From a virus (lineage: Duplodnaviria; Caudoviricetes): a stretch of 64,000 nt of DNA. A model generated the notes under the pieces. It was not told where the DNA came from, did not search any database, and saw only the letters and a list, made by a program, of their open reading frames with translations. Below are positions 1 to 64,000 of the stretch, piece by piece (positions within the stretch are counted from its first letter, which is position 1; every line of letters begins with the position of its first letter). The position numbers and the translations under genes are program-made. The DNA lies in IMG/VR virus record IMGVR_UViG_2974692648_000001, positions 1-64,000 of that record; one strand, written 5' to 3'.

Positions 1-21
1 CAGTGATAAAGAGTAATCTCC

Positions 22-70
22 CTACCCTACCCTCTATGGGTAGGGTAGTTTCTACCTTCTTATTTTTTTT
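22..70 (+). terminator. Rho-independent terminator
   Basis: Stem ctaccctaccc/gggtagggtag (22-48), then a pyrimidine spacer and a T-tract. Confidence 0.75.
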
Positions 71-78
71 GGTGAATT

Positions 79-516
79 ATGAAAGTTAATCCTGAACAAG
101 AGCTAGCGTACAACGTTGAACAATGTGAGGTCTGGAACGCCCTATATCCAACAGTAAACTTTAAACCTTACACTGGACCATTTAAGCATTTGGATTTAAC
201 CGAGACGTGGTTTTGTCCTCGTTGCAGGGATATCTCCAAACCGTTGGTATTAGGTTCTAGTAAGCTCACTTTATTTTGTCCTTCTAACGCTTATAAGTGT
301 GAGTACAGTTATAGTAACTTTGAGGAACGTAAGAAAAGAAAATCGTTTTTATCGGAAGGTTATTCACTACCAATGAGTTTGAATGATGTGACAAAACACA
401 CCATCACTCAACTCCAAAAAGAGAAAGAAAGTAACCTTAAAAAGAAGCAAGACCTGGAAACCCGGAATGATGAAATTCATAACCATATTATAAAGTTAAC
501 CAAAACCTTGGTGTAA
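79..516 (+). CDS. Hypothetical protein, possible Zn-ribbon plus C-terminal coiled coil
   Basis: 145-aa ORF with CPRC...C-x5-C and a K/E-rich heptad-like C-terminus. Confidence 0.6.
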   Translation: MKVNPEQELAYNVEQCEVWNALYPTVNFKPYTGPFKHLDLTETWFCPRCRDISKPLVLGSSKLTLFCPSNAYKCEYSYSNFEERKKRKSFLSEGYSLPMSLNDVTKHTITQLQKEKESNLKKKQDLETRNDEIHNHIIKLTKTLV

Positions 517-576
517 GTCTCAACTCCGAGGTAAATGATCTAGCACAATTAAAATATTTTACTTTGGAGTGATACA

Positions 577-2649
577 ATGATACAACCGATGTTGTCTCCT
601 TTTGTGGATCCGGATTATCATTCTGATAGAAACATCGTGAAGCATTACCACGATCAGATGATCACCTACGTACAGAAACGTTTTAAGGTGACCGTTGAGC
701 AAGCAGAAAAAATTATAAAGAAACACTTTCGCCCGAATAAAGGTGAGTACCAAGATCGTAAGTTTAAGGTTTTGGAGAAAAACAAATTTGGTGACCGTGA
801 ACTCAAAGTCATGACCGCCAGTGAGTTCTTTAAAAACGTACACAGCAATAACTACCACTTAAGTCCATCATTGGTTGGTTACAAGAACTCAGAAGAAGAA
901 CAATCTGTTAACTCTATTGGTACAGAGCGTTTCCTTAAACTTCGTAAGCTTTACAAAAACAAACGACAGGACGCCAAAGACAGTGGTGATAAGTGGGCGG
1001 AGAAAACCTACGACGTTATCCAGAACGCACTGAAGATATTTAACAACGCCCAGTCTGGTGCGATGTCATCTAACGGCACACCTTTGGTTAACAAATCAGG
1101 TCACACTTCCATGACCTCCACGTGTCGTGGACTTACATCCACCGCGAACATTTGTAACGAGAAATTTCTAGCGGGTAACCGACTCTATAACACTTTCGAG
1201 AACACCTTACAAAACATCATAGCGACTGTTCAGTATACTGACTTAAAACGCATGCAAGAAGTGATGGATAAGTTGGGGATGCGTCACGCTACCGTAGATG
1301 AAGTCATGAACATGATTCGTCACTCTACAGGTCGATACTGGCGTAACGCCATTCGTATGCAAACCATCGAAGAGTTAATCAACACATTTCGTCCTGTGGA
1401 ACTGACTGCGGTTCTTTGTGTGTTGGACTTGGAAGGTCTTCGTGTTACGAACCAGAAAACGTTATATGAGCTACTCGATGATTTCTCTAAGGTTCCAGAG
1501 ATACCAGAGGGTGCTAAAGCGGAAGATTATCCTAAACCGGATACTGGTGACCGATACATCCTTTGTGTTTCAAAGATTGTTGGTAAAGCGAGTAAACTTC
1601 AAATCAACCACCTTAACGCTTGGCATTTAGAGTGTGAGAAAAAATGGTTTGATTTCATTGAAATCTTCCTTAAACAAGAAATCCCACCATCTGGTGTTTA
1701 CAACATCAAAGATATGATTCGTGAAGTGGTATTGACTTCCGATACAGACTCTTCCATCTACACTGTAGATACTGTTGTGGACCAGTACACCAAAGACCGA
1801 GCGACGTCGTTAAGAACCAATGGGGTACTCACTTACTTCATCCGTATGATAGCGGTACACCAGCACGCTCAGTTCTCAGAAAACATGAACGTAGCGAAAC
1901 GCTTCTTATATCGTTTGAATATGAAGAATGAGTATTTATTTGGTGCTTACGTTACAACGACTATGTCAAAACACTACTACGCTACCCAGTTGATGGTAGA
2001 GGGTGTGATGAACAAAGAAGTTGAAATGGAGATCAAAGGTGTACACCTACGTTCTGCTAAGATAGCCGCGAACATTAAGTCCTTCGCACACAAATTAATG
2101 CGGGAGGTATTGGACGCTATCCATGAACACCGTCAACTCGACGCCGCAGATGTTCTTTATCGAGCCGCTGAGCTAGAGCGAGAAATCATCAAAGACATCG
2201 AAGCTGGCGACTGGACTTGGTTAACCAAATCCACTATTAAGGATGCGGAAATCTATTCTAAACCCGAGTCGTCTGTTTACCAATACCATGTGTTGTGGGA
2301 AAAACTCTTTGCTAAGAAGTATGGTCGAGCACCAGAACTTCCATATACTGCGATCAAAGTAAACGCTAAAACGCTGAACAAGGCGGGCATTACAGATTGG
2401 ATAGAAACACTTGAACCTGAAATGAGAACAGCAGCGGAAGACCACCTTAAAGATACCACTAAGTTAACCACCATTTACGTCCCAGAAGAATGTTTAGGTG
2501 CACAAGGTATCCCTAAGGAAATCATTCAAGCAGCTGATATTCGTTCTATCATCAAACAAAACTTGAAGTGTGTTTATGCAGTACTTGAGTCTTTAGGTCT
2601 CTTTATTGTTAACGAAAAAATCACTCGATTAATCAGTGATGAACACTAA
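577..2649 (+). CDS. Family B DNA polymerase, polymerase-domain subunit (phiKZ gp50-like)
   Basis: Motif B QNALKIFNNAQSG, motif C SDTDSSIY, then KHYY and KGV. No exonuclease motifs. GGAG RBS upstream. Confidence 0.88.
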   Translation: MIQPMLSPFVDPDYHSDRNIVKHYHDQMITYVQKRFKVTVEQAEKIIKKHFRPNKGEYQDRKFKVLEKNKFGDRELKVMTASEFFKNVHSNNYHLSPSLVGYKNSEEEQSVNSIGTERFLKLRKLYKNKRQDAKDSGDKWAEKTYDVIQNALKIFNNAQSGAMSSNGTPLVNKSGHTSMTSTCRGLTSTANICNEKFLAGNRLYNTFENTLQNIIATVQYTDLKRMQEVMDKLGMRHATVDEVMNMIRHSTGRYWRNAIRMQTIEELINTFRPVELTAVLCVLDLEGLRVTNQKTLYELLDDFSKVPEIPEGAKAEDYPKPDTGDRYILCVSKIVGKASKLQINHLNAWHLECEKKWFDFIEIFLKQEIPPSGVYNIKDMIREVVLTSDTDSSIYTVDTVVDQYTKDRATSLRTNGVLTYFIRMIAVHQHAQFSENMNVAKRFLYRLNMKNEYLFGAYVTTTMSKHYYATQLMVEGVMNKEVEMEIKGVHLRSAKIAANIKSFAHKLMREVLDAIHEHRQLDAADVLYRAAELEREIIKDIEAGDWTWLTKSTIKDAEIYSKPESSVYQYHVLWEKLFAKKYGRAPELPYTAIKVNAKTLNKAGITDWIETLEPEMRTAAEDHLKDTTKLTTIYVPEECLGAQGIPKEIIQAADIRSIIKQNLKCVYAVLESLGLFIVNEKITRLISDEH

Positions 2650-2690
2650 TAACTCCGTACGGGAAATCCCGTACGGAGTTACTTTTCTTT
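2650..2690. terminator. Bidirectional terminator between convergent genes
   Basis: 14-bp perfect stem taactccgtacggg/cccgtacggagtta, aaat loop, T-rich 3' flank. Confidence 0.85.
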
Positions 2691-3792
2691 ATACTCTTTT
2701 TTCAAGTTCGGTTCTCATCGCTAAGAAACGTTTTTCCAATAATGGATTTTTTATCTGCTGAGTAGTGAGACGAGTATCTTGTTGTAACCAGCGTTTGACA
2801 TGACTCTGTAAATAACCGTTATTAGTGTTAGTCACACGGTTATAATGAAATAAAACCGTAAGGACTTTCATATACGAGAAATTCCAAACCCAGCGAGATT
2901 TCAAATAAAGTTCGTACTGTCCTGGATTTTTCCATACCACGGGATTATCCAACGGGGTAGGTAATGTATCGAAGACCTCCAGGTCGTAAACTAAAGCATC
3001 CAGATTACGTATAGGTTTACGATTTAAGAGTTCGTCGTATTTCTCTATAGTTCGTTCTAATAAACGCTCTACGGAATTGATAGCGTAAGTAGTGCGAGGC
3101 ACACTTACTAAATCCTTAAACTCTTTACCAGTCACTATGTGTTCATAGAGACTATTGAGTACTACCAGTCGGTTGCCGAGTAACTGGGCGTTCATCAACG
3201 GAAACTTAGGTAACCATAAATGCGGCTTTGGATCAAACCCGTAGGTATTAGCATCTTTGAGGTAACGCCAATAAGCTACAGCTAAGGCACAGAAATCTAT
3301 CCCAATGATAGCAAACTTACCATCTGGGTCGTTAGTCAGTTTATCTTTAACCGGGCGGAAGTCTAGCTCAGTTGAGTCACTGTACACCGGAATAAAGGGA
3401 CACAAGTCCTCGGTGTTTGTAGCGAGGTAATCAGTAAAAGAGAACTGCGGTGGCAAAGATATTAGTAGCTCACGAAAGCCTTGCATATATAGTGCATTTT
3501 GGTGAAGTCGACCTGACCCGTAAACACCTACAGCTTTTGTTGAGCTAGCCCAACGTTCCCTTTTAAGACCAATAACTTGCTCTAATTCTTCGGAAGTCCA
3601 AGACGGGTCTATTTGCATAAACTCAACGAGTTGGACTAATGGATGTTCATTCGGTAAACGGTAACTGGTGTCTAACACCCGTTCCTTAAATTGTTCTTGG
3701 TTGAATCGACACATGCGAATTAAGTTACTTATATTAGTGTAGCTATAAGACGCATTACTCATCGAACTCAATCCCGTGAATAATGTTTGCAT
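2689..3792 (-). CDS. Conserved jumbo-phage protein, probably virion structural (phiKZ gp52-like by position)
   Basis: 367-aa ORF opposite-strand between DNA polymerase and chimallin. Late-type TATG motif upstream. Product inferred from gene order only. Confidence 0.55.
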   Translation of the reverse strand: MQTLFTGLSSMSNASYSYTNISNLIRMCRFNQEQFKERVLDTSYRLPNEHPLVQLVEFMQIDPSWTSEELEQVIGLKRERWASSTKAVGVYGSGRLHQNALYMQGFRELLISLPPQFSFTDYLATNTEDLCPFIPVYSDSTELDFRPVKDKLTNDPDGKFAIIGIDFCALAVAYWRYLKDANTYGFDPKPHLWLPKFPLMNAQLLGNRLVVLNSLYEHIVTGKEFKDLVSVPRTTYAINSVERLLERTIEKYDELLNRKPIRNLDALVYDLEVFDTLPTPLDNPVVWKNPGQYELYLKSRWVWNFSYMKVLTVLFHYNRVTNTNNGYLQSHVKRWLQQDTRLTTQQIKNPLLEKRFLAMRTELEKRV

Positions 3793-3876
3793 AAACTGAA
3801 TACCTATTATATGTAAATAAAACTTTCTCCGACCTTGCGGTTGGAGTGGATAGGACCGGTATTGAAATATTTAAGA

Positions 3877-3887
3877 CATAAAATCGA
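3877..3887 (-). promoter_or_regulatory. Putative late (nvRNAP) promoter TCGATTTTATG
   Basis: Identical 11-mer at 55821-55831 upstream of another structural gene. phiKZ late promoters use TATG. Confidence 0.5.
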
Positions 3888-3910
3888 GAGGTTTTCTGCT
3901 TTCCTAAATA

Positions 3911-3936
3911 TTTTCAGTCCTATATAACCTAGGTGT
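3911..3936 (+). promoter_or_regulatory. Putative early (virion RNAP) promoter
   Basis: TTTTCAGTCCTATATAACCTAGGTGT, one of 7 intergenic copies of a 26-bp motif resembling the phiKZ early TATATTAC core. Confidence 0.7.
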
Positions 3937-4014
3937 TAAGCAAGTGGTATTAACCAAATACCTAGATGTTTAATAACGTTATTAAATATTGAAACCCGTA
4001 ATAAAGGATCGAAT

Positions 4015-6081
4015 ATGATCTCTGGTAAAAATGACTGGGATAACGTAGGCGACAATGATCAATCACCTGCAAACCCACAATCGCAAAATCCAACCAATCA
4101 CAAAGCTGCACAACAAGGAGCAGAAAAAATGTCATCAAACAAAAACCAATCTCTACTAGACTTCGCTAACGTTCTTGGTATGAACTCAATGATGGCCGGC
4201 GGTCGTAGCGTTCCTGTTGTGAACGATATCGTTAAGAAGTTGAATGACTTCCGAGAAGAGAAAGATAAGTCATCTATCAACCCTGCACTACAGCAAATCA
4301 TCCCGCAAGAAATCATTTCAATGGACACTAACTTGTCTCCAGTATTGCCGGGTATCATTCTTGCACGTCGTGTAGGTAACACACTGATCATCGCACCAGT
4401 GTTGTTCTCTAACCGTGAAATCGCTATCCAGCTGGAAGAGATTCACACTAACGGCACTATGGGTCAAAACGTACCTAGCAAAGTGCAAATCAAACAAGCA
4501 CCTAACCGTTACATGAGTAAAGAAGTGGTTCGTAACATCATCGAATCAATGAAGCTTCGTTACGCTAATGAAGGTGTGAACGACGTACAACTAATCACGT
4601 CTCGCGTTATCGACCTAGAATCTTACCAAACTCCTGAAAACAAAGAGATTGGTATGGCAGATCTTCTATCTAACGTTATCCTAGAAGAGTGGGAACGTGG
4701 CATGAAGACTACTCTAGCGAAGACTATGGTTAAGACTGGTACGGAACTGAAAACTCCGTTCATCGACAACAAAGGTCAAATCGATAAAAACGCTTACGGT
4801 CCAACTAAGTGTGCGACTGCTCGTATCGAGTCTATCAAAACTCAATCTGGCGCTCCAATCACTATCGACGGTGTACCATCTGGTGCTAACATGTTGGTTC
4901 AGCTACAAACTGCACCAAAAGAAGGTCAACAGTACAACGCAGATGCAGCTCGCGGTATCGTGAATGCTTACTCTAACGTTCTACTAGTTGGTGTTCCTTT
5001 TGCAGTTTACACTGCCCAACTACAAAACCGCCAAGTTCAACCGTTGTTCAACCCAATGATGAACGCCAACGACGCGTACCCTCACGGTTACCACCCACTG
5101 CAAGCAGTTGTAGTAATGGAAACTTCTCGTGCTCAAGCACAGATGGGTAACAACTCTGGTATCGCATCTTGGTTGATGGCGCTATACGCTAACATGACAG
5201 TGAACCACAACCACTTGTTCACTGAACCTCTACGTATGGCTAAGATTGGTGCTCGTGGTAACCTGTCTCACATCGAACGTCGTATCGATGACATGATCGC
5301 AGGCGCTCTACCTAAACGTGACGATAAACTGAAGATCAACGAAGCTCGTCTAAAAGACATGGACTTCACTTCATCTTGGATTCGTCGTAACATCGCTGAG
5401 CGTGCATCGTACGCTATCGACCTAGTAGAGTTTGGTAACGAAGCTGCACTACACAACTTCCTACTAAACCTAAGCGGTAACAACGAAGCTGCGACTGAAA
5501 ACAAACTGGTTATCGTTAAGATGATCGATGCAATCACTGGCGGTGAAGCGACTCGTCGCATTGCAGAGAACAAGCAATCTGGTAAAGGTTGGACTCCAGA
5601 GAAACAAGTTCTATGTCCATCTGCCATCATCAGCCCAGTTGGTACATTCAAGCACAACGGTCACCTACACTCTCTACAAGAAGTAGACGAGATGTTCCTA
5701 AGCCGTCTATGTCCAACTGACACTACCCCAATGGTTCAGTACCTACAAGCGGTATACGGTGACGGTGGTCAAACACCAGAAGCTGTACGTCGCTACCGCA
5801 TGACTACCATGCTTCCTACACTTATCAACGATGATGTAAACATCACTGGTACTTCACGTCGTCACTACGTGTCTCCAGAGTTTGCAGTATTCCTAGGTCA
5901 ATGTATGGATAAACTTGGTAACCTTAATGCATCTGGTACTATGGGTACGTTTGCTTCTAACGTTGCAATCTACGCTCCATCAGTTGAGTTTGCTGTACAA
6001 GCAGCAGCTGGCGCTTCTGGTGCGTACATGACCAACTCTGGTGGCATTGTAGGTAATAGCTCAGGCATTACTTACGCGTAA
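4015..6081 (+). CDS. chmA: Chimallin, major phage nuclear shell protein (phiKZ gp54-like)
   Basis: 688 aa, directly upstream of the nvRNAP beta-prime N-terminal gene as in phiKZ-like phages. Early promoter, strong codon bias, low-complexity N/C tails, own terminator. Inferred from synteny and size, not alignment. Confidence 0.75.
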   Translation: MISGKNDWDNVGDNDQSPANPQSQNPTNHKAAQQGAEKMSSNKNQSLLDFANVLGMNSMMAGGRSVPVVNDIVKKLNDFREEKDKSSINPALQQIIPQEIISMDTNLSPVLPGIILARRVGNTLIIAPVLFSNREIAIQLEEIHTNGTMGQNVPSKVQIKQAPNRYMSKEVVRNIIESMKLRYANEGVNDVQLITSRVIDLESYQTPENKEIGMADLLSNVILEEWERGMKTTLAKTMVKTGTELKTPFIDNKGQIDKNAYGPTKCATARIESIKTQSGAPITIDGVPSGANMLVQLQTAPKEGQQYNADAARGIVNAYSNVLLVGVPFAVYTAQLQNRQVQPLFNPMMNANDAYPHGYHPLQAVVVMETSRAQAQMGNNSGIASWLMALYANMTVNHNHLFTEPLRMAKIGARGNLSHIERRIDDMIAGALPKRDDKLKINEARLKDMDFTSSWIRRNIAERASYAIDLVEFGNEAALHNFLLNLSGNNEAATENKLVIVKMIDAITGGEATRRIAENKQSGKGWTPEKQVLCPSAIISPVGTFKHNGHLHSLQEVDEMFLSRLCPTDTTPMVQYLQAVYGDGGQTPEAVRRYRMTTMLPTLINDDVNITGTSRRHYVSPEFAVFLGQCMDKLGNLNASGTMGTFASNVAIYAPSVEFAVQAAAGASGAYMTNSGGIVGNSSGITYA

Positions 6082-6104
6082 TCTACCTCGGTAGTGAGTT
6101 CTAA

Positions 6105-6146
6105 GGGTGAGGGGCTACGGCTCCTCACTCCTTTATATCGTTTTTT
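6105..6146 (+). terminator. Rho-independent terminator
   Basis: gggtgaggggc-TACG-gctcctcactc followed by T-rich sequence. Confidence 0.8.
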
Positions 6147-6176
6147 AATTTTTTATTAAAGTAAGGAGTTTCTGTA

Positions 6177-7589
6177 ATGTCGACCCCTGAACGTGATGTT
6201 GCAGTAGAGGCACTAGCCGCTGAGTCTTTTGAAGACCTTCTACCTATCAAGCAGTTCGAGCGTTATCAAGAACAGCTAGGGCAAAAAGTCTACGATGATC
6301 AGAGCTACTACGCTCCGCTATATCCCGATTTCCGAGATTTCAACTTTGCACATGATACTTCGAAATCACAACCTATTTACCTGAACGACTTTGACTTCTG
6401 TCTAGAAGAAGATCGAGAACGTTTAGAGAAACTCATCCGTATGGACTTTGATGCGGATACTTTTGAAACCATCGCTAGTTGTGGTTGTGACAAACCACTG
6501 AAAGGTAACCACTTAATTGGTTCAGGAAGAGTGTGTCGTAATTGTGGTAACCAAGTCGAACGCATAGTAGATACCGAGTTATCCACTAAGGTGTGGTTGC
6601 GATTACCCACTGGTGTACATTCATTTATTAACCCGGCCTTCTACAGAACCTTTTTGCAGAAGATCGCCACCGCTTCCCCAAAGATCGAAATCATTACTTA
6701 CATCATTGATCCTGGGTATCGTCGTAAAATCAATTCAAATAGTTCTGAGAAACTGCGAGAGTTACAAAGTCACTTAAAACGCTTAATCACTCGTTTGGAC
6801 CTAAACGAGTTTGTTGTTCACGCCGACACTATCATGGATCACTTCCTATTAGGTGAAGGTCGTACACTGACTGCTTTAAAGAATGCGGATGCCAAAGAAA
6901 TCATGTTAGGTTATATGGATTTCAAAGAAACGGTATTCACCAACTACTTACCGGTCCCTAACAAACTTTCGACCGTAATCGAGAAGTCTGGTAAGGAACG
7001 TTACGCGTCGAGCAGTCAGTTAAAAATGGACTCTACGTACATGTCTATCGCAGACACCAAAGACAATACAGATTTGTATCAGGTGAATGAGTTCGACATA
7101 CATGAATCCGTGGCAAGGGTAGGTAAAGGTATTGTTGCCTTAGCATCTCAAAACTCGCAACACCTAAAGGACTTTTTGTTCCCTAAGCCTGGTGCTGCGC
7201 GTAAGCTGGTTGCTTCTGGTTCTCTACCTATGACGGGTCGTTCAGTTATTACCTCTAAAACAGGTATCCATAACCCGGGGATGATCGAAGTTCCGTGGAT
7301 TATGGCGTTGTCTCAATTAGAGAAACAAATCTTATCTCATCTGTATCGCAAGGGATATTCCCCAATGGCAGCACTGACTAAGATTTCTAAAGCTGCGCAC
7401 TACCTCGATCCAGAGATCGATGAGTTCTTCCGTTATCATGAAGAACGAAACGACATAGTCTGTAAAGCCGGTCGTATGCCATCGATCCAGTACCTATCAC
7501 GACGTACGTTCTTTGCCCGTATTAAAAGGGATCTAGGAGATCAATCTATTGGTCTACCGATACTGTCTGTGTCCAATTTTAATGCCGAT
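6177..7589 (+). CDS. nvRNAP beta-prime N-terminal/catalytic subunit (phiKZ gp55-like), exon 1
   Basis: Zn-binding CGC...CRNC, YLPVP, GRSVIT, RMPSI, ending at NFNAD, the first half of the NADFDGD motif. The ORF track runs on to 7643 inside the intron. Confidence 0.9.
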
Positions 7590-7981
7590 AGCACTAACTT
7601 TAACGCTTACCCGTCATTAAAGTTAAAGATACTGTCCCATTAGGCGAGAAATCCCTAATGTGTATTTCCCTGAATTGCTGGAACACCCACAAAAGTTCAC
7701 AACCTGTATGGTGAGGAAACTCAGAAACAATAGTGAACCTGTCCTAAGCTAACCAATAACGCTAAGGGATATTAACAAGGGGTAATCAGCAGCCAAGTCC
7801 TGCTTAAGTGGGAAAAGGTTCAACGACTATCCGGTAGCGCGGAGTACCTTAGGTAGAGATATCTAGGGGAAGTGGGGAAACTCCTAAGTCTGAGAAGATA
7901 TGGAGATGATATAGTCTATCTACAGTGTGAGGGTCATCAAACTCACATGGGAGTTAATCGCTCCCCCCTTTGGTGTAGATG
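7590..7981 (+). mobile_element. Group I self-splicing intron (IA2-like), no homing endonuclease ORF
   Basis: P aattgctggaa, Q aatcagcagcc, R gttcaacgactat, S gatgatatagtc. P7 gactat/atagtc, P3 tttccc/gggaaa, P2 cattagg/cctaatg. 5' exon ends in U, intron ends in G7981, and splicing restores NAD-FDGD in frame. Confidence 0.93.
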
Positions 7982-8170
7982 TTCGATGGTGACCAGATGA
8001 CACTATTCTTCTTACCTGACTTAAGATCTAAGGCAGTAAGTTATGGTGCATTCGGTCACCAATCGGTATTTGATGAAAACAAACCGTTCTCAATCAGTCG
8101 ACACTATAAACAACCGTCGACCAACTTGATGAACATCAACAACGTAATGCGTAAACTGGAGTTCAAATAA
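7982..8170 (+). CDS. nvRNAP beta-prime N-terminal/catalytic subunit, exon 2
   Basis: Begins FDGDQM, completing NADFDGD. Spliced product is 471+62=533 aa. Confidence 0.9.
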   Translation, partial: FDGDQMTLFFLPDLRSKAVSYGAFGHQSVFDENKPFSISRHYKQPSTNLMNINNVMRKLEFK

Positions 8171-8829
8171 TGAATGCATGTCAAGCTTTCTCTATCGGTA
8201 CATCAGGGACTGTGCATGACAACCAGATACAGTCTTATGCGAACATGGTCCAGATGAACTTTGAACAAGTTCAAAACGTAGGAGGTTGGTTAGGTCAAGG
8301 AGCCGACAACTTCATGAACTCGTTTAAGAACTTTGTTAACTCGAGAGCTTGGGACTTAGCAAGTCGTATTCGTGGTGGCGCTGAAGATCACTATATCGGT
8401 TACTACGATATTGGTATCGCGACATCCATGGAATCACTGCAAGCTTCTCAAGGCTTTATGCGTGACTACATCATGGCTATGCCTAATGTGATGGAGTTGT
8501 ATGACGAGGGAGAACTTAGTGGTTGGGAAGGTCAGTTTAGCGACTGGTGTTCCGGTACTGGTGAAGATAACATTTACTACCGTCGACAAATGCACGGTCT
8601 ATTACAACTAGATCAAGTCGATGAGCGTAATGTTGCACGAACCAAACACTATTACGATTCGGTTGCGGGTACAGGTCTGAGCGTTCGTGAACGTTATGAC
8701 TTAGCAACTACTCGTACCGCCGTTAACCACCATCTAGCAAACAGTCTGTTTGACTTCACTAGCAGTGATGGTTCTCTTCGTAAATCAGCGCAGGAAGAAG
8801 AAGACGCTAAAAAGGCAGGAGGGGAGTAA
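8170..8829 (+). CDS. Conserved hypothetical jumbo-phage protein (possibly phiKZ gp59/Imp3-like by position)
   Basis: 219-aa ORF coupled (TAATG) to nvRNAP exon 2. Identity from gene order only. Confidence 0.5.
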   Translation: MNACQAFSIGTSGTVHDNQIQSYANMVQMNFEQVQNVGGWLGQGADNFMNSFKNFVNSRAWDLASRIRGGAEDHYIGYYDIGIATSMESLQASQGFMRDYIMAMPNVMELYDEGELSGWEGQFSDWCSGTGEDNIYYRRQMHGLLQLDQVDERNVARTKHYYDSVAGTGLSVRERYDLATTRTAVNHHLANSLFDFTSSDGSLRKSAQEEEDAKKAGGE

Positions 8830-8845
8830 TCCCCTCTTTTTCTTC
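8819..8845 (+). terminator. Rho-independent terminator
   Basis: gagggga-GTAA-tcccctc followed by TTTTT. Confidence 0.65.
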
Positions 8846-8856
8846 TCAGGAGTATT

Positions 8857-9333
8857 ATGAATTCTGTACGTATAGTTAATAGAAGACGTTTGGTTGTCTT
8901 TAGAAAAGATGAAATAGATCTGTCTGTGATAAAACTTCTCCGCAGTTTAAAGAAGCGCCCTGAAAAGAAGCGTTTCTTATTAGCGGAATTTGGTGAACCT
9001 TTGGACGACCATATTAACCCAAAACACGCGGTTCTCAAACTAACTAACTTTAGTTACGATAAGGAGGGAAATCTCACTTCCTTAATTTACCCGGCTGACA
9101 CGGATAATCCCACCATCACTTTGGGTGGTTGTACAAAACGCATCAGCATAGGTCAACTATTGTTAACTTCTAAAATTCCCACGTTTGAATTTAAGTTTAA
9201 GCGAGTTAAACGACCTGTGTTAAATGACGGCAAGCAAGTGTTAGACGAGCACGGTCGTAAACAGTATTTCATGAACTGTTGTATTTATGTGGAATCTAAA
9301 GAAAGTCCAATTTTATCAGTAGGTAAGAATTAA
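8857..9333 (+). CDS. Hypothetical basic protein
   Basis: 158-aa ORF with AGGAG RBS. Confidence 0.65.
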   Translation: MNSVRIVNRRRLVVFRKDEIDLSVIKLLRSLKKRPEKKRFLLAEFGEPLDDHINPKHAVLKLTNFSYDKEGNLTSLIYPADTDNPTITLGGCTKRISIGQLLLTSKIPTFEFKFKRVKRPVLNDGKQVLDEHGRKQYFMNCCIYVESKESPILSVGKN

Positions 9334-9343
9334 CATACAGTCT

Positions 9344-9369
9344 TTTACAGGTCTATATAGTCTAAGTGT
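9344..9369 (+). promoter_or_regulatory. Putative early promoter
   Basis: TTTACAGGTCTATATAGTCTAAGTGT. 9331-9370 is 35/40 identical to 32767-32806. Confidence 0.75.
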
Positions 9370-9405
9370 AAAATGAATTAATAAATTTATATCGAGGACT
9401 CTCTG

Positions 9406-9534
9406 ATGAAAGATTACGTAAACGTTCAACCTAAAAACATTGAAACTAAAGCACCTTGGTACCGTAGCAATGGCGTATTCACCATCTTAATGTTGGTGAG
9501 TGCTTACGTCAGTCTGACTTACGGCAACTGGTGA
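9406..9534 (+). CDS. Small predicted membrane protein (42 aa), missing from the ORF track
   Basis: MKDYVNVQPKNIETKAPWYRSNGVFTILMLVSAYVSLTYGNW. GAGGA RBS, early promoter upstream, terminator just downstream, hydrophobic C-terminal segment. Confidence 0.7.
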   Translation: MKDYVNVQPKNIETKAPWYRSNGVFTILMLVSAYVSLTYGNW

Positions 9535-9540
9535 TTTCCC

Positions 9541-9586
9541 CCTCCTACCTTCGGGTAGGAGGAACTCCAACGCTCTTTATTTTTTT
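9541..9586 (+). terminator. Rho-independent terminator
   Basis: cctcctacc-TTCG-ggtaggagg, a spacer, then ctctttattttttt. Confidence 0.8.
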
Positions 9587-9596
9587 AGGTTTTATT

Positions 9597-10019
9597 ATGG
9601 CTAAAGACTATATCGTAGGAACGATGTCCACACTAGGACATATTACAGAAGCTCCAGAGATTGCTATGGATCGTCATATCACCTATTGGTTTGCAGCACG
9701 CCGCAGTCAAGGGATGACGATTCTCCACACTAATTCTTTCGAATGGATTCTTAAAGAAGCACAAGGTAACCAACAACGAGTTGCGGATGATGTCCAAGCG
9801 GCATTAAAGAACCATTTTGAAGAACTCTTTCAGCGTGTTGAAGTCCAAACTTCCACCAAAGGGTTTACAAACGATCGTGACGGTCGTTTCCATCTTTATG
9901 TGCAAGTTTCTGTTCACCATGAAGGACAGTGGTACGATCTAGGTACTTCCGTCCAAGTATCAGGTGAAACCTTTAAACTTATTAATGAAGGACGCTTAAA
10001 TGCAAGAGCAAGAAATTAA
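9597..10019 (+). CDS. Hypothetical protein, possibly T4 gp25-like baseplate/sheath initiator
   Basis: Start moved to ATG 9597 (MAKDY) because the track start lies upstream of the terminator. Size and helix-then-beta pattern recall gp25-like proteins (inference). Confidence 0.45.
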   Translation: MAKDYIVGTMSTLGHITEAPEIAMDRHITYWFAARRSQGMTILHTNSFEWILKEAQGNQQRVADDVQAALKNHFEELFQRVEVQTSTKGFTNDRDGRFHLYVQVSVHHEGQWYDLGTSVQVSGETFKLINEGRLNARARN

Positions 10020-10950
10020 AAAAGAAAATGAACCTGTTGCTGAAAACGTGGAACAGGTTGAAAGTACCGTAGTGGAAACGGATCAAACTTCTAGTGAAGT
10101 TGAAGAACTGGAAGACGACATCGTAGAGATCGCTGAGAATGACGAGTATCGTTATATTGAGCGTGTCGAAGTCAGCAACGATAAGCACAAAGCTCGTCTA
10201 AAAGAAGACTTCGGTTGGATCGGTGAACTTAAACTCATTAACATCGATGGTCAGATGACTCTCCAAGATCCTAACGGAAGTTACATTATCTCGGATACTC
10301 GTATCAAAGAGAGTGCTTTTGTACACCGTTGGTTGGATCAGTTTGCCTTAGGTTATGTGGGTAAAACTAACTATTTCGATGCCAGCGCTTGGGGTAAGAT
10401 CACACACGGACATCAACGTGGTGTAGTGGTCACTGACGACGAAGGCGAACCTATCTTCGTCATCCCACCTCTGTCACGCGCCCAATTCACCGCAGAAGAA
10501 CAGTACGTGTTAGACTTGGCACATAAGTCTTACACAAACGCGTCTTCGGCAGAGGAAACTGGTGATTCACACCGTGCGCAAGAAATCATCACTAATACGT
10601 CTAAGTTGATTAAAGACTACGTATCGGAAGATTCGATTACTCTGACAGATCTAATCCCTGAATGGTTCTACGCTAAGTACGGAGTTATCCCTTACGTAAA
10701 ACGTTCTATGGTTTATTGTCGTGACGTTTACGGACTCAACCCAGCCATTAAACTTGACTGGGAGATGGCCGAAAGCATCTTCACTGCTATCCATAACAAG
10801 CACAAGTTGACCGACCATCAGTTGACATTCATGGAAATTCTTACCGATGGTGAGTTCACCCCACCAGAGTACGAGCCGGTTGAAGACACAGGTAAACCGT
10901 CACTAGAGGGACCATCTAACAGCGAGGACTTTGATCCGTTTGAAAACTAA
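10000..10950 (+). CDS. Hypothetical protein with acidic N-terminus
   Basis: 316-aa ORF, AAGGA RBS, overlaps the upstream stop. Confidence 0.7.
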   Translation: MQEQEIKKENEPVAENVEQVESTVVETDQTSSEVEELEDDIVEIAENDEYRYIERVEVSNDKHKARLKEDFGWIGELKLINIDGQMTLQDPNGSYIISDTRIKESAFVHRWLDQFALGYVGKTNYFDASAWGKITHGHQRGVVVTDDEGEPIFVIPPLSRAQFTAEEQYVLDLAHKSYTNASSAEETGDSHRAQEIITNTSKLIKDYVSEDSITLTDLIPEWFYAKYGVIPYVKRSMVYCRDVYGLNPAIKLDWEMAESIFTAIHNKHKLTDHQLTFMEILTDGEFTPPEYEPVEDTGKPSLEGPSNSEDFDPFEN

Positions 10951-10970
10951 TTACCTGGACTATTAATATC

Positions 10971-12095
10971 ATGCAAAATAACCACTTATTCGGGTTATGG
11001 TTTAGTGATCAACACACTTTACATAGTAAAACCCCGACCAACCATATACTGTACAACGCCTCTCAATTTTTGACGCGGAGTCATAATTTAGAAGAAGTGG
11101 ATATCGTTGTATTCGGTGGAGACTTTTATGAGCGTTTGGTCGACGCTTCTCACCCAGACATGCGCTTAACCCAACATTGGATACGGAACTTCTTATTGGA
11201 CTGTTTGAAGCACAACGTGATTGTGAGGGTGCTTGAAGGTACATCTTCCCATGACCGTGAACAGCCTGAGAACTTCGTTGTACAATGCCCTGATGGTTTG
11301 GACTTGAAATGGGTGAAAGAACTCTCTTACGAATACATCGAAGCATTAGGTATTGACGTCTTTTATGTTCCAGACAATATGGGTAGTTTATCCCCTGATG
11401 TTATCTGGGATAAGACCTTGGAGATTCTGAGTGCCAATGGAAAGAAAGAAGTGGATTACGTCTTCTTCCACGGTGCTTTTGAATACCAAATTCCCCTTAA
11501 GTTTAGTAAACACTCACATTCCGAAACCCGGTGGCAGTCTATCGTGAGGCGTCATTTGTTTGCGGGGCACGTTCATAAACCTTCCGAATACGGAAAGATT
11601 CGAGTCAGTGGTTCTTTTGACCGACTCAATCATGGTGAGGAGCATGCCAAAGGCGGTTACGAATTCTGGTGGGATCCGGAAAGTGATTGGTGTGAAACTA
11701 AGTTTTGGGAGAATAAAAACGCCCTACCTTACTATCGTGTGTTACAGCATCCGGATGACACTAACGAAGATTTGTTGGATAAAGTCAATCGCTTGATAAA
11801 GTTGAAGAATCCCATCCCTAAAAGTAGGATTCAAATACGTGGTAAGAATGGGGCGTTAATCAAAGGTGTGGCAGAGTACCTCAAAGGCACCTATGCAGAT
11901 TACTTCTTTGACGTTGATACGTCATCACAAATGGAGAAAATGATTTCTCCTGATACTGTGAACGATTTAACCTACGAAGGGGTATCCTTAACTAAAGATA
12001 ACTTCTCCGAACACCTCCGTCAGTACATGATCGAAGAAATGACCGATCAAAACCTAATAGAGGGTTCGTTGGAATTATTGGAGGAATTCTTATGA
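10971..12095 (+). CDS. sbcD: SbcD/Mre11-like metallophosphoesterase nuclease
   Basis: Motifs SDQH, GGDFYE, EGTSSHD, FHG, AGHVH, SGSF. Confidence 0.88.
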   Translation: MQNNHLFGLWFSDQHTLHSKTPTNHILYNASQFLTRSHNLEEVDIVVFGGDFYERLVDASHPDMRLTQHWIRNFLLDCLKHNVIVRVLEGTSSHDREQPENFVVQCPDGLDLKWVKELSYEYIEALGIDVFYVPDNMGSLSPDVIWDKTLEILSANGKKEVDYVFFHGAFEYQIPLKFSKHSHSETRWQSIVRRHLFAGHVHKPSEYGKIRVSGSFDRLNHGEEHAKGGYEFWWDPESDWCETKFWENKNALPYYRVLQHPDDTNEDLLDKVNRLIKLKNPIPKSRIQIRGKNGALIKGVAEYLKGTYADYFFDVDTSSQMEKMISPDTVNDLTYEGVSLTKDNFSEHLRQYMIEEMTDQNLIEGSLELLEEFL

Positions 12096-12889
12096 GAGAT
12101 TTAGGTGAAGTGTATGCGATGTCGATAGGCACCGCACAAGCCTTTGAGGGTGAGGAGGGTAAACACGCCATTCCCAACGCTGACTCATTTTTGATTAACT
12201 TACGTACCTTAGTTCGGAATGCTCATGGTGCGTATAGTAAAGACGACCCACAAATCAATGATGTGGATGCATTAAAGAAAGCGGTACTGGAGGACATCAA
12301 AGAGATCGCGAGAGCGCTTACGGTGATCTCCCCGCGTTCTACAATGAACATAGAAATTTATTACCCGACGTATAAGTCATTGGGACAAAAGTTTCCTAAA
12401 GCGTCCATTTGGGAACCTAAGACTGAGAAACAAAAAGCTCTACATGGTCTGCATGAAAAAGTGGCAAAAGCTTTTATTAAAGACCATAAAGAGTTGGTTA
12501 CCAACACCGACTGTGGGATGCCTGCCTTTAAAGGTAAGGGTTTGGTTATCACACACCACCCGGTGGATTTGACTTTAACGGATGGTTGGGGGCGTTTATC
12601 TTTATTGGAGACCCACTCAGGGGTAGTGAAACCATATCTGTTATGGAACACAAAACTCACTGGTGGTGAAACCGCTAATTACAACATCCCCCTTAACCGA
12701 ATGACTATACAAGTCTTCGGAGATAAATCAGTCAACTTCCTAGGACAAAACCAAGCGATTAAGAAGTTGGTTCGTGATCTTGCTGTCAAAGCAGGATGGA
12801 CATCAGCGACCACCCCTCAACGATGTCGTAGTTCTATCAATACTTATTTAACGGGTGTTGATAAAGACGGACTGTTACTTTTCTGGTAA
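12092..12889 (+). CDS. Conserved hypothetical jumbo-phage protein
   Basis: 265-aa ORF overlapping the sbcD stop, GGAGG RBS. Confidence 0.65.
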   Translation: MRDLGEVYAMSIGTAQAFEGEEGKHAIPNADSFLINLRTLVRNAHGAYSKDDPQINDVDALKKAVLEDIKEIARALTVISPRSTMNIEIYYPTYKSLGQKFPKASIWEPKTEKQKALHGLHEKVAKAFIKDHKELVTNTDCGMPAFKGKGLVITHHPVDLTLTDGWGRLSLLETHSGVVKPYLLWNTKLTGGETANYNIPLNRMTIQVFGDKSVNFLGQNQAIKKLVRDLAVKAGWTSATTPQRCRSSINTYLTGVDKDGLLLFW

Positions 12890-12965
12890 GTCCTAACCTT
12901 GGTGTACTATTATTAGTACAAAAGACACTTTTTAACTAATTCAAATTTTTAAGGCAGGAACCTTT

Positions 12966-13688
12966 ATGTCTCAATCAAACGGCAACGCACGTGTAAAAAC
13001 TCCACTGAACGATTTCTACGCAGTACATCCAACAACAGCACAACCAGTGGAAGGTGCGAAGTTCCCAGGTCAAATGCTTTGGGAAATTGCTAACAACGGC
13101 AAGATTCTTTTTAAAGCGGATGATAAACGTTACAACCCTAACGATCAGCAAGCGTACAAAAAGAAAGAATGTGAAATGGATCCTTCTGACCGTAACATGA
13201 TCTTCGAATTGCTACTAGAAGCAGCTAACGACGAGAACTTCACTAAAGGTCAGTACGCGGTTAAGAAGTACGCCTTCGTTCGTCAAAACGGTCAGTCTAA
13301 GCTTTCAGACCAACCTATCACTCAAGGTCAGTTCACAGTTATTCGTGATCAGAACGGTGTTATCTCGATGGGTTACACTCGTGGCGACTACAAAGTTCTA
13401 TTTACGTTTACTGCTCCGGGTCACTCTGAACTACGTTTCTTTGAAAACGGTGAGTGGGTAACTCGTGAAGGCAAGATGTCTCAAATGTGGGTTCGTTCTT
13501 ACGTGAAGCGTATGGGTGGTATTCTTAACACCAAAGATATGGAAGTATATCAGCCACCTAAACCTAAGAACGGCGGTAGCTGGAACAACAACGGCGGTGG
13601 TAACAAAGGCGGTAACGGCGGCGGTAACGGCGGTTGGGGTGACAACAACTCTGGCGGCGGCGATAACTTTGACGACATCGAATTCTAA
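12966..13688 (+). CDS. chmC: ChmC-like nucleus-associated RNA/ssDNA-binding protein (phiKZ gp67-like)
   Basis: 240 aa, directly upstream of the sigma-like gene. G/N-rich low-complexity tail ending DNFDDIEF, strong codon bias. Inferred from synteny and tail composition. Confidence 0.62.
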   Translation: MSQSNGNARVKTPLNDFYAVHPTTAQPVEGAKFPGQMLWEIANNGKILFKADDKRYNPNDQQAYKKKECEMDPSDRNMIFELLLEAANDENFTKGQYAVKKYAFVRQNGQSKLSDQPITQGQFTVIRDQNGVISMGYTRGDYKVLFTFTAPGHSELRFFENGEWVTREGKMSQMWVRSYVKRMGGILNTKDMEVYQPPKPKNGGSWNNNGGGNKGGNGGGNGGWGDNNSGGGDNFDDIEF

Positions 13689-13699
13689 TAAGTAATTCC

Positions 13700-13730
13700 G
13701 AAGAGGGGCTTCGGCTCCTCTTCCTCTTAT
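13700..13730 (+). terminator. Terminator-like hairpin
   Basis: gaagaggggc-TTCG-gctcctcttc. Confidence 0.7.
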
Positions 13731-13744
13731 GCTGCCGTTAAATT

Positions 13745-13770
13745 ATTTCAAACCTACATTATCTTAGGGT
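13745..13770 (+). promoter_or_regulatory. Putative early promoter
   Basis: ATTTCAAACCTACATTATCTTAGGGT, a variant of the 26-bp motif. Confidence 0.6.
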
Positions 13771-13789
13771 AATCCATAGGAGATAAATC

Positions 13790-15364
13790 ATGGAATTCCA
13801 CATTACCAATAAGACCCGTTCCCAGTTTAAAGGGATTGCGGTAATCCATAAAGGGGAGACGATTAATTTCGCAGCCCACAGTAAGATCCATTGCGGTGAT
13901 TCTGAAGGTGACCTCTTTATTCATGTGAATGAATATTTCCAGTCGGTACCTGAATCACGTCTGGATAAGATATTTGATGTATTCAAGCGTGCCAAAGCAA
14001 TATTGGAACCAGATTACGGAGAAACTCTAGGAAAAGATGATGAACTGTTACGTAACCATCGAGACTATCGTTACATAGTAGATCGTTTGATTCCTTTGGT
14101 GCGTGAATTATACAAACATGTCGACTTGCGTAACTACACTTACTACTTGAAGCAGTCTGGTGTTTGCGCTCCACCTCCAGGTTTACGAGAAACCGTAGCT
14201 CGTGGTGAGTATCACGCTGAGCAAACCATTAACCCTACCGAGTATGAACAAGTCGCCGAGCTCGCTTTATTAATGCGTCCTAGTTTTCCGATCATTTCGG
14301 GCATGATGCAAAAAGCCAAAGAGATCACAGGTGATGAGTACAAAGAAGTAGTGACTTCTGGTTTGTTTAAGGACTTCGACGTGTTCACCAACCATCACGG
14401 TTGGATTAAGATTCGTAATTACATGAATTACTTCTATTCAACAAATGGTGTGAACTCGCTCCAGTTGTCGTTGATCTCAGAAGACTCATATGTGAACCAC
14501 GCGTTTTATTCAGCACTGTTCAGTCGCTTGGGGTCTACCCACATCCCTTCACTGGACAATAGTAAGAACATCGCCAAATCGCTGTATTCGGTGGCTAAGC
14601 AGTTCTCCGCACCTTCGTCTCGTATTCGTGAGAAGAAACTCACTACAAAAGACGAGATGAATGAAAAGCGCAGTCTTTACGAAATCTACTTCCTAAAAGA
14701 AGAAGTCAGTTCTGCGGATGAAGAAGCGCACGCTGAATTTTTCTCAATGGGATTATTTGATTGCCAAGATAACCCTAAAACTAAAGATCGTTTTGACTGT
14801 CCTTGTTTAGGTCTTCGTATCCAACGTCCTGATTTAGTAGAATGGGTGTATGACCAAATTCCAAGTAACTGGGAGTTTGAGTTACAACCACACATCTATA
14901 CACTACTTCAGCTTACGTTCCAAGAAGATATTTCTTACAACATCTATTTGTCACTGGACCACTATCAATTGATGGCGGCAATGTCACTAGCCACAGTAAA
15001 ACTCCACGAGATGGGGTATTCTAAGTTAGCAACTTTGGTTTGTACAGTTTACGACGAGTCACAACCTCGTAGTTTAACTGATGAGATCTTCTCATTAGAC
15101 ACCAGTGAAAAAGAAATGTTGGAATCGATTTGTGCAGTCTACCGTGGTCAGTCAGGTCTAAGCACTGATAACGAAGCGGTAATCGCTGCTAACGACTTCT
15201 TACGTGGGCTCGGTAATGGGCAATGGTCTTCTATCATTGAACCGGGTATGTTGGGGGATCCAGAAATCATGCGTAACGCTGACCAAGGTGACCTATTTGA
15301 AGTCGAATTGGATCGCAGTCTCAAGACTGAGTTCCTCAACCTAGTTAAAGAAGTGAGTTCTTAA
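13790..15364 (+). CDS. nvRNAP sigma-like promoter-specificity subunit (phiKZ gp68-like)
   Basis: 524 aa, AGGAG RBS, positioned between chmC-like and picA-like genes upstream of the beta/beta-prime genes. Synteny-based. Confidence 0.65.
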   Translation: MEFHITNKTRSQFKGIAVIHKGETINFAAHSKIHCGDSEGDLFIHVNEYFQSVPESRLDKIFDVFKRAKAILEPDYGETLGKDDELLRNHRDYRYIVDRLIPLVRELYKHVDLRNYTYYLKQSGVCAPPPGLRETVARGEYHAEQTINPTEYEQVAELALLMRPSFPIISGMMQKAKEITGDEYKEVVTSGLFKDFDVFTNHHGWIKIRNYMNYFYSTNGVNSLQLSLISEDSYVNHAFYSALFSRLGSTHIPSLDNSKNIAKSLYSVAKQFSAPSSRIREKKLTTKDEMNEKRSLYEIYFLKEEVSSADEEAHAEFFSMGLFDCQDNPKTKDRFDCPCLGLRIQRPDLVEWVYDQIPSNWEFELQPHIYTLLQLTFQEDISYNIYLSLDHYQLMAAMSLATVKLHEMGYSKLATLVCTVYDESQPRSLTDEIFSLDTSEKEMLESICAVYRGQSGLSTDNEAVIAANDFLRGLGNGQWSSIIEPGMLGDPEIMRNADQGDLFEVELDRSLKTEFLNLVKEVSS

Positions 15365-15420
15365 TCACTTCACCTTTTTTATTATCATTAAACGTTTAAA
15401 CGAATTAAGGAAACCCATCC

Positions 15421-16902
15421 ATGGCTACACTAACTCTTACTCAAGCAACTATCGGTCTTTCCAGCATGTACCAAGACCACTACTTGCGTGCTCACTCTTT
15501 GAACCTATCGGCTGGTGATGCAAACCAATTACTTGCTGGTCGTCTAGGTAACACTAACCGTGTTGCACCAACTGATTTGCATGACATTGCGTCTCGCTCT
15601 GGCGGCGTTGCAACCCAAGCCGGAGGTGTGGCTAACGTTGAAGATGGTTGGGCTACAGCACGTGGACTAGCGAGCCTAGAGTTTGCTATTGAAGGAGCTT
15701 CACCAATCATGCAACAAAGCCTCACCGTCTACGGTTACATGTACGGTGGCTCACCTGCGCACACTGGCGGAGCTTTACCAGAAGACGCGATGTTTGTCCC
15801 TGTTCGCATGTGGATGGTAGAAACAAGCATCGCAACAGATCACACCGGCTTCCCAATGGAGACTCGTCAAATGAGTCAATCCGGCACTTACTTGATGAAC
15901 GATCCTAACTCTGTCGGTGGTGTTGACGGACTACACACCATTCGACCAATGGACGTAATCAACTCGGCGTCAGCTCTAGCTGCGTTTGACGAAGATGATC
16001 AACCTGCGGGTATGCTTGATGGTTTCGGTGGTTCTTCTGGTGGCATGCTAGCAACAGCGGGCATGAACATCTCTAAAGCGAATAACTCCTCTACTGTGGA
16101 TTACGCGGCTAAGATTCTGGGTGCAGCTACCATGGCTTCATTTGAGAATGAAATGCGTGGTGACCGATTTGAAGCTATCTCATCTGCCACCGGCATGAGT
16201 ACTATCAAAGAAGTATCTCTAGAAGACAACCCATTCATCCGTGTAATGCGTCGTCAACTAGGTCACGTAAACATGTGTAACTTCCGTGGCTTCACTATGA
16301 CTGAAATCGCGACAGTGTTTGAAAACTTCGGGCAAGTAACAAACGTTACTTTGACAGACCAAAGTGCGTTCAACGTAGTTGACCACCGTTATGACAAAGA
16401 CACGATGGGTGGTGCTAACTTCCAAACACTTATCGCGTCTGAACTAAACAACATCGGTAACGCGGTGATGGATGCTCATCGTCTTTCTTACATCCACATT
16501 CGTGCAACCAATGACGTTCAACAAAACGGCGGTCAAGTGTTAGTTAATGACTTACCGGTTATGTACCAATTAGGTCAGTCAGCACCATTGGTTAACAAAG
16601 ACCCAGATTGGCAGTACAATGCTACCGCAGCAGTAGAGAACCTTATTTACCAATTCTACTCTAAGTACAACGCACCAGTTATCCATGACCGCATGATTGT
16701 GGATATTGAACTACAACTGTCACTGTTTGGTGAATCACATGTCACAGTAACCATCAATGGTGAACGTGATAAACCACACTCAGAAGTGTTCGGTACTATG
16801 GCGGGTAACCGCTTTGACCCTACGCTAGTAAGCAACCAAGGACTGAATCAATCCGTTACCGGTTTCTACAGCAACTTGAAAGAATACATGAACTTCCAAT
16901 AA
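15421..16902 (+). CDS. picA: PicA/Imp1-like nuclear import protein (phiKZ gp69-like)
   Basis: 493 aa, follows the sigma-like gene as in phiKZ/PhiPA3, AAGGA RBS. Synteny-based. Confidence 0.6.
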   Translation: MATLTLTQATIGLSSMYQDHYLRAHSLNLSAGDANQLLAGRLGNTNRVAPTDLHDIASRSGGVATQAGGVANVEDGWATARGLASLEFAIEGASPIMQQSLTVYGYMYGGSPAHTGGALPEDAMFVPVRMWMVETSIATDHTGFPMETRQMSQSGTYLMNDPNSVGGVDGLHTIRPMDVINSASALAAFDEDDQPAGMLDGFGGSSGGMLATAGMNISKANNSSTVDYAAKILGAATMASFENEMRGDRFEAISSATGMSTIKEVSLEDNPFIRVMRRQLGHVNMCNFRGFTMTEIATVFENFGQVTNVTLTDQSAFNVVDHRYDKDTMGGANFQTLIASELNNIGNAVMDAHRLSYIHIRATNDVQQNGGQVLVNDLPVMYQLGQSAPLVNKDPDWQYNATAAVENLIYQFYSKYNAPVIHDRMIVDIELQLSLFGESHVTVTINGERDKPHSEVFGTMAGNRFDPTLVSNQGLNQSVTGFYSNLKEYMNFQ

Positions 16903-16987
16903 ACTCCGTACCGTGGGGGAGAAGTGCACGTCAAACCCACGGTTAAACTCACTATCAATATTGATCAATATTAAAGGAAATTTCCTG

Positions 16988-18403
16988 ATGAATGAATTAA
17001 ATAAATTGTACGTAGCTATCACTCGTACTTGGAATGCAAACCATGATGACATGGGTAAGTTGCAACTGGAACTTGACGGTAACTCGTACCCTATCACTTT
17101 GGACGGAATGGATGTTTACCTGCCATTCAACGAAGCACTAGAAGGCGATACTTCCGATAAAGTGTTCTTCCACCCTGGTTGTGAATCAATCATTTCTAAA
17201 GAAACGGAAATCTTCCGTATCATTCGTAAACTTGCAGGTCTCCAACTGCTGACTCACTTTAAGAAGTTTGCACCAGTGTTGTTCGACATTGCAAACAAGA
17301 AAGCTAAACGCGGTCTACGTAATGATTTGTTAGAACGCATTGAAGTGATTAAAGCAGCTAAAGCAGCCCACCGCAAAGAAGTAGCGGTACTGTTTGATCA
17401 CATGGCTGTGGAGATGGAAGACGATAACTTAGATCGTCGCTTTGTACACTTCGACATCAAACGCGGTGGTCGTAGTAAGTTGACAGGTGACAAGATCTAT
17501 TACAGCTGTAAACCTATCTTCCCGTTCTACAATGAGTTGGTGCGTCGTCTAACTCGTACTGAAGGTGAAGCGGCTAATAAACCAGTTAAGATTCTTGGTA
17601 AAGAGTTTTCTCGTGGTGCGTTAGTAGTGGCTGAAGAAATCTTCCGCTTCGTGCTTCCTGGTGTAGAAGACCCGTTGGCGTATGAGCAAGAGCAAACATC
17701 AGCAGAAGCTGCTCGTTTCTCTGTATTGGTGAATACTTACGTGTCAATGATCAGTGACATGAACAACCTACAAAACACGTTCCGTGCGGAGTTTGATAAA
17801 GTAGGGGTTTATGAGATCGATACATCATTCACTACTATGTTGGAAGACATTGATGTTATCTATAAGCAAGTTCCTCCAATGCCATACAACTCTCAATCTA
17901 GTGGTTCAGAAACAGTTAAAGCAGAGATTCAAAATCAACAGATGGTTAGCGGCCTAATGAACCAAACGTCAACCACAACCGGAACTACTGCAAACGTTAA
18001 CCCTACTAACCACGTAGGTGCGACCACAACCGAGCAAACCATGGGTGATGTAAGCAACGGTTACGCGGCGTTGGTGCAAGCTTCCCTATTACCGGGTGAA
18101 ACTTGGGTAGGTGTAACACAGGACCCAGCTACTGGTCATTATGTTCACACCATTCAATCCCCTAATGGACCAGCTCAAATCCGTTACACGCGCCAAGGTA
18201 ACTTCTTGAGCCGAGAGTCAAGCATGGCACCTAACATGGGTATGATGAACGGCATGATGAACTACGGCTACGGCATGAACCAAGCACAATACGCAGCGAT
18301 GCTAAGTGGTCATATGAACCCTGCTATTCAACAACAACCTACTAGCTACGACACAGTTACTCCTAGCTACCACCCAGTAACTGAATCAGCAACAACTTGG
18401 TAA
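16988..18403 (+). CDS. Conserved nucleus-locus protein (phiKZ gp70-like) with T/Q/M/N-rich C-terminal region
   Basis: Start moved to ATG 16988 (AAGGA RBS). Position between picA-like and nvRNAP beta genes. Confidence 0.6.
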   Translation: MNELNKLYVAITRTWNANHDDMGKLQLELDGNSYPITLDGMDVYLPFNEALEGDTSDKVFFHPGCESIISKETEIFRIIRKLAGLQLLTHFKKFAPVLFDIANKKAKRGLRNDLLERIEVIKAAKAAHRKEVAVLFDHMAVEMEDDNLDRRFVHFDIKRGGRSKLTGDKIYYSCKPIFPFYNELVRRLTRTEGEAANKPVKILGKEFSRGALVVAEEIFRFVLPGVEDPLAYEQEQTSAEAARFSVLVNTYVSMISDMNNLQNTFRAEFDKVGVYEIDTSFTTMLEDIDVIYKQVPPMPYNSQSSGSETVKAEIQNQQMVSGLMNQTSTTTGTTANVNPTNHVGATTTEQTMGDVSNGYAALVQASLLPGETWVGVTQDPATGHYVHTIQSPNGPAQIRYTRQGNFLSRESSMAPNMGMMNGMMNYGYGMNQAQYAAMLSGHMNPAIQQQPTSYDTVTPSYHPVTESATTW

Positions 18404-18409
18404 ACATTA

Positions 18410-18442
18410 TCCGGGGGTCTTAGGGCTCCCGGACTTTTATTT
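18410..18442 (+). terminator. Rho-independent terminator
   Basis: tccgggggtc-TTAG-ggctcccgga then cttttattt. Confidence 0.75.
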
Positions 18443-18466
18443 AATTAACTTTTCGGAGATCAAAAC

Positions 18467-19090
18467 ATGTTTAGAAAGCTGAGTTCAGAAGAACTGCAAC
18501 ATATGAGTCCCAAGGACTTAGAGCGATACCAACTGGAATTAATGAAACACGAGAAATTCGATGTTGGTGAATATTTGGAACGCAACAAAGCTACCGACCG
18601 CACTCCTACCAAACCTCTTTATAGACCGTCTTTAGTCGATGAAGAAGTCCCAGAAAAAGGTTGGACAACATATGGCGTCGTGGCGTCTGAATTTACCAGC
18701 TTCAAAGATGTGACCATCGACGAAATAGTTAGTAAGGTAAAGGAGGAGTTAGCTCAAGGCGAGGTCTTAGGTGAAGTGGGTGCGAGACCTCCTTTAGAGT
18801 TCCACATGTATAAAGCGACACTCGAAGGTGTAAAGGGATACAAACAACTTATCCGTGGTCACTTCTCTTTAAAAGAGTCTCGTATCGGTTTCCGCATCAC
18901 TAATGTTAGACTAGGCCGCTCTGGAATTCACGTTGACTTTGTACCTCATGGACCACAAGCCGAACTCGTCCAACGTTGGATTGACGACCCTAAGGTTTCT
19001 TTCCGCTTTTATCCACGCCTGGGTTACAACACAGAACTTAAAGAAACGTTCATCTGTTTCGATTTGGATAAAGAAAACCTGATGCCTTAA
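18467..19090 (+). CDS. Prohead-protease-like protein, predicted catalytically inactive
   Basis: LGEVGARPP, ESRIGFRITNV, VPHGPQAELV..WIDDP, FYPR and ICFD follow the motif order of T4 gp21/phiKZ gp175-type proteases, but His and Ser are missing. Recognised by eye. Confidence 0.5.
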   Translation: MFRKLSSEELQHMSPKDLERYQLELMKHEKFDVGEYLERNKATDRTPTKPLYRPSLVDEEVPEKGWTTYGVVASEFTSFKDVTIDEIVSKVKEELAQGEVLGEVGARPPLEFHMYKATLEGVKGYKQLIRGHFSLKESRIGFRITNVRLGRSGIHVDFVPHGPQAELVQRWIDDPKVSFRFYPRLGYNTELKETFICFDLDKENLMP

Positions 19091-19097
19091 TAAACGC

Positions 19098-19140
19098 ACC
19101 CACTCCCAATTAAGGGAGTGGGTACGAATTACTTTTTAAT
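19098..19140. terminator. Terminator between convergent genes
   Basis: acccactccc-aattaa-gggagtgggt followed by T-rich sequence. Confidence 0.75.
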
Positions 19141-19142
19141 TT

Positions 19143-19463
19143 TTAACGTTTAATGTTCATGCGTTGCACTAACTTATTCACCACGGCGGTGTCAATAATT
19201 AGTACCTCCTTCATGTCGCCTACAAACTGTGACGGATCCTCTACGTCATTAAGGAACGCCACAGTCCAGTGCAGATGTTGTGGGACATTGAAACTCTCCC
19301 ATAACACGCGATAGAAATCATAACGATGAGCGTGAAGGAAGCTTAGATCTTGAATAGGGTACTTGCCTGCTATCGATAACAAGTACTCTTTATTGGAACG
19401 GATCATTGTTTTATATTCGTCAGTAAAAAACTGATCCATAGCCGGTGGTAGATCAATCGCCAT
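19143..19463 (-). CDS. Small baseplate-wedge-like protein (T4 gp53/LysM-like)
   Basis: HLHWTVAFLNDVEDPSQF...VLIID resembles the W-x-I-x3-N-x3-DP...l-x-IP pattern of gp53/tail X proteins. AGGA RBS. Confidence 0.5.
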   Translation of the reverse strand: MAIDLPPAMDQFFTDEYKTMIRSNKEYLLSIAGKYPIQDLSFLHAHRYDFYRVLWESFNVPQHLHWTVAFLNDVEDPSQFVGDMKEVLIIDTAVVNKLVQRMNIKR

Positions 19464-19474
19464 TTGTCTATCCT

Positions 19475-19500
19475 AATTGAGTTCTATATTACCTGAGTGT
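19475..19500 (+). promoter_or_regulatory. Putative early promoter
   Basis: AATTGAGTTCTATATTACCTGAGTGT, contains an exact TATATTAC. Confidence 0.7.
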
Positions 19501-19532
19501 GAACCAACCTAAGTGACATCAAAGGTAGTCCA

Positions 19533-21635
19533 ATGAAAATCCATAAAATTGATAACCAAATTTTACCAGAAGTGGGATCCATAGCCATCAACCTAGGTGT
19601 GGGTACCCATAACGTGTCGGCTGCACGTAAGTATATGTCTGGTAACATGATTCCTAAGTCATGTCGTGCTAAGGGAATTACCAACCGTCGCATCACATCT
19701 GGTTTCGAGCGCCAGTATGGAGAGCATGCTCGAAAAATCGTTGCGCCTTGTAACATGGAAGTGGAGTTGGTTGTTTATCGTAAGTCCATTAATTCCAATG
19801 ACGCCAAGACGGATGATTGGGGAACAATCCACGTCGTTTATTTTGATGCGGACATGCAGCGTTACGACGTACTCCATTTACCTAAATATCACACCCATAA
19901 CTTCTATGTGGGTTTTGAGTACACCTACGATAAACAAATGCTAAATCGTTTACGTAAAGGTGCGACTTACGCTAAAGGTGAGGTCTTTGCCAAATCCCCG
20001 GGGATCAGTGAAACTGGTGAGTGGAAGTTTGGTTTAGAAACCATGGTCGCAGGTATGACATTACCAGCAACCGAAGAAGATGGCATCATGGTGCGTGAAG
20101 ATTACCTAGAGCGACTCATGGTGATGTTCGAACACGTTCGTAAATTCAGTTGGAATGAAGCGGAATACATTCCTGTGAACCTCTACGGGACTTTAGACAA
20201 CCCTAAAGCGTTCCCAGAAAATGGTGAACAAGTTCGTGAAGACGGTCTTGTAATGGCGTTCCGTCGTCGAGATGGTAATTCTGCACTTTCTTCTTTAACT
20301 AAGAAAGCGTTGATGAAACCAGACCTACTTTACGATGTGAAGTTCTACGCGCCACCTGGTTCTGTCGTTAAGAACATTGAGGTGCGCTCAGAGCGTCTTA
20401 AAGACCGCTCCAACAATCGTCGTGTGGAAAAGCCTAGCTATGCTCATACCAAGCTCCTAGAGCGTTATGAGACCGAAGATAACAACATGTGGTATTCCTT
20501 GAAGATCTGGTACTTCCAACAAGTCAAGAAATACAACAGCGAAGAAAAACTTCCGTTTACTCGTGAGTTGTTAGCCTTCATCTATCAAGCCTTCGGCAAC
20601 GTTACTAAAGATTACGCGGTTAATAAACCTAACTTCACTAAACGCACACACCGTAATAAGTCTTTATTGGACTGGAACGTGAAAGTGACATTAAAAGAAG
20701 ATGTCCCTGGTAAAGTCCGCTTTAAGTTGTCAGACTTGAATGGTGGTAAGTCAGTAATCGTTAAAACGTTTAAATTGGAAGATGCACCGGTGGATGAATA
20801 CGGTCGTAAAGCCGAGATCATCATTAACAACACACCTGCGTTCCGTCGTCAAATTTACGCGTCTTTAATGGAAGCCTCTATTAACTTCATTAACTTGAAC
20901 GTTTACGATAAAGTAATGGCTCTTCGCGAGCAAGGCGATTATCGTCAGGCTTACAAAGAATTACTGAACTTCTATGAAACAACGTCACCAGAATTCCACA
21001 AAATTGTAGAACGTGTAGGTAAAACTGATGACCAGTTTATCTTTGAACACGTAGACTACATTAAGAAAGAAGGAATGATTTCCATCCAACGTCGAAGTGA
21101 TTCGGAAGTTGTGGGTGTGGAGGTAATCCGTCGTCTTTCTGAGAAGTATGGTGATTGGAAACCAACTCGTGTCACTTACACTAATGAATTGGGTGAACGT
21201 GAGACAACATTGGAACCAGTGATCATCAGTAGCATGTATTATCTGTTGTTGGATAAGTTCGGTACAGAGATGTCCTCTGAGTCTTTCCCTAAACGTAACT
21301 TATATGGTTTACCTGCTAAGCTTAATGCTAACGATAAGTACAACAAATACTATCGCAGTAAGGTGGACCGTAACACGGGTGAAACTGAAGGACGTATCGC
21401 AGTATCCCATGAGGGTGGTGAAGAAACTGCTCGCATGCTGGCTTTAGCTAACTCACCAGAAGCTTCCCGTATGGCTATCAAACGTATCATTCGAAGTGAT
21501 GATCCATTTGGTGTACCTGAAGTGATAAAACGTGAAGAGTATAAAGCTAACCGTGCACTCCAACTAAGTATGAACATGTTAACTGACGCTGGTTATGAAT
21601 TAAGGGCTGAAAATGAAAACGATCTCTCTTCGTGA
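19533..21635 (+). CDS. nvRNAP beta C-terminal subunit (phiKZ gp71-73-like), uninterrupted
   Basis: EEDGI, KLSDLNGGKSVI (beta K-x4-G-x-K motif), IIIN, MYYLLLDK, GETEGR. Confidence 0.88.
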   Translation: MKIHKIDNQILPEVGSIAINLGVGTHNVSAARKYMSGNMIPKSCRAKGITNRRITSGFERQYGEHARKIVAPCNMEVELVVYRKSINSNDAKTDDWGTIHVVYFDADMQRYDVLHLPKYHTHNFYVGFEYTYDKQMLNRLRKGATYAKGEVFAKSPGISETGEWKFGLETMVAGMTLPATEEDGIMVREDYLERLMVMFEHVRKFSWNEAEYIPVNLYGTLDNPKAFPENGEQVREDGLVMAFRRRDGNSALSSLTKKALMKPDLLYDVKFYAPPGSVVKNIEVRSERLKDRSNNRRVEKPSYAHTKLLERYETEDNNMWYSLKIWYFQQVKKYNSEEKLPFTRELLAFIYQAFGNVTKDYAVNKPNFTKRTHRNKSLLDWNVKVTLKEDVPGKVRFKLSDLNGGKSVIVKTFKLEDAPVDEYGRKAEIIINNTPAFRRQIYASLMEASINFINLNVYDKVMALREQGDYRQAYKELLNFYETTSPEFHKIVERVGKTDDQFIFEHVDYIKKEGMISIQRRSDSEVVGVEVIRRLSEKYGDWKPTRVTYTNELGERETTLEPVIISSMYYLLLDKFGTEMSSESFPKRNLYGLPAKLNANDKYNKYYRSKVDRNTGETEGRIAVSHEGGEETARMLALANSPEASRMAIKRIIRSDDPFGVPEVIKREEYKANRALQLSMNMLTDAGYELRAENENDLSS

Positions 21636-23598
21636 ATTCGCTAATTTATCGGAACACCAAGTTATCGGATGGCGCAAAGATCTCAGTAAAGTCACTGTGA
21701 CTGATGATAATGGTGAGACTCTAGTTAGTAATACCTACGATCTCATCATGACTTGGTATGGTCTGGAATTACATCGTCGATACGAGCATTTGAACATCCC
21801 TTACACTACTAAGGAGATCATTCATTGTAAAGTTTATAATGATGCGACATTGCAACGCCCGTTGCAGTATATGTTAGACATTTTGATGTCCCATGTTAAC
21901 GATCCCGTGGAAGCGGACCTAATCAAACAAATCGTTTATGTGTGGCATTTTAAGATTAATAACATCCTAGTTTACCTCGGTTCCCCCGGGGTAATCTCTG
22001 CTACCGCAGAAGACGTTATGGAAGTCTTCAATCACCCTAAGATCGCTGATATTCGTAAGCGACTAAGGGCTGGTGAATTGACTTACGATGAGGCTGAAGA
22101 AGAATTCAAGCAAACGGTATTGCGTGAATCGACTTTGGACTTCTCAACGTTCATTATGCAGGCTCGAACGGGCGCAGTGTCAATTAACCAGGGTTTCCAG
22201 ACCTTCATTTCACGTGGTGCGTGTTTTGACTTGAACAACCGTATCATGCCAAACCCTATCGAACCATCGTTTGCTGAAGGCATTACCAATTTGGCAGACA
22301 TCTTAGCGGAGTCCCGTTCAGCGGGCAAGGCGTTGGTATCTAACGGTAAGGCGCTGGAAGATTCGGAATGGTTCCACCGTAAACTGCACTTAACCACATC
22401 CCCAGTAAAAGACATTGATCATTACACCGACTGTGGTACCAACACAGTAATTCCTATTGAGTTAAAGTCTAAGGAATTGATCAATTCCCTTCAAGGTAAA
22501 TACTATCATGATGAGGATGGTAGTGTTCACCTTATCACAAGGGAACGTGTCAAAAAGCTAAAGGTAGGTGAAACCATTCACGTGCGTTCAATTCAATTCT
22601 GTCGTAACGAGAAAGCACCATGTGCGGTGTGTTACGGTCAAATGCGAATGTCCGTTCCTTATAACGTGATCATGCGTAAATCAGCCAACCCAGGGATGTT
22701 AAGTGGAACGGCGGTAGCGGAACCTATCGGTCAGGGGATGTTGTCGACTAAACACTTTATGCGACATGTGCAAGCGGTGCCGTTTACGGTAATGGCGGGT
22801 GACCACGAATACATTACCACCAACGGTGATGATATTTTCTTGAAACCCGAGATGGTTAAATGTTCTACTCGTATCCAACTCCCTGTTTCTATGGTGAGTG
22901 AGTTAACTGACTTACGTTCTATGGAAAACTTGGATGAGGTGCAAGATGATCAATTAACTTGTTTCCCAACATTAACCTTGACGTATGAAATGGAAGACCC
23001 TATGTTACCGGGTACCAAGACGGAAACCACCGTCCACTTGGATACACAGGTCAGCTCTAGACAAGCTCGTATGTCCAAAGAGTTCATTGAATACACCATG
23101 ATCAAGGGTTGGGAAAAGACCAAGAAGTACATCGAAATAGATGTCACAGACTTTGATCCAGATTACCCACTACTTAGCCTGCCTTACGTTTATGAGGACT
23201 TGGATAAGTACCGTAGTGAAATCGAGTCTTTCTTGGCTCTGTCTCGTCGTAATAAAGCTTGGCGTGATACTCAGGTAACACCAGAGTTCTTTGGTCAGGT
23301 TATGGTCGACTTTTGGTTGCTCATTAACCGTAAGTTCAAAAACATCAACATGGTCCACATTGAAACCCTACTGCACAGCACCACCGCAGTGGCTCCTAAC
23401 GAGGGATTGTATAGGTTGCCGGTGGGGGATGAACCTCGTTACTTTATTCCGTTTAAGAACGCAATAGAGAATCGTGGTTTCGGTTCTTTGTTGATCTACC
23501 AAGGTCAAAACAAAGTGATTGAGTCCCCGTCTACGTTCTATGTGAAAGAACGTCAGGCAACGGCAATGGAGTGTTTCTTTACTAATTCTGTTAACTAG
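21613..23598 (+). CDS. nvRNAP beta-prime C-terminal subunit (phiKZ gp74-like)
   Basis: Bridge-helix-like SRSAGKAL...FHRKL, DCGT, Zn site C..CAVCYG, trigger-loop-like AEPIGQGMLSTKH, HIETLL. Confidence 0.88.
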   Translation: MKTISLREFANLSEHQVIGWRKDLSKVTVTDDNGETLVSNTYDLIMTWYGLELHRRYEHLNIPYTTKEIIHCKVYNDATLQRPLQYMLDILMSHVNDPVEADLIKQIVYVWHFKINNILVYLGSPGVISATAEDVMEVFNHPKIADIRKRLRAGELTYDEAEEEFKQTVLRESTLDFSTFIMQARTGAVSINQGFQTFISRGACFDLNNRIMPNPIEPSFAEGITNLADILAESRSAGKALVSNGKALEDSEWFHRKLHLTTSPVKDIDHYTDCGTNTVIPIELKSKELINSLQGKYYHDEDGSVHLITRERVKKLKVGETIHVRSIQFCRNEKAPCAVCYGQMRMSVPYNVIMRKSANPGMLSGTAVAEPIGQGMLSTKHFMRHVQAVPFTVMAGDHEYITTNGDDIFLKPEMVKCSTRIQLPVSMVSELTDLRSMENLDEVQDDQLTCFPTLTLTYEMEDPMLPGTKTETTVHLDTQVSSRQARMSKEFIEYTMIKGWEKTKKYIEIDVTDFDPDYPLLSLPYVYEDLDKYRSEIESFLALSRRNKAWRDTQVTPEFFGQVMVDFWLLINRKFKNINMVHIETLLHSTTAVAPNEGLYRLPVGDEPRYFIPFKNAIENRGFGSLLIYQGQNKVIESPSTFYVKERQATAMECFFTNSVN

Positions 23599-23606
23599 GA
23601 GGTAAC

Positions 23607-25139
23607 ATGCGCTCTACTGTGACAGTGTGGAAGGGCGGGACTTACCTAAGAATAACAGACTACAAAGCGCCGTTCGTGCAAGACGTCATCATGCCGTTTT
23701 GTCGTCGGCGTTTATATCGTTTAGGTCAAGTACCCATTCCGGGGACAAGACAAAAGCGAACTGTAGTTACTCATTCTTTTGCTCGTTTGAATAATGACCG
23801 TAGTGAGTTTCGTATCTCCGCGGGTTTGCTTGATGACTTCATCCAGTTTATGGAAGGGGTTGGATATAAGCAGTCTCGTGTTAAGATTAAAGACGAACCG
23901 GTCATAAAAGGAAAGGACGTTGGGTTTAAATGGAAAGAGGGATGGGGAGCTCCTAGAGCGCATCAGGAAGACTGGTGTGAGTATCAGCTAGCCGAAGGTC
24001 CAGTAAAGGTTAACAACGCCCAAACAGGTGATGGGAAAACGTTTATGGCGACCCACACCATGGTGAACACCGGTAAGCGGACACTCATTACGTGTCTGCC
24101 TCGCTACGTGTCCATTTGGTTTGAGTCGTTAGGTAACTCGGTGGAGTTGAACCCTGAGGATATCATGTTGGTGGGTAATGGTAAGATCGAAGAAGCTGCC
24201 GAGACTATTAAAGAAGGTCGAGCGGATCCAAAGATCGTTATTCTTCCACTAACCCGTTATGATACCTACCTCAAGCGTGAGCGTGAAGAAGATATCCCGT
24301 GTTTAGATGAAGTTTTCTCTGACATGGAGATTGGCCTTCGTATCATGGATGAAGCACACGAAGATATTTATCGTGTCTATATGTCCATGTTGTTCGGTAA
24401 CTTCGAGAAAACCATCGCGCTTTCTGCGACATTAAAGGCAGACGATCCATTCGTTAACGATATCTATCGTTACGTTTATCCGCCCGCTATGCGACTCAAA
24501 GAACCTGAGTACAAAAAGTTCATCGACGTAATTGCTTACCATCATTACATCGACATGCAGAAATACCGTATCAACACCAAAGGTTTTGGTGGGTACTCTC
24601 ATGTTAAGTATGAACAAGCCATACTCAAATCACCTAAGTTGTATTCCCAGTACTTAGACTTGTGTAAACAAGCCTTTGAAGAATTCTACGTGAATGATCA
24701 TAAAGAAGGTCAGAAGTGTTTGTGGTTCTTTAGTACTGTGGAAATGGCAACTCGGATGAAGGAAGACTTTGAGGAAGCGTACCCAGATATGGATATCTGG
24801 AAGTTCACTAACACGGAGTCTAAGAACAAAGAAACGGAAATGTCCTACATGGAACACCAAGTTGTCTTTACTACACCTCAGTCTTGTGGTACCGGTAAGG
24901 ATATACCAGACTTGGCAGTAGCGTTCAGTCCGTATGCTTGCTCGTCTAGACAACGTAATGACCAGATGTTAGGTCGTACACGTCCGTTGAAGAACTACCC
25001 GGGCGATAATCCTAAATTTGTGTACTTTGTGTGCAGCTCTATTCCTAAACAAAAAGAGTACCACCAAAAACGCAAACAGTTATTTGCTGTGAAATCCAAA
25101 TCTCACCGCAACATCAATTCCTTCCACCACATTACTTAG
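23607..25139 (+). CDS. Superfamily 2 DExH helicase (phiKZ gp75-like)
   Basis: AQTGDGKT, MDEAH, LSAT, GTGKDIP, QMLGRTR. GGAGG RBS. Confidence 0.9.
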   Translation: MRSTVTVWKGGTYLRITDYKAPFVQDVIMPFCRRRLYRLGQVPIPGTRQKRTVVTHSFARLNNDRSEFRISAGLLDDFIQFMEGVGYKQSRVKIKDEPVIKGKDVGFKWKEGWGAPRAHQEDWCEYQLAEGPVKVNNAQTGDGKTFMATHTMVNTGKRTLITCLPRYVSIWFESLGNSVELNPEDIMLVGNGKIEEAAETIKEGRADPKIVILPLTRYDTYLKREREEDIPCLDEVFSDMEIGLRIMDEAHEDIYRVYMSMLFGNFEKTIALSATLKADDPFVNDIYRYVYPPAMRLKEPEYKKFIDVIAYHHYIDMQKYRINTKGFGGYSHVKYEQAILKSPKLYSQYLDLCKQAFEEFYVNDHKEGQKCLWFFSTVEMATRMKEDFEEAYPDMDIWKFTNTESKNKETEMSYMEHQVVFTTPQSCGTGKDIPDLAVAFSPYACSSRQRNDQMLGRTRPLKNYPGDNPKFVYFVCSSIPKQKEYHQKRKQLFAVKSKSHRNINSFHHIT

Positions 25140-25162
25140 ACTACTAATATCGACCTGAAATT

Positions 25163-25188
25163 ACTTCAGGTCGATATTATCTAAGTGT
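25163..25188 (+). promoter_or_regulatory. Putative early promoter embedded in a 15-bp inverted repeat
   Basis: ACTTCAGGTCGATATTATCTAAGTGT. Repeat arms at 25145-25159 and 25165-25179. Confidence 0.6.
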
Positions 25189-25204
25189 TTACAGGAGAAT
25201 AGAC

Positions 25205-25528
25205 ATGTCAGAACAGAATAGAAACATTAACTTAAACCTTTCAATCAACGTAACGTATTATTCGTTATTCAAGGAAGATAACTCATTAAAGCTTCTTGCT
25301 AACTTATTCCTTGAAGATCATCCAAACGCGGTAGAACCTAAAATCGTACATGATGTAGTTCCTGACTGGAAAGCAGAGTTATTGGAAAGTCTCCATACTT
25401 TGCTTAAGACTGAAGAAGAAGGTCGTTTGTTTGGAGAACAATTAATTCGTAACTATTCGGAAGGTTACGTGCTAAATAACGTAAAGGTCGCTAAGCAATA
25501 CGTCATGTTAACCTTTCAACCTCAATAG
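25205..25528 (+). CDS. Hypothetical early protein
   Basis: 107 aa, AGGAG RBS, first gene after an early promoter. Confidence 0.7.
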   Translation: MSEQNRNINLNLSINVTYYSLFKEDNSLKLLANLFLEDHPNAVEPKIVHDVVPDWKAELLESLHTLLKTEEEGRLFGEQLIRNYSEGYVLNNVKVAKQYVMLTFQPQ

Positions 25529-25537
25529 GAAACCTCA

Positions 25538-25981
25538 ATGACGTCCAAGGATAATACCACCAAAAGTATTTTTGTAAACATTGATAATCAATGGGGTTAC
25601 CCCGACGATGCTTTCGATGCTGTTTTAGATCATCTTTGTTCGTTATTAATTTCCACCAAAATGAACCCGGAAGAGATCCATGAAGATCTAGGAATAGCAG
25701 TGGATTCGGTCTTGGAACTCTACGACCCAAGATATCACGAGGACATAAGTGATTATGCCGTCTTAGCAGATATAGAGAATCGATATTTTGAAACCCTAGA
25801 TAACGCTAAGAATCTACTTGACATCGTGTTGGGGGACCATCAAGAACTTCGCTCTGTTTATATGTGTAATATAAAGGATGTTGAAGTCGTAAAAATTTCA
25901 GATCAATGGGGGTTGGTAAGAATTGTGATCAACCCGCCTGGAGCTGCCCTATGGAATCAACCAACAACCCAAGGTACTTAA
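25538..25981 (+). CDS. Hypothetical acidic protein
   Basis: 147 aa, AGGA RBS. Confidence 0.7.
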   Translation: MTSKDNTTKSIFVNIDNQWGYPDDAFDAVLDHLCSLLISTKMNPEEIHEDLGIAVDSVLELYDPRYHEDISDYAVLADIENRYFETLDNAKNLLDIVLGDHQELRSVYMCNIKDVEVVKISDQWGLVRIVINPPGAALWNQPTTQGT

Positions 25982-26361
25982 CGGTACCTTTCTTTTATTT
26001 GTTACCCAATAACGAACACATCTCACATGAGTGTTATCTGCGAGCGATAGAAGTTGCTTTACATGATATCTTTGTGTTCGGTTCATACCAACCAACCATT
26101 TTATCCGGTGTTGTCAGTACCGTGATGGACGAATACGAAGGCATGCACGGACCTGTGTCCTACAGCAATGCTTTTGATGAAACCTACGGTGGGTTAAATG
26201 CTTTCTTGGAGGACTTCATCACCAGTCCCCAGAACTATGACTCTATCAACACTTTAACTACTTTACACGGTATGGGGGAAATCCACACCATCCAAACTTC
26301 GCAAAACTACGCTAACATTATATTGTTAGTAAATTCCCCACTATCGTTAATCAACTCATAA
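25951..26361 (+). CDS. Hypothetical protein
   Basis: Start moved to ATG 25951 (GGAG RBS). Confidence 0.65.
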   Translation: MESTNNPRYLTVPFFYLLPNNEHISHECYLRAIEVALHDIFVFGSYQPTILSGVVSTVMDEYEGMHGPVSYSNAFDETYGGLNAFLEDFITSPQNYDSINTLTTLHGMGEIHTIQTSQNYANIILLVNSPLSLINS

Positions 26362-26380
26362 TTAAAAAAGGAACCATCCC

Positions 26381-26821
26381 ATGCAATACAACCTAATGGG
26401 CGAACCATCAGCACTAGCTAAAGTTAACGAAATTCTAACTTACGACACTCAAACTGCTTTCTTCCTTATGGTGTTAGAAGAGCTGGCTAACAAACATCGT
26501 ACTGATCTAGCTGGTCCACCGCCTATTGAAGAAGGTGAAGATTACGACCCAGAGCAAGACAATGAAACTCGAATTGAAGAGTTCGCTGAACGTGTGCTGG
26601 GCGAGTGTCCGGAAGATCGTACTGAAGAAGAACATCAGTCAATGTTAAAGTCACTGACAGCAGACATTCTAGACTTGTTCGAATTAGTTACGGATGCTTT
26701 CCTAAGCAACCCGGATAACTCAGATCAGATCAACGTTCTAGCTAACCAAGACTTTGCAGTGCCTCGTGACTTCACTTGGACTACTGGTCAGAATGGTGGC
26801 TTCGTGTTTATCTTTAAATAA
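26381..26821 (+). CDS. Hypothetical acidic protein
   Basis: 146 aa, AAGGA RBS, strong codon bias. Confidence 0.75.
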   Translation: MQYNLMGEPSALAKVNEILTYDTQTAFFLMVLEELANKHRTDLAGPPPIEEGEDYDPEQDNETRIEEFAERVLGECPEDRTEEEHQSMLKSLTADILDLFELVTDAFLSNPDNSDQINVLANQDFAVPRDFTWTTGQNGGFVFIFK

Positions 26822-26831
26822 CGAACGCATA

Positions 26832-26886
26832 TATAACTCCGTACTCCCTAGGGAGTACGGAGTTATAACTGTTCTTGTTTTTTTTT
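26832..26886 (+). terminator. Terminator formed by a perfect 36-bp palindrome
   Basis: tataactccgtactccct|agggagtacggagttata (26832-26867), then a spacer and T9. Confidence 0.8.
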
Positions 26887-26892
26887 CTATCT

Positions 26893-26980
26893 AAAAAAGA
26901 GGGGGCGCTGCCTGCCCCCAAACATCCCTACCAAACATTAGGTTAAGGAACCATCAGAAAGAAAAAGACACCAAAGTGCC
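26893..26980 (-). ncRNA. Candidate late small RNA (~88 nt) with an anti-SD segment
   Basis: Late-type motif ACGATTATATG ends at the putative +1 G26980. 5' hairpin GGCAC-UUUG-GUGUC, U-rich linker with GAUGGUUCCUUAA, terminator GGGGGC/GCCCCC-UCUUUUUU. Confidence 0.45.
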
Positions 26981-26998
26981 ATATAATCGTTATCTGGT

Positions 26999-28300
26999 TT
27001 ATTCAAAGAGTTCTTGGAGAGTATATGTCTTGACAGACATCGAACTCGTATGCATGCCTTTCATTCTTTGTAGCATGAAACCTGTAGCAATGTCCGAACA
27101 TTCCATTGATAGTGCGTCAGCTGCGTCTGAGAGTGCGTCACCCACACATACCTTACAGTAGTTACCTTCTGGTGTTACACAGGTGTTAGGGGTTCGGAAC
27201 TTAATGTCACGACCAATTAAGTTTTTCTCCGTACCAGTCCAACGTTTCAACGAACCACCTTCTCCTAATATGTAGTAAGAACCTGTCCACATTTTAACCT
27301 GATCTTCGGTAATGTGAACTGACTCATAAACCTTAGACTTACAATCATCTTCAGGAATAGTAATACGGGATGTCAAACGTTGGATGTCCTTAACCGCTGC
27401 ACCACCTTCACCAGTTGCTTTACCGCGGTCATAAGAACCCGCAATCGCTGTGTTGATGTATTGGTGTAGGTGATCCATATCCCAACCATCATCGAGCGAT
27501 TTATGCAAGAATGTCCATTCACCAGTGTTCCAGTCTTGTTCAGCACCGAAAGCAATGAACATACGTTTACGGGCGTTATCAATAAACTTCTTATTGATAA
27601 AGAAGTCTTTAGAATCACCCTTGAGCTGGATCTCCATGTCCTTAGCAACCAGCTGGTCGATAATCCACGCTGCTTTAATCGGGTCATGAATAGCGTCAGG
27701 GTTCTCTTTAAGGAGTTTGGCTTTCAGTTCCAACAGTTCTTTATCAACAGTCAATGCTTGGATAGATGCCGCTTTACAGAAGACGTTGTTTAAACCCATC
27801 AGGTAATTGAACTGCTTAGTCACCTTATGACAATCATCAACACTACACTTACCCGGAGGAACTGTTTCACCTTCTTCAGGGTTATCTACCATCACCTCAC
27901 TAATGATGCGCTTAACGTCACCCGCATTCATTACTTTATTGTGGTAAGGTACAGTATCCTTTAATGCCTCATAAAACACCACACGGTTTACCAACAACAA
28001 CCCCATGGTGGTTTCTAGCTCTCCTTCGACTCTAGGATCAAAGTTAGAGTCTATGGTGATGCGTTCGTCCTTATAACAAAAAGGTGCGCTTAAATCGCCT
28101 TCTACGCGCTCTGTCGTGCCATCGTCTTTATAGAAGTAAAACCCTTCCCCGTCTCGGTAAAGTGCGTACTTGATCTTACTCAGAATACGGGCAGTTTCCT
28201 CGTCATCTGATAACTTCGTAAAGACGCTAAGCAACCATGCTTTTTTCTGATAACAGCGAGATTGAAAACAGAGTTTAAGGTACTCATGCTTCGTAATCAT
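26999..28300 (-). CDS. Virion RNAP beta-prime C-terminal subunit (phiKZ gp80-like)
   Basis: SLDDGW, GSYDRGKATGEGG (bridge helix), DDCKS, RTPNTC..YCKVCVG, MKGMH (trigger loop). Confidence 0.85.
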   Translation of the reverse strand: MITKHEYLKLCFQSRCYQKKAWLLSVFTKLSDDEETARILSKIKYALYRDGEGFYFYKDDGTTERVEGDLSAPFCYKDERITIDSNFDPRVEGELETTMGLLLVNRVVFYEALKDTVPYHNKVMNAGDVKRIISEVMVDNPEEGETVPPGKCSVDDCHKVTKQFNYLMGLNNVFCKAASIQALTVDKELLELKAKLLKENPDAIHDPIKAAWIIDQLVAKDMEIQLKGDSKDFFINKKFIDNARKRMFIAFGAEQDWNTGEWTFLHKSLDDGWDMDHLHQYINTAIAGSYDRGKATGEGGAAVKDIQRLTSRITIPEDDCKSKVYESVHITEDQVKMWTGSYYILGEGGSLKRWTGTEKNLIGRDIKFRTPNTCVTPEGNYCKVCVGDALSDAADALSMECSDIATGFMLQRMKGMHTSSMSVKTYTLQELFE

Positions 28301-29201
28301 CTTTCACTCCTTCGGGTAACATGATTTCTTCCGCTAAACGTTCCGCTCGGTAAAGTAATGTGACTTCCTCTACGTTTTCTTCGATCACTTGTTTGATCTG
28401 GTCCCAGAACTTATCATTAGGAGTTTCACTGATCAAAGAGAAACCAAACAGTTCTTTAATGTAATGTTCTGGAGAAGTCTTCATAGCCGCGTCTAATTCC
28501 AAAGCATAGAAGCCCAGGAGTGTTAAGAACCCCATTCCTAGTTGACCGTTGTTACGAACGTGTTTAGCTGCGACAGTCCCTTCTAGGAACGCTACGTTGG
28601 TCTTAATGCGTAGCTTAACGAATTCAGGAACATCCGGAACACCATCTGACACAATTAAACTAATGCGTAAGGTTTCCATCAAATACTCACTGCATTCTAA
28701 AATTAAGTATTCCAGGTCCTCAATAATAGGGGTAGTCGGTTCGTAATCGTAAAGCTTGCGGAAGACTTCAATGAAACGATCTTTAGGAGAAAGATCTCGT
28801 TGTTCCAAAATCTCACTTAAGCTTTGCAAATCTTCGTAACCGTTAAGTAAGTAAATCACATCTGTAATTTGATACAGCGTGTCCAACTTATTAGCTTCAA
28901 CGTATTCTAAATCGATCGTGATGCCAAACTTAACCAGTTGTTCAATTATATTGTTTAACAGGAGCTCAAGTATGACTGCTTTTTGTTCAACGACTGCTGA
29001 GTCGTCATCACTCAAAATGTTGGCAATGGTTGAGACTAATACGTTCTCTTCATCAGCCAAAACCAGCAGAGTGTAGACTCGTTGAATAAGCTCCGCGTTT
29101 TCTGGGGTAATCGCTTTAGTGAAATTGATCCATGGTTCACCCAGATCTTTAGTTAGTAAATCCACGTTGGTTAAGTCCACCGCAGGGATAGTATCGTTCA
29201 T
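28284..29201 (-). CDS. Hypothetical acidic protein
   Basis: 305 aa, GAGG RBS, overlaps the virion RNAP gene start. Confidence 0.7.
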   Translation of the reverse strand: MNDTIPAVDLTNVDLLTKDLGEPWINFTKAITPENAELIQRVYTLLVLADEENVLVSTIANILSDDDSAVVEQKAVILELLLNNIIEQLVKFGITIDLEYVEANKLDTLYQITDVIYLLNGYEDLQSLSEILEQRDLSPKDRFIEVFRKLYDYEPTTPIIEDLEYLILECSEYLMETLRISLIVSDGVPDVPEFVKLRIKTNVAFLEGTVAAKHVRNNGQLGMGFLTLLGFYALELDAAMKTSPEHYIKELFGFSLISETPNDKFWDQIKQVIEENVEEVTLLYRAERLAEEIMLPEGVKDDYEA

Positions 29202-29230
29202 AATAACCTCTTAATCAGAAGGAACATAAA

Positions 29231-29995
29231 ATGCCAAAAATTAGTAAGCATAAGCAGGCAAAACGTAAACAACGTCAACGTAATGTGCAGGCTTCTAAAT
29301 CTAAACAACGCTTACAAGAAGCAAGAGAAAAACGTCAGTCAAAGGACCGACAACTTCTACAACAGCTCAATGACACTCTTGGTGGCGAACACGCCATGAG
29401 TGATGAAATGAAGAAAGAAGCAAAAGAAAAATTCTGGAAAGTGTTCAGTACATTACCTCCTCAGTTACAAAAAGACGCTATGGAGTCTTTTGAAAAAGAA
29501 GGCGGTACAGTAACACCAATGGACTTGGATGGTATGACTAACCTGCTTTGTGAAGGTCTGAACCACTACATCCGTCCACACGCTCTCGTTGCGACCCTAC
29601 ACTCTTTGGTAGATCAAGAGAAACTTGTATTAACTGAAGAGCTTACTGCTAAGATGGATGCGCTAGACGCAGCCGTACTAAAATACATTGGTAACGCGAC
29701 GGCTATACTGGAAGCTTTCGATACCATCCGCGGGCTCGACGAAGAGTTACAACACCAAGCTATTCTGGATAACGAAGTCCTGGGCGAACTGTTAATCCCG
29801 ACTCTGTTAAGTTATCAAGAAGACAGCGAAGAGATCATCTCTCCGTTGATTGAGTTGTCAGAACCACACACAGAACTTATCAACGACGATATCAAGTTCG
29901 TCGGTGAAATCCTAGGTAAAACTAACCTCTATGAAGTTTCTCGTGAAATCCACTTGGAGCGTGTAGAAGAACTGGTGAAAGTAAAAGGTGAATAA
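29231..29995 (+). CDS. Hypothetical protein with K/R/Q-rich N-terminus
   Basis: 254 aa, AAGGA RBS. Confidence 0.7.
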   Translation: MPKISKHKQAKRKQRQRNVQASKSKQRLQEAREKRQSKDRQLLQQLNDTLGGEHAMSDEMKKEAKEKFWKVFSTLPPQLQKDAMESFEKEGGTVTPMDLDGMTNLLCEGLNHYIRPHALVATLHSLVDQEKLVLTEELTAKMDALDAAVLKYIGNATAILEAFDTIRGLDEELQHQAILDNEVLGELLIPTLLSYQEDSEEIISPLIELSEPHTELINDDIKFVGEILGKTNLYEVSREIHLERVEELVKVKGE

Positions 29996-31613
29996 GATGA
30001 CTGAAGAGTCAAAAGAAATTAAACGCCCTTCTTTGCGTGAAAAGCATACAGCAGAGAACACCACTATGAAGGAGTCGGTAAATCCGGCTCTTCCAAAGAC
30101 CGTGGAATTAGAAGAAGGCGACGTTACTTTCAACATTTTGTTGGGTACGAGTAAAGCTAACTTCGAACCTACTATGCGTCTTGCATTATCTTGGGCGCGC
30201 TACCAGTCTGCGTTAACTGAAGGTAAAGCGACTAAAGCTGAAATCACTCGTTATAAGAATCAGTACGAGGAATTAGCCAAGGAACAACACCCTGGTAAAA
30301 CGGAAGAAGAATTAGAAGTGATGATGTCTAACTTCTTAAGTTTCCACCGTAACCTAGTGGAGCTACCTTACTTCCGAAACCCGATGTTGAAAGATCGTCC
30401 GTGGGAGAACCTTTCTATCTTTGCAGATGGTAAAGAGGAAGGTGACATTGTACCACGTTTCCCTGGGGCTAAAAACGAAGCCACAGCGCTAGCTGAACGC
30501 ATGCAACGCTCTTCACAACGCAAAAGTCGTACACCAAATGGTTATGACGTACTCATGCGTGATTCGTTTATCCAAATCCGTTTAGAACCTAGCTCCATTA
30601 TCGAACTAGGTCAGGTGATTGACAAAATCAACAAAGAAATCCACGGTTACGTTTCTAGCTTCAATGGTAACTCCATGACCTTGATTCGTGCTTCGATTTA
30701 TCGTGTGTTCTGGAATTACATCAGTGAGAAAATCACGAGTCATTCCGTGTCGGATGTCGACGACCCACGTGACTTGACCCGCTTAGTAAAACTATCTGAC
30801 ATTCGTTCGCTGTTTGTTGACATGATGGCGGAACTAGCAGAAGATGGTTTACCTATTCAACTCTACTGCAATCAAAATGGTTGTGACTGGGTTGATTACG
30901 TTAAAGCGGATCCTGTCACTATGCTTTGGCATGACAAAACGTTGCTCAGCGACGAGCAAGCCGCGGCACTAGGTAGTCTAAAGAACTTTGCTGTGAAACA
31001 CACTTTTGAAGAAGTGTTGGCTTTACAAGACCAGTCCAAGTTCGTCGAAAAAGATCACATTGATTTCTATGAAGACACACACCGCTTAGAATTCGCCCAG
31101 CCTTCACTGAGTGAGTATTTCTGTGCTTTTGACGTGTTCATGGATTACATCCAACCAACGCTTCGTGAGATCCGTACGGACACCATGAACGATCAAGAGT
31201 ACGAAAAGAAACTAACCGTACTGATTGATACGGTCCGTGGTCTGGAATACATGCACTGGGCTTCGAAACTCACTATCTTCCCTGAAGCAGGTTCAGATGA
31301 AGAACCTGAGGTCTTTACTCGACGTGAAGACCCGGTTGGATTCTTTAATGGGTTATTACCTATCATTGATGAGTCAGACGATGTAACTCGTAAGTTGATT
31401 CATTGGTGTGTAGAACATGGTCCAGAGATGAGTTCCACTGTAGTGGGTATGAGTAACTCTGTGTGTCCTAAGTGTGGTAAAGACACTCATGGTGGATTGA
31501 CGTCACATGGCATCACTCCTATTGACCCATTCATGAGTTTTTTCATCCTGACCCGCCAAACGATTTCCGACCGAGCGGTGAGCCGCGGGATAATCGCACC
31601 AGACACCCTTTAA
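29988..31613 (+). CDS. Putative tail assembly chaperone/baseplate-hub-assembly-like protein (phiKZ gp77-like), non-shifted product
   Basis: CNQNGC and CPKCG Cys pairs, C-terminal PIDPFMSFF lying on a slippery T TTT TTC. True start may be ATG 29997. Confidence 0.55.
   Translation: MNKMTEESKEIKRPSLREKHTAENTTMKESVNPALPKTVELEEGDVTFNILLGTSKANFEPTMRLALSWARYQSALTEGKATKAEITRYKNQYEELAKEQHPGKTEEELEVMMSNFLSFHRNLVELPYFRNPMLKDRPWENLSIFADGKEEGDIVPRFPGAKNEATALAERMQRSSQRKSRTPNGYDVLMRDSFIQIRLEPSSIIELGQVIDKINKEIHGYVSSFNGNSMTLIRASIYRVFWNYISEKITSHSVSDVDDPRDLTRLVKLSDIRSLFVDMMAELAEDGLPIQLYCNQNGCDWVDYVKADPVTMLWHDKTLLSDEQAAALGSLKNFAVKHTFEEVLALQDQSKFVEKDHIDFYEDTHRLEFAQPSLSEYFCAFDVFMDYIQPTLREIRTDTMNDQEYEKKLTVLIDTVRGLEYMHWASKLTIFPEAGSDEEPEVFTRREDPVGFFNGLLPIIDESDDVTRKLIHWCVEHGPEMSSTVVGMSNSVCPKCGKDTHGGLTSHGITPIDPFMSFFILTRQTISDRAVSRGIIAPDTL
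31538..31596 (+). promoter_or_regulatory. Putative programmed -1 ribosomal frameshift signal
   Basis: In-frame X XXY YYZ heptamer T TTT TTC (31538-31544). The -1 frame is open from there to 32062. GC-rich pairing potential downstream. Confidence 0.65.
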
Positions 31614-32062
31614 TACCAGGGGTCTTAACCGACAACTTATATCACCTATACCGTGAACGGATTTCTAACATTGATCCTGATGGCATAGGTGATGTGCAAC
31701 ATCAAACCATAGCACTGATGTTGTACCGTGCAGGCTACGGACAGTTGTCAAAAGTTCCAGAGCCAGGAGACGATATCAAGCTCTATGACGATAGTTATGA
31801 ATTTGAACATCCATGGTCAATTCAAGCTAGAGCGAGAACCTATGCGTTTTACGAGTTAAAGGAAATCTTTGGCGATCTTAATACGTATTTGAACATGTCC
31901 CCTAAAGTTGCTTCAGAGATTGTTAAGGGTATGAGAAAAGGCGCTGAGGAGTTAAACCAACTCAGACAGCGACAAGCCAAAGCTCAACCTAAGTCTGGAG
32001 AACAATACGATTTGGAACAACAATTAGCTGAACTCGGAAGAGTAGATCTATCCAGCGGGTAA
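31544..32062 (+). CDS. Frameshift extension (T-like part) of the 29988 gene; includes track ORF 31694-32062
   Basis: 50 stop-free codons lie between the slippery site and GTG 31694. Predicted fusion is about 691 aa. Confidence 0.6.
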   Translation, partial: HPDPPNDFRPSGEPRDNRTRHPLIPGVLTDNLYHLYRERISNIDPDGIGDVQHQTIALMLYRAGYGQLSKVPEPGDDIKLYDDSYEFEHPWSIQARARTYAFYELKEIFGDLNTYLNMSPKVASEIVKGMRKGAEELNQLRQRQAKAQPKSGEQYDLEQQLAELGRVDLSSG

Positions 32063-32066
32063 TAAG

Positions 32067-32100
32067 AATAACGTCTGTCCTACGGGGCAGGCGTTATTTC
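32067..32100 (+). terminator. Terminator-like hairpin
   Basis: aataacgtctgtcc-TACG-gggcaggcgttatt. Confidence 0.7.
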
Positions 32101-32141
32101 CACAATTCTATGCTAATCGTAAACAACCACGAGGTATTATC

Positions 32142-32702
32142 ATGGGTAAGTACACACCCCCAGTAGAAGAACAGGTTTTCGAAGAAGTTGAAAAAGAAGA
32201 AGTTACTACTGTTGAAGAAGAGCTTCCTAAAGCAACGGAATCCGAGAAGTTTAAATCGGTTGAAGAACCAGGCACTAAAATCCTACTAGAGAAAGTAGAT
32301 AAGTTTATCACTTTACTAGCAGGTCGTCGTAACGTACCTTCTGAGAAGTACGGTGAAGAACAACTTAACTTCATGCAAGCCTTAGACGATACGTTAAAAG
32401 AAGACTATGGTGTCTTTACCGCGGTAATGGACTACATGGTTAACTCAGTTCGTCGTGAACCTAAAGCGTTTGCTATGGATCGTTTGTTTGTCCATACCCA
32501 ACACCCAGAAGTGAAACGTGCTAAGAAAGAACAATACCTTCAAAAACACATGGCCCTACTTTCTGCCATTGTTACATTAGGTCGTAACTTAAAAGATCGT
32601 CATCGTGTGGGGCGTCAAGTAGATATCGTCATGTTAACCAAGGGTTATCATCCTAAGGTTGCACAAAACCTACAAAACTACTTTACTCGCACGTACAGTT
32701 AA
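32142..32702 (+). CDS. Conserved hypothetical protein, probably late
   Basis: 186 aa, GAGGT RBS, TATG at 32109-32112. Confidence 0.7.
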   Translation: MGKYTPPVEEQVFEEVEKEEVTTVEEELPKATESEKFKSVEEPGTKILLEKVDKFITLLAGRRNVPSEKYGEEQLNFMQALDDTLKEDYGVFTAVMDYMVNSVRREPKAFAMDRLFVHTQHPEVKRAKKEQYLQKHMALLSAIVTLGRNLKDRHRVGRQVDIVMLTKGYHPKVAQNLQNYFTRTYS

Positions 32703-32719
32703 TAACAGCGTCAGTAAGC

Positions 32720-32767
32720 TAAACTCCATCACCCGTTAAGGTGATGGAGTTTATTTGTCTATTTTTT
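32720..32767 (+). terminator. Rho-independent terminator
   Basis: taaactccatcacc-cgttaa-ggtgatggagttta with a T-rich tail. Confidence 0.8.
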
Positions 32768-32779
32768 AACATACAGTTA

Positions 32780-32805
32780 TTTTCAGATCTATATAGTCTA
32801 GGTGT
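32780..32805 (+). promoter_or_regulatory. Putative early promoter
   Basis: TTTTCAGATCTATATAGTCTAGGTGT. Confidence 0.75.
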
Positions 32806-32864
32806 ATAAGCATAGGTATATACATTGCACTTAATTTAATTAACCTTTAATAAGGAACACTATC

Positions 32865-33212
32865 ATGGAAATTTCTAAAACTAACAAAGCACGTATCGCA
32901 TCTGGTCTAGCTACAGTAGCTAACACAGTTATCGCTGAGAAAGTATTTGACTCTCACGCTATTGCTGGTTACCACGCAGTAACAGGTGGTCTACATACTG
33001 CTACAGTACAAGTTGATGAAGAACAAGATTTCAGCACTACTGATGCTGTTATCTACGGTGCGGGAATGGTCGCAGGTGGTACAATCGCATCTGCTGTATT
33101 TAAAGGTATTGGCCGTTTGTTCTCAGGTGATTCAACAGAATCAGAAGAAGACACTGACGAGATCAACCAAGTGATCACTGAAGTAACTGGCCTACAAAAC
33201 CCAGACGCATAA
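32865..33212 (+). CDS. Small early protein with Gly-rich hydrophobic segment and acidic tail
   Basis: 115 aa, TAAGGA RBS, AVIYGAGMVAGGTIASAVFKGIGRLF. Confidence 0.75.
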   Translation: MEISKTNKARIASGLATVANTVIAEKVFDSHAIAGYHAVTGGLHTATVQVDEEQDFSTTDAVIYGAGMVAGGTIASAVFKGIGRLFSGDSTESEEDTDEINQVITEVTGLQNPDA

Positions 33213-33215
33213 TAA

Positions 33216-33268
33216 TTAGTACCTACCTCCCACTTGGGAGGTAGGTACTAAACTCTCTTTATTTTTTT
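33216..33268. terminator. Bidirectional terminator
   Basis: ttagtacctacctccca/tgggaggtaggtactaa then ctctctttattttttt. Confidence 0.85.
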
Positions 33269-33270
33269 GT

Positions 33271-35028
33271 TTAAGCAGCAAGTGGGAGTGGTTCACCATA
33301 CTCCGCTTCATATAGCTCAGGGAAGATCTCATCCATTTCCTCGTAACCAGGGAAACGATGTATAGTCGCACATAGAGACACAGCATTAGCTTTAGGAGAA
33401 GAAGCATAGTTAACGCCAACTTCACGGAATTGAATTGGATTCAATCCTTGTATCGCACAAGCTTCTATCTTAGTCGTCTTATTAGAGATGTTCAATGCTA
33501 CGGTCGCTGTCGGGTACGCCCCCTCCACGTCAATGTCATCCGTGAGACCACGACCTCGAGATCGTATCCCCGGCATCCCGATAAAGACTGCTTTACCATT
33601 GTCTGCGTTTTTCTCTGTTTCTAATAACGCAATCCAATCTCCTAAGGTCGGTTTGTGTTGGTCTAATTCATCTTTCTTACCACCACGTCCTTTGGTTCCC
33701 CAAATGTAACCATGTTCTTCCGCAATAAACGAAAGTTCATTAGAAATACATTTAGGTTGAGATGGGTAATCAAAGAACTCTGTTGACTTCAACAGCAAAG
33801 GTAGGTTCAGTGCGATGTCGTTAGTTTTCTCATCCATTTCCTCAATAACCAAGTTATCGGAAATGTTGTACATACAGTATTCGAACTTAGCGTAACGCTG
33901 CATCCATCGGTGCCACGCTCCCTTACCCTGTGTTAAGTGAGAACCTTTGTCTGTGTAGAGCTTACCCTCGATACCGTTGTCTTGTGCGGTGAACTCCAAT
34001 GAGTAAGATTCTTTCTTACCTTTAGGAGCGTTTTTAATTGCATAGAAACTCGCACCATCCAACCATTGCCATTTGGCCGCCGCACGAACCGTCGGATAAC
34101 GTTCTTGCCACTCAAGTGGTTGAGAGTCACCGTTTTCTTTACGTTTATGAGTACGCCCTTCGTGGTATTGGTAATAACGGAATTCACGAGGAATAGAAGG
34201 GTCGGTATAGACTTCTTCTAAATCACGTCCACCTACGTTAAGCGCGTGTTCGTTCCTAACCATATCGTAGGAGGCGTTCCAAGATGAAATGAAATCAGGT
34301 TCCCACATGTGCCAAACTTTAATGTTGTTTTCCACACACTGAGTTTGGTTATCCACTATTTCGTAAACAACTGTTGCGTTGCGTTTACGTAGGCGTTCAC
34401 CAATTAATTCTTCTTCTGCTTTCTTAAGTCCGTCCAGGATCTCTTCATCCGACATCCCTTCAAAGAAACTCCGAACGACTGCAAAGTAGATATTCTTTTT
34501 CATGGTAGTCGAAGCCATGATGACGTCTTCACCATCACCGTTAACCATATCAGTTTCAACGTCGTATGCTGCCAACGTAGCTGCTTCGGTTTCTTGGTGT
34601 TCAGGATAACGTTCAAAGTAACGACGCTTAATCAATACGGGAACTGAAGTCTCGCAACCGAAAACATACGGGTTTGCCTTTACAGCCATCAGGTCAGCAT
34701 TACGGTCATTGATTCCGTATAAGACTCGTTTAATGTTCATCGCTAATCTGGCTTGAGTAGACTTATATTGTTTGACCAGTCGCTTATCGATGTAATCTTT
34801 CTTTTGTTCAAATTTACGGTATTTTTCTTTAACGATGTAGAAAGGACGAACGTAGTCTGGGACTTTAAGAAATTGGTTAGTACGGTCACCATTTTCGTGT
34901 ATGGTAGTTTGTTTGATGAACGTCATGTCTTTAAGCTTATCCCGCTTAGACGGAACATACACAGCGTGTTTACACACTTTCCCTACAACTGGGGATTCGC
35001 TCGAAGGCGGCGTGTAACTATAATTCAT
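33271..35028 (-). CDS. Family B DNA polymerase, 3'-5' exonuclease plus motif A subunit (phiKZ gp82-like)
   Basis: ExoI YDVETD, ExoII SWNASYD, YSLE, ExoIII YNISD, polymerase motif A DIDVEGAYPT. Start moved to ATG 35028 (AGGAAGG RBS). Confidence 0.85.
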   Translation of the reverse strand: MNYSYTPPSSESPVVGKVCKHAVYVPSKRDKLKDMTFIKQTTIHENGDRTNQFLKVPDYVRPFYIVKEKYRKFEQKKDYIDKRLVKQYKSTQARLAMNIKRVLYGINDRNADLMAVKANPYVFGCETSVPVLIKRRYFERYPEHQETEAATLAAYDVETDMVNGDGEDVIMASTTMKKNIYFAVVRSFFEGMSDEEILDGLKKAEEELIGERLRKRNATVVYEIVDNQTQCVENNIKVWHMWEPDFISSWNASYDMVRNEHALNVGGRDLEEVYTDPSIPREFRYYQYHEGRTHKRKENGDSQPLEWQERYPTVRAAAKWQWLDGASFYAIKNAPKGKKESYSLEFTAQDNGIEGKLYTDKGSHLTQGKGAWHRWMQRYAKFEYCMYNISDNLVIEEMDEKTNDIALNLPLLLKSTEFFDYPSQPKCISNELSFIAEEHGYIWGTKGRGGKKDELDQHKPTLGDWIALLETEKNADNGKAVFIGMPGIRSRGRGLTDDIDVEGAYPTATVALNISNKTTKIEACAIQGLNPIQFREVGVNYASSPKANAVSLCATIHRFPGYEEMDEIFPELYEAEYGEPLPLAA

Positions 35029-35109
35029 TTCAGCCTTCCTCATTTTATGACTGGATTTAATTAGGTCTAGTATAATGCGCATTGTAGTAAATTTAAAAAG
35101 GTAATCCAA

Positions 35110-36438
35110 ATGATCAACAACAAATTCCTAAACCCGCAACTAAAGGTGGCGGGACTAGAGTTTATGGATTTCCAATCCCGTGATTTCTTTAATGAAATGG
35201 TGGCTTTATTCAAACCCGTTGTTCAGGATGCTCAATTGACTGAACTTCCTATGGGTGTTCACGAAGTCATTAAAAAGTACACTGGGTTTGAGAACCTCAA
35301 CTTCAACCTTATTGATTACGGTAACTTAGCCATCGACGCAGGTTACGTATCTCCTGGAAACATCTTAAATTCCAAAGACATCGAGTATTTCCTACCTAAA
35401 GGTCAAACTAACCTTTATCGTTGGTTTACTCAAAATCAATCTAACTTGATGCGTGGCAGCATTGATTTCAAAACGGGTAAAGTGGGTGGTGCTTACGCTA
35501 CCATGCCTTTTGAAATTTACATCAACCATGATCTGACTGAATTCATGCCTAAGAAATCAGACTTAGACATGACTGAACAATTAGTTGGGTTCATCACACA
35601 TGAACTGGGTCATGCGTTCTCGGGCATATTCTCCATCCACCGTTTCTTGATGGACTCTTACGCTATTACTTCGGCGGTTCATTTCATGAGTAACCAAAGT
35701 CATGGTCAAACAGAAGTTGCGATCTATAAAGATGCTTTGCGTTTAATGGAGATCGACGAGAAGCAAGTTAAAGATCTGAAGAAAATCGCAGAGTGTGGTG
35801 ATACTGAAGTTATCGTCACGAGCTTAACTAAGTTGTCGCAACAACGTACCCAGATGAACTCCCGCTCCCTTGGCGTGGATCTGATGAACGCTGAAGTTCT
35901 TGCTGACGTATACGCCATCCGGATGGGTTGTGATAAGGCACTGATTGAAGGTACCAAAGGGCTTAACGAAGTCTCTGGGATGGAACTCCTTATGGGTACC
36001 CTCATGGGGGGTGTCATCACGGCGGTAGTAACTGCAAGTTGCATCCCTATTTTGGGTTTTATAGCTGGCGCTTTTGTCATGGGTATGGCGTTCACTAGTT
36101 TAATGTATTTCACCACGACCATGGTGGCGGATATCTATGACACCCCGTACCGTCGAATCCTAAACATGTTCCAAGAACAAATCCAACGTCTTAAGCAAGC
36201 TAAGAACTTGTCTGATAGTGACAAACGTAAAGCAATTCGTGACCTAGAGAAAAACCTCAAAGTTGTTCAAGAAGCTAAGCCGTTCTTTGAAGACACTGGC
36301 ATGCAGCGTTTAATGACTTGGATGTTCAGCGAAGGTTCCCCACGCTACGACGCTTTGGAACACTACACAAAAATCATGTTGAACAATGAGATGTCATTGG
36401 TCAATAGCAAAATTCAACTTTTAGGTAAGGGAGCTTAA
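35110..36438 (+). CDS. Virion protein with M48-like zinc metallopeptidase motifs and a hydrophobic hairpin (phiKZ gp83-like by position)
   Basis: THELGHAF, EVLADVYAIRMG, a ~45-aa hydrophobic stretch, N-terminal AGLE site, late TATG at 35046. Confidence 0.65.
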   Translation: MINNKFLNPQLKVAGLEFMDFQSRDFFNEMVALFKPVVQDAQLTELPMGVHEVIKKYTGFENLNFNLIDYGNLAIDAGYVSPGNILNSKDIEYFLPKGQTNLYRWFTQNQSNLMRGSIDFKTGKVGGAYATMPFEIYINHDLTEFMPKKSDLDMTEQLVGFITHELGHAFSGIFSIHRFLMDSYAITSAVHFMSNQSHGQTEVAIYKDALRLMEIDEKQVKDLKKIAECGDTEVIVTSLTKLSQQRTQMNSRSLGVDLMNAEVLADVYAIRMGCDKALIEGTKGLNEVSGMELLMGTLMGGVITAVVTASCIPILGFIAGAFVMGMAFTSLMYFTTTMVADIYDTPYRRILNMFQEQIQRLKQAKNLSDSDKRKAIRDLEKNLKVVQEAKPFFEDTGMQRLMTWMFSEGSPRYDALEHYTKIMLNNEMSLVNSKIQLLGKGA

Positions 36439-36439
36439 A

Positions 36440-36850
36440 ATGTCACACCTAAACCATATCTTAAAACTCAACGCTAAGTTGGTTGAAGATGATATCACAA
36501 CCAACCCTGAACATCAAGCTAAGATTGTAGATTCCGCAATCACTCGTGCGATCATTTCTTACGCATACATCACCGGTGGCGTGGAAGGTCCTAATCTAAC
36601 CGACCATGCTAGCGAAGCCATGCGTAATACAGTGGAATACTGGAATGAAGTTTCTCCTGTTAACCATCGTAAGATTTTTGAAGACGTAAGAGCGATCTTG
36701 CAACGTCTTTACAACCAAGCGGTGGCAGGCGGTAACTTTCAACCTATTGAAGTTGAAATTGAAGGTCTGGAAGTCGACTTATTAAAGATTCCTGAGTTCA
36801 CAGCTCTGCACCGTGCGTTGCTAAACGAAATCATTGCCCATAACAAATAA
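36440..36850 (+). CDS. Putative virion structural protein
   Basis: 136 aa, GGGAG RBS, inside the late structural operon. Confidence 0.6.
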   Translation: MSHLNHILKLNAKLVEDDITTNPEHQAKIVDSAITRAIISYAYITGGVEGPNLTDHASEAMRNTVEYWNEVSPVNHRKIFEDVRAILQRLYNQAVAGGNFQPIEVEIEGLEVDLLKIPEFTALHRALLNEIIAHNK

Positions 36851-36860
36851 GGAGTCGATC

Positions 36861-38324
36861 ATGAGTAAAACTCCTAACTTTGTTTCTATGGGGACAGCTT
36901 CGGGTTCTGGTGTTAAGCTAAGTGATGGTGAACAACTCATTGACTTAGACGAACACTACGACGACAAGACCAGTCATGAAGAAACAGAAGCAATTGCGGA
37001 ATACTTACGCAACGGTAAGTTAAGTAAACGTGCTTTGGAACAACAAAAAGTTTCTGGCACTGAGCGCTTTGAACCAGGTTGTACTGAACTTAATGGCATC
37101 TTGGGTGGTGAGTCTTTCCTAAACAGCATCAAAGAAGGCGCTAAGAAATTTGTAGCTTGGGCGATTAAAATGATTTCGGGAGCACTCAAATGGATTTTGG
37201 TTAAAGCTCGTGAGTTCACTAACTATTTCAGTGACAACCGTGAGATTCAAAAGTCCGAAGAGATGCTTCGTGACATCGAAGGTAAACTGATGGAGTTAGG
37301 TGGTCCATCCTTTAACGTCATTGACGTTAAAGAGTTAACCGAAAGTCACCGTCCAGTAGTACGTCGTCTAGAAATGGTACGATTGCTGAAGGCAAGAAAC
37401 GTTAAAGTTCTGGAAGCGGCTAAACGTCTCACAGAGAACTCTTTCCATATCAAGAAATTGATTTCTGAACTGTCGCGTCACAAAGCAAGCGTTAACAAAA
37501 CCAAAGACACTTTTGATAAGAGTGTTAAACACCTTCGTAAACGCGCTAATGAAAAGTCTTTGACTATGGAAGACTTAGGGCTTTGGGAAGCACAAATCAC
37601 GGACTTAGTTGCCCAGCACTTACAAACGCATACTTTGAAAGCAGCGTATGTTAAGTTGGCGGCGGCAACCACGGTCGATGAGAAAGATCAAAACATCATC
37701 GATGTGGACAAACAATTCCGTGAATTCTCCGATATGATGAAGCGTACCCAGGAAGCCACCAAAGATAATGTTTCGGTAGAAGAGTTCGCTCAATTGTCAG
37801 ACTTCGGTAATCTACTCCGTAAGCAGATCAGTGAGAACCCTGGAGAGTGGGATATCGAAGTTGATATGTCTGATCTTAAAGACTTCGATAAACTGGTATC
37901 TATGAGTGACTTGGAGTTCTTCGAAACACTTGCACAGGAAACTGGTAACCCTCGCCCGGTAGCTGTGTACCGAGAGTTTGTGGCTCGTTGTGCTAACTAC
38001 GCAACTACGTTACAGATGTGTATCGAAGCCTCTGTGCGCTACAGTAACGAAGCACGTTACTTGGCAGAGTGGTCTCAACGTTATGATACTATCTTAGGTA
38101 TCTACTCCTTAGAAACTGTCAAGCAACGTAAAGACGCCCGTCAAGCTCACTATGATGCAACTGGTGAACAAATCGACACGGCTAACTTAAGGGATGTTCC
38201 TGAACATGCTCTTGACCCTGCTGAACGTCAGTGGCGTGCATTGTACGACCGTCTGTTGCCTGGGATGAAGAAGACGATGAACACGTTGTCTCGTAAACTC
38301 AATGCAGGAGTGACCGTAAAATGA
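36861..38324 (+). CDS. Putative internal head protein
   Basis: Start ATG 36861 (AAGGAG). GTE and GGES-FLNSIK motifs shared with the head paralogues. Confidence 0.65.
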   Translation: MSKTPNFVSMGTASGSGVKLSDGEQLIDLDEHYDDKTSHEETEAIAEYLRNGKLSKRALEQQKVSGTERFEPGCTELNGILGGESFLNSIKEGAKKFVAWAIKMISGALKWILVKAREFTNYFSDNREIQKSEEMLRDIEGKLMELGGPSFNVIDVKELTESHRPVVRRLEMVRLLKARNVKVLEAAKRLTENSFHIKKLISELSRHKASVNKTKDTFDKSVKHLRKRANEKSLTMEDLGLWEAQITDLVAQHLQTHTLKAAYVKLAAATTVDEKDQNIIDVDKQFREFSDMMKRTQEATKDNVSVEEFAQLSDFGNLLRKQISENPGEWDIEVDMSDLKDFDKLVSMSDLEFFETLAQETGNPRPVAVYREFVARCANYATTLQMCIEASVRYSNEARYLAEWSQRYDTILGIYSLETVKQRKDARQAHYDATGEQIDTANLRDVPEHALDPAERQWRALYDRLLPGMKKTMNTLSRKLNAGVTVK

Positions 38325-39043
38325 TTCGTGAGATTAATAACGAATACAAAAGCATTCGTCAAGAAGTTCGTAAGTGGGGAGATAGTGTCGAAGAGTTTAA
38401 CGTGAAAGTCGTGGAACTCAAGGAAGCACTAGACAGACCGTTTGACAAAGCGACCCTAATGGAAATGGCTAAGTTCGCTGAAGCTCTTCCATCTGAGATC
38501 CGTGAGTTACAACTGTACGCCACACACGGTCCTTCACACGTTAACGGGGATGCTTTCCGTCAATGCGTTTGCATTCGTAGTAATAATGGTTATATTGAAT
38601 TAAGTCCTTTAAACAAAGGTCGCGAGTTAATTCACCGTTATTACGAGTTAGCAACAAAAATGATTAAGTACACTTTAGAAGAATTAAACCGAGAAAGAAC
38701 CGAGGTCAATTCTCATAAAGCGGTATGTTTAAGTCGTGACGTTGCTCGCTTCCATGCTTACATTAACCGTGGGATCTATGAGCCAATTGAATGGGCTAAG
38801 TTAGAACCAGAAGGCGATTACCTTACTGACATGTACTCTTTGGAGTCGACTAAAGAAGCGCTGTATAATGTTTCTGCTCGCTCTAGTCAAAAGGGTGTTT
38901 ATTTCTGGAGTCTAAGTTGGGACGCTGAGCGATTGATGTATGCTGTCAACGCACTACAGTCTCTGGTAGAACGAATCACCGAATTTGGTATCGCTCGACT
39001 AGAACTTACGCCAGAACAACTGGATGCTTTAGAAAACAAGTAA
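38321..39043 (+). CDS. Putative virion protein
   Basis: 240 aa, overlaps the upstream stop (ATGA), AGGAG RBS. Confidence 0.6.
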   Translation: MIREINNEYKSIRQEVRKWGDSVEEFNVKVVELKEALDRPFDKATLMEMAKFAEALPSEIRELQLYATHGPSHVNGDAFRQCVCIRSNNGYIELSPLNKGRELIHRYYELATKMIKYTLEELNRERTEVNSHKAVCLSRDVARFHAYINRGIYEPIEWAKLEPEGDYLTDMYSLESTKEALYNVSARSSQKGVYFWSLSWDAERLMYAVNALQSLVERITEFGIARLELTPEQLDALENK

Positions 39044-39049
39044 ACAATA

Positions 39050-39100
39050 TATACTCCCTCTCCCGACTAGGGAGAGGGAGTATAGTTACTTTATTTATTT
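39050..39100. terminator. Bidirectional terminator
   Basis: tatactccctctccc-gacta-gggagagggagtata. Confidence 0.85.
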
Positions 39101-42015
39101 TTGTAGTGTGGAAGGAACGCGAAAGAAATTGCCTCTTTAACACTCGCTACACCATCGCCCGTGTTTTCTAAACGCTTACGAACCGAGAAAGAAGTCGTAG
39201 TGTCCATATTAGATACTACGTCAATTTCTTGATCATCAGCAAGCGCATTGAGTCGAACGTCTACCACGTCGGTAGGTAGTACGTCTTTTAGCGCTCTTAA
39301 GATGTCGTTATTAGAAACTGTGGTGTTCTTTAACGCTTCATTAATAACGTTAGAGGTTAACGTTTTAAGCGCTGGACGGATGGTGTCACTACGCATACCA
39401 GCCGGCGTTAAGTAGTAGACTACGTTGAATGATAAGTCCGCTCGAACTTTAGTCTCAAACTGAGAGTTGATCACTACGTTAATCAAACCAAGTTTCACTT
39501 TAGGTGAGAACATCAATTCAGTTTTGTCACGCATTTGGCTATCAAAGTTAGCCATGTCTTGCATTACCACGTCACTGATATATGCTTTGGTCTGTTTGGC
39601 GAAGTTAAGATCATACTGGTCATTAGAGAACCAGAAGTTACCGTCAAAACAAACGAAGTCCATGTAGTACTTAAGTTCACCACCACCTAACTTCACTGGG
39701 TTACTGTTGTCATCGTAAACCAAAGAGTTTTTGTAATGCAAGATGACCGGCTCACCATTCTCGTTATACATTGGATCTCCGGCTCGATGTTCGATTACCA
39801 TCTTACCATCTTCAAATACGTAACGATTATTTTCGTCTCGTTTGAAAGTGTCTTCAGGCCACACCTCAGGGACATCTTCTGCGTAACGCTGATATTGCTC
39901 TTCACCCAATACTGGATGAGCGCGGTGGTATAGGTTATTTAGTGTCTTACCAAAGATCACATCATAACCTACCTCAATCAAACACGTCATTCCAGAACCA
40001 AATAGAACTGCGTCAATACGTAAATCTTGTTCCGTTGGTTTCTCGCCTTCAGAGGCACCTACTAAGAACATGACTTTAATGTCAGTCTTAAGTTCCGCGT
40101 TAACACTCTTTGCAGGACGACCAAACATATTAAGGTTTGTGAAACTCAACATGTCACGAACGTCAACATCGAAGTTCGTCTCTAGGATGAACTCCCAAAT
40201 ACGGTTGTTGTCTTGATCACGCCCTAATACCTTACCTTTCATAGTGGCGATCTCACTAGAGTCCGCTGGAGTAAAGTAAAGTTGGGCTGCTACTTTGTCG
40301 TCTGGCATCGAGTTGTAAATTTCATCGCCACGAGTACGCATCACAATACGGTAGCCGTTTTCTAAATGCTCGACTAAAATAGACTCAACACTCAACTCTA
40401 CACCCAGAGTTTCTTTCTCGTAAAGGAAGTTTTGGTTGTCGTATTTAGGTACGTCTAACAAATAAGGACGTATCTTAACGGTACCGCTGGTTGTGTCCAA
40501 CACATTATGAAAAGGTGTGTAAACCAACATGCGACCATTTACATAGTCCAGCAACTCATCCGTGGTCATCAAACCAATCGAATCAACTTGGGTCTTAGGT
40601 AATAACCGTGTACCTGTATCCGTAACTTCAAACACAGTGCCTGGTGGTATGGTAACACGTCGGTCATTATCGTAAACCACACCAGAATCACGTAGTTCGT
40701 CTAATGAATACATCACGCTAGCAATATAAGCATTAACTGACACTGAACGTTTCTCGGCGTCAGAGTACGTTGGCAGGTCCCGAGTTAATTGATACAATCG
40801 ATTAGTGTACATGTCAATCAACTTAGTCGCACTGTAACCGTAAGCATTAAGGTAATTACTTATCTGGTTTTCCGAAATAGGAATGGATTGACGACGACTG
40901 TTGTTGATCGCTTCATGCTTCATTTGCAAGAAGTTACGAGGGTTGGCACCACCGCTTACTTCAGCTTGGATTTCCCACGCTGAGTTGTTAACTTCCCGCA
41001 TTGGCGCTTCGTAACGACCCAACTGGTTGGTACCGTAATCGAAGTCTAAGTACGTTGCGGTGTGGGTCTGAGTACGTAAAGTTTTCAAATCCTGTTCGTA
41101 CGCACCTTTGGTCGTATAAACAACTAAAGTAAGAGTACCAACGCCACGTTTGTTGTTGATATAGACTTCAGGGATGGCGTAAACGAATTGTTGATTGTTT
41201 TGATCAACATCCACGGTTAGCGTTACTTCGTTTTGATTGAAGACTTGGTTGTTGTAAGCGATACGAATTTCACGTGTCGGTTCACCATTAGCCGGACTTA
41301 AGAAAGCACGCACACCAAAAAGCTTGTCTTTGAAATCGTAAGTCTCACGGAGACCTGCTGTCGGAGTAATAGCGATCTTACGTTTGGTCTCACCCTTAAG
41401 TTGCTTGACTGGAATATCGACGTAAAGATATTCTTCACCCAGCATGTTAACTGTACGACGATCTAAGGAGTTAGTCGTGATGTTGTAAAAAGGATGATTG
41501 CTCTTACTATCGTAAACTACCTGCACGTGACCCGCTTCCATTAAACGGAACTCGATGGCATGTACGATGCTAAAGGGAACTCCGTAAACTTCCACGATGG
41601 TGTCTTTTGGCATGACTAACTTACGGTAGTTATTGATCACGGTACCTGACTGTTCTTCGTAAGGCACTGCTAAGCGACGTATCTCATTCATAGGAAGGGA
41701 GAAACGCATTGTGGTTTCACTAGGATACCCAAACAGACCAAAGAACTCATAATCACTCATGTGGCGGAATAAGTCCGATGGCTTACGAGCATGTTCACGG
41801 TAGAGACGAGACTCCACATCCCCTATGCGGTTAATTAGACCCGCTGACTCAGAAACGATCGTATCTAAGGCACGGACAAAAGGATGACTTGTGCTTTCGA
41901 AGGCTACCCGTTTACCTTCAAAGGCTTCTGCTGTTCGGTCAAGTACCAAAGAGATAGCGCGACCCGGGTTGTTAGCGATGCGGTTTAGTTCATCGAAGGT
42001 TAATTCACCACTCAT
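39091..42015 (-). CDS. Large virion structural protein, probable baseplate wedge (T4 gp6-like; phiKZ gp87-like)
   Basis: About 974 aa from ATG 42015, coupled to the upstream stop. VYTTKG and VSGGANP recall gp6-like wedge motifs (inference). Confidence 0.6.
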   Translation of the reverse strand: MSGELTFDELNRIANNPGRAISLVLDRTAEAFEGKRVAFESTSHPFVRALDTIVSESAGLINRIGDVESRLYREHARKPSDLFRHMSDYEFFGLFGYPSETTMRFSLPMNEIRRLAVPYEEQSGTVINNYRKLVMPKDTIVEVYGVPFSIVHAIEFRLMEAGHVQVVYDSKSNHPFYNITTNSLDRRTVNMLGEEYLYVDIPVKQLKGETKRKIAITPTAGLRETYDFKDKLFGVRAFLSPANGEPTREIRIAYNNQVFNQNEVTLTVDVDQNNQQFVYAIPEVYINNKRGVGTLTLVVYTTKGAYEQDLKTLRTQTHTATYLDFDYGTNQLGRYEAPMREVNNSAWEIQAEVSGGANPRNFLQMKHEAINNSRRQSIPISENQISNYLNAYGYSATKLIDMYTNRLYQLTRDLPTYSDAEKRSVSVNAYIASVMYSLDELRDSGVVYDNDRRVTIPPGTVFEVTDTGTRLLPKTQVDSIGLMTTDELLDYVNGRMLVYTPFHNVLDTTSGTVKIRPYLLDVPKYDNQNFLYEKETLGVELSVESILVEHLENGYRIVMRTRGDEIYNSMPDDKVAAQLYFTPADSSEIATMKGKVLGRDQDNNRIWEFILETNFDVDVRDMLSFTNLNMFGRPAKSVNAELKTDIKVMFLVGASEGEKPTEQDLRIDAVLFGSGMTCLIEVGYDVIFGKTLNNLYHRAHPVLGEEQYQRYAEDVPEVWPEDTFKRDENNRYVFEDGKMVIEHRAGDPMYNENGEPVILHYKNSLVYDDNSNPVKLGGGELKYYMDFVCFDGNFWFSNDQYDLNFAKQTKAYISDVVMQDMANFDSQMRDKTELMFSPKVKLGLINVVINSQFETKVRADLSFNVVYYLTPAGMRSDTIRPALKTLTSNVINEALKNTTVSNNDILRALKDVLPTDVVDVRLNALADDQEIDVVSNMDTTTSFSVRKRLENTGDGVASVKEAISFAFLPHYKNK

Positions 42016-43058
42016 TATTTCGTTACCCACCATTCTAGTTCCATGGTATTAATGTTAATCCACGGATAAGCTTTAAAGTTATGATCTAGGAATTCTGACG
42101 GATCTAGTCTACGGTAGACTTTCTCGCGACGACCGTCTTTCATGTCAGAATTAAAGAACGTAGTAGAGCCATTGAAGGCATCGATGCATTCAAAGGTATC
42201 GGCACGAGCACCAATTGATTTGAACTGAATATCGTATGTGTCCTGCCCCGGTCCGCGTCGACTATTTTGTTCATAGTCGATAGAAGCCAAACTACCCTGA
42301 GGGTGCGTGGAAGGAACAGATTGAATCGTCATGTAGATAGATTCAATGTTTACCATATTTGGGTTCATGAACAGATGGAAAATACGAGTGTCGAAATCCC
42401 AATAATTCTGGTACTGGGCTTCGAAGTAAGGTTCCATGCCATGGTCACCCAAACGGACCTCGGGAATGTAATGTTCCCAAACCGAAAATAAATAAGGGAG
42501 GATACCACCCTTAACATTTTTATAGGTTTGGTTAATGGTCAGTAGTCCGTTGGTTTCCAACAAACCTTCTATCCATTGGTACGTTTCTTGACGGATACCA
42601 GGTTGACCGGCAACAGATTCTAATTCTAGATCCGGGAACCCGTCTGATTTTCTTAGTAAGTTGGTTAGCAAAGGTAGCCATGCATTTTTGTTGTCCAATG
42701 CAGGATGTGAGTAAGTTCTTCCTACTCGATAATCCAATAGCCCACGAATGTATCCACCTAACGTGTTGGCGTCTGCTTTAAACAGTTTAGCGAAACGAGG
42801 TGACTTCGACACGTTCTCGTCGCTGAGGTTCAGTACCGGTCGAGTTATGAACATTAATCCTATGGTGTCATCAGCCAAAGGTGCTAGTTGTATACCGTTA
42901 CCCAATATTTTTATGCCATGAAGAATATTACCTAACGGGCTAAGGTAACTACCGCCACCATTTTCTTTAAAAATGTCATTCAACCAAACCTTCAAATTTG
43001 GATCGACTTCCCCAGTAAATGGGTTGAGCGGCTTTTGCTGTTTGTCAATTTCATCCAT
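42015..43058 (-). CDS. Virion structural protein, possibly tail-tube-like/baseplate (phiKZ gp88-like)
   Basis: 347 aa, AGGA RBS, FITRPVLNL motif, beta-rich pattern. Synteny. Confidence 0.55.
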   Translation of the reverse strand: MDEIDKQQKPLNPFTGEVDPNLKVWLNDIFKENGGGSYLSPLGNILHGIKILGNGIQLAPLADDTIGLMFITRPVLNLSDENVSKSPRFAKLFKADANTLGGYIRGLLDYRVGRTYSHPALDNKNAWLPLLTNLLRKSDGFPDLELESVAGQPGIRQETYQWIEGLLETNGLLTINQTYKNVKGGILPYLFSVWEHYIPEVRLGDHGMEPYFEAQYQNYWDFDTRIFHLFMNPNMVNIESIYMTIQSVPSTHPQGSLASIDYEQNSRRGPGQDTYDIQFKSIGARADTFECIDAFNGSTTFFNSDMKDGRREKVYRRLDPSEFLDHNFKAYPWININTMELEWWVTK

Positions 43059-43097
43059 TTTTTATTTCCTAATAACTTAACTTGAAGAGAATTTATT

Positions 43098-44207
43098 ATG
43101 AGCACAATGATCAATCTTGGCTCTGCCCTTCTGAACGCACTTAGTCCAGAATGGGTTGCCAATTTGACAGAGACTGTCACTACGCAGGGTGGTGCGGTAT
43201 ACGATACCCATAAGGGCAACAGTCTGGTTGCTTCAGCACAAAAAACGATGATCCGACCTATGGTCGTCATCGAACAATCTGTAGTGCATCAGGACTACGC
43301 GACTGACCTGATGACGATCATACAATTGCGAGATATTCAGGCAACTTTAAGTCATTTACGCCTCCAAGGTACGATCGGTGGTGTACAGATTGACAAGTAC
43401 ATTGACCCTATTCGTCCTACCCGTAACATGGGTCGTCGACTAGGTAGTTTTGGTGGACTGGAGTCATTCGGTGGCACCGATATCATGAAGCCGGTCGAAG
43501 GTGAAGTAGCGGGTCAGGAATCACATTCAGTATCAGTAGACAGCAAGTCTGCACAAACTGTGTTAACCGAGTACGCTCCATTGGCACTAGGTCGTACAGT
43601 AGAAGCACAAGTCAATATTGACGATAAGCCGGTCAACTTCCCTCTAACGTTCCGTCAGATTCCTGTTCCTATGGACGTGAAAGACTTGGAGCGTGTATTT
43701 AGCAATGCTAAAGGTGATGATACTTGGAAGACACGTTTTGATAAACTAAGCGTGAACATGATCACGGTACCTGAACTACTGACCGGCAGTGATGTTGTTA
43801 AGGAGAAGTTCCGTGTTCGTTTGGACGACCTTAAGTCTAAAACGAAATACATCAACGACTCTATCGCTAACCAACGCAACCATATCAAGAAAGCGTTTGC
43901 GACTGGTGAGATGTCCATGAACAACATGGCGAATACGTTCGTTATTACTGACAGCACAGCGCGTCAGATCGAACTAGTTACAGGTAAGCGTTTTGATAAT
44001 GTAAGTCAACGTGAATCTTTGTGGCAAGGTCTTAAAGCTAACACTATCGTGATTTGTAATGAATCTCGCGGTCTGTTCACTTTCTACACTATGGGTGAGA
44101 AACTCCCTGAACAGTACACTCGTAACGACATCAAGCAAAAAGCGGCTAAAGAGTCTAGTGTGGGTTCTTTAACAGATATCATGAAACTTCTTAATGGCGG
44201 TATGTAA
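43098..44207 (+). CDS. Head/inner-body protein (phiKZ gp89-like)
   Basis: 369 aa, GGLES and AGQES sites, first gene of the head cluster. Confidence 0.6.
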   Translation: MSTMINLGSALLNALSPEWVANLTETVTTQGGAVYDTHKGNSLVASAQKTMIRPMVVIEQSVVHQDYATDLMTIIQLRDIQATLSHLRLQGTIGGVQIDKYIDPIRPTRNMGRRLGSFGGLESFGGTDIMKPVEGEVAGQESHSVSVDSKSAQTVLTEYAPLALGRTVEAQVNIDDKPVNFPLTFRQIPVPMDVKDLERVFSNAKGDDTWKTRFDKLSVNMITVPELLTGSDVVKEKFRVRLDDLKSKTKYINDSIANQRNHIKKAFATGEMSMNNMANTFVITDSTARQIELVTGKRFDNVSQRESLWQGLKANTIVICNESRGLFTFYTMGEKLPEQYTRNDIKQKAAKESSVGSLTDIMKLLNGGM

Positions 44208-45088
44208 TGGAAATCTTAGAATTTAAAAATAACCTAAAGCCGGTAAAGAAAGCCGACATTGTTAAGGTAATTAAAGGTCACCGTGATTACATCGAAGGTG
44301 CACACGACAACCTGCGCTTACTACAAAGTGAAGGCATTCCCTTGAGTAAAGCAATGGAAGGATGGAAACTGGCTCCTGCTCTTTTCAAAGAAATGCGTGG
44401 ATCAGTTAACAAGTCGATCTCCATGGAGAGTATTGTAGAAGGCGCTATCCGTAACGCACTGTCTATTCTTGAAACATTGGAAAAAGACTTCAATGCAGGT
44501 CCTGGGGTGATTGGTAAAGAGACGGCGACTATTCGTGAACTCAATGCCTTGATGTTAGATACTTACATCGCTTTCTGGGTGGACTACTTGTCTCGTCTGA
44601 TGAACATGTTCACTTCAATGATGGTTAAAGGTAAGACGGCAGAACAAGTCACTCAAAAACCTGATCTGAAGTTCTTGATCGACAACATGGCGAAGTTCGG
44701 TGAGTTAACTTACTTGTTGTTTGAACGTGGTGGCATCATTCATAAACGTTACCGTTCGGCTCCAAAGATTGTTGCGGACGAACAGACGGTTGACGTGCTA
44801 ACTGAAACTAAGGGTAAAGATTCAGTCCTAGTTTTACAAACACGTAACTTTGGCCCTCACTCACTTAACCCAGGTTACTGGTACTCGCTACTAAAAATGG
44901 AATTTGCTTTGGTTCAATACGAATCTCAGCAAAACTCTATCGAGTCGAATGCCCAGAAGATCAGCTACTATCAAGATCTTCAAAACCAAGAGCCTTCTCC
45001 TGCTAACGAGAAAATGATCGAGTTGCTTGAAGAACGCATCATCAAGGCGCAAGCTAAGATGGAAGAAATCGAACAACGCTACGCTTAA
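44207..45088 (+). CDS. Head/inner-body protein (phiKZ gp90-like)
   Basis: 293 aa, helical, C-terminal coiled coil, TAATG coupling. Confidence 0.6.
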   Translation: MEILEFKNNLKPVKKADIVKVIKGHRDYIEGAHDNLRLLQSEGIPLSKAMEGWKLAPALFKEMRGSVNKSISMESIVEGAIRNALSILETLEKDFNAGPGVIGKETATIRELNALMLDTYIAFWVDYLSRLMNMFTSMMVKGKTAEQVTQKPDLKFLIDNMAKFGELTYLLFERGGIIHKRYRSAPKIVADEQTVDVLTETKGKDSVLVLQTRNFGPHSLNPGYWYSLLKMEFALVQYESQQNSIESNAQKISYYQDLQNQEPSPANEKMIELLEERIIKAQAKMEEIEQRYA

Positions 45089-45098
45089 GGGGTAAGTA

Positions 45099-45608
45099 AT
45101 GAGTGACTTTCGTAAAGTTGCATACGGTTATGTAGATAGCCGTTTACTGGACCCGACGCTAACAGTGATTAACGGTATTCTTCGTGCTTACGTACACAGT
45201 TCGCAAGACATGGAGATGATGATTGATCCGGCGTCGATCCAAGAAGTCTTAGAGATGGGTGATAAGGTCACCGGCAAAGACTTCAAACATTGGGTGATGG
45301 CTAACTACGAGCGCGGCGCGGGTCGTCGTGCTAAGTTGATGCGCAATATCGTGTTCTTCCTCAATGGTAAGATTTCAGCTCGTACTTTAGAACAAGCGAT
45401 TACTGCTGACGAACAACTGGTAACGACCACGGAACTAAAATACATCAAAGCTGCCATCCCTAATGTGGATCGTCGCAACTTGGATGAAATAGAAGACGTG
45501 ATTCGTTATTTGAAACACGAAGATATTTATCGTTTAATCGAAGGTATCGGTCCTCAAATGTTCGCTCGCATGTTGATCACCTTTAATGGAGAATCAGCGT
45601 ATGCCTAG
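45099..45608 (+). CDS. Putative virion protein
   Basis: 169 aa within the head operon. Confidence 0.6.
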   Translation: MSDFRKVAYGYVDSRLLDPTLTVINGILRAYVHSSQDMEMMIDPASIQEVLEMGDKVTGKDFKHWVMANYERGAGRRAKLMRNIVFFLNGKISARTLEQAITADEQLVTTTELKYIKAAIPNVDRRNLDEIEDVIRYLKHEDIYRLIEGIGPQMFARMLITFNGESAYA

Positions 45609-46872
45609 TGGAGATGTAAACAACGAATTAGCGGCACTAAGTGTAGTTAGTTCATCTGAGTTAGCTGAACAAGCTCGTGAAGGTCGTGACCTAGTTAAAC
45701 TCCAAGACGAGATTACGAATGCGATTGATCGTGTAGAAGCTGTTAAGACGGTATTGGGTGAAACTGAACCTAAAGACGTGACACAGTTGTTTGGTAACGT
45801 TATTGACCGTCAGCTGGAACGTGTAGGTGTTCGTAGCTTTGGTGATAAAGATGAAGTAGCAGGTGTTGAGTCACTGGGCTTAGGGTTAACTCCTAGTCGT
45901 TATTTAGAAACTCGTATTGCTGCGTGTGAGTCTTTCCTGACTGAATTTATGGACTGGAGCCGTAACATCACTAAACGTTTCTATAACGAAGTGTTGGAAC
46001 AGCTCGTTCTAATGAAGGACGGTCACGACACACTCACTAAGCGTGCCAAACTGTTACAAACTTTGATGAACGATAACAAGACCGTTTTCAAAGAAGGTGA
46101 CATTACGTTAGGTGGCGCTAATCGAGTTCTGTTGTTAAACAACAAAGTCCCGGAAGATCTTCAAAACCAGATCACACGTTTTGTTGCTACTACTCGTGCT
46201 ATTACCAGTAACTTCTATCGAGCTAACCAAGCTAACACCAACGAGATGATTTCTTACTTTGGTGGATTTGCAGGGCTGGATGAAGAAGCAGCAATTAAAC
46301 GCCTCCTGAAGCTCCCTGGTGCGTTATCTAAGTATCAGTTTAAAGAAGCTATGTTCAACATCCGTGAGCAGTCTAACGACGTCTACCAGACTCGTGGGAG
46401 CGTTAAGCTATTAGGTGACCGCCAGTACATCAATACTTTCTTAGTAGATCGTAAAGTCCGCATTGATTTAGAAGGTGTTAAGTCATGGATCGAACTCTAT
46501 CGTAAACACGAAAGCGTCAAGTTGGAAATCCAAACTCGACAAGACGGTGACGTGACTTTACCGGCATTCGATCAAGCACAAACCGATAAAGCCATCCGTA
46601 GTGTGTTCTCTACATTGAAGGACGTGGAAGGTTTATTCAAAGAAGGTGATCGCTACTTAGTGGACGGCAATGAGTACAAGAAAATGCTCGCTATGCTAAG
46701 TGACGTCACTTGGTCTGAATCGGTGAAAGCCTCGGTCGGTGATGCATTCATCGCTTTGATTCTGACACGCAATAATGAACAGGTTCGTATGCGTTCAGAT
46801 GTGGTAAAATACACTACGCTGGTAATGAACGCCATCTTGAACGTTTGTGAGCAATCGATGGAGCGACCATAA
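45601..46872 (+). CDS. Putative internal head protein
   Basis: Start ATG 45601 (GGAG). AGVES and ACES-FL motifs. Confidence 0.65.
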   Translation: MPSGDVNNELAALSVVSSSELAEQAREGRDLVKLQDEITNAIDRVEAVKTVLGETEPKDVTQLFGNVIDRQLERVGVRSFGDKDEVAGVESLGLGLTPSRYLETRIAACESFLTEFMDWSRNITKRFYNEVLEQLVLMKDGHDTLTKRAKLLQTLMNDNKTVFKEGDITLGGANRVLLLNNKVPEDLQNQITRFVATTRAITSNFYRANQANTNEMISYFGGFAGLDEEAAIKRLLKLPGALSKYQFKEAMFNIREQSNDVYQTRGSVKLLGDRQYINTFLVDRKVRIDLEGVKSWIELYRKHESVKLEIQTRQDGDVTLPAFDQAQTDKAIRSVFSTLKDVEGLFKEGDRYLVDGNEYKKMLAMLSDVTWSESVKASVGDAFIALILTRNNEQVRMRSDVVKYTTLVMNAILNVCEQSMERP

Positions 46873-47825
46873 TGGATGAAGCTGAGTACACACCAGAACA
46901 ACTGCAATTAGCGTTTCGCGGACTAGCAGGTGAAGAGTCGTTATTCAGTGACATCCGAGACGCCATTGGTTTGGGTGGTTCTAAAGCAGAACAAGTAAAC
47001 GAACTATCTGACGGTAAACTCGCCAACCGTTTCATGTTGGGCGCTAATACCGTGGCACGCTTAACGGCTAAAGCCTTGGGATCTAACGACGGGGTGATCA
47101 GCTCACTTATGTCTCGCGCTAAGTCAGTTGAACTCCATGAGGTTAAAGTCTCGGGAAAACTGATTGCAGACCTTACTATTGACAACGAGCTCTCTCATCT
47201 GCTGAGTGATCAAAAAACACTGAGTGATACAATCTCGACGGTCATGCGTTATCAAAGCGAACTGGAAAGTTACGGGGGTGAAATCAATACCCTTTTGAAG
47301 GCTGCTAAGTCCGCTAAGGATAATGCGAAGTTAACTGAGATCACAACTAAACTTGGGATGGTTAAATTCCCCGTTTTAAAACTCCAAGCTAAAGACGAGG
47401 ACGGTTACCATTCTGAACTACTCCCGGGTGGTAAACGTATTCGCTGCACTGAGGACCCGGTAAAGTTCATCTTGGATGGAACGGGTGACTCCGGAGCCGA
47501 ACAAACCTTTGAGTTTAGTAAAGACCAGCTGAACAAATTCTTGACTCAAATGCGCTGGGTGAATACTCAGCAGAAATCATTGAGCGAGATGATCAACCGT
47601 TACGCTAAGTTCTTGAAAGAATGGAGTGCGACGGTAAAAGATGTTCAAGGTCATCTGGACAAAACCGAGGGCGTGAGTAAATCGGTTAACAACCAATTAG
47701 TGAGTCATATGGCACTCAATTCATCTCAGGTGGAATTTTATACGACGTTCCTTCCTCGACTGATTGCCTATTTAAATCATTACGTAAATCAAGGTAACGA
47801 TTTAGTGACCGTTGTCCTGAAATAA
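46872..47825 (+). CDS. Putative internal head protein
   Basis: 317 aa, AGEES-LFSDIR motif, ELLPGGK. Confidence 0.65.
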   Translation: MDEAEYTPEQLQLAFRGLAGEESLFSDIRDAIGLGGSKAEQVNELSDGKLANRFMLGANTVARLTAKALGSNDGVISSLMSRAKSVELHEVKVSGKLIADLTIDNELSHLLSDQKTLSDTISTVMRYQSELESYGGEINTLLKAAKSAKDNAKLTEITTKLGMVKFPVLKLQAKDEDGYHSELLPGGKRIRCTEDPVKFILDGTGDSGAEQTFEFSKDQLNKFLTQMRWVNTQQKSLSEMINRYAKFLKEWSATVKDVQGHLDKTEGVSKSVNNQLVSHMALNSSQVEFYTTFLPRLIAYLNHYVNQGNDLVTVVLK

Positions 47826-47836
47826 ATTTAATATTA

Positions 47837-47861
47837 GGGAGTCAACCGACTCCCCTACTTT
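47837..47861 (+). terminator. Weak terminator or processing hairpin
   Basis: gggagtc-aacc-gactccc. Confidence 0.5.
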
Positions 47862-47883
47862 CATAAATAAAGGAAACATTAGT

Positions 47884-49143
47884 ATGTCTCTTCGAATCAA
47901 AGAAATGTTAGCGCTTCAAGCGGGAATGGAAACCCTAGGTACGCCGACTCCAGTTGAAATGACTGCGGAAGAAGCTCACGAGCTAGCTAACGAAATCGCA
48001 CACAAGCAGATGGAAGCAGAGATCAATGAAAACTCGAAAGAGATCAATGAGATCGCTGAAGTCGTTGAAGATGTTCAAGACGAAGTTGAAGAACTGGAAG
48101 AAGTAGTAGAAGGTCTAGAAGCGCTTGCTAAACTACCTGAACTAAACCGTCCTACTATCAACGTTCTTTACCGCCGTGCACAACGTCTGAACGCCGGTCT
48201 TGGTGGTAATGAACCTGAGCAAGTTGCAGGTAACGAAAGCCTTAGCGATGACGCGTACCGTGCGGCTGTTGTTACAGGCTGTGAAGGTTTCATGGAAACC
48301 ATGAAGAAAGCTTACGAGTCAACTTCATCTTTCATCAAGAACATTTTCTATGCGCTAGTTGACGCAGTGAAGAAACTCTTCAGTTTTGCAACGGATCAAT
48401 CTGAAAAAGCCAAGAAACTTAAAGCCGAAGTGGATGGTAAAGAACTTCGCACACCAATCAAACTAGGTGGTTGGAACCGTTGGTTCAATGGTAAGGTCGA
48501 TAGCATGGATAAGGTAATCGCTGATGTCAGTGGTGTTATCCCTGAGTTTGGTAACTTACTAAAAGAAATGACAGACGTCACATCTGTTTCGGCTGAAGAT
48601 AACGATAAACTACTTGGTAAAGTAACGAGTCTAGCAGACAAATTCGAAGCAGCTATCAAGAAGTCTGGCTCCCCTTGGACTGCTGGTAAGGGTCGTACTA
48701 CAAACGGTACTAACTTCGTTCAGTGGATTGTACCTAATAAAGATGACTTCAAAGGCGAGACTGTTGATAAAGCAATCGCAGCGTTCCAATTTAACGTGGA
48801 AGCAGGTTCTCACATGAACACCCTTGAAGGCACTAAGTTATCAGGTGAAGCTCCCGCTATGTTCTCTAAATCTGACGTAGGTGGCATTCTTGATACAGTG
48901 ACTAAGAACGCTGAAACTATCAAGAAAATGAAAGCTGACGTCGACGGTCTTAAGTCTACTGTTGATGAAGTGATCAACAAGCTTAAGAAAGGTCCTAAAG
49001 GTGATGACGACAAAGCAGCGAAAGTTCGCATTGCTGCACTAAAACGTTTCATCGGTAAATACAGTCAGCTAGTTAACAACTACTGTCGTATCGTTTCTAA
49101 TATCGACAACGGCAAGCTAGCAGCAGTTAAAGCTCACTTCTAA
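47884..49143 (+). CDS. Internal head protein, paralogue 1 (phiKZ gp93-97-type family)
   Basis: E-rich propeptide with AGMET, EGLEA, AGNES, TGCEG. IKLGGW and C-terminal KLAAVKAHF are shared with neighbours. Confidence 0.78.
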   Translation: MSLRIKEMLALQAGMETLGTPTPVEMTAEEAHELANEIAHKQMEAEINENSKEINEIAEVVEDVQDEVEELEEVVEGLEALAKLPELNRPTINVLYRRAQRLNAGLGGNEPEQVAGNESLSDDAYRAAVVTGCEGFMETMKKAYESTSSFIKNIFYALVDAVKKLFSFATDQSEKAKKLKAEVDGKELRTPIKLGGWNRWFNGKVDSMDKVIADVSGVIPEFGNLLKEMTDVTSVSAEDNDKLLGKVTSLADKFEAAIKKSGSPWTAGKGRTTNGTNFVQWIVPNKDDFKGETVDKAIAAFQFNVEAGSHMNTLEGTKLSGEAPAMFSKSDVGGILDTVTKNAETIKKMKADVDGLKSTVDEVINKLKKGPKGDDDKAAKVRIAALKRFIGKYSQLVNNYCRIVSNIDNGKLAAVKAHF

Positions 49144-49153
49144 TCTCTTCTAT

Positions 49154-49190
49154 TAAACTGTGGTTCCTAGAACCACAGTTTATTTTTTAT
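49154..49190 (+). terminator. Rho-independent terminator
   Basis: taaactgtggttc-cta-gaaccacagttta then tttttt. Confidence 0.8.
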
Positions 49191-49214
49191 TTGTAAAGTC
49201 ATTAAGGTTTGATA

Positions 49215-50384
49215 ATGAAATTTGATAAGGCGGCTCGCCTAAGAGCACAAGTAATGGGTACTGAAGCACTGGACATGACTAAAGAAGAGATTGTCGATCT
49301 GGTTGAAGAAGTGGCGGAACAAACCGTTGAAAACGAAACTAAAGAAATCGTAAAAGACATCGAAGAGATGGGAGAGCGCGCGATAGTTGAAGATGAACTT
49401 CGTCAAGAACTCTCAGAGCACGTTGAAGGTTTGGAGTTCCTTAAACAACACCCGAACCCTCAAGCTATGGTCTTACTCTACAATCTTGCGGACCGCATTC
49501 ATGTTAAGTTAGGCGGGACATCTACCCAACCTCGAGCAGGAATGGAGTCAGTGGACGCTCGCACTTTAGAAGCCCACATGATCGTTGGATGTGAATCATT
49601 CATGGACACCTTAAAGAAAGGTGCGGATGATACTTGGAAATTTTTAAAGGCTTTGTGGGAGCGTCTGGTTGCTTTCTTTATTGAGAAGACTAACTCAGCT
49701 AAACGACTAAGCACTCGCATGGATAAATTGGTTAGAAAGCTAGAGGCTGACGAAACTGAAATCAAAGAAGAAGTTAAATACGGTTCGTGGACAGGTTACA
49801 TGACTATGTTCTCTAATGGTCGCACCACTCCTATTCAAGAAATCAGTAAAAGGCTGGTTTCTTCCATCGTCCCAAAAGAAACAGAGGACGGTCTAGTCGC
49901 AAACGCCAAACACATTCATGATACTCTTACGAGTTTCACTTCTAAACTGTCCGAAACCACCAAGACTGAAAAAGGTAAGATGGTTCGTGTCTTCTCTAAA
50001 GAAGGTTTGGATTTGGAGTACCTAAGCGCAAGACCAGAGACCGTAAAGGAAGCCCTGGAATTCTACCGTAGCTTCCGAAAACACGACTTCAAAGTGGACT
50101 ACGCTTCTAACCAAGAAACGTTCCGCCCGGCCATGCCAAAATCAGGTTTCTTATCGCTAGCCAAACATGTTAAAAGCATCACTGAAGAGGTTTTCGAGCA
50201 AGAGTCTATTGCTAAAAAAGGTGAACGTGAAGTTGCTAAGACTTCAAAAGACCTAGAACCTAACATACGTGATCTTTTGCGAGCACAGTCAAGATTTGTG
50301 ACAACCATTCTGACTTACGTTACCGGTCAGCGTTTAAAATACGCCAAAGCGGCGGCGGACTACATTTCCGCTTGCATTAAGTAA
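49215..50384 (+). CDS. Internal head protein, paralogue 2
   Basis: MGTEA, EGLEF, AGMES, VGCES, VKYGSW. Start ATG 49215. Confidence 0.75.
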   Translation: MKFDKAARLRAQVMGTEALDMTKEEIVDLVEEVAEQTVENETKEIVKDIEEMGERAIVEDELRQELSEHVEGLEFLKQHPNPQAMVLLYNLADRIHVKLGGTSTQPRAGMESVDARTLEAHMIVGCESFMDTLKKGADDTWKFLKALWERLVAFFIEKTNSAKRLSTRMDKLVRKLEADETEIKEEVKYGSWTGYMTMFSNGRTTPIQEISKRLVSSIVPKETEDGLVANAKHIHDTLTSFTSKLSETTKTEKGKMVRVFSKEGLDLEYLSARPETVKEALEFYRSFRKHDFKVDYASNQETFRPAMPKSGFLSLAKHVKSITEEVFEQESIAKKGEREVAKTSKDLEPNIRDLLRAQSRFVTTILTYVTGQRLKYAKAAADYISACIK

Positions 50385-50490
50385 GTGTACTCTAAGGTAG
50401 GTGTTCTCACCTACCTTATCTTAGGATGTTTACGAATGTTCTAAGATAAGGTCAGACGTGATCTTAGTAAACTTCATGAAGGAAACTATA

Positions 50491-51759
50491 ATGAACACAC
50501 GTTTTAAATTAGCAGCTCTGGCTGGACTAGAATCCATGTCTGCTGAGGAGATGACCACTGATCTCCAAAACCACATCATTGAAAACGTCTTTACTGGTGA
50601 CTCTGAATTAACTCCAGATGAAGCAGTCGTTGGACAAAAAATTAATCAAGCATTAGCTGAAGCAACCAGTGATGTTGAAGAGTCTTCTAAACTCGCTGAA
50701 ACTTACATCGAGCAAGAAGAAAAGCAAGAACAAGCGTTAACCGACCTAGGTGAAGCTGTGGCGGGTGTTGAAGCTTTATTCGAAGGTGAGTTCTCTCAAA
50801 CTGCTTATAACCACCTCATGCGTCATGCAGAGCGTTGTGCAAAACGTGCGGGCGTTGAGTTGCCGGTTAAGCTCGATGGTATGGAATCGATGACTACAGC
50901 GTCGATCTACCTCGAGACTCGTAATGGTCTAGAAGGTTTCATGGATTCTGTGAAAGAAGCCAGTACCAAAGCCAAGGATGTGGTTATCTCTGTCTTCCGT
51001 TACCTGATGGAGTTGGTAACAGGTTGGATTGGTCAGTTCAGTAGCCTGTCAGAAAAAATCAAACACGCTATCGTTAAAGCTGATAAAGCAACTGATCTTA
51101 AAGATGAGATTAAGTTGGGTAAATGGGACCGTTGGTTAGACGTTGCTAACAAACCGGTTTTTGATACGGTGTCGTTATTCCGTCTGTTGGGTGTGGCATT
51201 AAATGTTGCACCTGTCTCACTTGTTGATGTTGTAATGGAACAAGACCCTAACGCTAAAACCATCGACCTAGGCAGTGTTAAAGCGTTAACTGAGGCAATC
51301 ACTCAATTACCTATGAAGAAGCTTAGTCCTGATGCATCTAAACAGATCGAATCTTACCAGTTTGATATTGCTAACGTCAAAGTGACTTACACAGTCCCTC
51401 ATGCTCAGAATGAATCGTTAGATGTCTTCAAAGCCTTTGGTATGTACTCTGAACAAAATGCCGACGGTAAAGAAACTACGACTAAAGCGATTTACAAAGA
51501 TCCTCGTAATTTGGTCACCGAATTACGCTCCCTTCTTAAGTTTGTTGAAAACACCAAAAACAATTTCGAGAAAATGCATTCCGGCCTACGCAGTGAACGT
51601 GACCGTTTAATCGGTGTCATTAACTCGGGCACAGGTGGTATGAACAAAACTAAGTTAACGAGTGCACTTTCTACGAAGCGTAAAATCATCACTCATACAG
51701 AGCGTTTAATTTTCAATTTAGTTGAAGCTAAGTGTGATTTATTGAAAGCGCATATCTAA
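50491..51759 (+). CDS. Internal head protein, paralogue 3
   Basis: AGLES, AGVEA, DGMES, NGLEG, IKLGKW, C-terminal LLKAHI. Start moved to ATG 50491 (AAGGA). Confidence 0.78.
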   Translation: MNTRFKLAALAGLESMSAEEMTTDLQNHIIENVFTGDSELTPDEAVVGQKINQALAEATSDVEESSKLAETYIEQEEKQEQALTDLGEAVAGVEALFEGEFSQTAYNHLMRHAERCAKRAGVELPVKLDGMESMTTASIYLETRNGLEGFMDSVKEASTKAKDVVISVFRYLMELVTGWIGQFSSLSEKIKHAIVKADKATDLKDEIKLGKWDRWLDVANKPVFDTVSLFRLLGVALNVAPVSLVDVVMEQDPNAKTIDLGSVKALTEAITQLPMKKLSPDASKQIESYQFDIANVKVTYTVPHAQNESLDVFKAFGMYSEQNADGKETTTKAIYKDPRNLVTELRSLLKFVENTKNNFEKMHSGLRSERDRLIGVINSGTGGMNKTKLTSALSTKRKIITHTERLIFNLVEAKCDLLKAHI

Positions 51760-51809
51760 GTATTGTATGTGAGCTCGTCTCTTCTAACGTGGTATTGCCG
51801 TAATTATAT

Positions 51810-51927
51810 GTAGAATACTATAGTACTGTAGTGCTACACCTTTCGGGATTGCATGCTGCGGTCCCGTTTAGAAAATTTAATTAAATCTTCTAGTCAAAAC
51901 GACTAAATATATTAAAGGAACATTGTT
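51810..51927 (+). promoter_or_regulatory. Structured 5' leader after a late TATG motif
   Basis: TATG at 51807-51810, then tandem hairpins (51810-51837, 51844-51866, 51869-51892, 51891-51905), several with G-U pairs. Confidence 0.5.
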
Positions 51928-53166
51928 ATGTCTCACATTCGTAATATGCTTATGTCTCAAGTAGCTGGCATGGAATCTCTTAGCGCAGCTGACGCGTCAC
52001 AGGTTGAAGAAATCGCTGAAAAGACAGCAGAAGAAGTTGCTGAACTGGTCGCGGACAAAGCAGCGGAAGAAGTAAAAGAAGAAGTCAACGATCTAGCTGA
52101 CGAAGTTGAAGAAGTGTCTGAAGCGGTTGAAGAAATCGAAGAAGACGTTGAAGAACTAGAAGAGTGCGTTGAAGGTCTTGAATCTCTACTTCAAGCTGGT
52201 GCTTACAACGCAGCAGCGTTCGGTATCCTTTACCACCGTGCTGAAAAGCTTCACACTAAACTTGGTGGCGCAGACACTGGTGCGGTAGTTGGTGCTGAAG
52301 CTCTAGGCGATGCAACGTCAGCAGGTCTTGCAGCTCGTTCAGGTCTTGAAGGCTTCGCAGAAACAATGAAGCAATACAAAGACTCAGCAGTTAAGTTCAT
52401 CATGAGTATGTACGAAGCAGCTAAGAACTTTGTTAAAGGTCTACTCGACAAATCTGTAGCGATCAACAACCAAGTTAAAGCGACTCGTGCTCGTCTACAG
52501 AAAGCAGACGAACTGAAGAAAGACGTGAAACCTGGCAAGTGGGCTTCTCTAGCTAAGATTCACGATACTTCTAAGATCGAACGCCTAATCACTTCAGCTG
52601 ACGCAGTAGTGAGTGCGGCTCAGAAACTGTCTACTAACGACGTTGCTGGCTACGCTTCAGCTTACGGTAACCTTAAGTCAGCAGTTGAAGGTCTAGCTTC
52701 TACAGGCGATTCTACTAAAGCTAAATCTGGTGACAAAGAAACTCACCAAATCAAAGTTGGCGCAGTGATGATTACTGCTAGCGTTTACACTGGCGATATC
52801 AAAGAACAAGCTGACGTATCTAAAGCAGCTAAAGCTACATCACTAAGCTTCTCTGCTGATAAATCTGGTGACGTTAAGTTTGAAGCTCTAGACAAGTCTA
52901 AAGCAGGCAACTACCTAACTGATGCTGAGAAAGCGGCTAAACGTCTATCAGAACTTAAAGAATCTAAGTCTGGTAACGAGAAAGGTCGTGACGAGCTAGT
53001 TGCGGCTATTAAGAAACTTGACGGTAAAGAAGAAGAGTGGGTGAAACCTGCGATCTCTGCTGTTAAAGCTTCTACAGCGATGACTAACAAGATCTTCACA
53101 GTTGGTGCTCGCATCCTAGGTAACGTAGCTGACGCTAAACTAGCAGCAGTTAAAGCTTACCTATAA
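51928..53166 (+). CDS. Internal head protein, paralogue 4 (probably the most abundant)
   Basis: AGMES, EGLES, VGAEA, SGLEG, VKPGKW, KLAAVKAYL. Extreme codon bias. Confidence 0.8.
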   Translation: MSHIRNMLMSQVAGMESLSAADASQVEEIAEKTAEEVAELVADKAAEEVKEEVNDLADEVEEVSEAVEEIEEDVEELEECVEGLESLLQAGAYNAAAFGILYHRAEKLHTKLGGADTGAVVGAEALGDATSAGLAARSGLEGFAETMKQYKDSAVKFIMSMYEAAKNFVKGLLDKSVAINNQVKATRARLQKADELKKDVKPGKWASLAKIHDTSKIERLITSADAVVSAAQKLSTNDVAGYASAYGNLKSAVEGLASTGDSTKAKSGDKETHQIKVGAVMITASVYTGDIKEQADVSKAAKATSLSFSADKSGDVKFEALDKSKAGNYLTDAEKAAKRLSELKESKSGNEKGRDELVAAIKKLDGKEEEWVKPAISAVKASTAMTNKIFTVGARILGNVADAKLAAVKAYL

Positions 53167-53194
53167 TCCAACTCCCGAGTGGGTTAGATACTGA

Positions 53195-53230
53195 TAATCG
53201 GGGAGGGCTTAGGCTCTCCCCGATTACTTC
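53195..53230 (+). terminator. Terminator-like hairpin
   Basis: taatcggggagggc-TTAG-gctctccccgatta. Confidence 0.75.
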
Positions 53231-53259
53231 ACGTTCCCCTTAATTTAGAGGTTAACATA

Positions 53260-54354
53260 ATGAACAAAACCAGTGAAGCTCCAGCCCAGTTATCCACAGT
53301 CAAATCTAAATATGATGAGACCAAGAGTGGTACGGATGCAGCTTTAAGGGAAGCGGACAAACCGTTGGATCCTAAAGACCAAGGTACTTTAGAACCAGAT
53401 CTTCCAGTAAGTGGGGAGGACCTAGAGAAAAGTCTAAACAAAGTAAAGGCTTTTCATACTTTATCTGGCATGAATAGTTTCGAACTTCCTATGGAAGGTC
53501 TAGAGAACTTCATGGATTCTGTAAAGGCTGGTGTCCAGTGGTTACTTCGTAAAGCCATGGATATATTTAACTGGATTGCAGACTACGTCTTTAACCGAGT
53601 AACTACGCTCCGACGTCGAATCACCAGAATGAAGTATTCCTTCAATGACAACGGAATTAAACTGAAGGACTGTCGTTACCCACGCAGTGTGGTGAGACTC
53701 GCCACGAGACCTAATATTCCAAGTTCTCCGGATTTCGCAGTTAAGTCAGTAGAAGCGGCACAGAAGTTTTATAACTCTATGATGTCTCAACAGACTCAAA
53801 TTGCCAGCTTAACCCGTGCTTTCCCATCGGACGTTACTCGAGCCCAGCTGTTAAACTTCTCTGATTCTTTAGTGACCAGTTACGTGTCAGGCATGGGTGG
53901 TAAGCGTGTAAAGGATAATGTTTACGAAATTGCTTTCCCATCAGGTTTCCAAACTATGAAAGCAGTGAGTAATCCTGCTCGCGGGTTTAATGGATTTACT
54001 TTAACGGAATACTTCCAAACTAAAGTCAATCCAATCATTCCGGAATCGTTTGTTCCTAGTGCGGATACCGTGCAGCGACTCATCCTCAAAATGGATGTGT
54101 GTTTAATGGACGTTGAGAAAGCACATAAGTCACAGCGAAGCTTTGCTAATAACTTTAAACGTTCTATCCAGCCTTTGGCGGACGGCGTAAAGTTATACCC
54201 AGAGAAGTCTAAGGAAGAAATTCTGAAGTACTATCGTTGGTTAGTGAACTATCAACACAAGTCAGTCACTATTCCGCTGAACTATTATCTGAGTGTACTA
54301 TCAGCGGCTGTGGATTTGGTAGGTTCACAGATCCACCCTGCTACTAACAAATAA
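53260..54354 (+). CDS. Putative internal head protein
   Basis: EGLEN-FMDSVK motif shared with the paralogues, GAGG RBS. Confidence 0.7.
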   Translation: MNKTSEAPAQLSTVKSKYDETKSGTDAALREADKPLDPKDQGTLEPDLPVSGEDLEKSLNKVKAFHTLSGMNSFELPMEGLENFMDSVKAGVQWLLRKAMDIFNWIADYVFNRVTTLRRRITRMKYSFNDNGIKLKDCRYPRSVVRLATRPNIPSSPDFAVKSVEAAQKFYNSMMSQQTQIASLTRAFPSDVTRAQLLNFSDSLVTSYVSGMGGKRVKDNVYEIAFPSGFQTMKAVSNPARGFNGFTLTEYFQTKVNPIIPESFVPSADTVQRLILKMDVCLMDVEKAHKSQRSFANNFKRSIQPLADGVKLYPEKSKEEILKYYRWLVNYQHKSVTIPLNYYLSVLSAAVDLVGSQIHPATNK

Positions 54355-54364
54355 GGGATAAGTA

Positions 54365-55783
54365 ATGATTACTCCTTTGAAACACATGTTGTTCCTAGTC
54401 CGTGCTTACCGAGTTGTGGAAAAGGACTCAATGATTAAAGATCACCGTGACGTGATCATGCTGGAAAAGGTTGCTAAAGACCTTGGCATCGATAAAGATG
54501 TCGTTTCTGCTTTCACCATCAATGAACCTTGGGGATTGCTCGGTGCCATTCGTCAGGAACTAATCCAAAAAGTTCATGAACTACACGCTTTCATGGATGG
54601 GGTGGACACTCTGGTCCCTGAGAAGTTCGAAGCTCTGTTGAACGACTTCAACTATCACGACATGCGTGACTACTGCCCAGATGCTAAGTTTGATCACGCA
54701 GGTTTCTTACATCGCATTACTCCAAAGGAACCAAGTGATAACTTGGTGGACTCAGGGATGATGAAACTCCACCTTGCTAACTTCCAGATCAACTTGGAAG
54801 TATTGGAAGAGGAGATCAGCAAAGAGTACTCTAAAGACTTTGATTTGATCGAACGCTGTACTCGTGAGATGATGTTTGTATTTGCCATCTTTGAACACGT
54901 TCAAAGTAAAGGGTTGGATTTATTCTTAGAAGACAAAACGCCTGAAGACATCTGGTACAAAAAGTTCCGCGATGGCGTTAGCGCGATGGACCAAGTCCTT
55001 GACAGTGATCTGTTGGAGTCTCCTGAGTCGATGACTAAAGAACAGCGTGAATCTGTGGATAAAAACATGGAGACGTTGGAAGTGGACGGCATGGAAGGTT
55101 TCTGGAAGGAACTGGATCAATCTCAATCACTTCTCTTACTTAAGTTAACTGGCAATGAAGACTTTAAAGAAGACGTAAAACGCATGGCAGGTAAAGCGGC
55201 AGAAATGTTAACCGCTGCTATGAAGTCTTTGAAGGCTCGTTTTGAAGAACGTAAGAAAGAAGGTTCTAAGGAAGCTGAGACCGTCAAGAAAGCTATCGAT
55301 GAATCTATTGATAAGCTAAAAGGTATGGCGGGTGAACCTGATTCAGGTCATGTTAAGCAATTGCAACAACGTTTAGAGAAAGCTGGGTTTAAAGACCAAG
55401 CAAGTAAACTGAACGGTGTTACGACTTACACTCAGTTGAGTCAAGCATTGTCTACCATCTCAGGTGAATTCGGTTCCATGATTTCAGAGATGAAAGAAGC
55501 GGAAGCCAAACTGCGTGAAGCAGAAGCAAAAGTTAAAGAAGCTTCTACTCCTCCAGCCGGTACAAGTGACGATGCCGATGAGAACACTAAGGGTCAAATT
55601 AAGACTCAAATGTCCGAAGCTCAGAAAACCGCTAAAGAGCTAATGAAAGCAGCGTCTGACTCGATCGGTGAATCCATGAAGTCGATGGCAATGCTACGTG
55701 GGATCAAAGCAACACTTGATCGTGTTACCGAATCCAACAAAGAAAAAGAAAAAGTCGACGGTCAAGAATCGTGGATGCTCTAA
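54365..55783 (+). CDS. Putative head protein with helical K/E/A-rich C-terminal half
   Basis: DGMEG, TGNED and DGQES sites, 472 aa. Confidence 0.65.
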   Translation: MITPLKHMLFLVRAYRVVEKDSMIKDHRDVIMLEKVAKDLGIDKDVVSAFTINEPWGLLGAIRQELIQKVHELHAFMDGVDTLVPEKFEALLNDFNYHDMRDYCPDAKFDHAGFLHRITPKEPSDNLVDSGMMKLHLANFQINLEVLEEEISKEYSKDFDLIERCTREMMFVFAIFEHVQSKGLDLFLEDKTPEDIWYKKFRDGVSAMDQVLDSDLLESPESMTKEQRESVDKNMETLEVDGMEGFWKELDQSQSLLLLKLTGNEDFKEDVKRMAGKAAEMLTAAMKSLKARFEERKKEGSKEAETVKKAIDESIDKLKGMAGEPDSGHVKQLQQRLEKAGFKDQASKLNGVTTYTQLSQALSTISGEFGSMISEMKEAEAKLREAEAKVKEASTPPAGTSDDADENTKGQIKTQMSEAQKTAKELMKAASDSIGESMKSMAMLRGIKATLDRVTESNKEKEKVDGQESWML

Positions 55784-55790
55784 ACTGAAC

Positions 55791-55820
55791 GGGTGGGTCC
55801 TTCGGGATCCACCTCTTTAT
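55791..55820 (+). terminator. Rho-independent terminator
   Basis: gggtgggtcc-TTCG-ggatccacct then cttta. Confidence 0.7.
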
Positions 55821-55831
55821 TCGATTTTATG
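55821..55831 (+). promoter_or_regulatory. Putative late promoter TCGATTTTATG
   Basis: Same 11-mer as 3887-3877 (minus). Lies between a terminator and a structural operon. Confidence 0.5.
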
Positions 55832-55854
55832 ATTATTCACTGAAGGGGGAGTTT

Positions 55855-57453
55855 ATGCTCACTGCTCTTTTTGATGCAGGTGAGACGTATCGTAATGCGA
55901 CACGTCCCGCTATTCTCGACAGCATCTACTCTGTATTGGAGTACTACCAAGTTCGAGAAAAAGACCTGACGGTGTACCTGAATGGCGAAGCACAAGACGC
56001 TCGACCTATGTACTCCAGCCCGGAAGACGGACCAAGGTCAGGTCAGTACACTGATTTCATATTTCGTAATAAACTGTTTGCCGTAGCAGAAGTGGTCACC
56101 ACGGAGTTCAACTCAGGTTACGGTAACATGGGGAGACAACTAAACAACTTCCCGTTATGGTACAATTCTTTTGTTCGTACTAATATGGTTCCTATCTTTG
56201 AGGGTCGTAAAGTGAACGTCGATTGTAACGTTCATTTCAATACCCGACAACAAGCTAAGAACTTCCGCAACCGACTTCAACGTATCTACGACTTACAAGG
56301 AGCACAACCTTGGTTCCGTGCTCATATTCATTACCCTGTCCCTTACGAGTTCATGTTACTAACCAGTCACTTGAAACAACTTAGTGAAGCGGCAGGACTT
56401 AGTTCTACAGAAGAAGAGTACCCAGATTGGTTTATTCGTCACTGTACAGCACCCACAAGCATTTTAACTAACGCAGCGGGCGAACATCCTATCTTTGGGA
56501 TTAAACGTCGTATAGAGAACTCTGAGTTGATATTAGAAGAGCCTACGATTGCATTGGTACAACGTAACCAAGAAGTCTTAGGTAAATACGAAGTCAGCTT
56601 CCGCTACTCTTTCTATTGGCAAGAACTCACTAACTGGAAGGTCACTTATCCATTGATGGTTAATCAGCTTCCGATTAGTTCGGACTTCGTTAATTCCCCA
56701 TTAGTTGAACCAGGGAATCCGCACAGTCCATTTAAGTTCTTTGAATTGCAGGCTGGTGATTCTATCAAAGGCTTTGACGGGACTAAGCATTACTACCATG
56801 CTCGCTATCCGTTGTATGACCCTTGGTTCCCACCACCGAACTATGATCGTGTAGAACCTAAGGTTATCGTTAACTTTACAGTTAAGAATGAAACAGACAA
56901 GCAGTTCTTGTTCAACATCAAAGAAATCCCAGGCATGCAATGGAATCCCATCATTCTCCAGTTTATCCTGAAGTACCATGATTTGATTACCGTTAGAAAC
57001 AATCTAGTCCTTTGGATACAGCTTTATTCTGATGACCTCCCAGTACTACAGGAAGACATCGAACTGGATGAAGAAGGTAACCTGTTTTTATTGAGAGATC
57101 CGGTAATAGAGAACAACTACCGCTTTGTACTGAACATCGATGGTATGTTAGGTCTACTTACTGATCAAGGTAAACGTCTCATTATCGAAGATGACAACTA
57201 CCGCCTCAAAGTACTTCCTGAAGTGTTCCCTTGGTGGAACTGGAACACGCTTAAAGAAGTAGAAGAAGCAGGACCGTGGGGATCGACCGGAACACCCGTC
57301 CCCGGGTGGGAGACAGGTGGTAAGGATTATTACGACGATCACGTTGTGGTGACCTTGGAAGAATTGGAAAAGGCAATCGATATGATCGCGGCTTTACCAG
57401 AGTTCCCTGACACTCCTTCATTCATGCTAGACATGTCCTTAGTAGTGAGGTGA
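55855..57453 (+). CDS. Virion structural protein (phiKZ gp98-101 region)
   Basis: 532 aa, GGGGGAG RBS, late motif upstream. Synteny. Confidence 0.6.
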   Translation: MLTALFDAGETYRNATRPAILDSIYSVLEYYQVREKDLTVYLNGEAQDARPMYSSPEDGPRSGQYTDFIFRNKLFAVAEVVTTEFNSGYGNMGRQLNNFPLWYNSFVRTNMVPIFEGRKVNVDCNVHFNTRQQAKNFRNRLQRIYDLQGAQPWFRAHIHYPVPYEFMLLTSHLKQLSEAAGLSSTEEEYPDWFIRHCTAPTSILTNAAGEHPIFGIKRRIENSELILEEPTIALVQRNQEVLGKYEVSFRYSFYWQELTNWKVTYPLMVNQLPISSDFVNSPLVEPGNPHSPFKFFELQAGDSIKGFDGTKHYYHARYPLYDPWFPPPNYDRVEPKVIVNFTVKNETDKQFLFNIKEIPGMQWNPIILQFILKYHDLITVRNNLVLWIQLYSDDLPVLQEDIELDEEGNLFLLRDPVIENNYRFVLNIDGMLGLLTDQGKRLIIEDDNYRLKVLPEVFPWWNWNTLKEVEEAGPWGSTGTPVPGWETGGKDYYDDHVVVTLEELEKAIDMIAALPEFPDTPSFMLDMSLVVR

Positions 57454-57457
57454 CAAA

Positions 57458-58747
57458 ATGTCTTTTTTAGAACAAGCTCCGGGAATCAATGATAAACCGG
57501 ATTTAAATAAACCTACGGTATATGCTAAAGAGTACCGTCACTCTATTGTGGACTCTGAGTACATTCCACACACGAGTTTGTTACACAACGTTAGTGGTCA
57601 ACCTATTCGTTGCGATTACTACCGTCAGTACTTAGGGCAAGACGAAGAAGTCGTCGGTTTACAGTTAAACGATATCGTAACGTATCAGTCGTACACCGAG
57701 ATCAAGAGTCTGGTCTACAAGCGAGATGGTGACCCTTCTCGTAACTGGAATGAGGAACGCTACGAAGTTAACCAAACTTGGGTAGGGTATTTTGTCTTTG
57801 ACCTACAGCCTTTGAAAGCGGACATCTTTGTTCAAGATATAGGTGATGGACGCGCAGGTTTAATCCAGCTCACTAAAACTCCAGAGCCTATGTCGATTGC
57901 CAAAGACAAAGTTTACATGTGTGAGTGCACTTTGTTGGCGGAGATGAATGAAACGATCGAAGCGAACATTCGCAGTAAGGTGGTGGAAACTTCATGGTTC
58001 TCGGCAGAATCAGCACTTAAGGGTGGTCAAGCGATCATCACTGAGGAAAACCGTCAGCTAAACCAAAAACTAGATCGTTGGGCTTACATGATCTCACAAC
58101 ACCTGTTGACGAATCATTACTGGAACCCAGAACGTACAATCGCTATTGTGGAAGATGATAAGTTGTATTATTACGACGCCTTCTTGGTCCGTTACTTACA
58201 ACGTGTTATCCCCCACAAATACATCCCGGGTGCGTCTCCGATCGAATCGCTTAACTTTAAGGTGGGTCGTAATTTCAATTACGATAAAGAGCTCACCATT
58301 TGGGATTGTTTCATTCAAGGTTCGTTTGACTTCTTACCAATGGTGAGTAAAGAACTCTATAAGTATAACCGGACTTCGATGATGTCGTCCCGAGGCTATA
58401 CTGGTTTCCTTGCCACCAAGTTTGACTACATCTTGCTCCCTAGTAAACTGGAGTTCAATGAACTCAACTCTCTTTACATTTCAAGAGACAACGGGTTTGC
58501 TCCTCGCCCTCCTATGGAAGAAGGTGTCAAGGTCCCTAACTATTTCTCCGAAGAGTTTTACAACGGGGGATACAAAGGTGAGTTTGAGCAATGGTGTAAG
58601 GAGTTCTTTGGTGATCGCACGGTCGATCGAGAGAAGATTTTAAAATTCTGTGAAGCGTATAACACGTGGTCGCCGAAAGATCAAATCTACCGAGCAGGTA
58701 TATTGGTCTCAGCGATCATGACATCTAAACGCGTATTTGGAGGTTAA
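57458..58747 (+). CDS. Virion structural protein
   Basis: 429 aa, GAGGTG RBS, beta-rich N-terminal half with DIGDGRAG. Confidence 0.6.
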   Translation: MSFLEQAPGINDKPDLNKPTVYAKEYRHSIVDSEYIPHTSLLHNVSGQPIRCDYYRQYLGQDEEVVGLQLNDIVTYQSYTEIKSLVYKRDGDPSRNWNEERYEVNQTWVGYFVFDLQPLKADIFVQDIGDGRAGLIQLTKTPEPMSIAKDKVYMCECTLLAEMNETIEANIRSKVVETSWFSAESALKGGQAIITEENRQLNQKLDRWAYMISQHLLTNHYWNPERTIAIVEDDKLYYYDAFLVRYLQRVIPHKYIPGASPIESLNFKVGRNFNYDKELTIWDCFIQGSFDFLPMVSKELYKYNRTSMMSSRGYTGFLATKFDYILLPSKLEFNELNSLYISRDNGFAPRPPMEEGVKVPNYFSEEFYNGGYKGEFEQWCKEFFGDRTVDREKILKFCEAYNTWSPKDQIYRAGILVSAIMTSKRVFGG

Positions 58748-58748
58748 T

Positions 58749-59441
58749 GTGGACATCGTCCGTTACACTTATGTTCGTAAACGTTTGATTGATTTATGGC
58801 GAGAACTTTCTTATGAAGGATTCCGCATGTTTGTTCCAGCTCAAATGTTCATGACAAAAGATCAAATACAAAACCACGAACACGTCAGCTACCAAGATTC
58901 CTTTGGCTGGGGAGATAGCATTCGTACCCATCAACCGTTCTTGATTACGGTCCCAATGCTTAAGGACTTAATCAAAGGTATTAACAAAGAGTCAAGTATT
59001 GGGTTTTATGACGCGGACGATTCCATAAGACTTTTCACTCACATCACTGAATACTTAGACTTGTGGATGGAAATTGCAAATGACGCCCCTCAATACTACA
59101 TTCCGCATGTGCCGGAGCTTTATGAGTTAGAAGACGTCGCCTTGTGGGTGTTCCACACTTATCGTCCCGTCATGATCCATAGAGCTAATATGAAGCTCGC
59201 TAAGCGCCGTGCAGAAGGGGAAGACCTAACTATGAATCCATTCTTGCTCTTATTGAGAATGGGTGCTTCTGAGTCCGTAGACGAGATTCCAGAAGAAGTT
59301 AGCTTCAGCAGTATACTTGATGATCGCCTCCCTGCTCGATTGAGAGACTACTACACTCAAAGTAAACGTGCGGCAGCTTCAATGGACGTGGAAGAAGAAT
59401 GGCGTATTAACATGGCTGATATCGCCGACCTCATTGCTTAG
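58749..59441 (+). CDS. Conserved hypothetical protein
   Basis: Likely GTG start at 58749 after GGAGGT. Confidence 0.6.
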   Translation: MDIVRYTYVRKRLIDLWRELSYEGFRMFVPAQMFMTKDQIQNHEHVSYQDSFGWGDSIRTHQPFLITVPMLKDLIKGINKESSIGFYDADDSIRLFTHITEYLDLWMEIANDAPQYYIPHVPELYELEDVALWVFHTYRPVMIHRANMKLAKRRAEGEDLTMNPFLLLLRMGASESVDEIPEEVSFSSILDDRLPARLRDYYTQSKRAAASMDVEEEWRINMADIADLIA

Positions 59442-59449
59442 GAGTTACT

Positions 59450-60781
59450 ATGATACCTTTAGAACTCAGTAACCTCATGGAACAAGCTCAGCTCAACGCA
59501 ACCAAACCTGCTCCGATTGTTTACGAGTTGGAAGGGATGTTTGTGCTTCCGGAAGGTTACGTGAGCATTATTGGTGTGGAGCGCATCACTGGTTTAGCCA
59601 ATTACGTTGGCGCAAGGAGTGACGACATCCGGGTGAGGGTTCGCATTCAACCCGGTGTTTATCAGCGTGAAGTATTGCCCTACAAAGACGATCTACAATT
59701 CGAACTTATTACGACCACTGATGCTGGTTCTGAAGTTCGTTATTATCGTTGCATTCCATTATCGGTGAACGATACGGAATCCTTAGGCAATACGACTAAG
59801 GAAATGGACCTCGGCCTTTACGATGACCAAAACTTTATTAGTCTAGACTTCCAGCTAATGGACTTAGGGTTTTCTAAACTGCGGACCATACCTTACTCCG
59901 ACGTGTTCTTATCAGCAAATGTAAAAGATGTTATCCACTACGCATTAAGTTCTGAAACGATCGACCTTGGGTTAAGCGGTCAAGATAAATTCAAAGGTGT
60001 CTTTATAGAAGAACCTGTGGACAACACGGTAGTCTACCGACAAATCACTTTCCCTCAAGGTAAGACAAACTTAATCAACGTCGTACAGTTCCTGCAAGAA
60101 ACCGACTACGGGGTTTACTCTCGAGGAGTAGGTTCGTACTACGCTAAAGGAGAGTGGCGTGTCTACACGTTATGGGATACTGTAAAATATGACCGCAGTG
60201 ACTATACGTTGGATATTATCCGTGTGCCTGAAGATGTCATGCCGACCATTGAAGCTTCCTACTACCTGAACGACACTAACTTAAGTATCGTTTCCAGTGG
60301 ACGTGGTGAGTTGCGTAACTCTGTCGATATACAACTTCAGAACAAAGGCACTGGTCAACAGATCATCTCGAGTAAAACCGCTAACGGCATGGTAGGTAGT
60401 CACTATGAGAAAGGGCAAGTCTTGCTGACACGTCAAGACTCATTAACTCAATACCGTACCGTAGAGCGTAAGTCTGGAGAAGAGCGCATTAACGTTAATC
60501 CCGTTCCCACCAACAACGTCGCCCGTGAACTGTCTAAGTCTCGAGTGAACAATGGTGAGATTCTCACTATTCCTTGGAAGAACGCGGACCCTCGTTTGGT
60601 GCGCCCTGGTATGCCTTTCCGTTATTACTACTTAACGTCGGAAGGTTTGGTGAAACAACGTACGGGAACCGTCATTGGTATGGCGTTCGATTACGTGCCT
60701 AAAGACGCGTCTCCTCAGTACATGTTTTATTGCAACGTAAACTTAACTCTGTTTATGGGTCTGGAAGAACAATACGTTTAA
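59450..60781 (+). CDS. Virion structural protein, possibly baseplate hub-like (phiKZ gp101-like)
   Basis: 443 aa, AGGAG RBS, YGVYSRG and LVRPGMP with a beta-rich C-terminus as in hub proteins (inference). Confidence 0.55.
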   Translation: MIPLELSNLMEQAQLNATKPAPIVYELEGMFVLPEGYVSIIGVERITGLANYVGARSDDIRVRVRIQPGVYQREVLPYKDDLQFELITTTDAGSEVRYYRCIPLSVNDTESLGNTTKEMDLGLYDDQNFISLDFQLMDLGFSKLRTIPYSDVFLSANVKDVIHYALSSETIDLGLSGQDKFKGVFIEEPVDNTVVYRQITFPQGKTNLINVVQFLQETDYGVYSRGVGSYYAKGEWRVYTLWDTVKYDRSDYTLDIIRVPEDVMPTIEASYYLNDTNLSIVSSGRGELRNSVDIQLQNKGTGQQIISSKTANGMVGSHYEKGQVLLTRQDSLTQYRTVERKSGEERINVNPVPTNNVARELSKSRVNNGEILTIPWKNADPRLVRPGMPFRYYYLTSEGLVKQRTGTVIGMAFDYVPKDASPQYMFYCNVNLTLFMGLEEQYV

Positions 60782-60818
60782 TAACTACGGTGGACAGAGT
60801 CCACCGTAGTTACTTTTG
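60782..60818 (+). terminator. Rho-independent terminator
   Basis: taactacggtggac-aga-gtccaccgtagtta then ctttt. Confidence 0.8.
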
Positions 60819-60828
60819 CATTCATATT

Positions 60829-60854
60829 TTTTCAAATCTATATCACCTACATGA
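60829..60854 (+). promoter_or_regulatory. Putative early promoter
   Basis: TTTTCAAATCTATATCACCTACATGA, a variant of the 26-bp motif. Confidence 0.6.
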
Positions 60855-60900
60855 AACTAAGAACAGTTTCATTTTCATTAACCTTAATAGGAAACCAACT

Positions 60901-62328
60901 ATGTCTGATAATAACGAATACCAAACACGTAAAAATGCAATGTTAGGTCTTATTGAAGAAAACCAACATGACGCTTTGAAATCCCTGGTGGTGACAGTTC
61001 ACAAACCTTGTCCAGAAGGTCAAGGAGAAGTCCGACTTACTTCTCCTATCGAGATCCAACCCTTCATCAAAGATAAGGATCCTGAAAACATTTATTGTCT
61101 CATCGATGGTCGTCCCACCACCCCTGAAACACTAAAAGAAATGAGTATGCCGGGGGACTTACTTCGAGTGGATTTAAAAGAAGATTCGGTCACAATGGAG
61201 TTGATCAAATGCTTAGGTCGCTGCAACTACGCCATAGTTGGTGATCCGACCGGACTGATAGAAACCCTGAGAACTCAATTAAAACCCAAAGAAGTGCGCT
61301 TCTATCAAGGCAACCATGAAACGGACTTAATTACTATTTCTGAACAAATAGAAGTAGAAGATAGCTTCATGGTGGAAGTGTTTGGTGGACGCATTAACAT
61401 CACATTACTGGATGGTGAGAAACAACCTAAGCTAAATCCTCACATGCAGTCGGATGCATTCGTTTGTTTAAAATCTTTGTGGTTAGGAACCATAAAAGAT
61501 ATCGACGAAACTAAGCCGGATTTTTCTATACGGAGAATGGGTTTACATGGTCGCAGTGATACGCAGTTTCTATCAAGACAAGTGATTCATCGACCTCACA
61601 TCGAGTTCTCCACTCGTATTGTGGAAGGATTCATGACCGAGGAGCGAGCCGATCAACTTCGTGAACTGGCTGAAAGTCTAGAGTGTTACGTTGGGAACAC
61701 TAAGTGTGACGTGGAAGAGTTTCTTCACATCATGGACCCAGATGATATTTTACTGTTACAGATCTTCAGTGATAAGCTTCGTCTGGTCGTTAACCAAGCG
61801 GTTGGGGTCTTTCAGCATCAAATTAAAGACAGCACGGACGGAACCAAATTAGCTGTACTGAAGCGAGCAAAGTCTATGTTGACTAATTCGACATTTGGTG
61901 CTTACGGAACTCCGTACACACTAAGTGCTCCTAAGACCTACCTTGGTCCCAAAGCTGTGCCACCTTCTGTGTTCATTAACTACTTAAAGAAAGGCGACAC
62001 CCTAGTTTCACATTCACTGGGAGTGTCGTCGGCAATAAGTTGTGAACGCGCAGACAAACAAGATTACTCGGAATCTAAATTGTTTGTAGATTGTACGATT
62101 CACTCTCCTCAGTTGGATGGTGAGGGATCCACATTATTAGAAGACGGGTTTGTTAAAGAAATAACAGACGCGTTAGTGGATCAAGATCTGATTCTACCTA
62201 ATTGGGAGTCAAAAGCAACTTTAGTATGTCCTACGGCGTTTTCTAAACTACCTGTCAAAGGTGTGAAACTTAAACAGTCTCGTAAAGAGATGTCGCCATT
62301 AATGAAGCGCATGATGAAGCGCCTTTAA
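60901..62328 (+). CDS. Hypothetical early protein with four degenerate internal repeats
   Basis: Start moved to ATG 60901 (AGGA RBS) because the track start crosses a terminator and promoter. Confidence 0.7.
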   Translation: MSDNNEYQTRKNAMLGLIEENQHDALKSLVVTVHKPCPEGQGEVRLTSPIEIQPFIKDKDPENIYCLIDGRPTTPETLKEMSMPGDLLRVDLKEDSVTMELIKCLGRCNYAIVGDPTGLIETLRTQLKPKEVRFYQGNHETDLITISEQIEVEDSFMVEVFGGRINITLLDGEKQPKLNPHMQSDAFVCLKSLWLGTIKDIDETKPDFSIRRMGLHGRSDTQFLSRQVIHRPHIEFSTRIVEGFMTEERADQLRELAESLECYVGNTKCDVEEFLHIMDPDDILLLQIFSDKLRLVVNQAVGVFQHQIKDSTDGTKLAVLKRAKSMLTNSTFGAYGTPYTLSAPKTYLGPKAVPPSVFINYLKKGDTLVSHSLGVSSAISCERADKQDYSESKLFVDCTIHSPQLDGEGSTLLEDGFVKEITDALVDQDLILPNWESKATLVCPTAFSKLPVKGVKLKQSRKEMSPLMKRMMKRL

Positions 62329-62382
62329 TTCATCAACCGATAACAACTGATTTTACCAATGCATCAATTAAGGATTTATACC

Positions 62383-62781
62383 ATGACTATCAAGAAAGAC
62401 GGCTCACTAAACCAAATTCGTATCTTCGCACTAGTTCAGCTAAGCAGCTGGATTTATCGTCACCATAAAGTGAAGAGTATCAAAGCGATGGCGGAGGTGG
62501 CTGAAGTGAGTCCTTCAACGTTGAGCTCCATTAAGAACGGTAGCGTTAAAAGCATCTCACTTAATCGCATCTTTGCTATTATGGATAACTTGAACATCAA
62601 CTACACTTTTCAAATGGTACGTCGTAGAGGGATCACCAGCTATTCGTTCCAGATGGACGTGTATAACGTTCGTAAGTCCGATACAAGAGAACTAGAAGTT
62701 AGCTACCAAGAAGAGTACAACCAACTTCGTAGTCACCATCAGTTAAACGAAACTAGTTTCAATAACGTCGTACACCTTTAA
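62383..62781 (+). CDS. XRE/Cro-like helix-turn-helix protein
   Basis: SIKAMAEVAEVSPSTLSSIKNGSVKSISLNRIFAIMDNL. Start ATG 62383 after AAGGA. Confidence 0.8.
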   Translation: MTIKKDGSLNQIRIFALVQLSSWIYRHHKVKSIKAMAEVAEVSPSTLSSIKNGSVKSISLNRIFAIMDNLNINYTFQMVRRRGITSYSFQMDVYNVRKSDTRELEVSYQEEYNQLRSHHQLNETSFNNVVHL

Positions 62782-62790
62782 TCCACCTAA

Positions 62791-62822
62791 ATACTCAGGG
62801 GTCCTTCGGGGTCCCTGAGTAT
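62791..62822 (+). terminator. Terminator-like hairpin
   Basis: atactcaggggtcc-TTCG-gggtccctgagtat. Confidence 0.7.
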
Positions 62823-62833
62823 AGGAGTTTATT

Positions 62834-62995
62834 ATGTTTTTAAAAGTTAATCCTATCTCACCTTATTTTGGTCATCACTCTAAACCAATCATCCAGAGTC
62901 AAACAAAACGCCGTAAAACGAACAGAGACAGCGATAAAGACTTTCAGGCTGTATTGGTCCGAGAATTAAACAAAACGGTAAACAGAGGGCGTTGA
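62834..62995 (+). CDS. Small basic hypothetical protein (53 aa), missing from the ORF track
   Basis: AGGAG RBS. MFLKVNPISP...DFQAVLVRELNKTVNRGR. Stop lies 1 nt before the next ATG. Confidence 0.55.
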   Translation: MFLKVNPISPYFGHHSKPIIQSQTKRRKTNRDSDKDFQAVLVRELNKTVNRGR

Positions 62996-62996
62996 G

Positions 62997-63308
62997 ATGC
63001 GTTTATTTAACTGTTTCAAAAAGAAACCCAAAGACTTTCCTTATGAGAATGTCGCAAGACTGTTAATAAGAACCAGTCCAGAAGAAGAACTCACTTTGAG
63101 AGTGACTCGATACAAGGACTTGTATTTCGTTAACGCTTACGATATTTTCCGATGGAGTAATGGGACTTGGTATAATCAGTACGTTGATCAAGCATCGGAC
63201 GAATTCCTGATCTCTGCTCTAAGGTCATTAAAGTGTGAGTTCGTAGTATCTGAATTTAATAACTTAATTCACGGAACTCTATTACTTGATCATTTCGAAT
63301 CTAAGTAA
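62997..63308 (+). CDS. Hypothetical protein
   Basis: 103 aa, GAGGG RBS. Confidence 0.6.
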   Translation: MRLFNCFKKKPKDFPYENVARLLIRTSPEEELTLRVTRYKDLYFVNAYDIFRWSNGTWYNQYVDQASDEFLISALRSLKCEFVVSEFNNLIHGTLLLDHFESK

Positions 63309-63338
63309 AATATTTTCTTACTGTGAAAGTTATCCTAA

Positions 63339-63483
63339 TGGGGGAGGGGGCAAAGACTTGAAAACATCGAAGATAATTTAATTAATATATTAAGTTAAAT
63401 ATACCTTAGAGTATATACGACATTACGAAGTGATGGGAGTATATACGGTGAGTATTACGAAGTAATACGGATAAAGGTTATTT
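63339..63483. repeat. Non-coding island with G-tract, AT-rich palindrome, direct repeats and cGAAg hairpins
   Basis: gggggaggggg, ttaatatattaa, gagtatatacg x2 (63409, 63437), attacgaagt x2 (63422, 63454). Confidence 0.6.
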
Positions 63484-63545
63484 AACGTATACTGCATTAA
63501 AGACCGTTAGGTCACGATAACAATTGATAACAAAGAGAATACATT

Positions 63546-64000
63546 ATGACTAAGCTAACTTACACTCAGCGTTTCGCTACTCGTTTTGAAAAGAAAATCA
63601 TGTCTCAACAGCCTGAACTGTTAAAGCTATACCAGCGTATTTGTGGTCACGACTACTGGTATGATTTTTGTGACGCGTTACCGGGCTGGCGTGCAGGTCT
63701 AGAGAGTGAACGAGATATCATTCGACAGTTAGATGAAAATAAAGAACACAAATACTATCCTATCTTGCAATGCCTCTGGAGTAACAAAGGGGATAAGGAA
63801 TCGATCGATAGTGGGAACGTGTTCGAGGAGTGGTTAGAAAAATACCGAGATGAGTCCATGGATATGTATCGTTTCTTAGAGACACTAGATCGTCTTCAAA
63901 TGGATGATGAGAAAATTGCTAGAGCGGTTAGAGCAATGCGTCAAGTAAGTAAGTTCTTGATTGAAGAATCCGAGGTAGAATCTAAAGTCGTTGACTACTT
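63546..64000 (+). CDS. Hypothetical protein, truncated by the window end
   Basis: MTKLTYTQRFATRFEKKIMSQQPELLKLYQRICGHDYWYDFCD..., apparently open to the window edge. Confidence 0.6.
   Translation, partial: MTKLTYTQRFATRFEKKIMSQQPELLKLYQRICGHDYWYDFCDALPGWRAGLESERDIIRQLDENKEHKYYPILQCLWSNKGDKESIDSGNVFEEWLEKYRDESMDMYRFLETLDRLQMDDEKIARAVRAMRQVSKFLIEESEVESKVVDY

Follow-up and report, generated by a model that had tools for sequence, protein, structure and literature searches.

The element described here occupies part of the 177-nt gap (26822-26998) that separates two convergent genes of a Gorgonvirinae Vibrio jumbo phage. Unless given as genome positions, coordinates refer to the window, that is, the whole 64,000-nucleotide stretch analysed, which is the first 64 kb of the 237,509-bp phage genome. 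The locus is 89% identical to that of Vibrio phage 2 TSL-2019; less close kin are phiKT1019, Aphrodite1, USC-1, 5 TSL-2019, pTD1, VP4B, and phiKT1028, all of them Gorgonvirinae Vibrio jumbo phages. On the minus strand, the gap is preceded by a 433-aa ORF resembling RNA polymerase (RNAP) beta/beta' subunits, with its stop codon at 27001-26999. An earlier, sequence-only reading of this DNA had labelled the gene a virion RNAP, which is reasonable given that virion-associated RNAP beta' is the annotation of its homologues in phages OBP, N1M2, SXP01, and ZPAH34. The convergent neighbour, a putative early gene in that reading, encodes an acidic protein of unassigned function; the closest promoter-like motif to be recognised on the same strand is TATATTAC, 6.9 kb upstream at 19485. 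Gene calls were crude ORF calls (first ATG, greedy choice by length), giving 210 genes. The region of the small unit carries no annotation in the 2 TSL-2019 records. The features at the locus are as follows.

26368-26378, plus strand: AAGGAACCATC, in the ribosome-binding site (RBS) of ORF 26381-26821; exact 11-nt complement of small-RNA nt 26-36

26381-26821, plus strand: convergent neighbour gene, acidic protein of 146 aa (PHROG 27030, E 1.3e-47)

26833-26866, both strands: palindromic bidirectional terminator ATAACTCCGTACTCCCTAGGGAGTACGGAGTTAT, starting 26 nt after the U-tail of the unit

26867-26892, either strand: conserved A-run as read on the minus strand; on the plus strand, the T-run that follows the palindrome and forms the tail of the plus-strand gene's terminator

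26893-26919, minus strand: P3, GC hairpin and U-tail (GGGGGCAGGCAGCGCCCCC + UCUUUUUU), with six GC pairs and then TCTTTTTT; found in 8/8 genomes

26925-26949, minus strand: P2 hairpin, UCCUUA.CC / GG UAGGGA, with strong covariation

26945-26955, minus strand: GAUGGUUCCUU, the 'seed' of the sequence-only reading, in a U/C-rich stretch; its 3' part, UCCUU, is the P2 5' arm, and it is lineage-specific

26950-26966, minus strand: linker from P1 to P2 with the conserved core UUUCUGAUGG (26960-26951), reading UUUUUGAUGG in Aphrodite1 and USC-1

26967-26980, minus strand: P1, a 5-bp hairpin that folds, GGCAC UUUG GUGUC (GGCACUUUGGUGUC), beginning at the putative +1

26980-26987, minus strand: ATTATATG, promoter-like motif with TATG as its last four bases and the G at 26980 as putative +1

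26999-28300, minus strand: RNAP beta/beta'-like subunit gene, 433 aa (PHROG 2962, 'RNA polymerase beta subunit', E 1.3e-156)

The sequence-only reading had described a discrete minus-strand unit of about 88 nt, bounded by a late-type motif ending in TATG at its 5' end, with a hairpin at the +1 and an intrinsic terminator of its own. That anatomy stands, and all of the features it named sit where it had placed them on the minus strand. ACGATTATATG occupies 26990-26980, the unit runs for 88 nt from 26980 to 26893, and a short AU-rich spacer separates P2 from the P3 terminator hairpin. The unit was also correctly said to possess its own terminator despite the palindromic one some 25 nt further on; both are present, with a spacing of 26 nt. 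A terminator scan flagged P3, the palindrome, and, weakly, the 5' hairpin P1 as terminator-like. As a single sequence, the fold is unexceptional (z = -1.56, with 18 of 200 shuffles folding as well). No Rfam family reached its gathering threshold; the best match over the element on the minus strand was AniS, at 17.9 bits against a threshold of 50 (E = 1.3), and all 19 matches listed fell far under threshold. ARAGORN returned no tRNA or tmRNA gene in 26000-27500, and a search of the element's own genome found no second copy, leaving it single-copy. A small-peptide reading was considered for the 14-codon ORF that opens in the window at the ATG of ATTATATG; it was rejected because the ORF is not conserved, the corresponding frame reading M-T-stop in pTD1 and M-T-L-stop in Aphrodite1.

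Eight genomes, representing about six lineages, were compared. Synteny of the convergent gene pair holds in seven relatives, with an intergenic gap of 171-237 nt in each, and the minus-strand alignment of this gap recovers an invariant ATTATATG, a hairpin starting from its G, the conserved UUUCUGAUGG, a second hairpin whose arm sequences vary among lineages, and a GC hairpin followed by a U-run. All eight genomes contain the element, at a length of 83-93 nt, and every copy folds into one three-hairpin shape. Conservation in relatives had been proposed as a check on the sequence-only reading, and it favours the unit, which is kept with covariation in 8/8 Gorgonvirinae genomes. A covariance model for which the window and 2 TSL-2019 were the sole input detects the other six genomes (E 3e-5 to 0.024 in 90 kb) and gives one spurious match, at E = 0.77.

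Standard pairs fill 94.4% of 143 pair cells, as against 79.6% in shuffles, with none of 500 shuffles reaching the observed value, in an eight-row alignment that was itself fitted to the covariance model's structure and hence favours structure. The covariation signal can nonetheless be argued to be real, because sliding the partners by 1-3 columns leaves at most 3 pairs with changes on both sides, as against 11 of 19 in the true register. P2 (helix 2) carries much of this signal, with both partners altered in all six of its pairs and 95.3% of its cells paired. P1 (helix 1) is 100% paired, its innermost pair 5 being C-G in four sequences and U-A in the other four, and P3 (helix 4) has three of six pairs changed on both sides. 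Twelve cells hold G-U or U-G wobbles that would read as A-C mismatches on the plus strand, and the structure therefore belongs to the minus-strand RNA. The linker is wholly unpaired in the minimum-energy fold of four of the eight homologues, and in the other four weak alternative pairs take up part of its core; the core, UUUYUGAUGG, is conserved in 8/8 and counts as a conserved, accessible seed. Taken as sequence comparison, this evidence is well beyond chance, and the presence of a conserved, structured RNA element on the minus strand is very probable.

Among the genomes compared, the element appears confined to the Gorgonvirinae (Aphroditevirus and Tidunavirus). A model built from all eight sequences found no match at E < 0.1 in five more distant chimalliviruses (Miami, pEt-SU, SXP01, D6, and OBP); its lone weak match there, at E = 0.114, lies elsewhere in D6, and in these five genomes merely 45-59 nt follow the orthologous RNAP gene. 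A metagenome scan with the RNAP alignment returned 278 pattern matches, none of them a relative, and a DNA pattern that combined palindrome and core had no match. Pattern scanning of viral contigs yielded 40 loci, five of which are true homologues, all known isolates, the other 35 being chance matches that are mostly coding; protein-based scans of viral contigs gave the same five isolates. A blastn search of the 111-nt element against phages matched only 2 TSL-2019. Matches of 24 nt to T5-like tRNA-Leu genes, at E = 4, were taken as chance.

The word that abuts P1 offers a second line of evidence. ATTATATG directly precedes the P1 hairpin without variation in 8/8 genomes, and all five exact copies in the phage's own genome are intergenic, though intergenic sequence makes up only 5.9% of that genome by ORF calls. 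Over six genomes, 25 of 26 exact copies are intergenic; in the five relatives, 21/21 fall outside ORFs of at least 80 aa, at orthologous sites. Besides the element itself, the sites in the phage's own genome lie before the chimallin gene (window 3806), before the internal head protein gene (window 51803), and in two stretches of conserved non-coding sequence (genome 223728 and 229349). Position 4 of the 8-mer is free, which defines the wider motif ATTNTATG. Over the same number of genomes, six, this motif occurs 81 times in intergenic and 73 times in coding sequence, as against 24 and 134 for a reversed control word. Most of the intergenic copies (69/81) point at a co-directional downstream gene; 16/81 lie in divergent gaps, and none point away from genes on both sides. 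In the phage's own genome the genes that follow ATTNTATG include those for a major head, a minor tail, an internal head, and a virion structural protein, chimallin, and PhuZ, the motif lying 24-202 nt upstream for the first five. The epithet 'late-type' that the sequence-only reading gave to the motif is borne out to this extent: it belongs to a promoter-like family sited upstream of structural genes.

The late promoter of the phiKZ non-virion RNAP (nvRNAP) is described as having the complete consensus TATG, T(-3)ATG(+1), with transcription starting at the G (PMC7598289, PMC12809450). In sequence, the present motif has the features of such a promoter, ending in TATG and lying before late genes. 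On the strength of sequence statistics and the phiKZ analogy, we infer that ATTNTATG is a middle or late promoter word of the subfamily and that the G at 26980 is a likely transcription start; by the same analogy, a promoter belonging to the small RNA unit itself is likely. Alternatively, ATTATATG may be a site at which RNA is processed. The copies in divergent gaps bear on this point, since at those places there is no upstream same-strand transcript to process.

A further word, TATATTAC, is intergenic in 8/8 copies by ORF calls and stands 48-75 nt before start codons in six of the eight; one copy (25873, minus strand) is inside an annotated CDS, 25538-25981, that the ORF calls dropped. TATATTAC looks like an early-type promoter, and we take it to be the phiKZ early promoter consensus.

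In Aphroditevirus the motif begins 2-11 nt after the RNAP stop codon, with no strong hairpin between, so the RNAP mRNA must run into the element. A rival reading builds on this: the element would be only the structured 3' UTR of the virion-RNAP mRNA, made of tandem terminators or serving stability, with no promoter, and a small RNA, if there is one, would be a processing product. P3 is terminator-like, as is P1 with its U/C-run, which may act as a weak terminator for the upstream gene. Late ncRNAs of phage PAK_P3 are likewise reported to derive from 3' UTRs without a transcription start (PMC10914365). However, the distance from the stop codon is not fixed; it ranges from 2 nt to about 60 nt, with some 50-60 nt in three Tidunavirus genomes, while the invariant ATTATATG still abuts P1 directly, and the word is therefore tied to the 5' end of the RNA rather than to the upstream gene. 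The same motif family also occurs in divergent gaps and before structural genes, and the conserved UUUCUGAUGG linker and the covarying P2 exceed what a terminator needs. A plain terminator or 3' UTR with nothing else conserved was set aside, given that an invariant 8-mer, a 10-nt linker core, and two more covarying hairpins are conserved as well. On this balance, the reading as a 3' UTR and nothing more is unlikely.

The arrangement of the phage's other convergent junctions also speaks to this question. The genome contains six palindromes of the form ATAACYYC...GRRGTTAT, five of them at convergent junctions. Three of these junctions manage with the palindrome alone, which counts against the need for a structured 3' UTR, and there the genes end 2-13 nt from the palindrome. 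In the other two the minus-strand gene ends 132 nt (here) and 137 nt from the palindrome, and each of these two wide junctions has a ATTNTATG word with conserved, structured sequence of RNA-like character after it. P3 and its U-tail are an intrinsic terminator of the small unit and, in this genus, probably of the RNAP mRNA also. The second module, at genome positions 217732-217849, follows a thymidylate-kinase-like gene, and a conserved single-stranded stretch in it copies an arm of the phage's palindromic terminators.

The sequence-only reading went further, proposing a late small RNA whose GAUGGUUCCUU would serve as an anti-Shine-Dalgarno (anti-SD) seed, blocking the RBS of the convergent neighbour and other AAGGAA-type RBSs of early or host genes. 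The complementarity on which this proposal was founded is real: the 11/11 complement at 26368-26378 is exact and stands 3 nt before the ATG of ORF 26381-26821, and a second RBS complement, of 12 nt, is found in TTAAGGAACCAT at genome positions 228553-228564, in the RBS of gene 228566-229324. Of the shorter matches that had been cited, TTAAGGAA is present at 15405 as described; 32865 and 62383 are the positions of ATG start codons and not of the matches. Two RBS matches of at least 11 nt, as observed at 26368 and 228553, occur in just 2.2% of shuffles and 3.8% of trials that keep the TTCCTT core. A single match of at least 11 nt in an RBS zone, by contrast, occurs in 14.4% of 500 dinucleotide shuffles and 17.4% of 500 core-keeping trials, and the weight placed on the 11-mer at the neighbour's RBS is not sustained, a match of such length turning up in about 15% of shuffles. 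The caution that some late genes also carry such RBSs proved apt: AAGGAA is present in 27 of 210 start regions, those of late genes among them.

The seed is also poorly suited to a conserved role. It reaches from GAUGG, where the conserved core ends, into UCCUU, the P2 5' arm, whose partner is UAGGGA. Five of its 11 nt lie in the P2 stem, and the sequence-only reading had itself warned that the seed can fold with sequence downstream. UUCCUU is found only in the window and 2 TSL-2019; at its positions the other lineages have UGUUGC, GUUGUU, UUGUCC, or UUGUUU, which form the covarying P2 5' arm, and the anti-SD seed is thus not what is conserved. RNA-RNA interaction prediction, which had been suggested as a check, gives a strong duplex at the neighbour's RBS in the window lineage only (-17.9 kcal/mol). 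When the linker was paired with the neighbour's start region across six lineages, the cognate mean was -11.8 vs -11.4 kcal/mol for non-cognate combinations; the neighbour ranks in the top 5% of start regions only in the window, with rank fractions of 0.14-0.83 in the other five genomes. In favour of the proposal, phiKT1019 retains a pairing of 4+4 bp with one bulge at the same RBS, by hand alignment. Since pairing energies and start-region ranks favour the neighbour only in the window lineage, the 11-mer is, as far as these sequence comparisons go, a chance match or a recent lineage-specific acquisition rather than the conserved function, and the anti-SD model as proposed is very unlikely.

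What is conserved is (C)CUUUCUGAUGG, which contains a run of pyrimidines that could base-pair with start regions rich in purines generally; a weaker form of the anti-SD idea therefore survives as a hypothesis. When start regions, about 210 per genome, were scanned comparatively across six genomes, the orthologous ones being non-independent samples, no target rose above the level set by RBS purine-richness. The best candidates (106172-107410 and 29231-29995) have purine-rich RBSs that any CU-rich stretch would match. Complements of the core of at least 8 nt are scattered in the phage genomes, with no conserved target among them. An 8-nt core complement within the RNAP gene (+49, codons for CYQKKA) recurs in four of six genomes and is explained by a conserved protein motif. 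A 19/20 match of small-RNA nt 21-40 to a CDS at genome position 207236 is not a target either, because it is of the same sense on the opposite coding strand.

That the six-genome scan found no conserved complementary target lends some weight to another reading, in which the element is a protein-binding RNA, a decoy or scaffold whose linker and loops are bound by Hfq, ProQ, or a phage nuclear RNA-binding protein. Its double hairpin, AU-rich spacer, and 3' U-tail resemble what we take to be the Hfq-binding module of bacterial small RNAs, a likeness that favours protein binding, as does the second module of like build elsewhere in the genome. The conserved linear 10-nt core, however, also fits a base-pairing seed. 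A role as a protein-binding RNA of this kind is quite unlikely.

The best explanation of these comparisons is a candidate small RNA gene, conserved in the Gorgonvirinae and flanked on one side by the stop codon of a gene for a virion-RNAP subunit and on the other by the palindromic terminator at a convergent junction. We put the probability that this is a real, independently transcribed small RNA gene at roughly 0.6. Under this reading, the phage non-virion RNA polymerase would start at the G of ATTATATG, the strongest form of ATTNTATG, and would do so at a middle or late time, because ATTNTATG is likewise found before the genes for major head, internal head, and tail proteins, chimallin, and PhuZ. 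Transcription would halt at the P3 hairpin and U-tail, yielding an RNA of 83-93 nt. In Aphroditevirus the element would in addition form part of the 3' UTR of the RNAP mRNA, because of the short, hairpin-free distance between stop codon and motif. The weakest step is the last, in which the RNA would act in trans through its conserved pyrimidine-rich and GAUGG linker, either pairing with purine-rich mRNA or binding a protein; a trans-acting regulatory role is predicted at somewhat less than even odds. A broader and more tentative model, doubtful as it stands, is that the nucleus-forming phages of the Gorgonvirinae encode a small set of at least two nvRNAP-driven regulatory RNAs at convergent junctions, which would pass out of the phage nucleus and, late in infection, have their effect in trans. 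The RNA described here would then use its CU-rich and GAUGG seed on purine-rich translation starts of phage or host, as a riboregulator of the temporal programme.

In the literature cited here, as far as those sources describe them, small RNAs of nucleus-forming jumbo phages are sequencing-derived candidates only, with no function reported. The present element adds a candidate that is conserved, supported by structure, and furnished with a conserved core, a terminator, and a defined 5' motif; the Vibrio phages that carry it are under study as agents against Vibrio disease in aquaculture. Its analysis yielded two by-products, a predictable promoter word for the subfamily (ATTNTATG) and a second candidate RNA in the same genome. 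If expressed, the element would provide a tractable case for the exit of ncRNA from the phage nucleus, for its regulated targets, and for promoter recognition by the nvRNAP.

Bacterial type I small RNAs embedded in 3' UTRs, such as DapZ and MicL, have their own promoter. The element is like them in its position at the 3' end of a same-strand gene, in a terminator that it would share with the mRNA, and in a putative start just at or after the stop codon; unlike them, it would rely on a phage multisubunit RNAP and not on a host sigma factor for the reading of its putative promoter. The putative promoter resembles the phiKZ nvRNAP late promoter, as the cited sources present it, in its TATG end, with the conserved RNA structure starting at the G, and the conserved hairpins downstream of the start agree with the weight reported for the downstream region in the phiKZ promoter (PMC7598289, PMC12809450). 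Bioinformatic prediction of the middle and late promoters of phiKZ was held impossible in review, these promoters being regarded as too short (PMC7598289 / PMC12809450). Unlike the phiKZ TATG, the motif here is a longer conserved word (ATTNTATG, with ATTATATG at five sites) that could be found by sequence statistics alone.

Among phages, PAK_P3 provides the ncRNA1 and ncRNA2 examples, abundant late ncRNAs that follow the 3' end of a gene and are processing products (PMC10914365). The element resembles these in its position after the 3' end of a gene; it differs in that PAK_P3 is an unrelated phage whose ncRNAs, in that account, have no transcription start, and no sequence likeness between them and the element was found. 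Differential RNA-seq (dRNA-seq) of phiKZ gave one predicted small RNA, of 75 nt, that was unconfirmed by northern blot, and its authors suggested a late timing for phage small RNAs (PMC8244752). Literature searches, as judged on titles and abstracts, found no report on the transcriptome or small RNAs of Gorgonvirinae. Further counterparts come from ONT-cappable-seq of phiKZ and 201phi2-1, which identified ncRNA candidates, each lying between a phage promoter and a terminator close by (PMC10914365, PMC11512511); one of these, upstream of the tail gene gp182/gp277, is kept across genera (PMC11512511, PMC10914365). Like those candidates, as these reports describe them, the element is a short putative unit in a nucleus-forming jumbo phage, bounded by a promoter-like motif and a terminator and with some cross-genus conservation. 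Those candidates are mostly derived from 5' UTRs, whereas the element follows the virion-RNAP gene at a convergent junction; they come from sequencing experiments, whereas the element is known from its sequence, and from the Gorgonvirinae only. Sequence, place, and taxon set it apart from the chimallivirus ncRNA candidates, with which it shares its kind.

The exact 12-nt complement of nt 27–38 of the candidate small RNA (~88 nt, minus strand, nt 1 at window position 26980), TTAAGGAACCAT, occurs at 228553–228564 (+) of the phage's own genome, in the RBS of gene 228566–229324 (PHROG 20775, function not assigned). When all start regions of a genome are ranked by predicted pairing with the small RNA (lower fractions reflecting better pairing), the start region of this gene ranks at 0.01 in the phage's own genome, as compared with 0.09–0.74 for the orthologues in three relatives; the pairing match at TTAAGGAACCAT is therefore not conserved. 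No orthologue of the gene was found in VP4B or phiKT1028. A same-sense match, TTTCTGATGGTTCTTTAACC, lies at 207236–207255 (+) within a 2550-aa ORF; it is identical to small-RNA nt 21–40 at 19 of 20 positions and encodes FSDGSLT. The 14-codon ORF in the window that begins at the ATG of ATTATATG, the 8-mer promoter-like word preceding the small RNA, has the C-terminal end ...LSDGSLT.

A second module built like the small RNA was observed outside the window, on the minus strand at about 217732–217849 of the phage's own genome. Its elements, in order, are:

minus strand, ATTTTATG, 20 nt past the stop of a thymidylate-kinase-like gene
hairpin at +1
conserved word GAUAACUCCUCU
covarying hairpin with the loop UUGGCG
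217698–217731, palindromic terminator

A regex search recovered this module in five of the six genomes compared (the phage's own genome, phiKT1019, Aphrodite1, pTD1, and phiKT1028) and returned no match in VP4B, the record of which contains 167 N. Within the module, GAUAACUCCUCU repeats the word that makes up the 5' arm in the phage's palindromic terminators. These comprise six near-identical palindromic hairpins of the form ATAACTCC..TAC..GGAGTTAT in the phage's own genome:

window 26833–26866, palindromic hairpin
genome 86164, 98699, 130728, 149563, and 217698, palindromic hairpins

Convergent gene junctions hold five of the six, and across genera these hairpins retain their sequence as well as their structure.

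At 223728–224160 and 229349–229590 of the phage's own genome, two more ATTATATG sites each precede a long non-coding stretch that is conserved. The former contains iteron-like direct repeats (GGGGCAAGGTGATAG and GGGTGTCAAGGTT, each present twice); in the latter, the first ~70 nt are nearly identical across genera.

For the ORF at window 23607–25139 (+), the PHROG match (E 2.1e-49) carries the name DNA helicase, but related records label the ORF terminase large subunit, in conflict with the PHROG name; one note describes it as intein-containing.

Copies of the promoter-like word ATTNTATG and of the word TATATTAC are distributed in the window as follows:

3806–3813, +, ATTNTATG
3877–3884, -, ATTNTATG
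19485–19492, +, TATATTAC
32105–32112, +, ATTNTATG
51762–51769, +, ATTNTATG
51803–51810, +, ATTNTATG
55824–55831, +, ATTNTATG

In many of the transcripts predicted from ATTNTATG copies, a hairpin starts at position +1 or +2. TATATTAC, which occurs at seven other genome sites as well, usually stands between TC and nnnnGTG; six of its eight copies sit 48–75 nt upstream of start codons, and it is probably an early-type promoter word. A virion structural gene (2689–3792) and chimallin (4015–6081) diverge, and two ATTNTATG copies stand back to back in the gap that separates them. If TATATAAC, a variant of TATATTAC, is counted as early-type, chimallin would have two promoter types: this variant, ~90 nt upstream of the gene, and ATTNTATG, for which sequence statistics and analogy with phiKZ suggest a promoter role.

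Follow-up and report, generated by a model that had tools for sequence, protein, structure and literature searches.

The analysed window, a 64,000-nucleotide stretch of the viral record IMGVR_UViG_2974692648_000001, carries on its plus strand a gene of 538 amino acids (29997–31613; 541 amino acids if it begins at the GTG at 29988) that is a member of phrog_4585 and a homologue of phiKZ gp77 and SPN3US gp39. Judged from aligned homologues, in which M4 is invariant, the ATG at 29997 is the likely start. Its neighbours are an RNA polymerase beta subunit (virion RNA polymerase), phrog_5038, phrog_26494, phrog_14374, a DNA polymerase and a helicase, and the gene order around it is the same in relatives. 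In the GenBank record of phiKZ, gp79 and gp80 are marked as structural and gp77 bears no such mark. Pfam, PHROGs and NCBIfam gave no function for this ORF or for the small ORF that follows it (no Pfam family reached its cutoff), and solved structures, searched by sequence with the two proteins and with the two profiles, returned nothing meaningful. The structure model of the 538-amino-acid protein (pLDDT 92.5, pTM 0.91) ends in a confidently modelled C-terminal helix (residues 514–540), and this tail is conserved. Four cysteines form a putative metal-binding site: the first pair (C294 and C299; 30867–30884) is invariant throughout alignments of 110 and of 68 homologues, and the second lies in a CPKC motif (31464–31475) of which C493 is invariant and C496 at least 90% conserved.

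Towards its 3′ end this reading frame (the 0 frame) runs ...GAC CCA TTC ATG AGT TTT TTC ATC... and contains the heptamer T TTT TTC (31538–31544; codons AGT TTT TTC, S517, F518 and F519), whose first T is the last base of a 0-frame codon, which puts the heptamer in phase. The −1 frame is closed by a TGA (31523–31525) 13 nt upstream of the heptamer and is then open until the stop at 32060–32062, for 178 codons in total, passing through the GTG at 31694 that opens the downstream ORF (31694–32062; phrog_24181). Past the slip site, the −1 extension (31544–32062) comprises 172 codons and the stop. A preliminary description of this DNA had proposed a programmed −1 frameshift here with products of 541 and about 691 amino acids; direct reading bears out the phased heptamer, the upstream stop and the open frame into the GTG ORF as well as both lengths, which become 538 and 688 amino acids if translation begins at ATG 29997. 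The arrangement goes beyond chance, as TTTTTTY is depleted in the window (17 observed versus 60.6 ± 10.9 expected from 100 shuffles) and, among the 31 phased X XXY YYZ heptamers counted in the window's stop-to-stop ORFs of at least 100 amino acids, no other leads into a −1 frame of comparable length (172 codons here, 41 for the runner-up).

The same anatomy recurs in relatives. We compared 67 loci (the window, 20 GenBank phage loci and 46 IMG/VR loci) that represent 54 distinct sequences, or 20 clusters at 50% and 15 clusters at 40% protein identity. Every one of them, including phiKZ gp77/gp76.4, SPN3US gp39/gp40, EL, OBP, RisingSun and Miami, has a run of 6–8 T on the homologous Phe-Phe codons. 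FLC8, L062 and L065, which have lost the CPKC motif, keep the run. All 67 loci have a −1 frame that stays open from the heptamer on, over approximately 150–220 codons (162–219 in L060–L067); among the 44 distinct extensions, 43 are open from the heptamer or earlier for 148–185 further codons and the remaining one ends at the contig end. The +1 frame is long in some loci (83 codons in SPN3US, 99 in FLC8 and 138 in L065). Homologues without the heptamer, or with stops between it and the second ORF, had been named in advance as the result that would speak against a frameshift; none of the 67 loci is of this kind, and the claim survives. A canonical phased X XXY YYZ (T TTT TTC, T TTT TTT or T TTT TTG) is present in 53 of the 54 distinct loci. 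The exception, L042, reads C TTT TTT, which allows single-tRNA slippage only, and L067 has T TTT TTG, which we take to be the heptamer of P2 E/E′.

A conserved T run might also act during transcription: were the phage RNA polymerase to stutter on 6–8 T and add one U to some mRNAs, the same long protein would result. What is conserved is indeed a homopolymer, L042 retains the run and not the canonical heptamer, and these phages have their own unusual multisubunit RNA polymerases, one subunit gene of which is a neighbour of the locus. Polymerase slippage has no need of a phased X XXY YYZ, however, and the run covers one in all distinct loci but L042; known bacterial transcriptional slippage sites usually have at least nine A/T. 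On balance we regard this explanation as unlikely.

Codon choice at the site opposes the genes' own bias. Elsewhere in these ORFs, TTC is preferred to TTT by 3.4:1 (792 versus 230 codons), yet all 46 loci counted have TTT as the first Phe codon of the slip site, and 45 of the 46 have T at the third position before it. The protein itself accounts for some of the T-richness, because T4 gp26 keeps the Phe-Phe pair too, coded TTC TTT and without a frameshift. FF was part of the peptide pattern in two of the locus scans, which enriches the set for Phe-Phe, but not for codon choice or for the open frame.

Both frames are under constraint where they overlap. In the dual-coding segment (31545–31613), which holds the 22-residue 0-frame tail and, in the other frame, codons 1–23 of the −1 extension (HPDPP...), codon-position entropy is flat and third-position variability is lowered in three clades. 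Within the −1 peptide, P2 and P4 are invariant in 25 sequences and at least 90% conserved in 38, and L23 is at least 90% conserved; tblastn alignments with this peptide begin at residue 1–5 in Klebsiella, Stenotrophomonas and Erwinia phages. Across relatives, the −1 frame is thus not only open but under coding constraint from the slip site onwards.

These observations bear on whether the locus holds two ordinary genes, the second starting at an unusual codon or by termination–reinitiation and the T run merely coding for Phe-Phe. Such a second gene would be expressed from its own start, whereas neither a start position nor a Shine–Dalgarno sequence is conserved for the downstream ORF across homologous loci. 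Its annotated starts differ by phage (GTG, an internal ATG or TTG), and in phiKZ and PA7 the first candidate start lies 254 nt past the T run. The −1 protein is moreover conserved upstream of the 0-frame stop, as far as the heptamer, the frame is open back to that point in every locus, and TTT with its preceding T is picked against the codon bias. Two genes are nevertheless what all public records annotate, phrog_24181 models the downstream part by itself, an ATG approximately 174–197 nt past the run is common among loci, and T4 gp26 keeps Phe-Phe without any frameshift. Weighing these points, we consider independent initiation of a second gene very unlikely. A plus-strand promoter scan gave none between the two ORFs; it was of the sigma-70 type, on which these phages do not rely. 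Just past the stop of the −1 ORF lies a GC-rich inverted repeat followed by T-rich sequence (32071–32097), with similar hairpins in three relatives, which is possibly a terminator shared by both ORFs; it went unflagged in a simple terminator scan.

In phiKZ-type RNA runs, one contig covers both ORFs and has a poly(A)-tailed end approximately 10 nt past the stop of the −1 ORF. Contigs from three such runs (three studies) contain no inserted base at the T run, which is weak evidence against polymerase slippage because contigs drop minority variants. Their run length matches that of the genomes, and this also argues against a homopolymer sequencing or assembly error, or a recently broken gene, concealing a single ORF of approximately 690 amino acids. 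Homopolymer runs are error-prone in some sequencing chemistries, but 54 distinct sequences, drawn from many separate projects and metagenomes, share the frame arrangement, and the 0-frame tail is conserved in its own right, with a confidently modelled helix. No fused single-ORF form is found among the family representatives listed (150 of 152), which are 149–663 amino acids long and mostly end 8–30 amino acids past FF. An error or a broken gene is effectively refuted. A search of longer proteins with the extension likewise found no longer relative, which is weak evidence.

The segment past the heptamer had been described as GC-rich and compatible with a pseudoknot. It is present as sequence, but neither folding nor covariation supports the pseudoknot: the minimum free energy of the 60 nt past the heptamer has a z-score of +0.82 in the window and −1.55 to +1.34 in 16 phages; RNAalifold gave no pairs in 22 sequences and, in 8, only a trivial hairpin over the heptamer; and pairing in the three proposed helices is 76.9% across 8 Vibrio-clade sequences versus 76.2% in shuffles, with no compensatory changes. 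Reading of the alignments (8 and 22 sequences) showed no Shine–Dalgarno-like motif upstream of the heptamer. That no RNA stimulator of ribosomal slippage was found counts in favour of slippage by the polymerase; U UUU UUC is a modest shifter in Escherichia coli. The E. coli dnaX gene uses A AAA AAG with an upstream Shine–Dalgarno-like element and a downstream stem–loop, and its shifted product is the shorter one. As for dnaX tau and gamma, the proposed event at our locus is a −1 slip on a homopolymeric heptamer that would give two isoforms in a set ratio. Unlike dnaX, the jumbo-phage site has no stimulator that we found, and its shifted product would be longer.

The preliminary description had further assigned the gene to the tail assembly chaperones of the lambda G/GT or P2 E/E′ type, a group in which a −1 frameshift is reportedly conserved among long-tailed phages. 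There are likenesses. In lambda G/GT and P2 E/E′, as proposed here, ribosomes slip by −1 on an in-phase heptamer shortly before the upstream ORF ends and enter a downstream ORF without its own start, giving two products with a common N-terminal part and a likely role in tail assembly. Our locus has this geometry, with a site near the 3′ end and a second ORF lacking a start of its own. The family assignment does not hold, however. The upstream product is approximately 540 amino acids in jumbo phages versus approximately 100–150 in G/GT and E/E′, and it resembles no chaperone family: neither ORF matches a tail-assembly-chaperone Pfam family, and there is no sequence similarity to G/GT or E/E′. 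G/GT lies between tail-tube and tape-measure genes, whereas the jumbo-phage gene is next to neither; the absence of an adjacent tape-measure gene, already remarked upon, is confirmed and extends to the tail-tube gene. Finally, the 0-frame tail of the jumbo-phage protein is a conserved helix that would be replaced upon the shift, unlike in G/GT.

The predicted fold instead matches the type of T4 gp26 and gp51 (PF12322; 'gp26 family baseplate hub assembly chaperone' in NCBI). Foldseek against BFVD, a comparison of one predicted structure with other predicted structures, returned matches named baseplate hub subunit or hub assembly protein with E values of 9.4e-5 to 6e-3, probabilities of 0.98–1.00 and TM(target) of 0.41–0.55; six of these, named hub subunit, assembly protein or assembly chaperone, stand at ranks 20, 23, 25, 27, 28 and 29 (E = 9.4e-5 to 3.1e-3, probability 0.99–1.00, TM(target) 0.42–0.52). 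By this comparison the fold is shared with gp26/gp51. ESM Atlas gave a weak T4_baseplate lead for the main protein. Foldseek of the model against the PDB gave no match at E ≤ 0.001, and a wide search with VIA was uninformative, its best Z of 7.9 covering only a helical hairpin (55–121). The two Cys pairs, a conserved Pro and the C-terminal CPxCG...FFxL are collinear with T4 gp26, and the CPKC motif aligns with the CPEC of that protein. The CPKCG...FF ending, which had been taken as a sign of the G/GT style, is a motif shared with T4 gp26. At the level of sequence the link fails: no family member reached the gathering score of PF12322 (3 of 68 matched, best E = 0.2), against which T4 gp26 and gp51 score 215.6 and 177.5 bits, and hhalign with gp26/gp51 gave probabilities of 1.9–13%. 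In predicted structure and motifs, then, the 0-frame protein would be a larger relative of gp26 and gp51, the baseplate-hub assembly proteins of T4 (approximately 540 versus 208 amino acids for gp26). Given the resemblance of the model to the gp26/gp51 type, the earlier idea of a tail-assembly role is partly right, with the broader role supported and a different family involved. The T4 annotation, too, gives gene 26 two products (26 and a nested 26′), and gene 25, which comes next, lies in its −1 frame. The slip device itself is absent from T4 gene 26: its codons are TTC TTT, a slippery site is lacking, and the second product arises by internal initiation, unlike the slip proposed for the jumbo-phage locus.

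The extension is modelled less confidently (pLDDT 60.5 overall), with residues 1–84 mostly below 50 and a helical domain at approximately 93–170 at 70–84. With this low-confidence model, Foldseek against the PDB gave no match, and ESM Atlas gave only SLT/lysozyme-like leads that lie below the reliability marks of the tool.

We infer that the 538-amino-acid gene and the small ORF after it probably form one expression unit that yields two products through a −1 slip, with a role in assembly. From its sequence, the site most likely lets ribosomes slip back by one base and make a longer second protein. Most ribosomes would stop at 31611–31613 and release the 0-frame protein, whose last 27 residues form the C-terminal helix. 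Some would slip back one base on T TTT TTC, where tRNA-Phe could re-pair from UUU/UUC to UUU/UUU, and would exchange the last 22 residues for a linker, rich in proline and probably flexible, and a small domain of helices, giving a protein of approximately 688 amino acids. The two isoforms, made in a fixed ratio, would most likely act in baseplate or tail assembly, as a functional analogue of G/GT without kinship to it. Among nucleus-forming jumbo phages (Chimalliviridae) the arrangement is general, with phiKZ gp77 and gp76.4 as one example. A farther-reaching version, to which we give less credence than to its opposite, is that all nucleus-forming jumbo phages make an unannotated protein of approximately 690 amino acids by an obligatory, ancient and family-wide −1 shift that sets the isoform ratio of a giant gp26/gp51-like factor. 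This shift would have arisen independently of G/GT and would operate without an RNA stimulator, possibly aided by the nascent TPIDPxMxFF peptide, which is invariant before the slip site, or by phage-modified ribosomes; these phages are known to bind and modify host ribosomes.

In the literature accessible to the search, the frameshift is not reported; passages on Goslar gp77, PCH45 gp77/gp76, phiPA3 gp77 and dnaX concern other proteins. Should the slip prove real, a core gene would be wrongly annotated in all Chimalliviridae genomes, with the model phages phiKZ, phiPA3-type phages, 201phi2-1, SPN3US, EL, OBP and RisingSun all affected: the annotation would lack a protein of approximately 690 amino acids, and the small 'hypothetical protein' that follows gp77-like genes would not be free-standing. 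The −1 shift rule for tail assembly genes of long-tailed phages would then extend to a new clade and a new protein family, with an architecture that differs from the known tail-assembly cases. The locus would moreover be a natural and deeply conserved example of a U UUU UUY site without an evident RNA stimulator, and so a useful case for how such sites are tuned.

We compared the window with homologous loci to characterize a candidate –1 frameshift site in its homologue of phiKZ gp77 (the upstream protein). At positions 31536–31544, within ORF 29988–31613, the window reads AGT TTT TTC, so T TTT TTC (31538–31544) is an in-phase heptamer of the X XXY YYZ type. After a TGA at 31523–31525, the –1 frame stays open for 178 codons, across the GTG at 31694, up to the stop at 32060–32062. 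Among the 31 phased heptamers within window ORFs of ≥100 aa, this site was the only one followed by a long –1 continuation (172 codons; runner-up, 41). T6 plus a pyrimidine (TTTTTTY) occurred 17 times in the 64-kb window versus 60.6 ± 10.9 expected from dinucleotide-preserving shuffles (n = 100, all above the observed count; ~3.5-fold depletion), and intragenic T runs seem to be avoided in the window; several of the runs present sit directly past ORF ends (for example, 26878–26887 and 33262–33268). The upstream gene likely starts at ATG 29997, given that M4 was invariant in two homologue alignments (n = 110 and n = 68). The ORF listing places the start at GTG 29988, giving an 8-nt overlap with the preceding ORF (29231–29995), and the stored cluster representative begins at ATG 29997. 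From this ATG, the 0-frame product would have 538 aa and the predicted trans-frame product 688 aa (516 + 172).

Conservation was assessed across 67 loci: the window, 46 IMG/VR loci and 20 GenBank phage loci (Vibrio phages 2 TSL-2019, phiKT1019, Aphrodite1, pTD1, VP4B and phiKT1028; Klebsiella phages Miami and N1M2; Erwinia phages RisingSun and AH04; Pseudomonas phages EL, OBP, PA7 and phiKZ; Shewanella phage FishSpeaker; Edwardsiella phage pEt-SU; Aeromonas phage PS1; Salmonella phage SPN3US; Burkholderia phage FLC8; and Halocynthia phage JM-2012). These represent 54 distinct sequences; clustering by protein identity gave 32 groups at 70%, 20 at 50% and 15 at 40%. All 67 carried a run of 6–8 T at the homologous Phe-Phe codons, 36–84 nt before the 0-frame stop. 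The heptamer was canonical and phased in 53 of the 54 distinct loci (T TTT TTC, T TTT TTT and, once, T TTT TTG), the sole exception being locus L042 (C TTT TTT). In all loci, the –1 frame was open from the heptamer or earlier through the end of the downstream gene, with only locus L041 ending early at its contig end; the open stretch past the slip was 148–185 codons (162–219 in the most distant subgroup). The +1 frame was mostly short (3–60 codons; exceptions, SPN3US 83, FLC8 99 and L065, of the distant subgroup, 138). Two of the locus scans used FF-containing peptide patterns, which enriches for Phe-Phe while leaving codon choice and frame openness unselected. In FLC8 and in two distant-subgroup loci (L062 and L065), the T run and –1 ORF were kept although the second Cys pair (CPxC) of a putative metal site was lost; the putative frameshift is conserved more than this adjacent motif. 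The preliminary description, made from one sequence, had a heptamer and an open –1 frame joining two ORFs; both are retained in homologues, making the case stronger than it could have known.

Codon usage, the flanking base and the –1 peptide argue against the T run being only the coding of a conserved Phe-Phe pair. Elsewhere in these ORFs, Phe codons were TTC 792 times and TTT 230 times, and the first Phe codon of the slip site was TTT in 46/46 distinct loci, preceded by T in 45 of the 46. This T is a 0-frame third position 5′ of any –1 translation, and thus neither frame accounts for it. Over the 14 codons 5′ of the site, entropy was 0.93–1.19 at third positions versus 0.12–0.62 at first and second positions. 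In the overlap read in both frames (31545–31613), the profile was flat (third positions, 0.72–0.85) in the three clades tested, as would be expected from dual coding. Conservation of the –1 peptide begins at its second residue, with P2 and P4 invariant (n = 25 sequences), and across 38 sequences sharing 10–25% identity elsewhere, P2, P4 and L23 were each ≥90% conserved. In tblastn searches with this peptide, alignments began at residues 1–5 in Klebsiella, Stenotrophomonas and Erwinia phages, and every match lay in the –1 frame relative to the upstream-protein match.

Annotated starts of the downstream ORF differ (GTG 9 nt past the stop in 2 TSL-2019, an internal ATG in phiKT1019 and TTG in Aphrodite1, among others), and no position-conserved candidate was found across the loci compared, few candidates having a Shine–Dalgarno sequence. 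In phiKZ and PA7, the earliest –1-frame ATG, GTG or TTG is 254 nt past the T run; in the regions 4102–4563 of the phiKZ locus and 3700–4215 of the PA7 locus, PHIKZ076.4 and PA7 gp304 are annotated at 80 aa, within an open –1 frame of 171 codons that begins 5′ of the T run inside gp77. No fused single-ORF form was found among 150 of 152 family representatives (50% identity; 149–663 aa, most ending 8–30 aa past FF, with a few tails of 35–50 aa), nor among longer relatives of the extension.

In the simplest reading, two tRNA-Phe would slip –1 in tandem on U UUU UUY. The main rival is transcriptional slippage on the same T run. Contigs from three phiKZ-type RNA runs (three studies) had the genomic T-run length with zero inserted bases, although contigs hide minority species. 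In these runs, a single contig covers both ORFs, with a poly(A)-tailed end ~10 nt past the homologous –1 ORF stop. Directly 3′ of the –1 ORF stop, the window has a GC-rich inverted repeat with T's after it (32071–32097), unflagged by a simple terminator scan; three relatives have a similar arrangement (L001, ~3671–3700; L002, ~3652–3680; L003, ~4340–4370). For ribosomal slippage, no RNA stimulator was found near the heptamer by folding, consensus structure or helix covariation. Fold z-scores 3′ of the heptamer in 16 phages were –1.55 to +1.34 (60 nt) and –2.28 to +1.17 (100 nt); RNAalifold predicted zero pairs for the largest clade (22 sequences used) and just a 5-bp hairpin covering the heptamer itself for eight Vibrio-clade sequences. 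In the latter eight, the three helices of a previously proposed pseudoknot were 76.9% paired versus 76.2% when shuffled, with zero compensatory changes and several pairs disrupted in 4–5 of the 8, and the pseudoknot is not upheld. Beside the slip site, conservation is seen in the nucleotides that code twice and in the nascent peptide G-x-TPIDPxMxFF; that this peptide contributes to slippage is speculation.

Sequence libraries matched the upstream protein to phrog_4585/phrog_8054 and the extension to phrog_24181 (none with an assigned function), and PDB sequence searches gave zero matches. Family-conserved residues are C294, C299, C493, C496 and F518–F519. In an AlphaFold2 model of the upstream protein (110 homologues; pLDDT 92.5, pTM 0.91), residues 514–540 form a single C-terminal helix that includes both Phe and the entire 0-frame tail; the frameshift would therefore cut this helix after F519, replacing its remainder with a Pro-rich segment and then a small helical domain. 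The extension model was mostly below pLDDT 50 over residues 1–84 and helical at ~93–170 (pLDDT 70–84), with zero structural or family matches in the searches run. The upstream-protein model matched no solved structure. Against predicted viral structures, the top matches were jumbo-phage homologues, followed, prediction against prediction, by 230–285-aa proteins (E = 9.4e-5 to 6e-3; probability 0.98–1.00), the named ones among them being labelled baseplate hub subunit, "baseplate hub assembly protein, bacteriophage T4-like" and baseplate hub assembly chaperone. The commonest faint Pfam match was PF12322 (3/68 members, E ≥ 0.2), the ESM Atlas gave a weaker lead likewise towards the baseplate, and two public records label homologues "baseplate protein". 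Consistent with this link, T4 gp26 ends CPECGK...FFELL with a CxC further upstream, and permissive hhalign placed its residues 5–209 collinear with family positions 174–508 (probability 3.6%, E = 0.012). Because sequence-level tests failed, we consider homology to T4 gp26/gp51-type baseplate hub assembly proteins only probable; gp26 and gp51 both match PF12322 and so are paralogues. Unlike the jumbo-phage gene, T4 gene 26 has Phe codons TTC TTT and so lacks a slippery site; its two products are annotated via a nested CDS. At 10800–10860 of the T4 locus (minus strand), gene 26 ends ...KEFFELL and overlaps the gene 25 start as TAATG, so gene 25 is in its –1 frame.

The window region shares 87% DNA identity with Vibrio phage 2 TSL-2019 and 73–74% with phiKT1019, Aphrodite1, USC-1 and 5 TSL-2019. 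These relatives belong to Aphroditevirus (Gorgonvirinae, Chimalliviridae), and therefore the label "nucleus-forming jumbo phage" is fair by relatedness. The frameshift gene has genes for DNA polymerase, a helicase, a phage RNA polymerase beta subunit and two products without assigned function as its neighbours. A block at 26999–29995 is syntenic in Vibrio, Pseudomonas, Erwinia, Aeromonas and Burkholderia phages (several genera): one strand encodes the RNA polymerase subunit together with a virion protein resembling phiKZ gp79, and the opposite strand bears the frameshift gene along with genes for proteins of ~250 and ~180 aa. A "G/GT-type" chaperone pair, as proposed in the preliminary description, does not fit by position (no tail-tube or tape-measure gene among the neighbours), size (538 aa) or family, and only the broader role in tail assembly gains support, through the baseplate-hub match. 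The claim of a programmed –1 frameshift stands on comparative sequence evidence, with a trans-frame product predicted. Supplementary proteome tables aside, the literature searched contained no report of programmed frameshifting in phiKZ-like phages. The –1 slip mechanism and the theme of frameshifting in a tail assembly gene are already known; new here, besides the absence of an evident stimulator, would be the clade, the protein family and the architecture.
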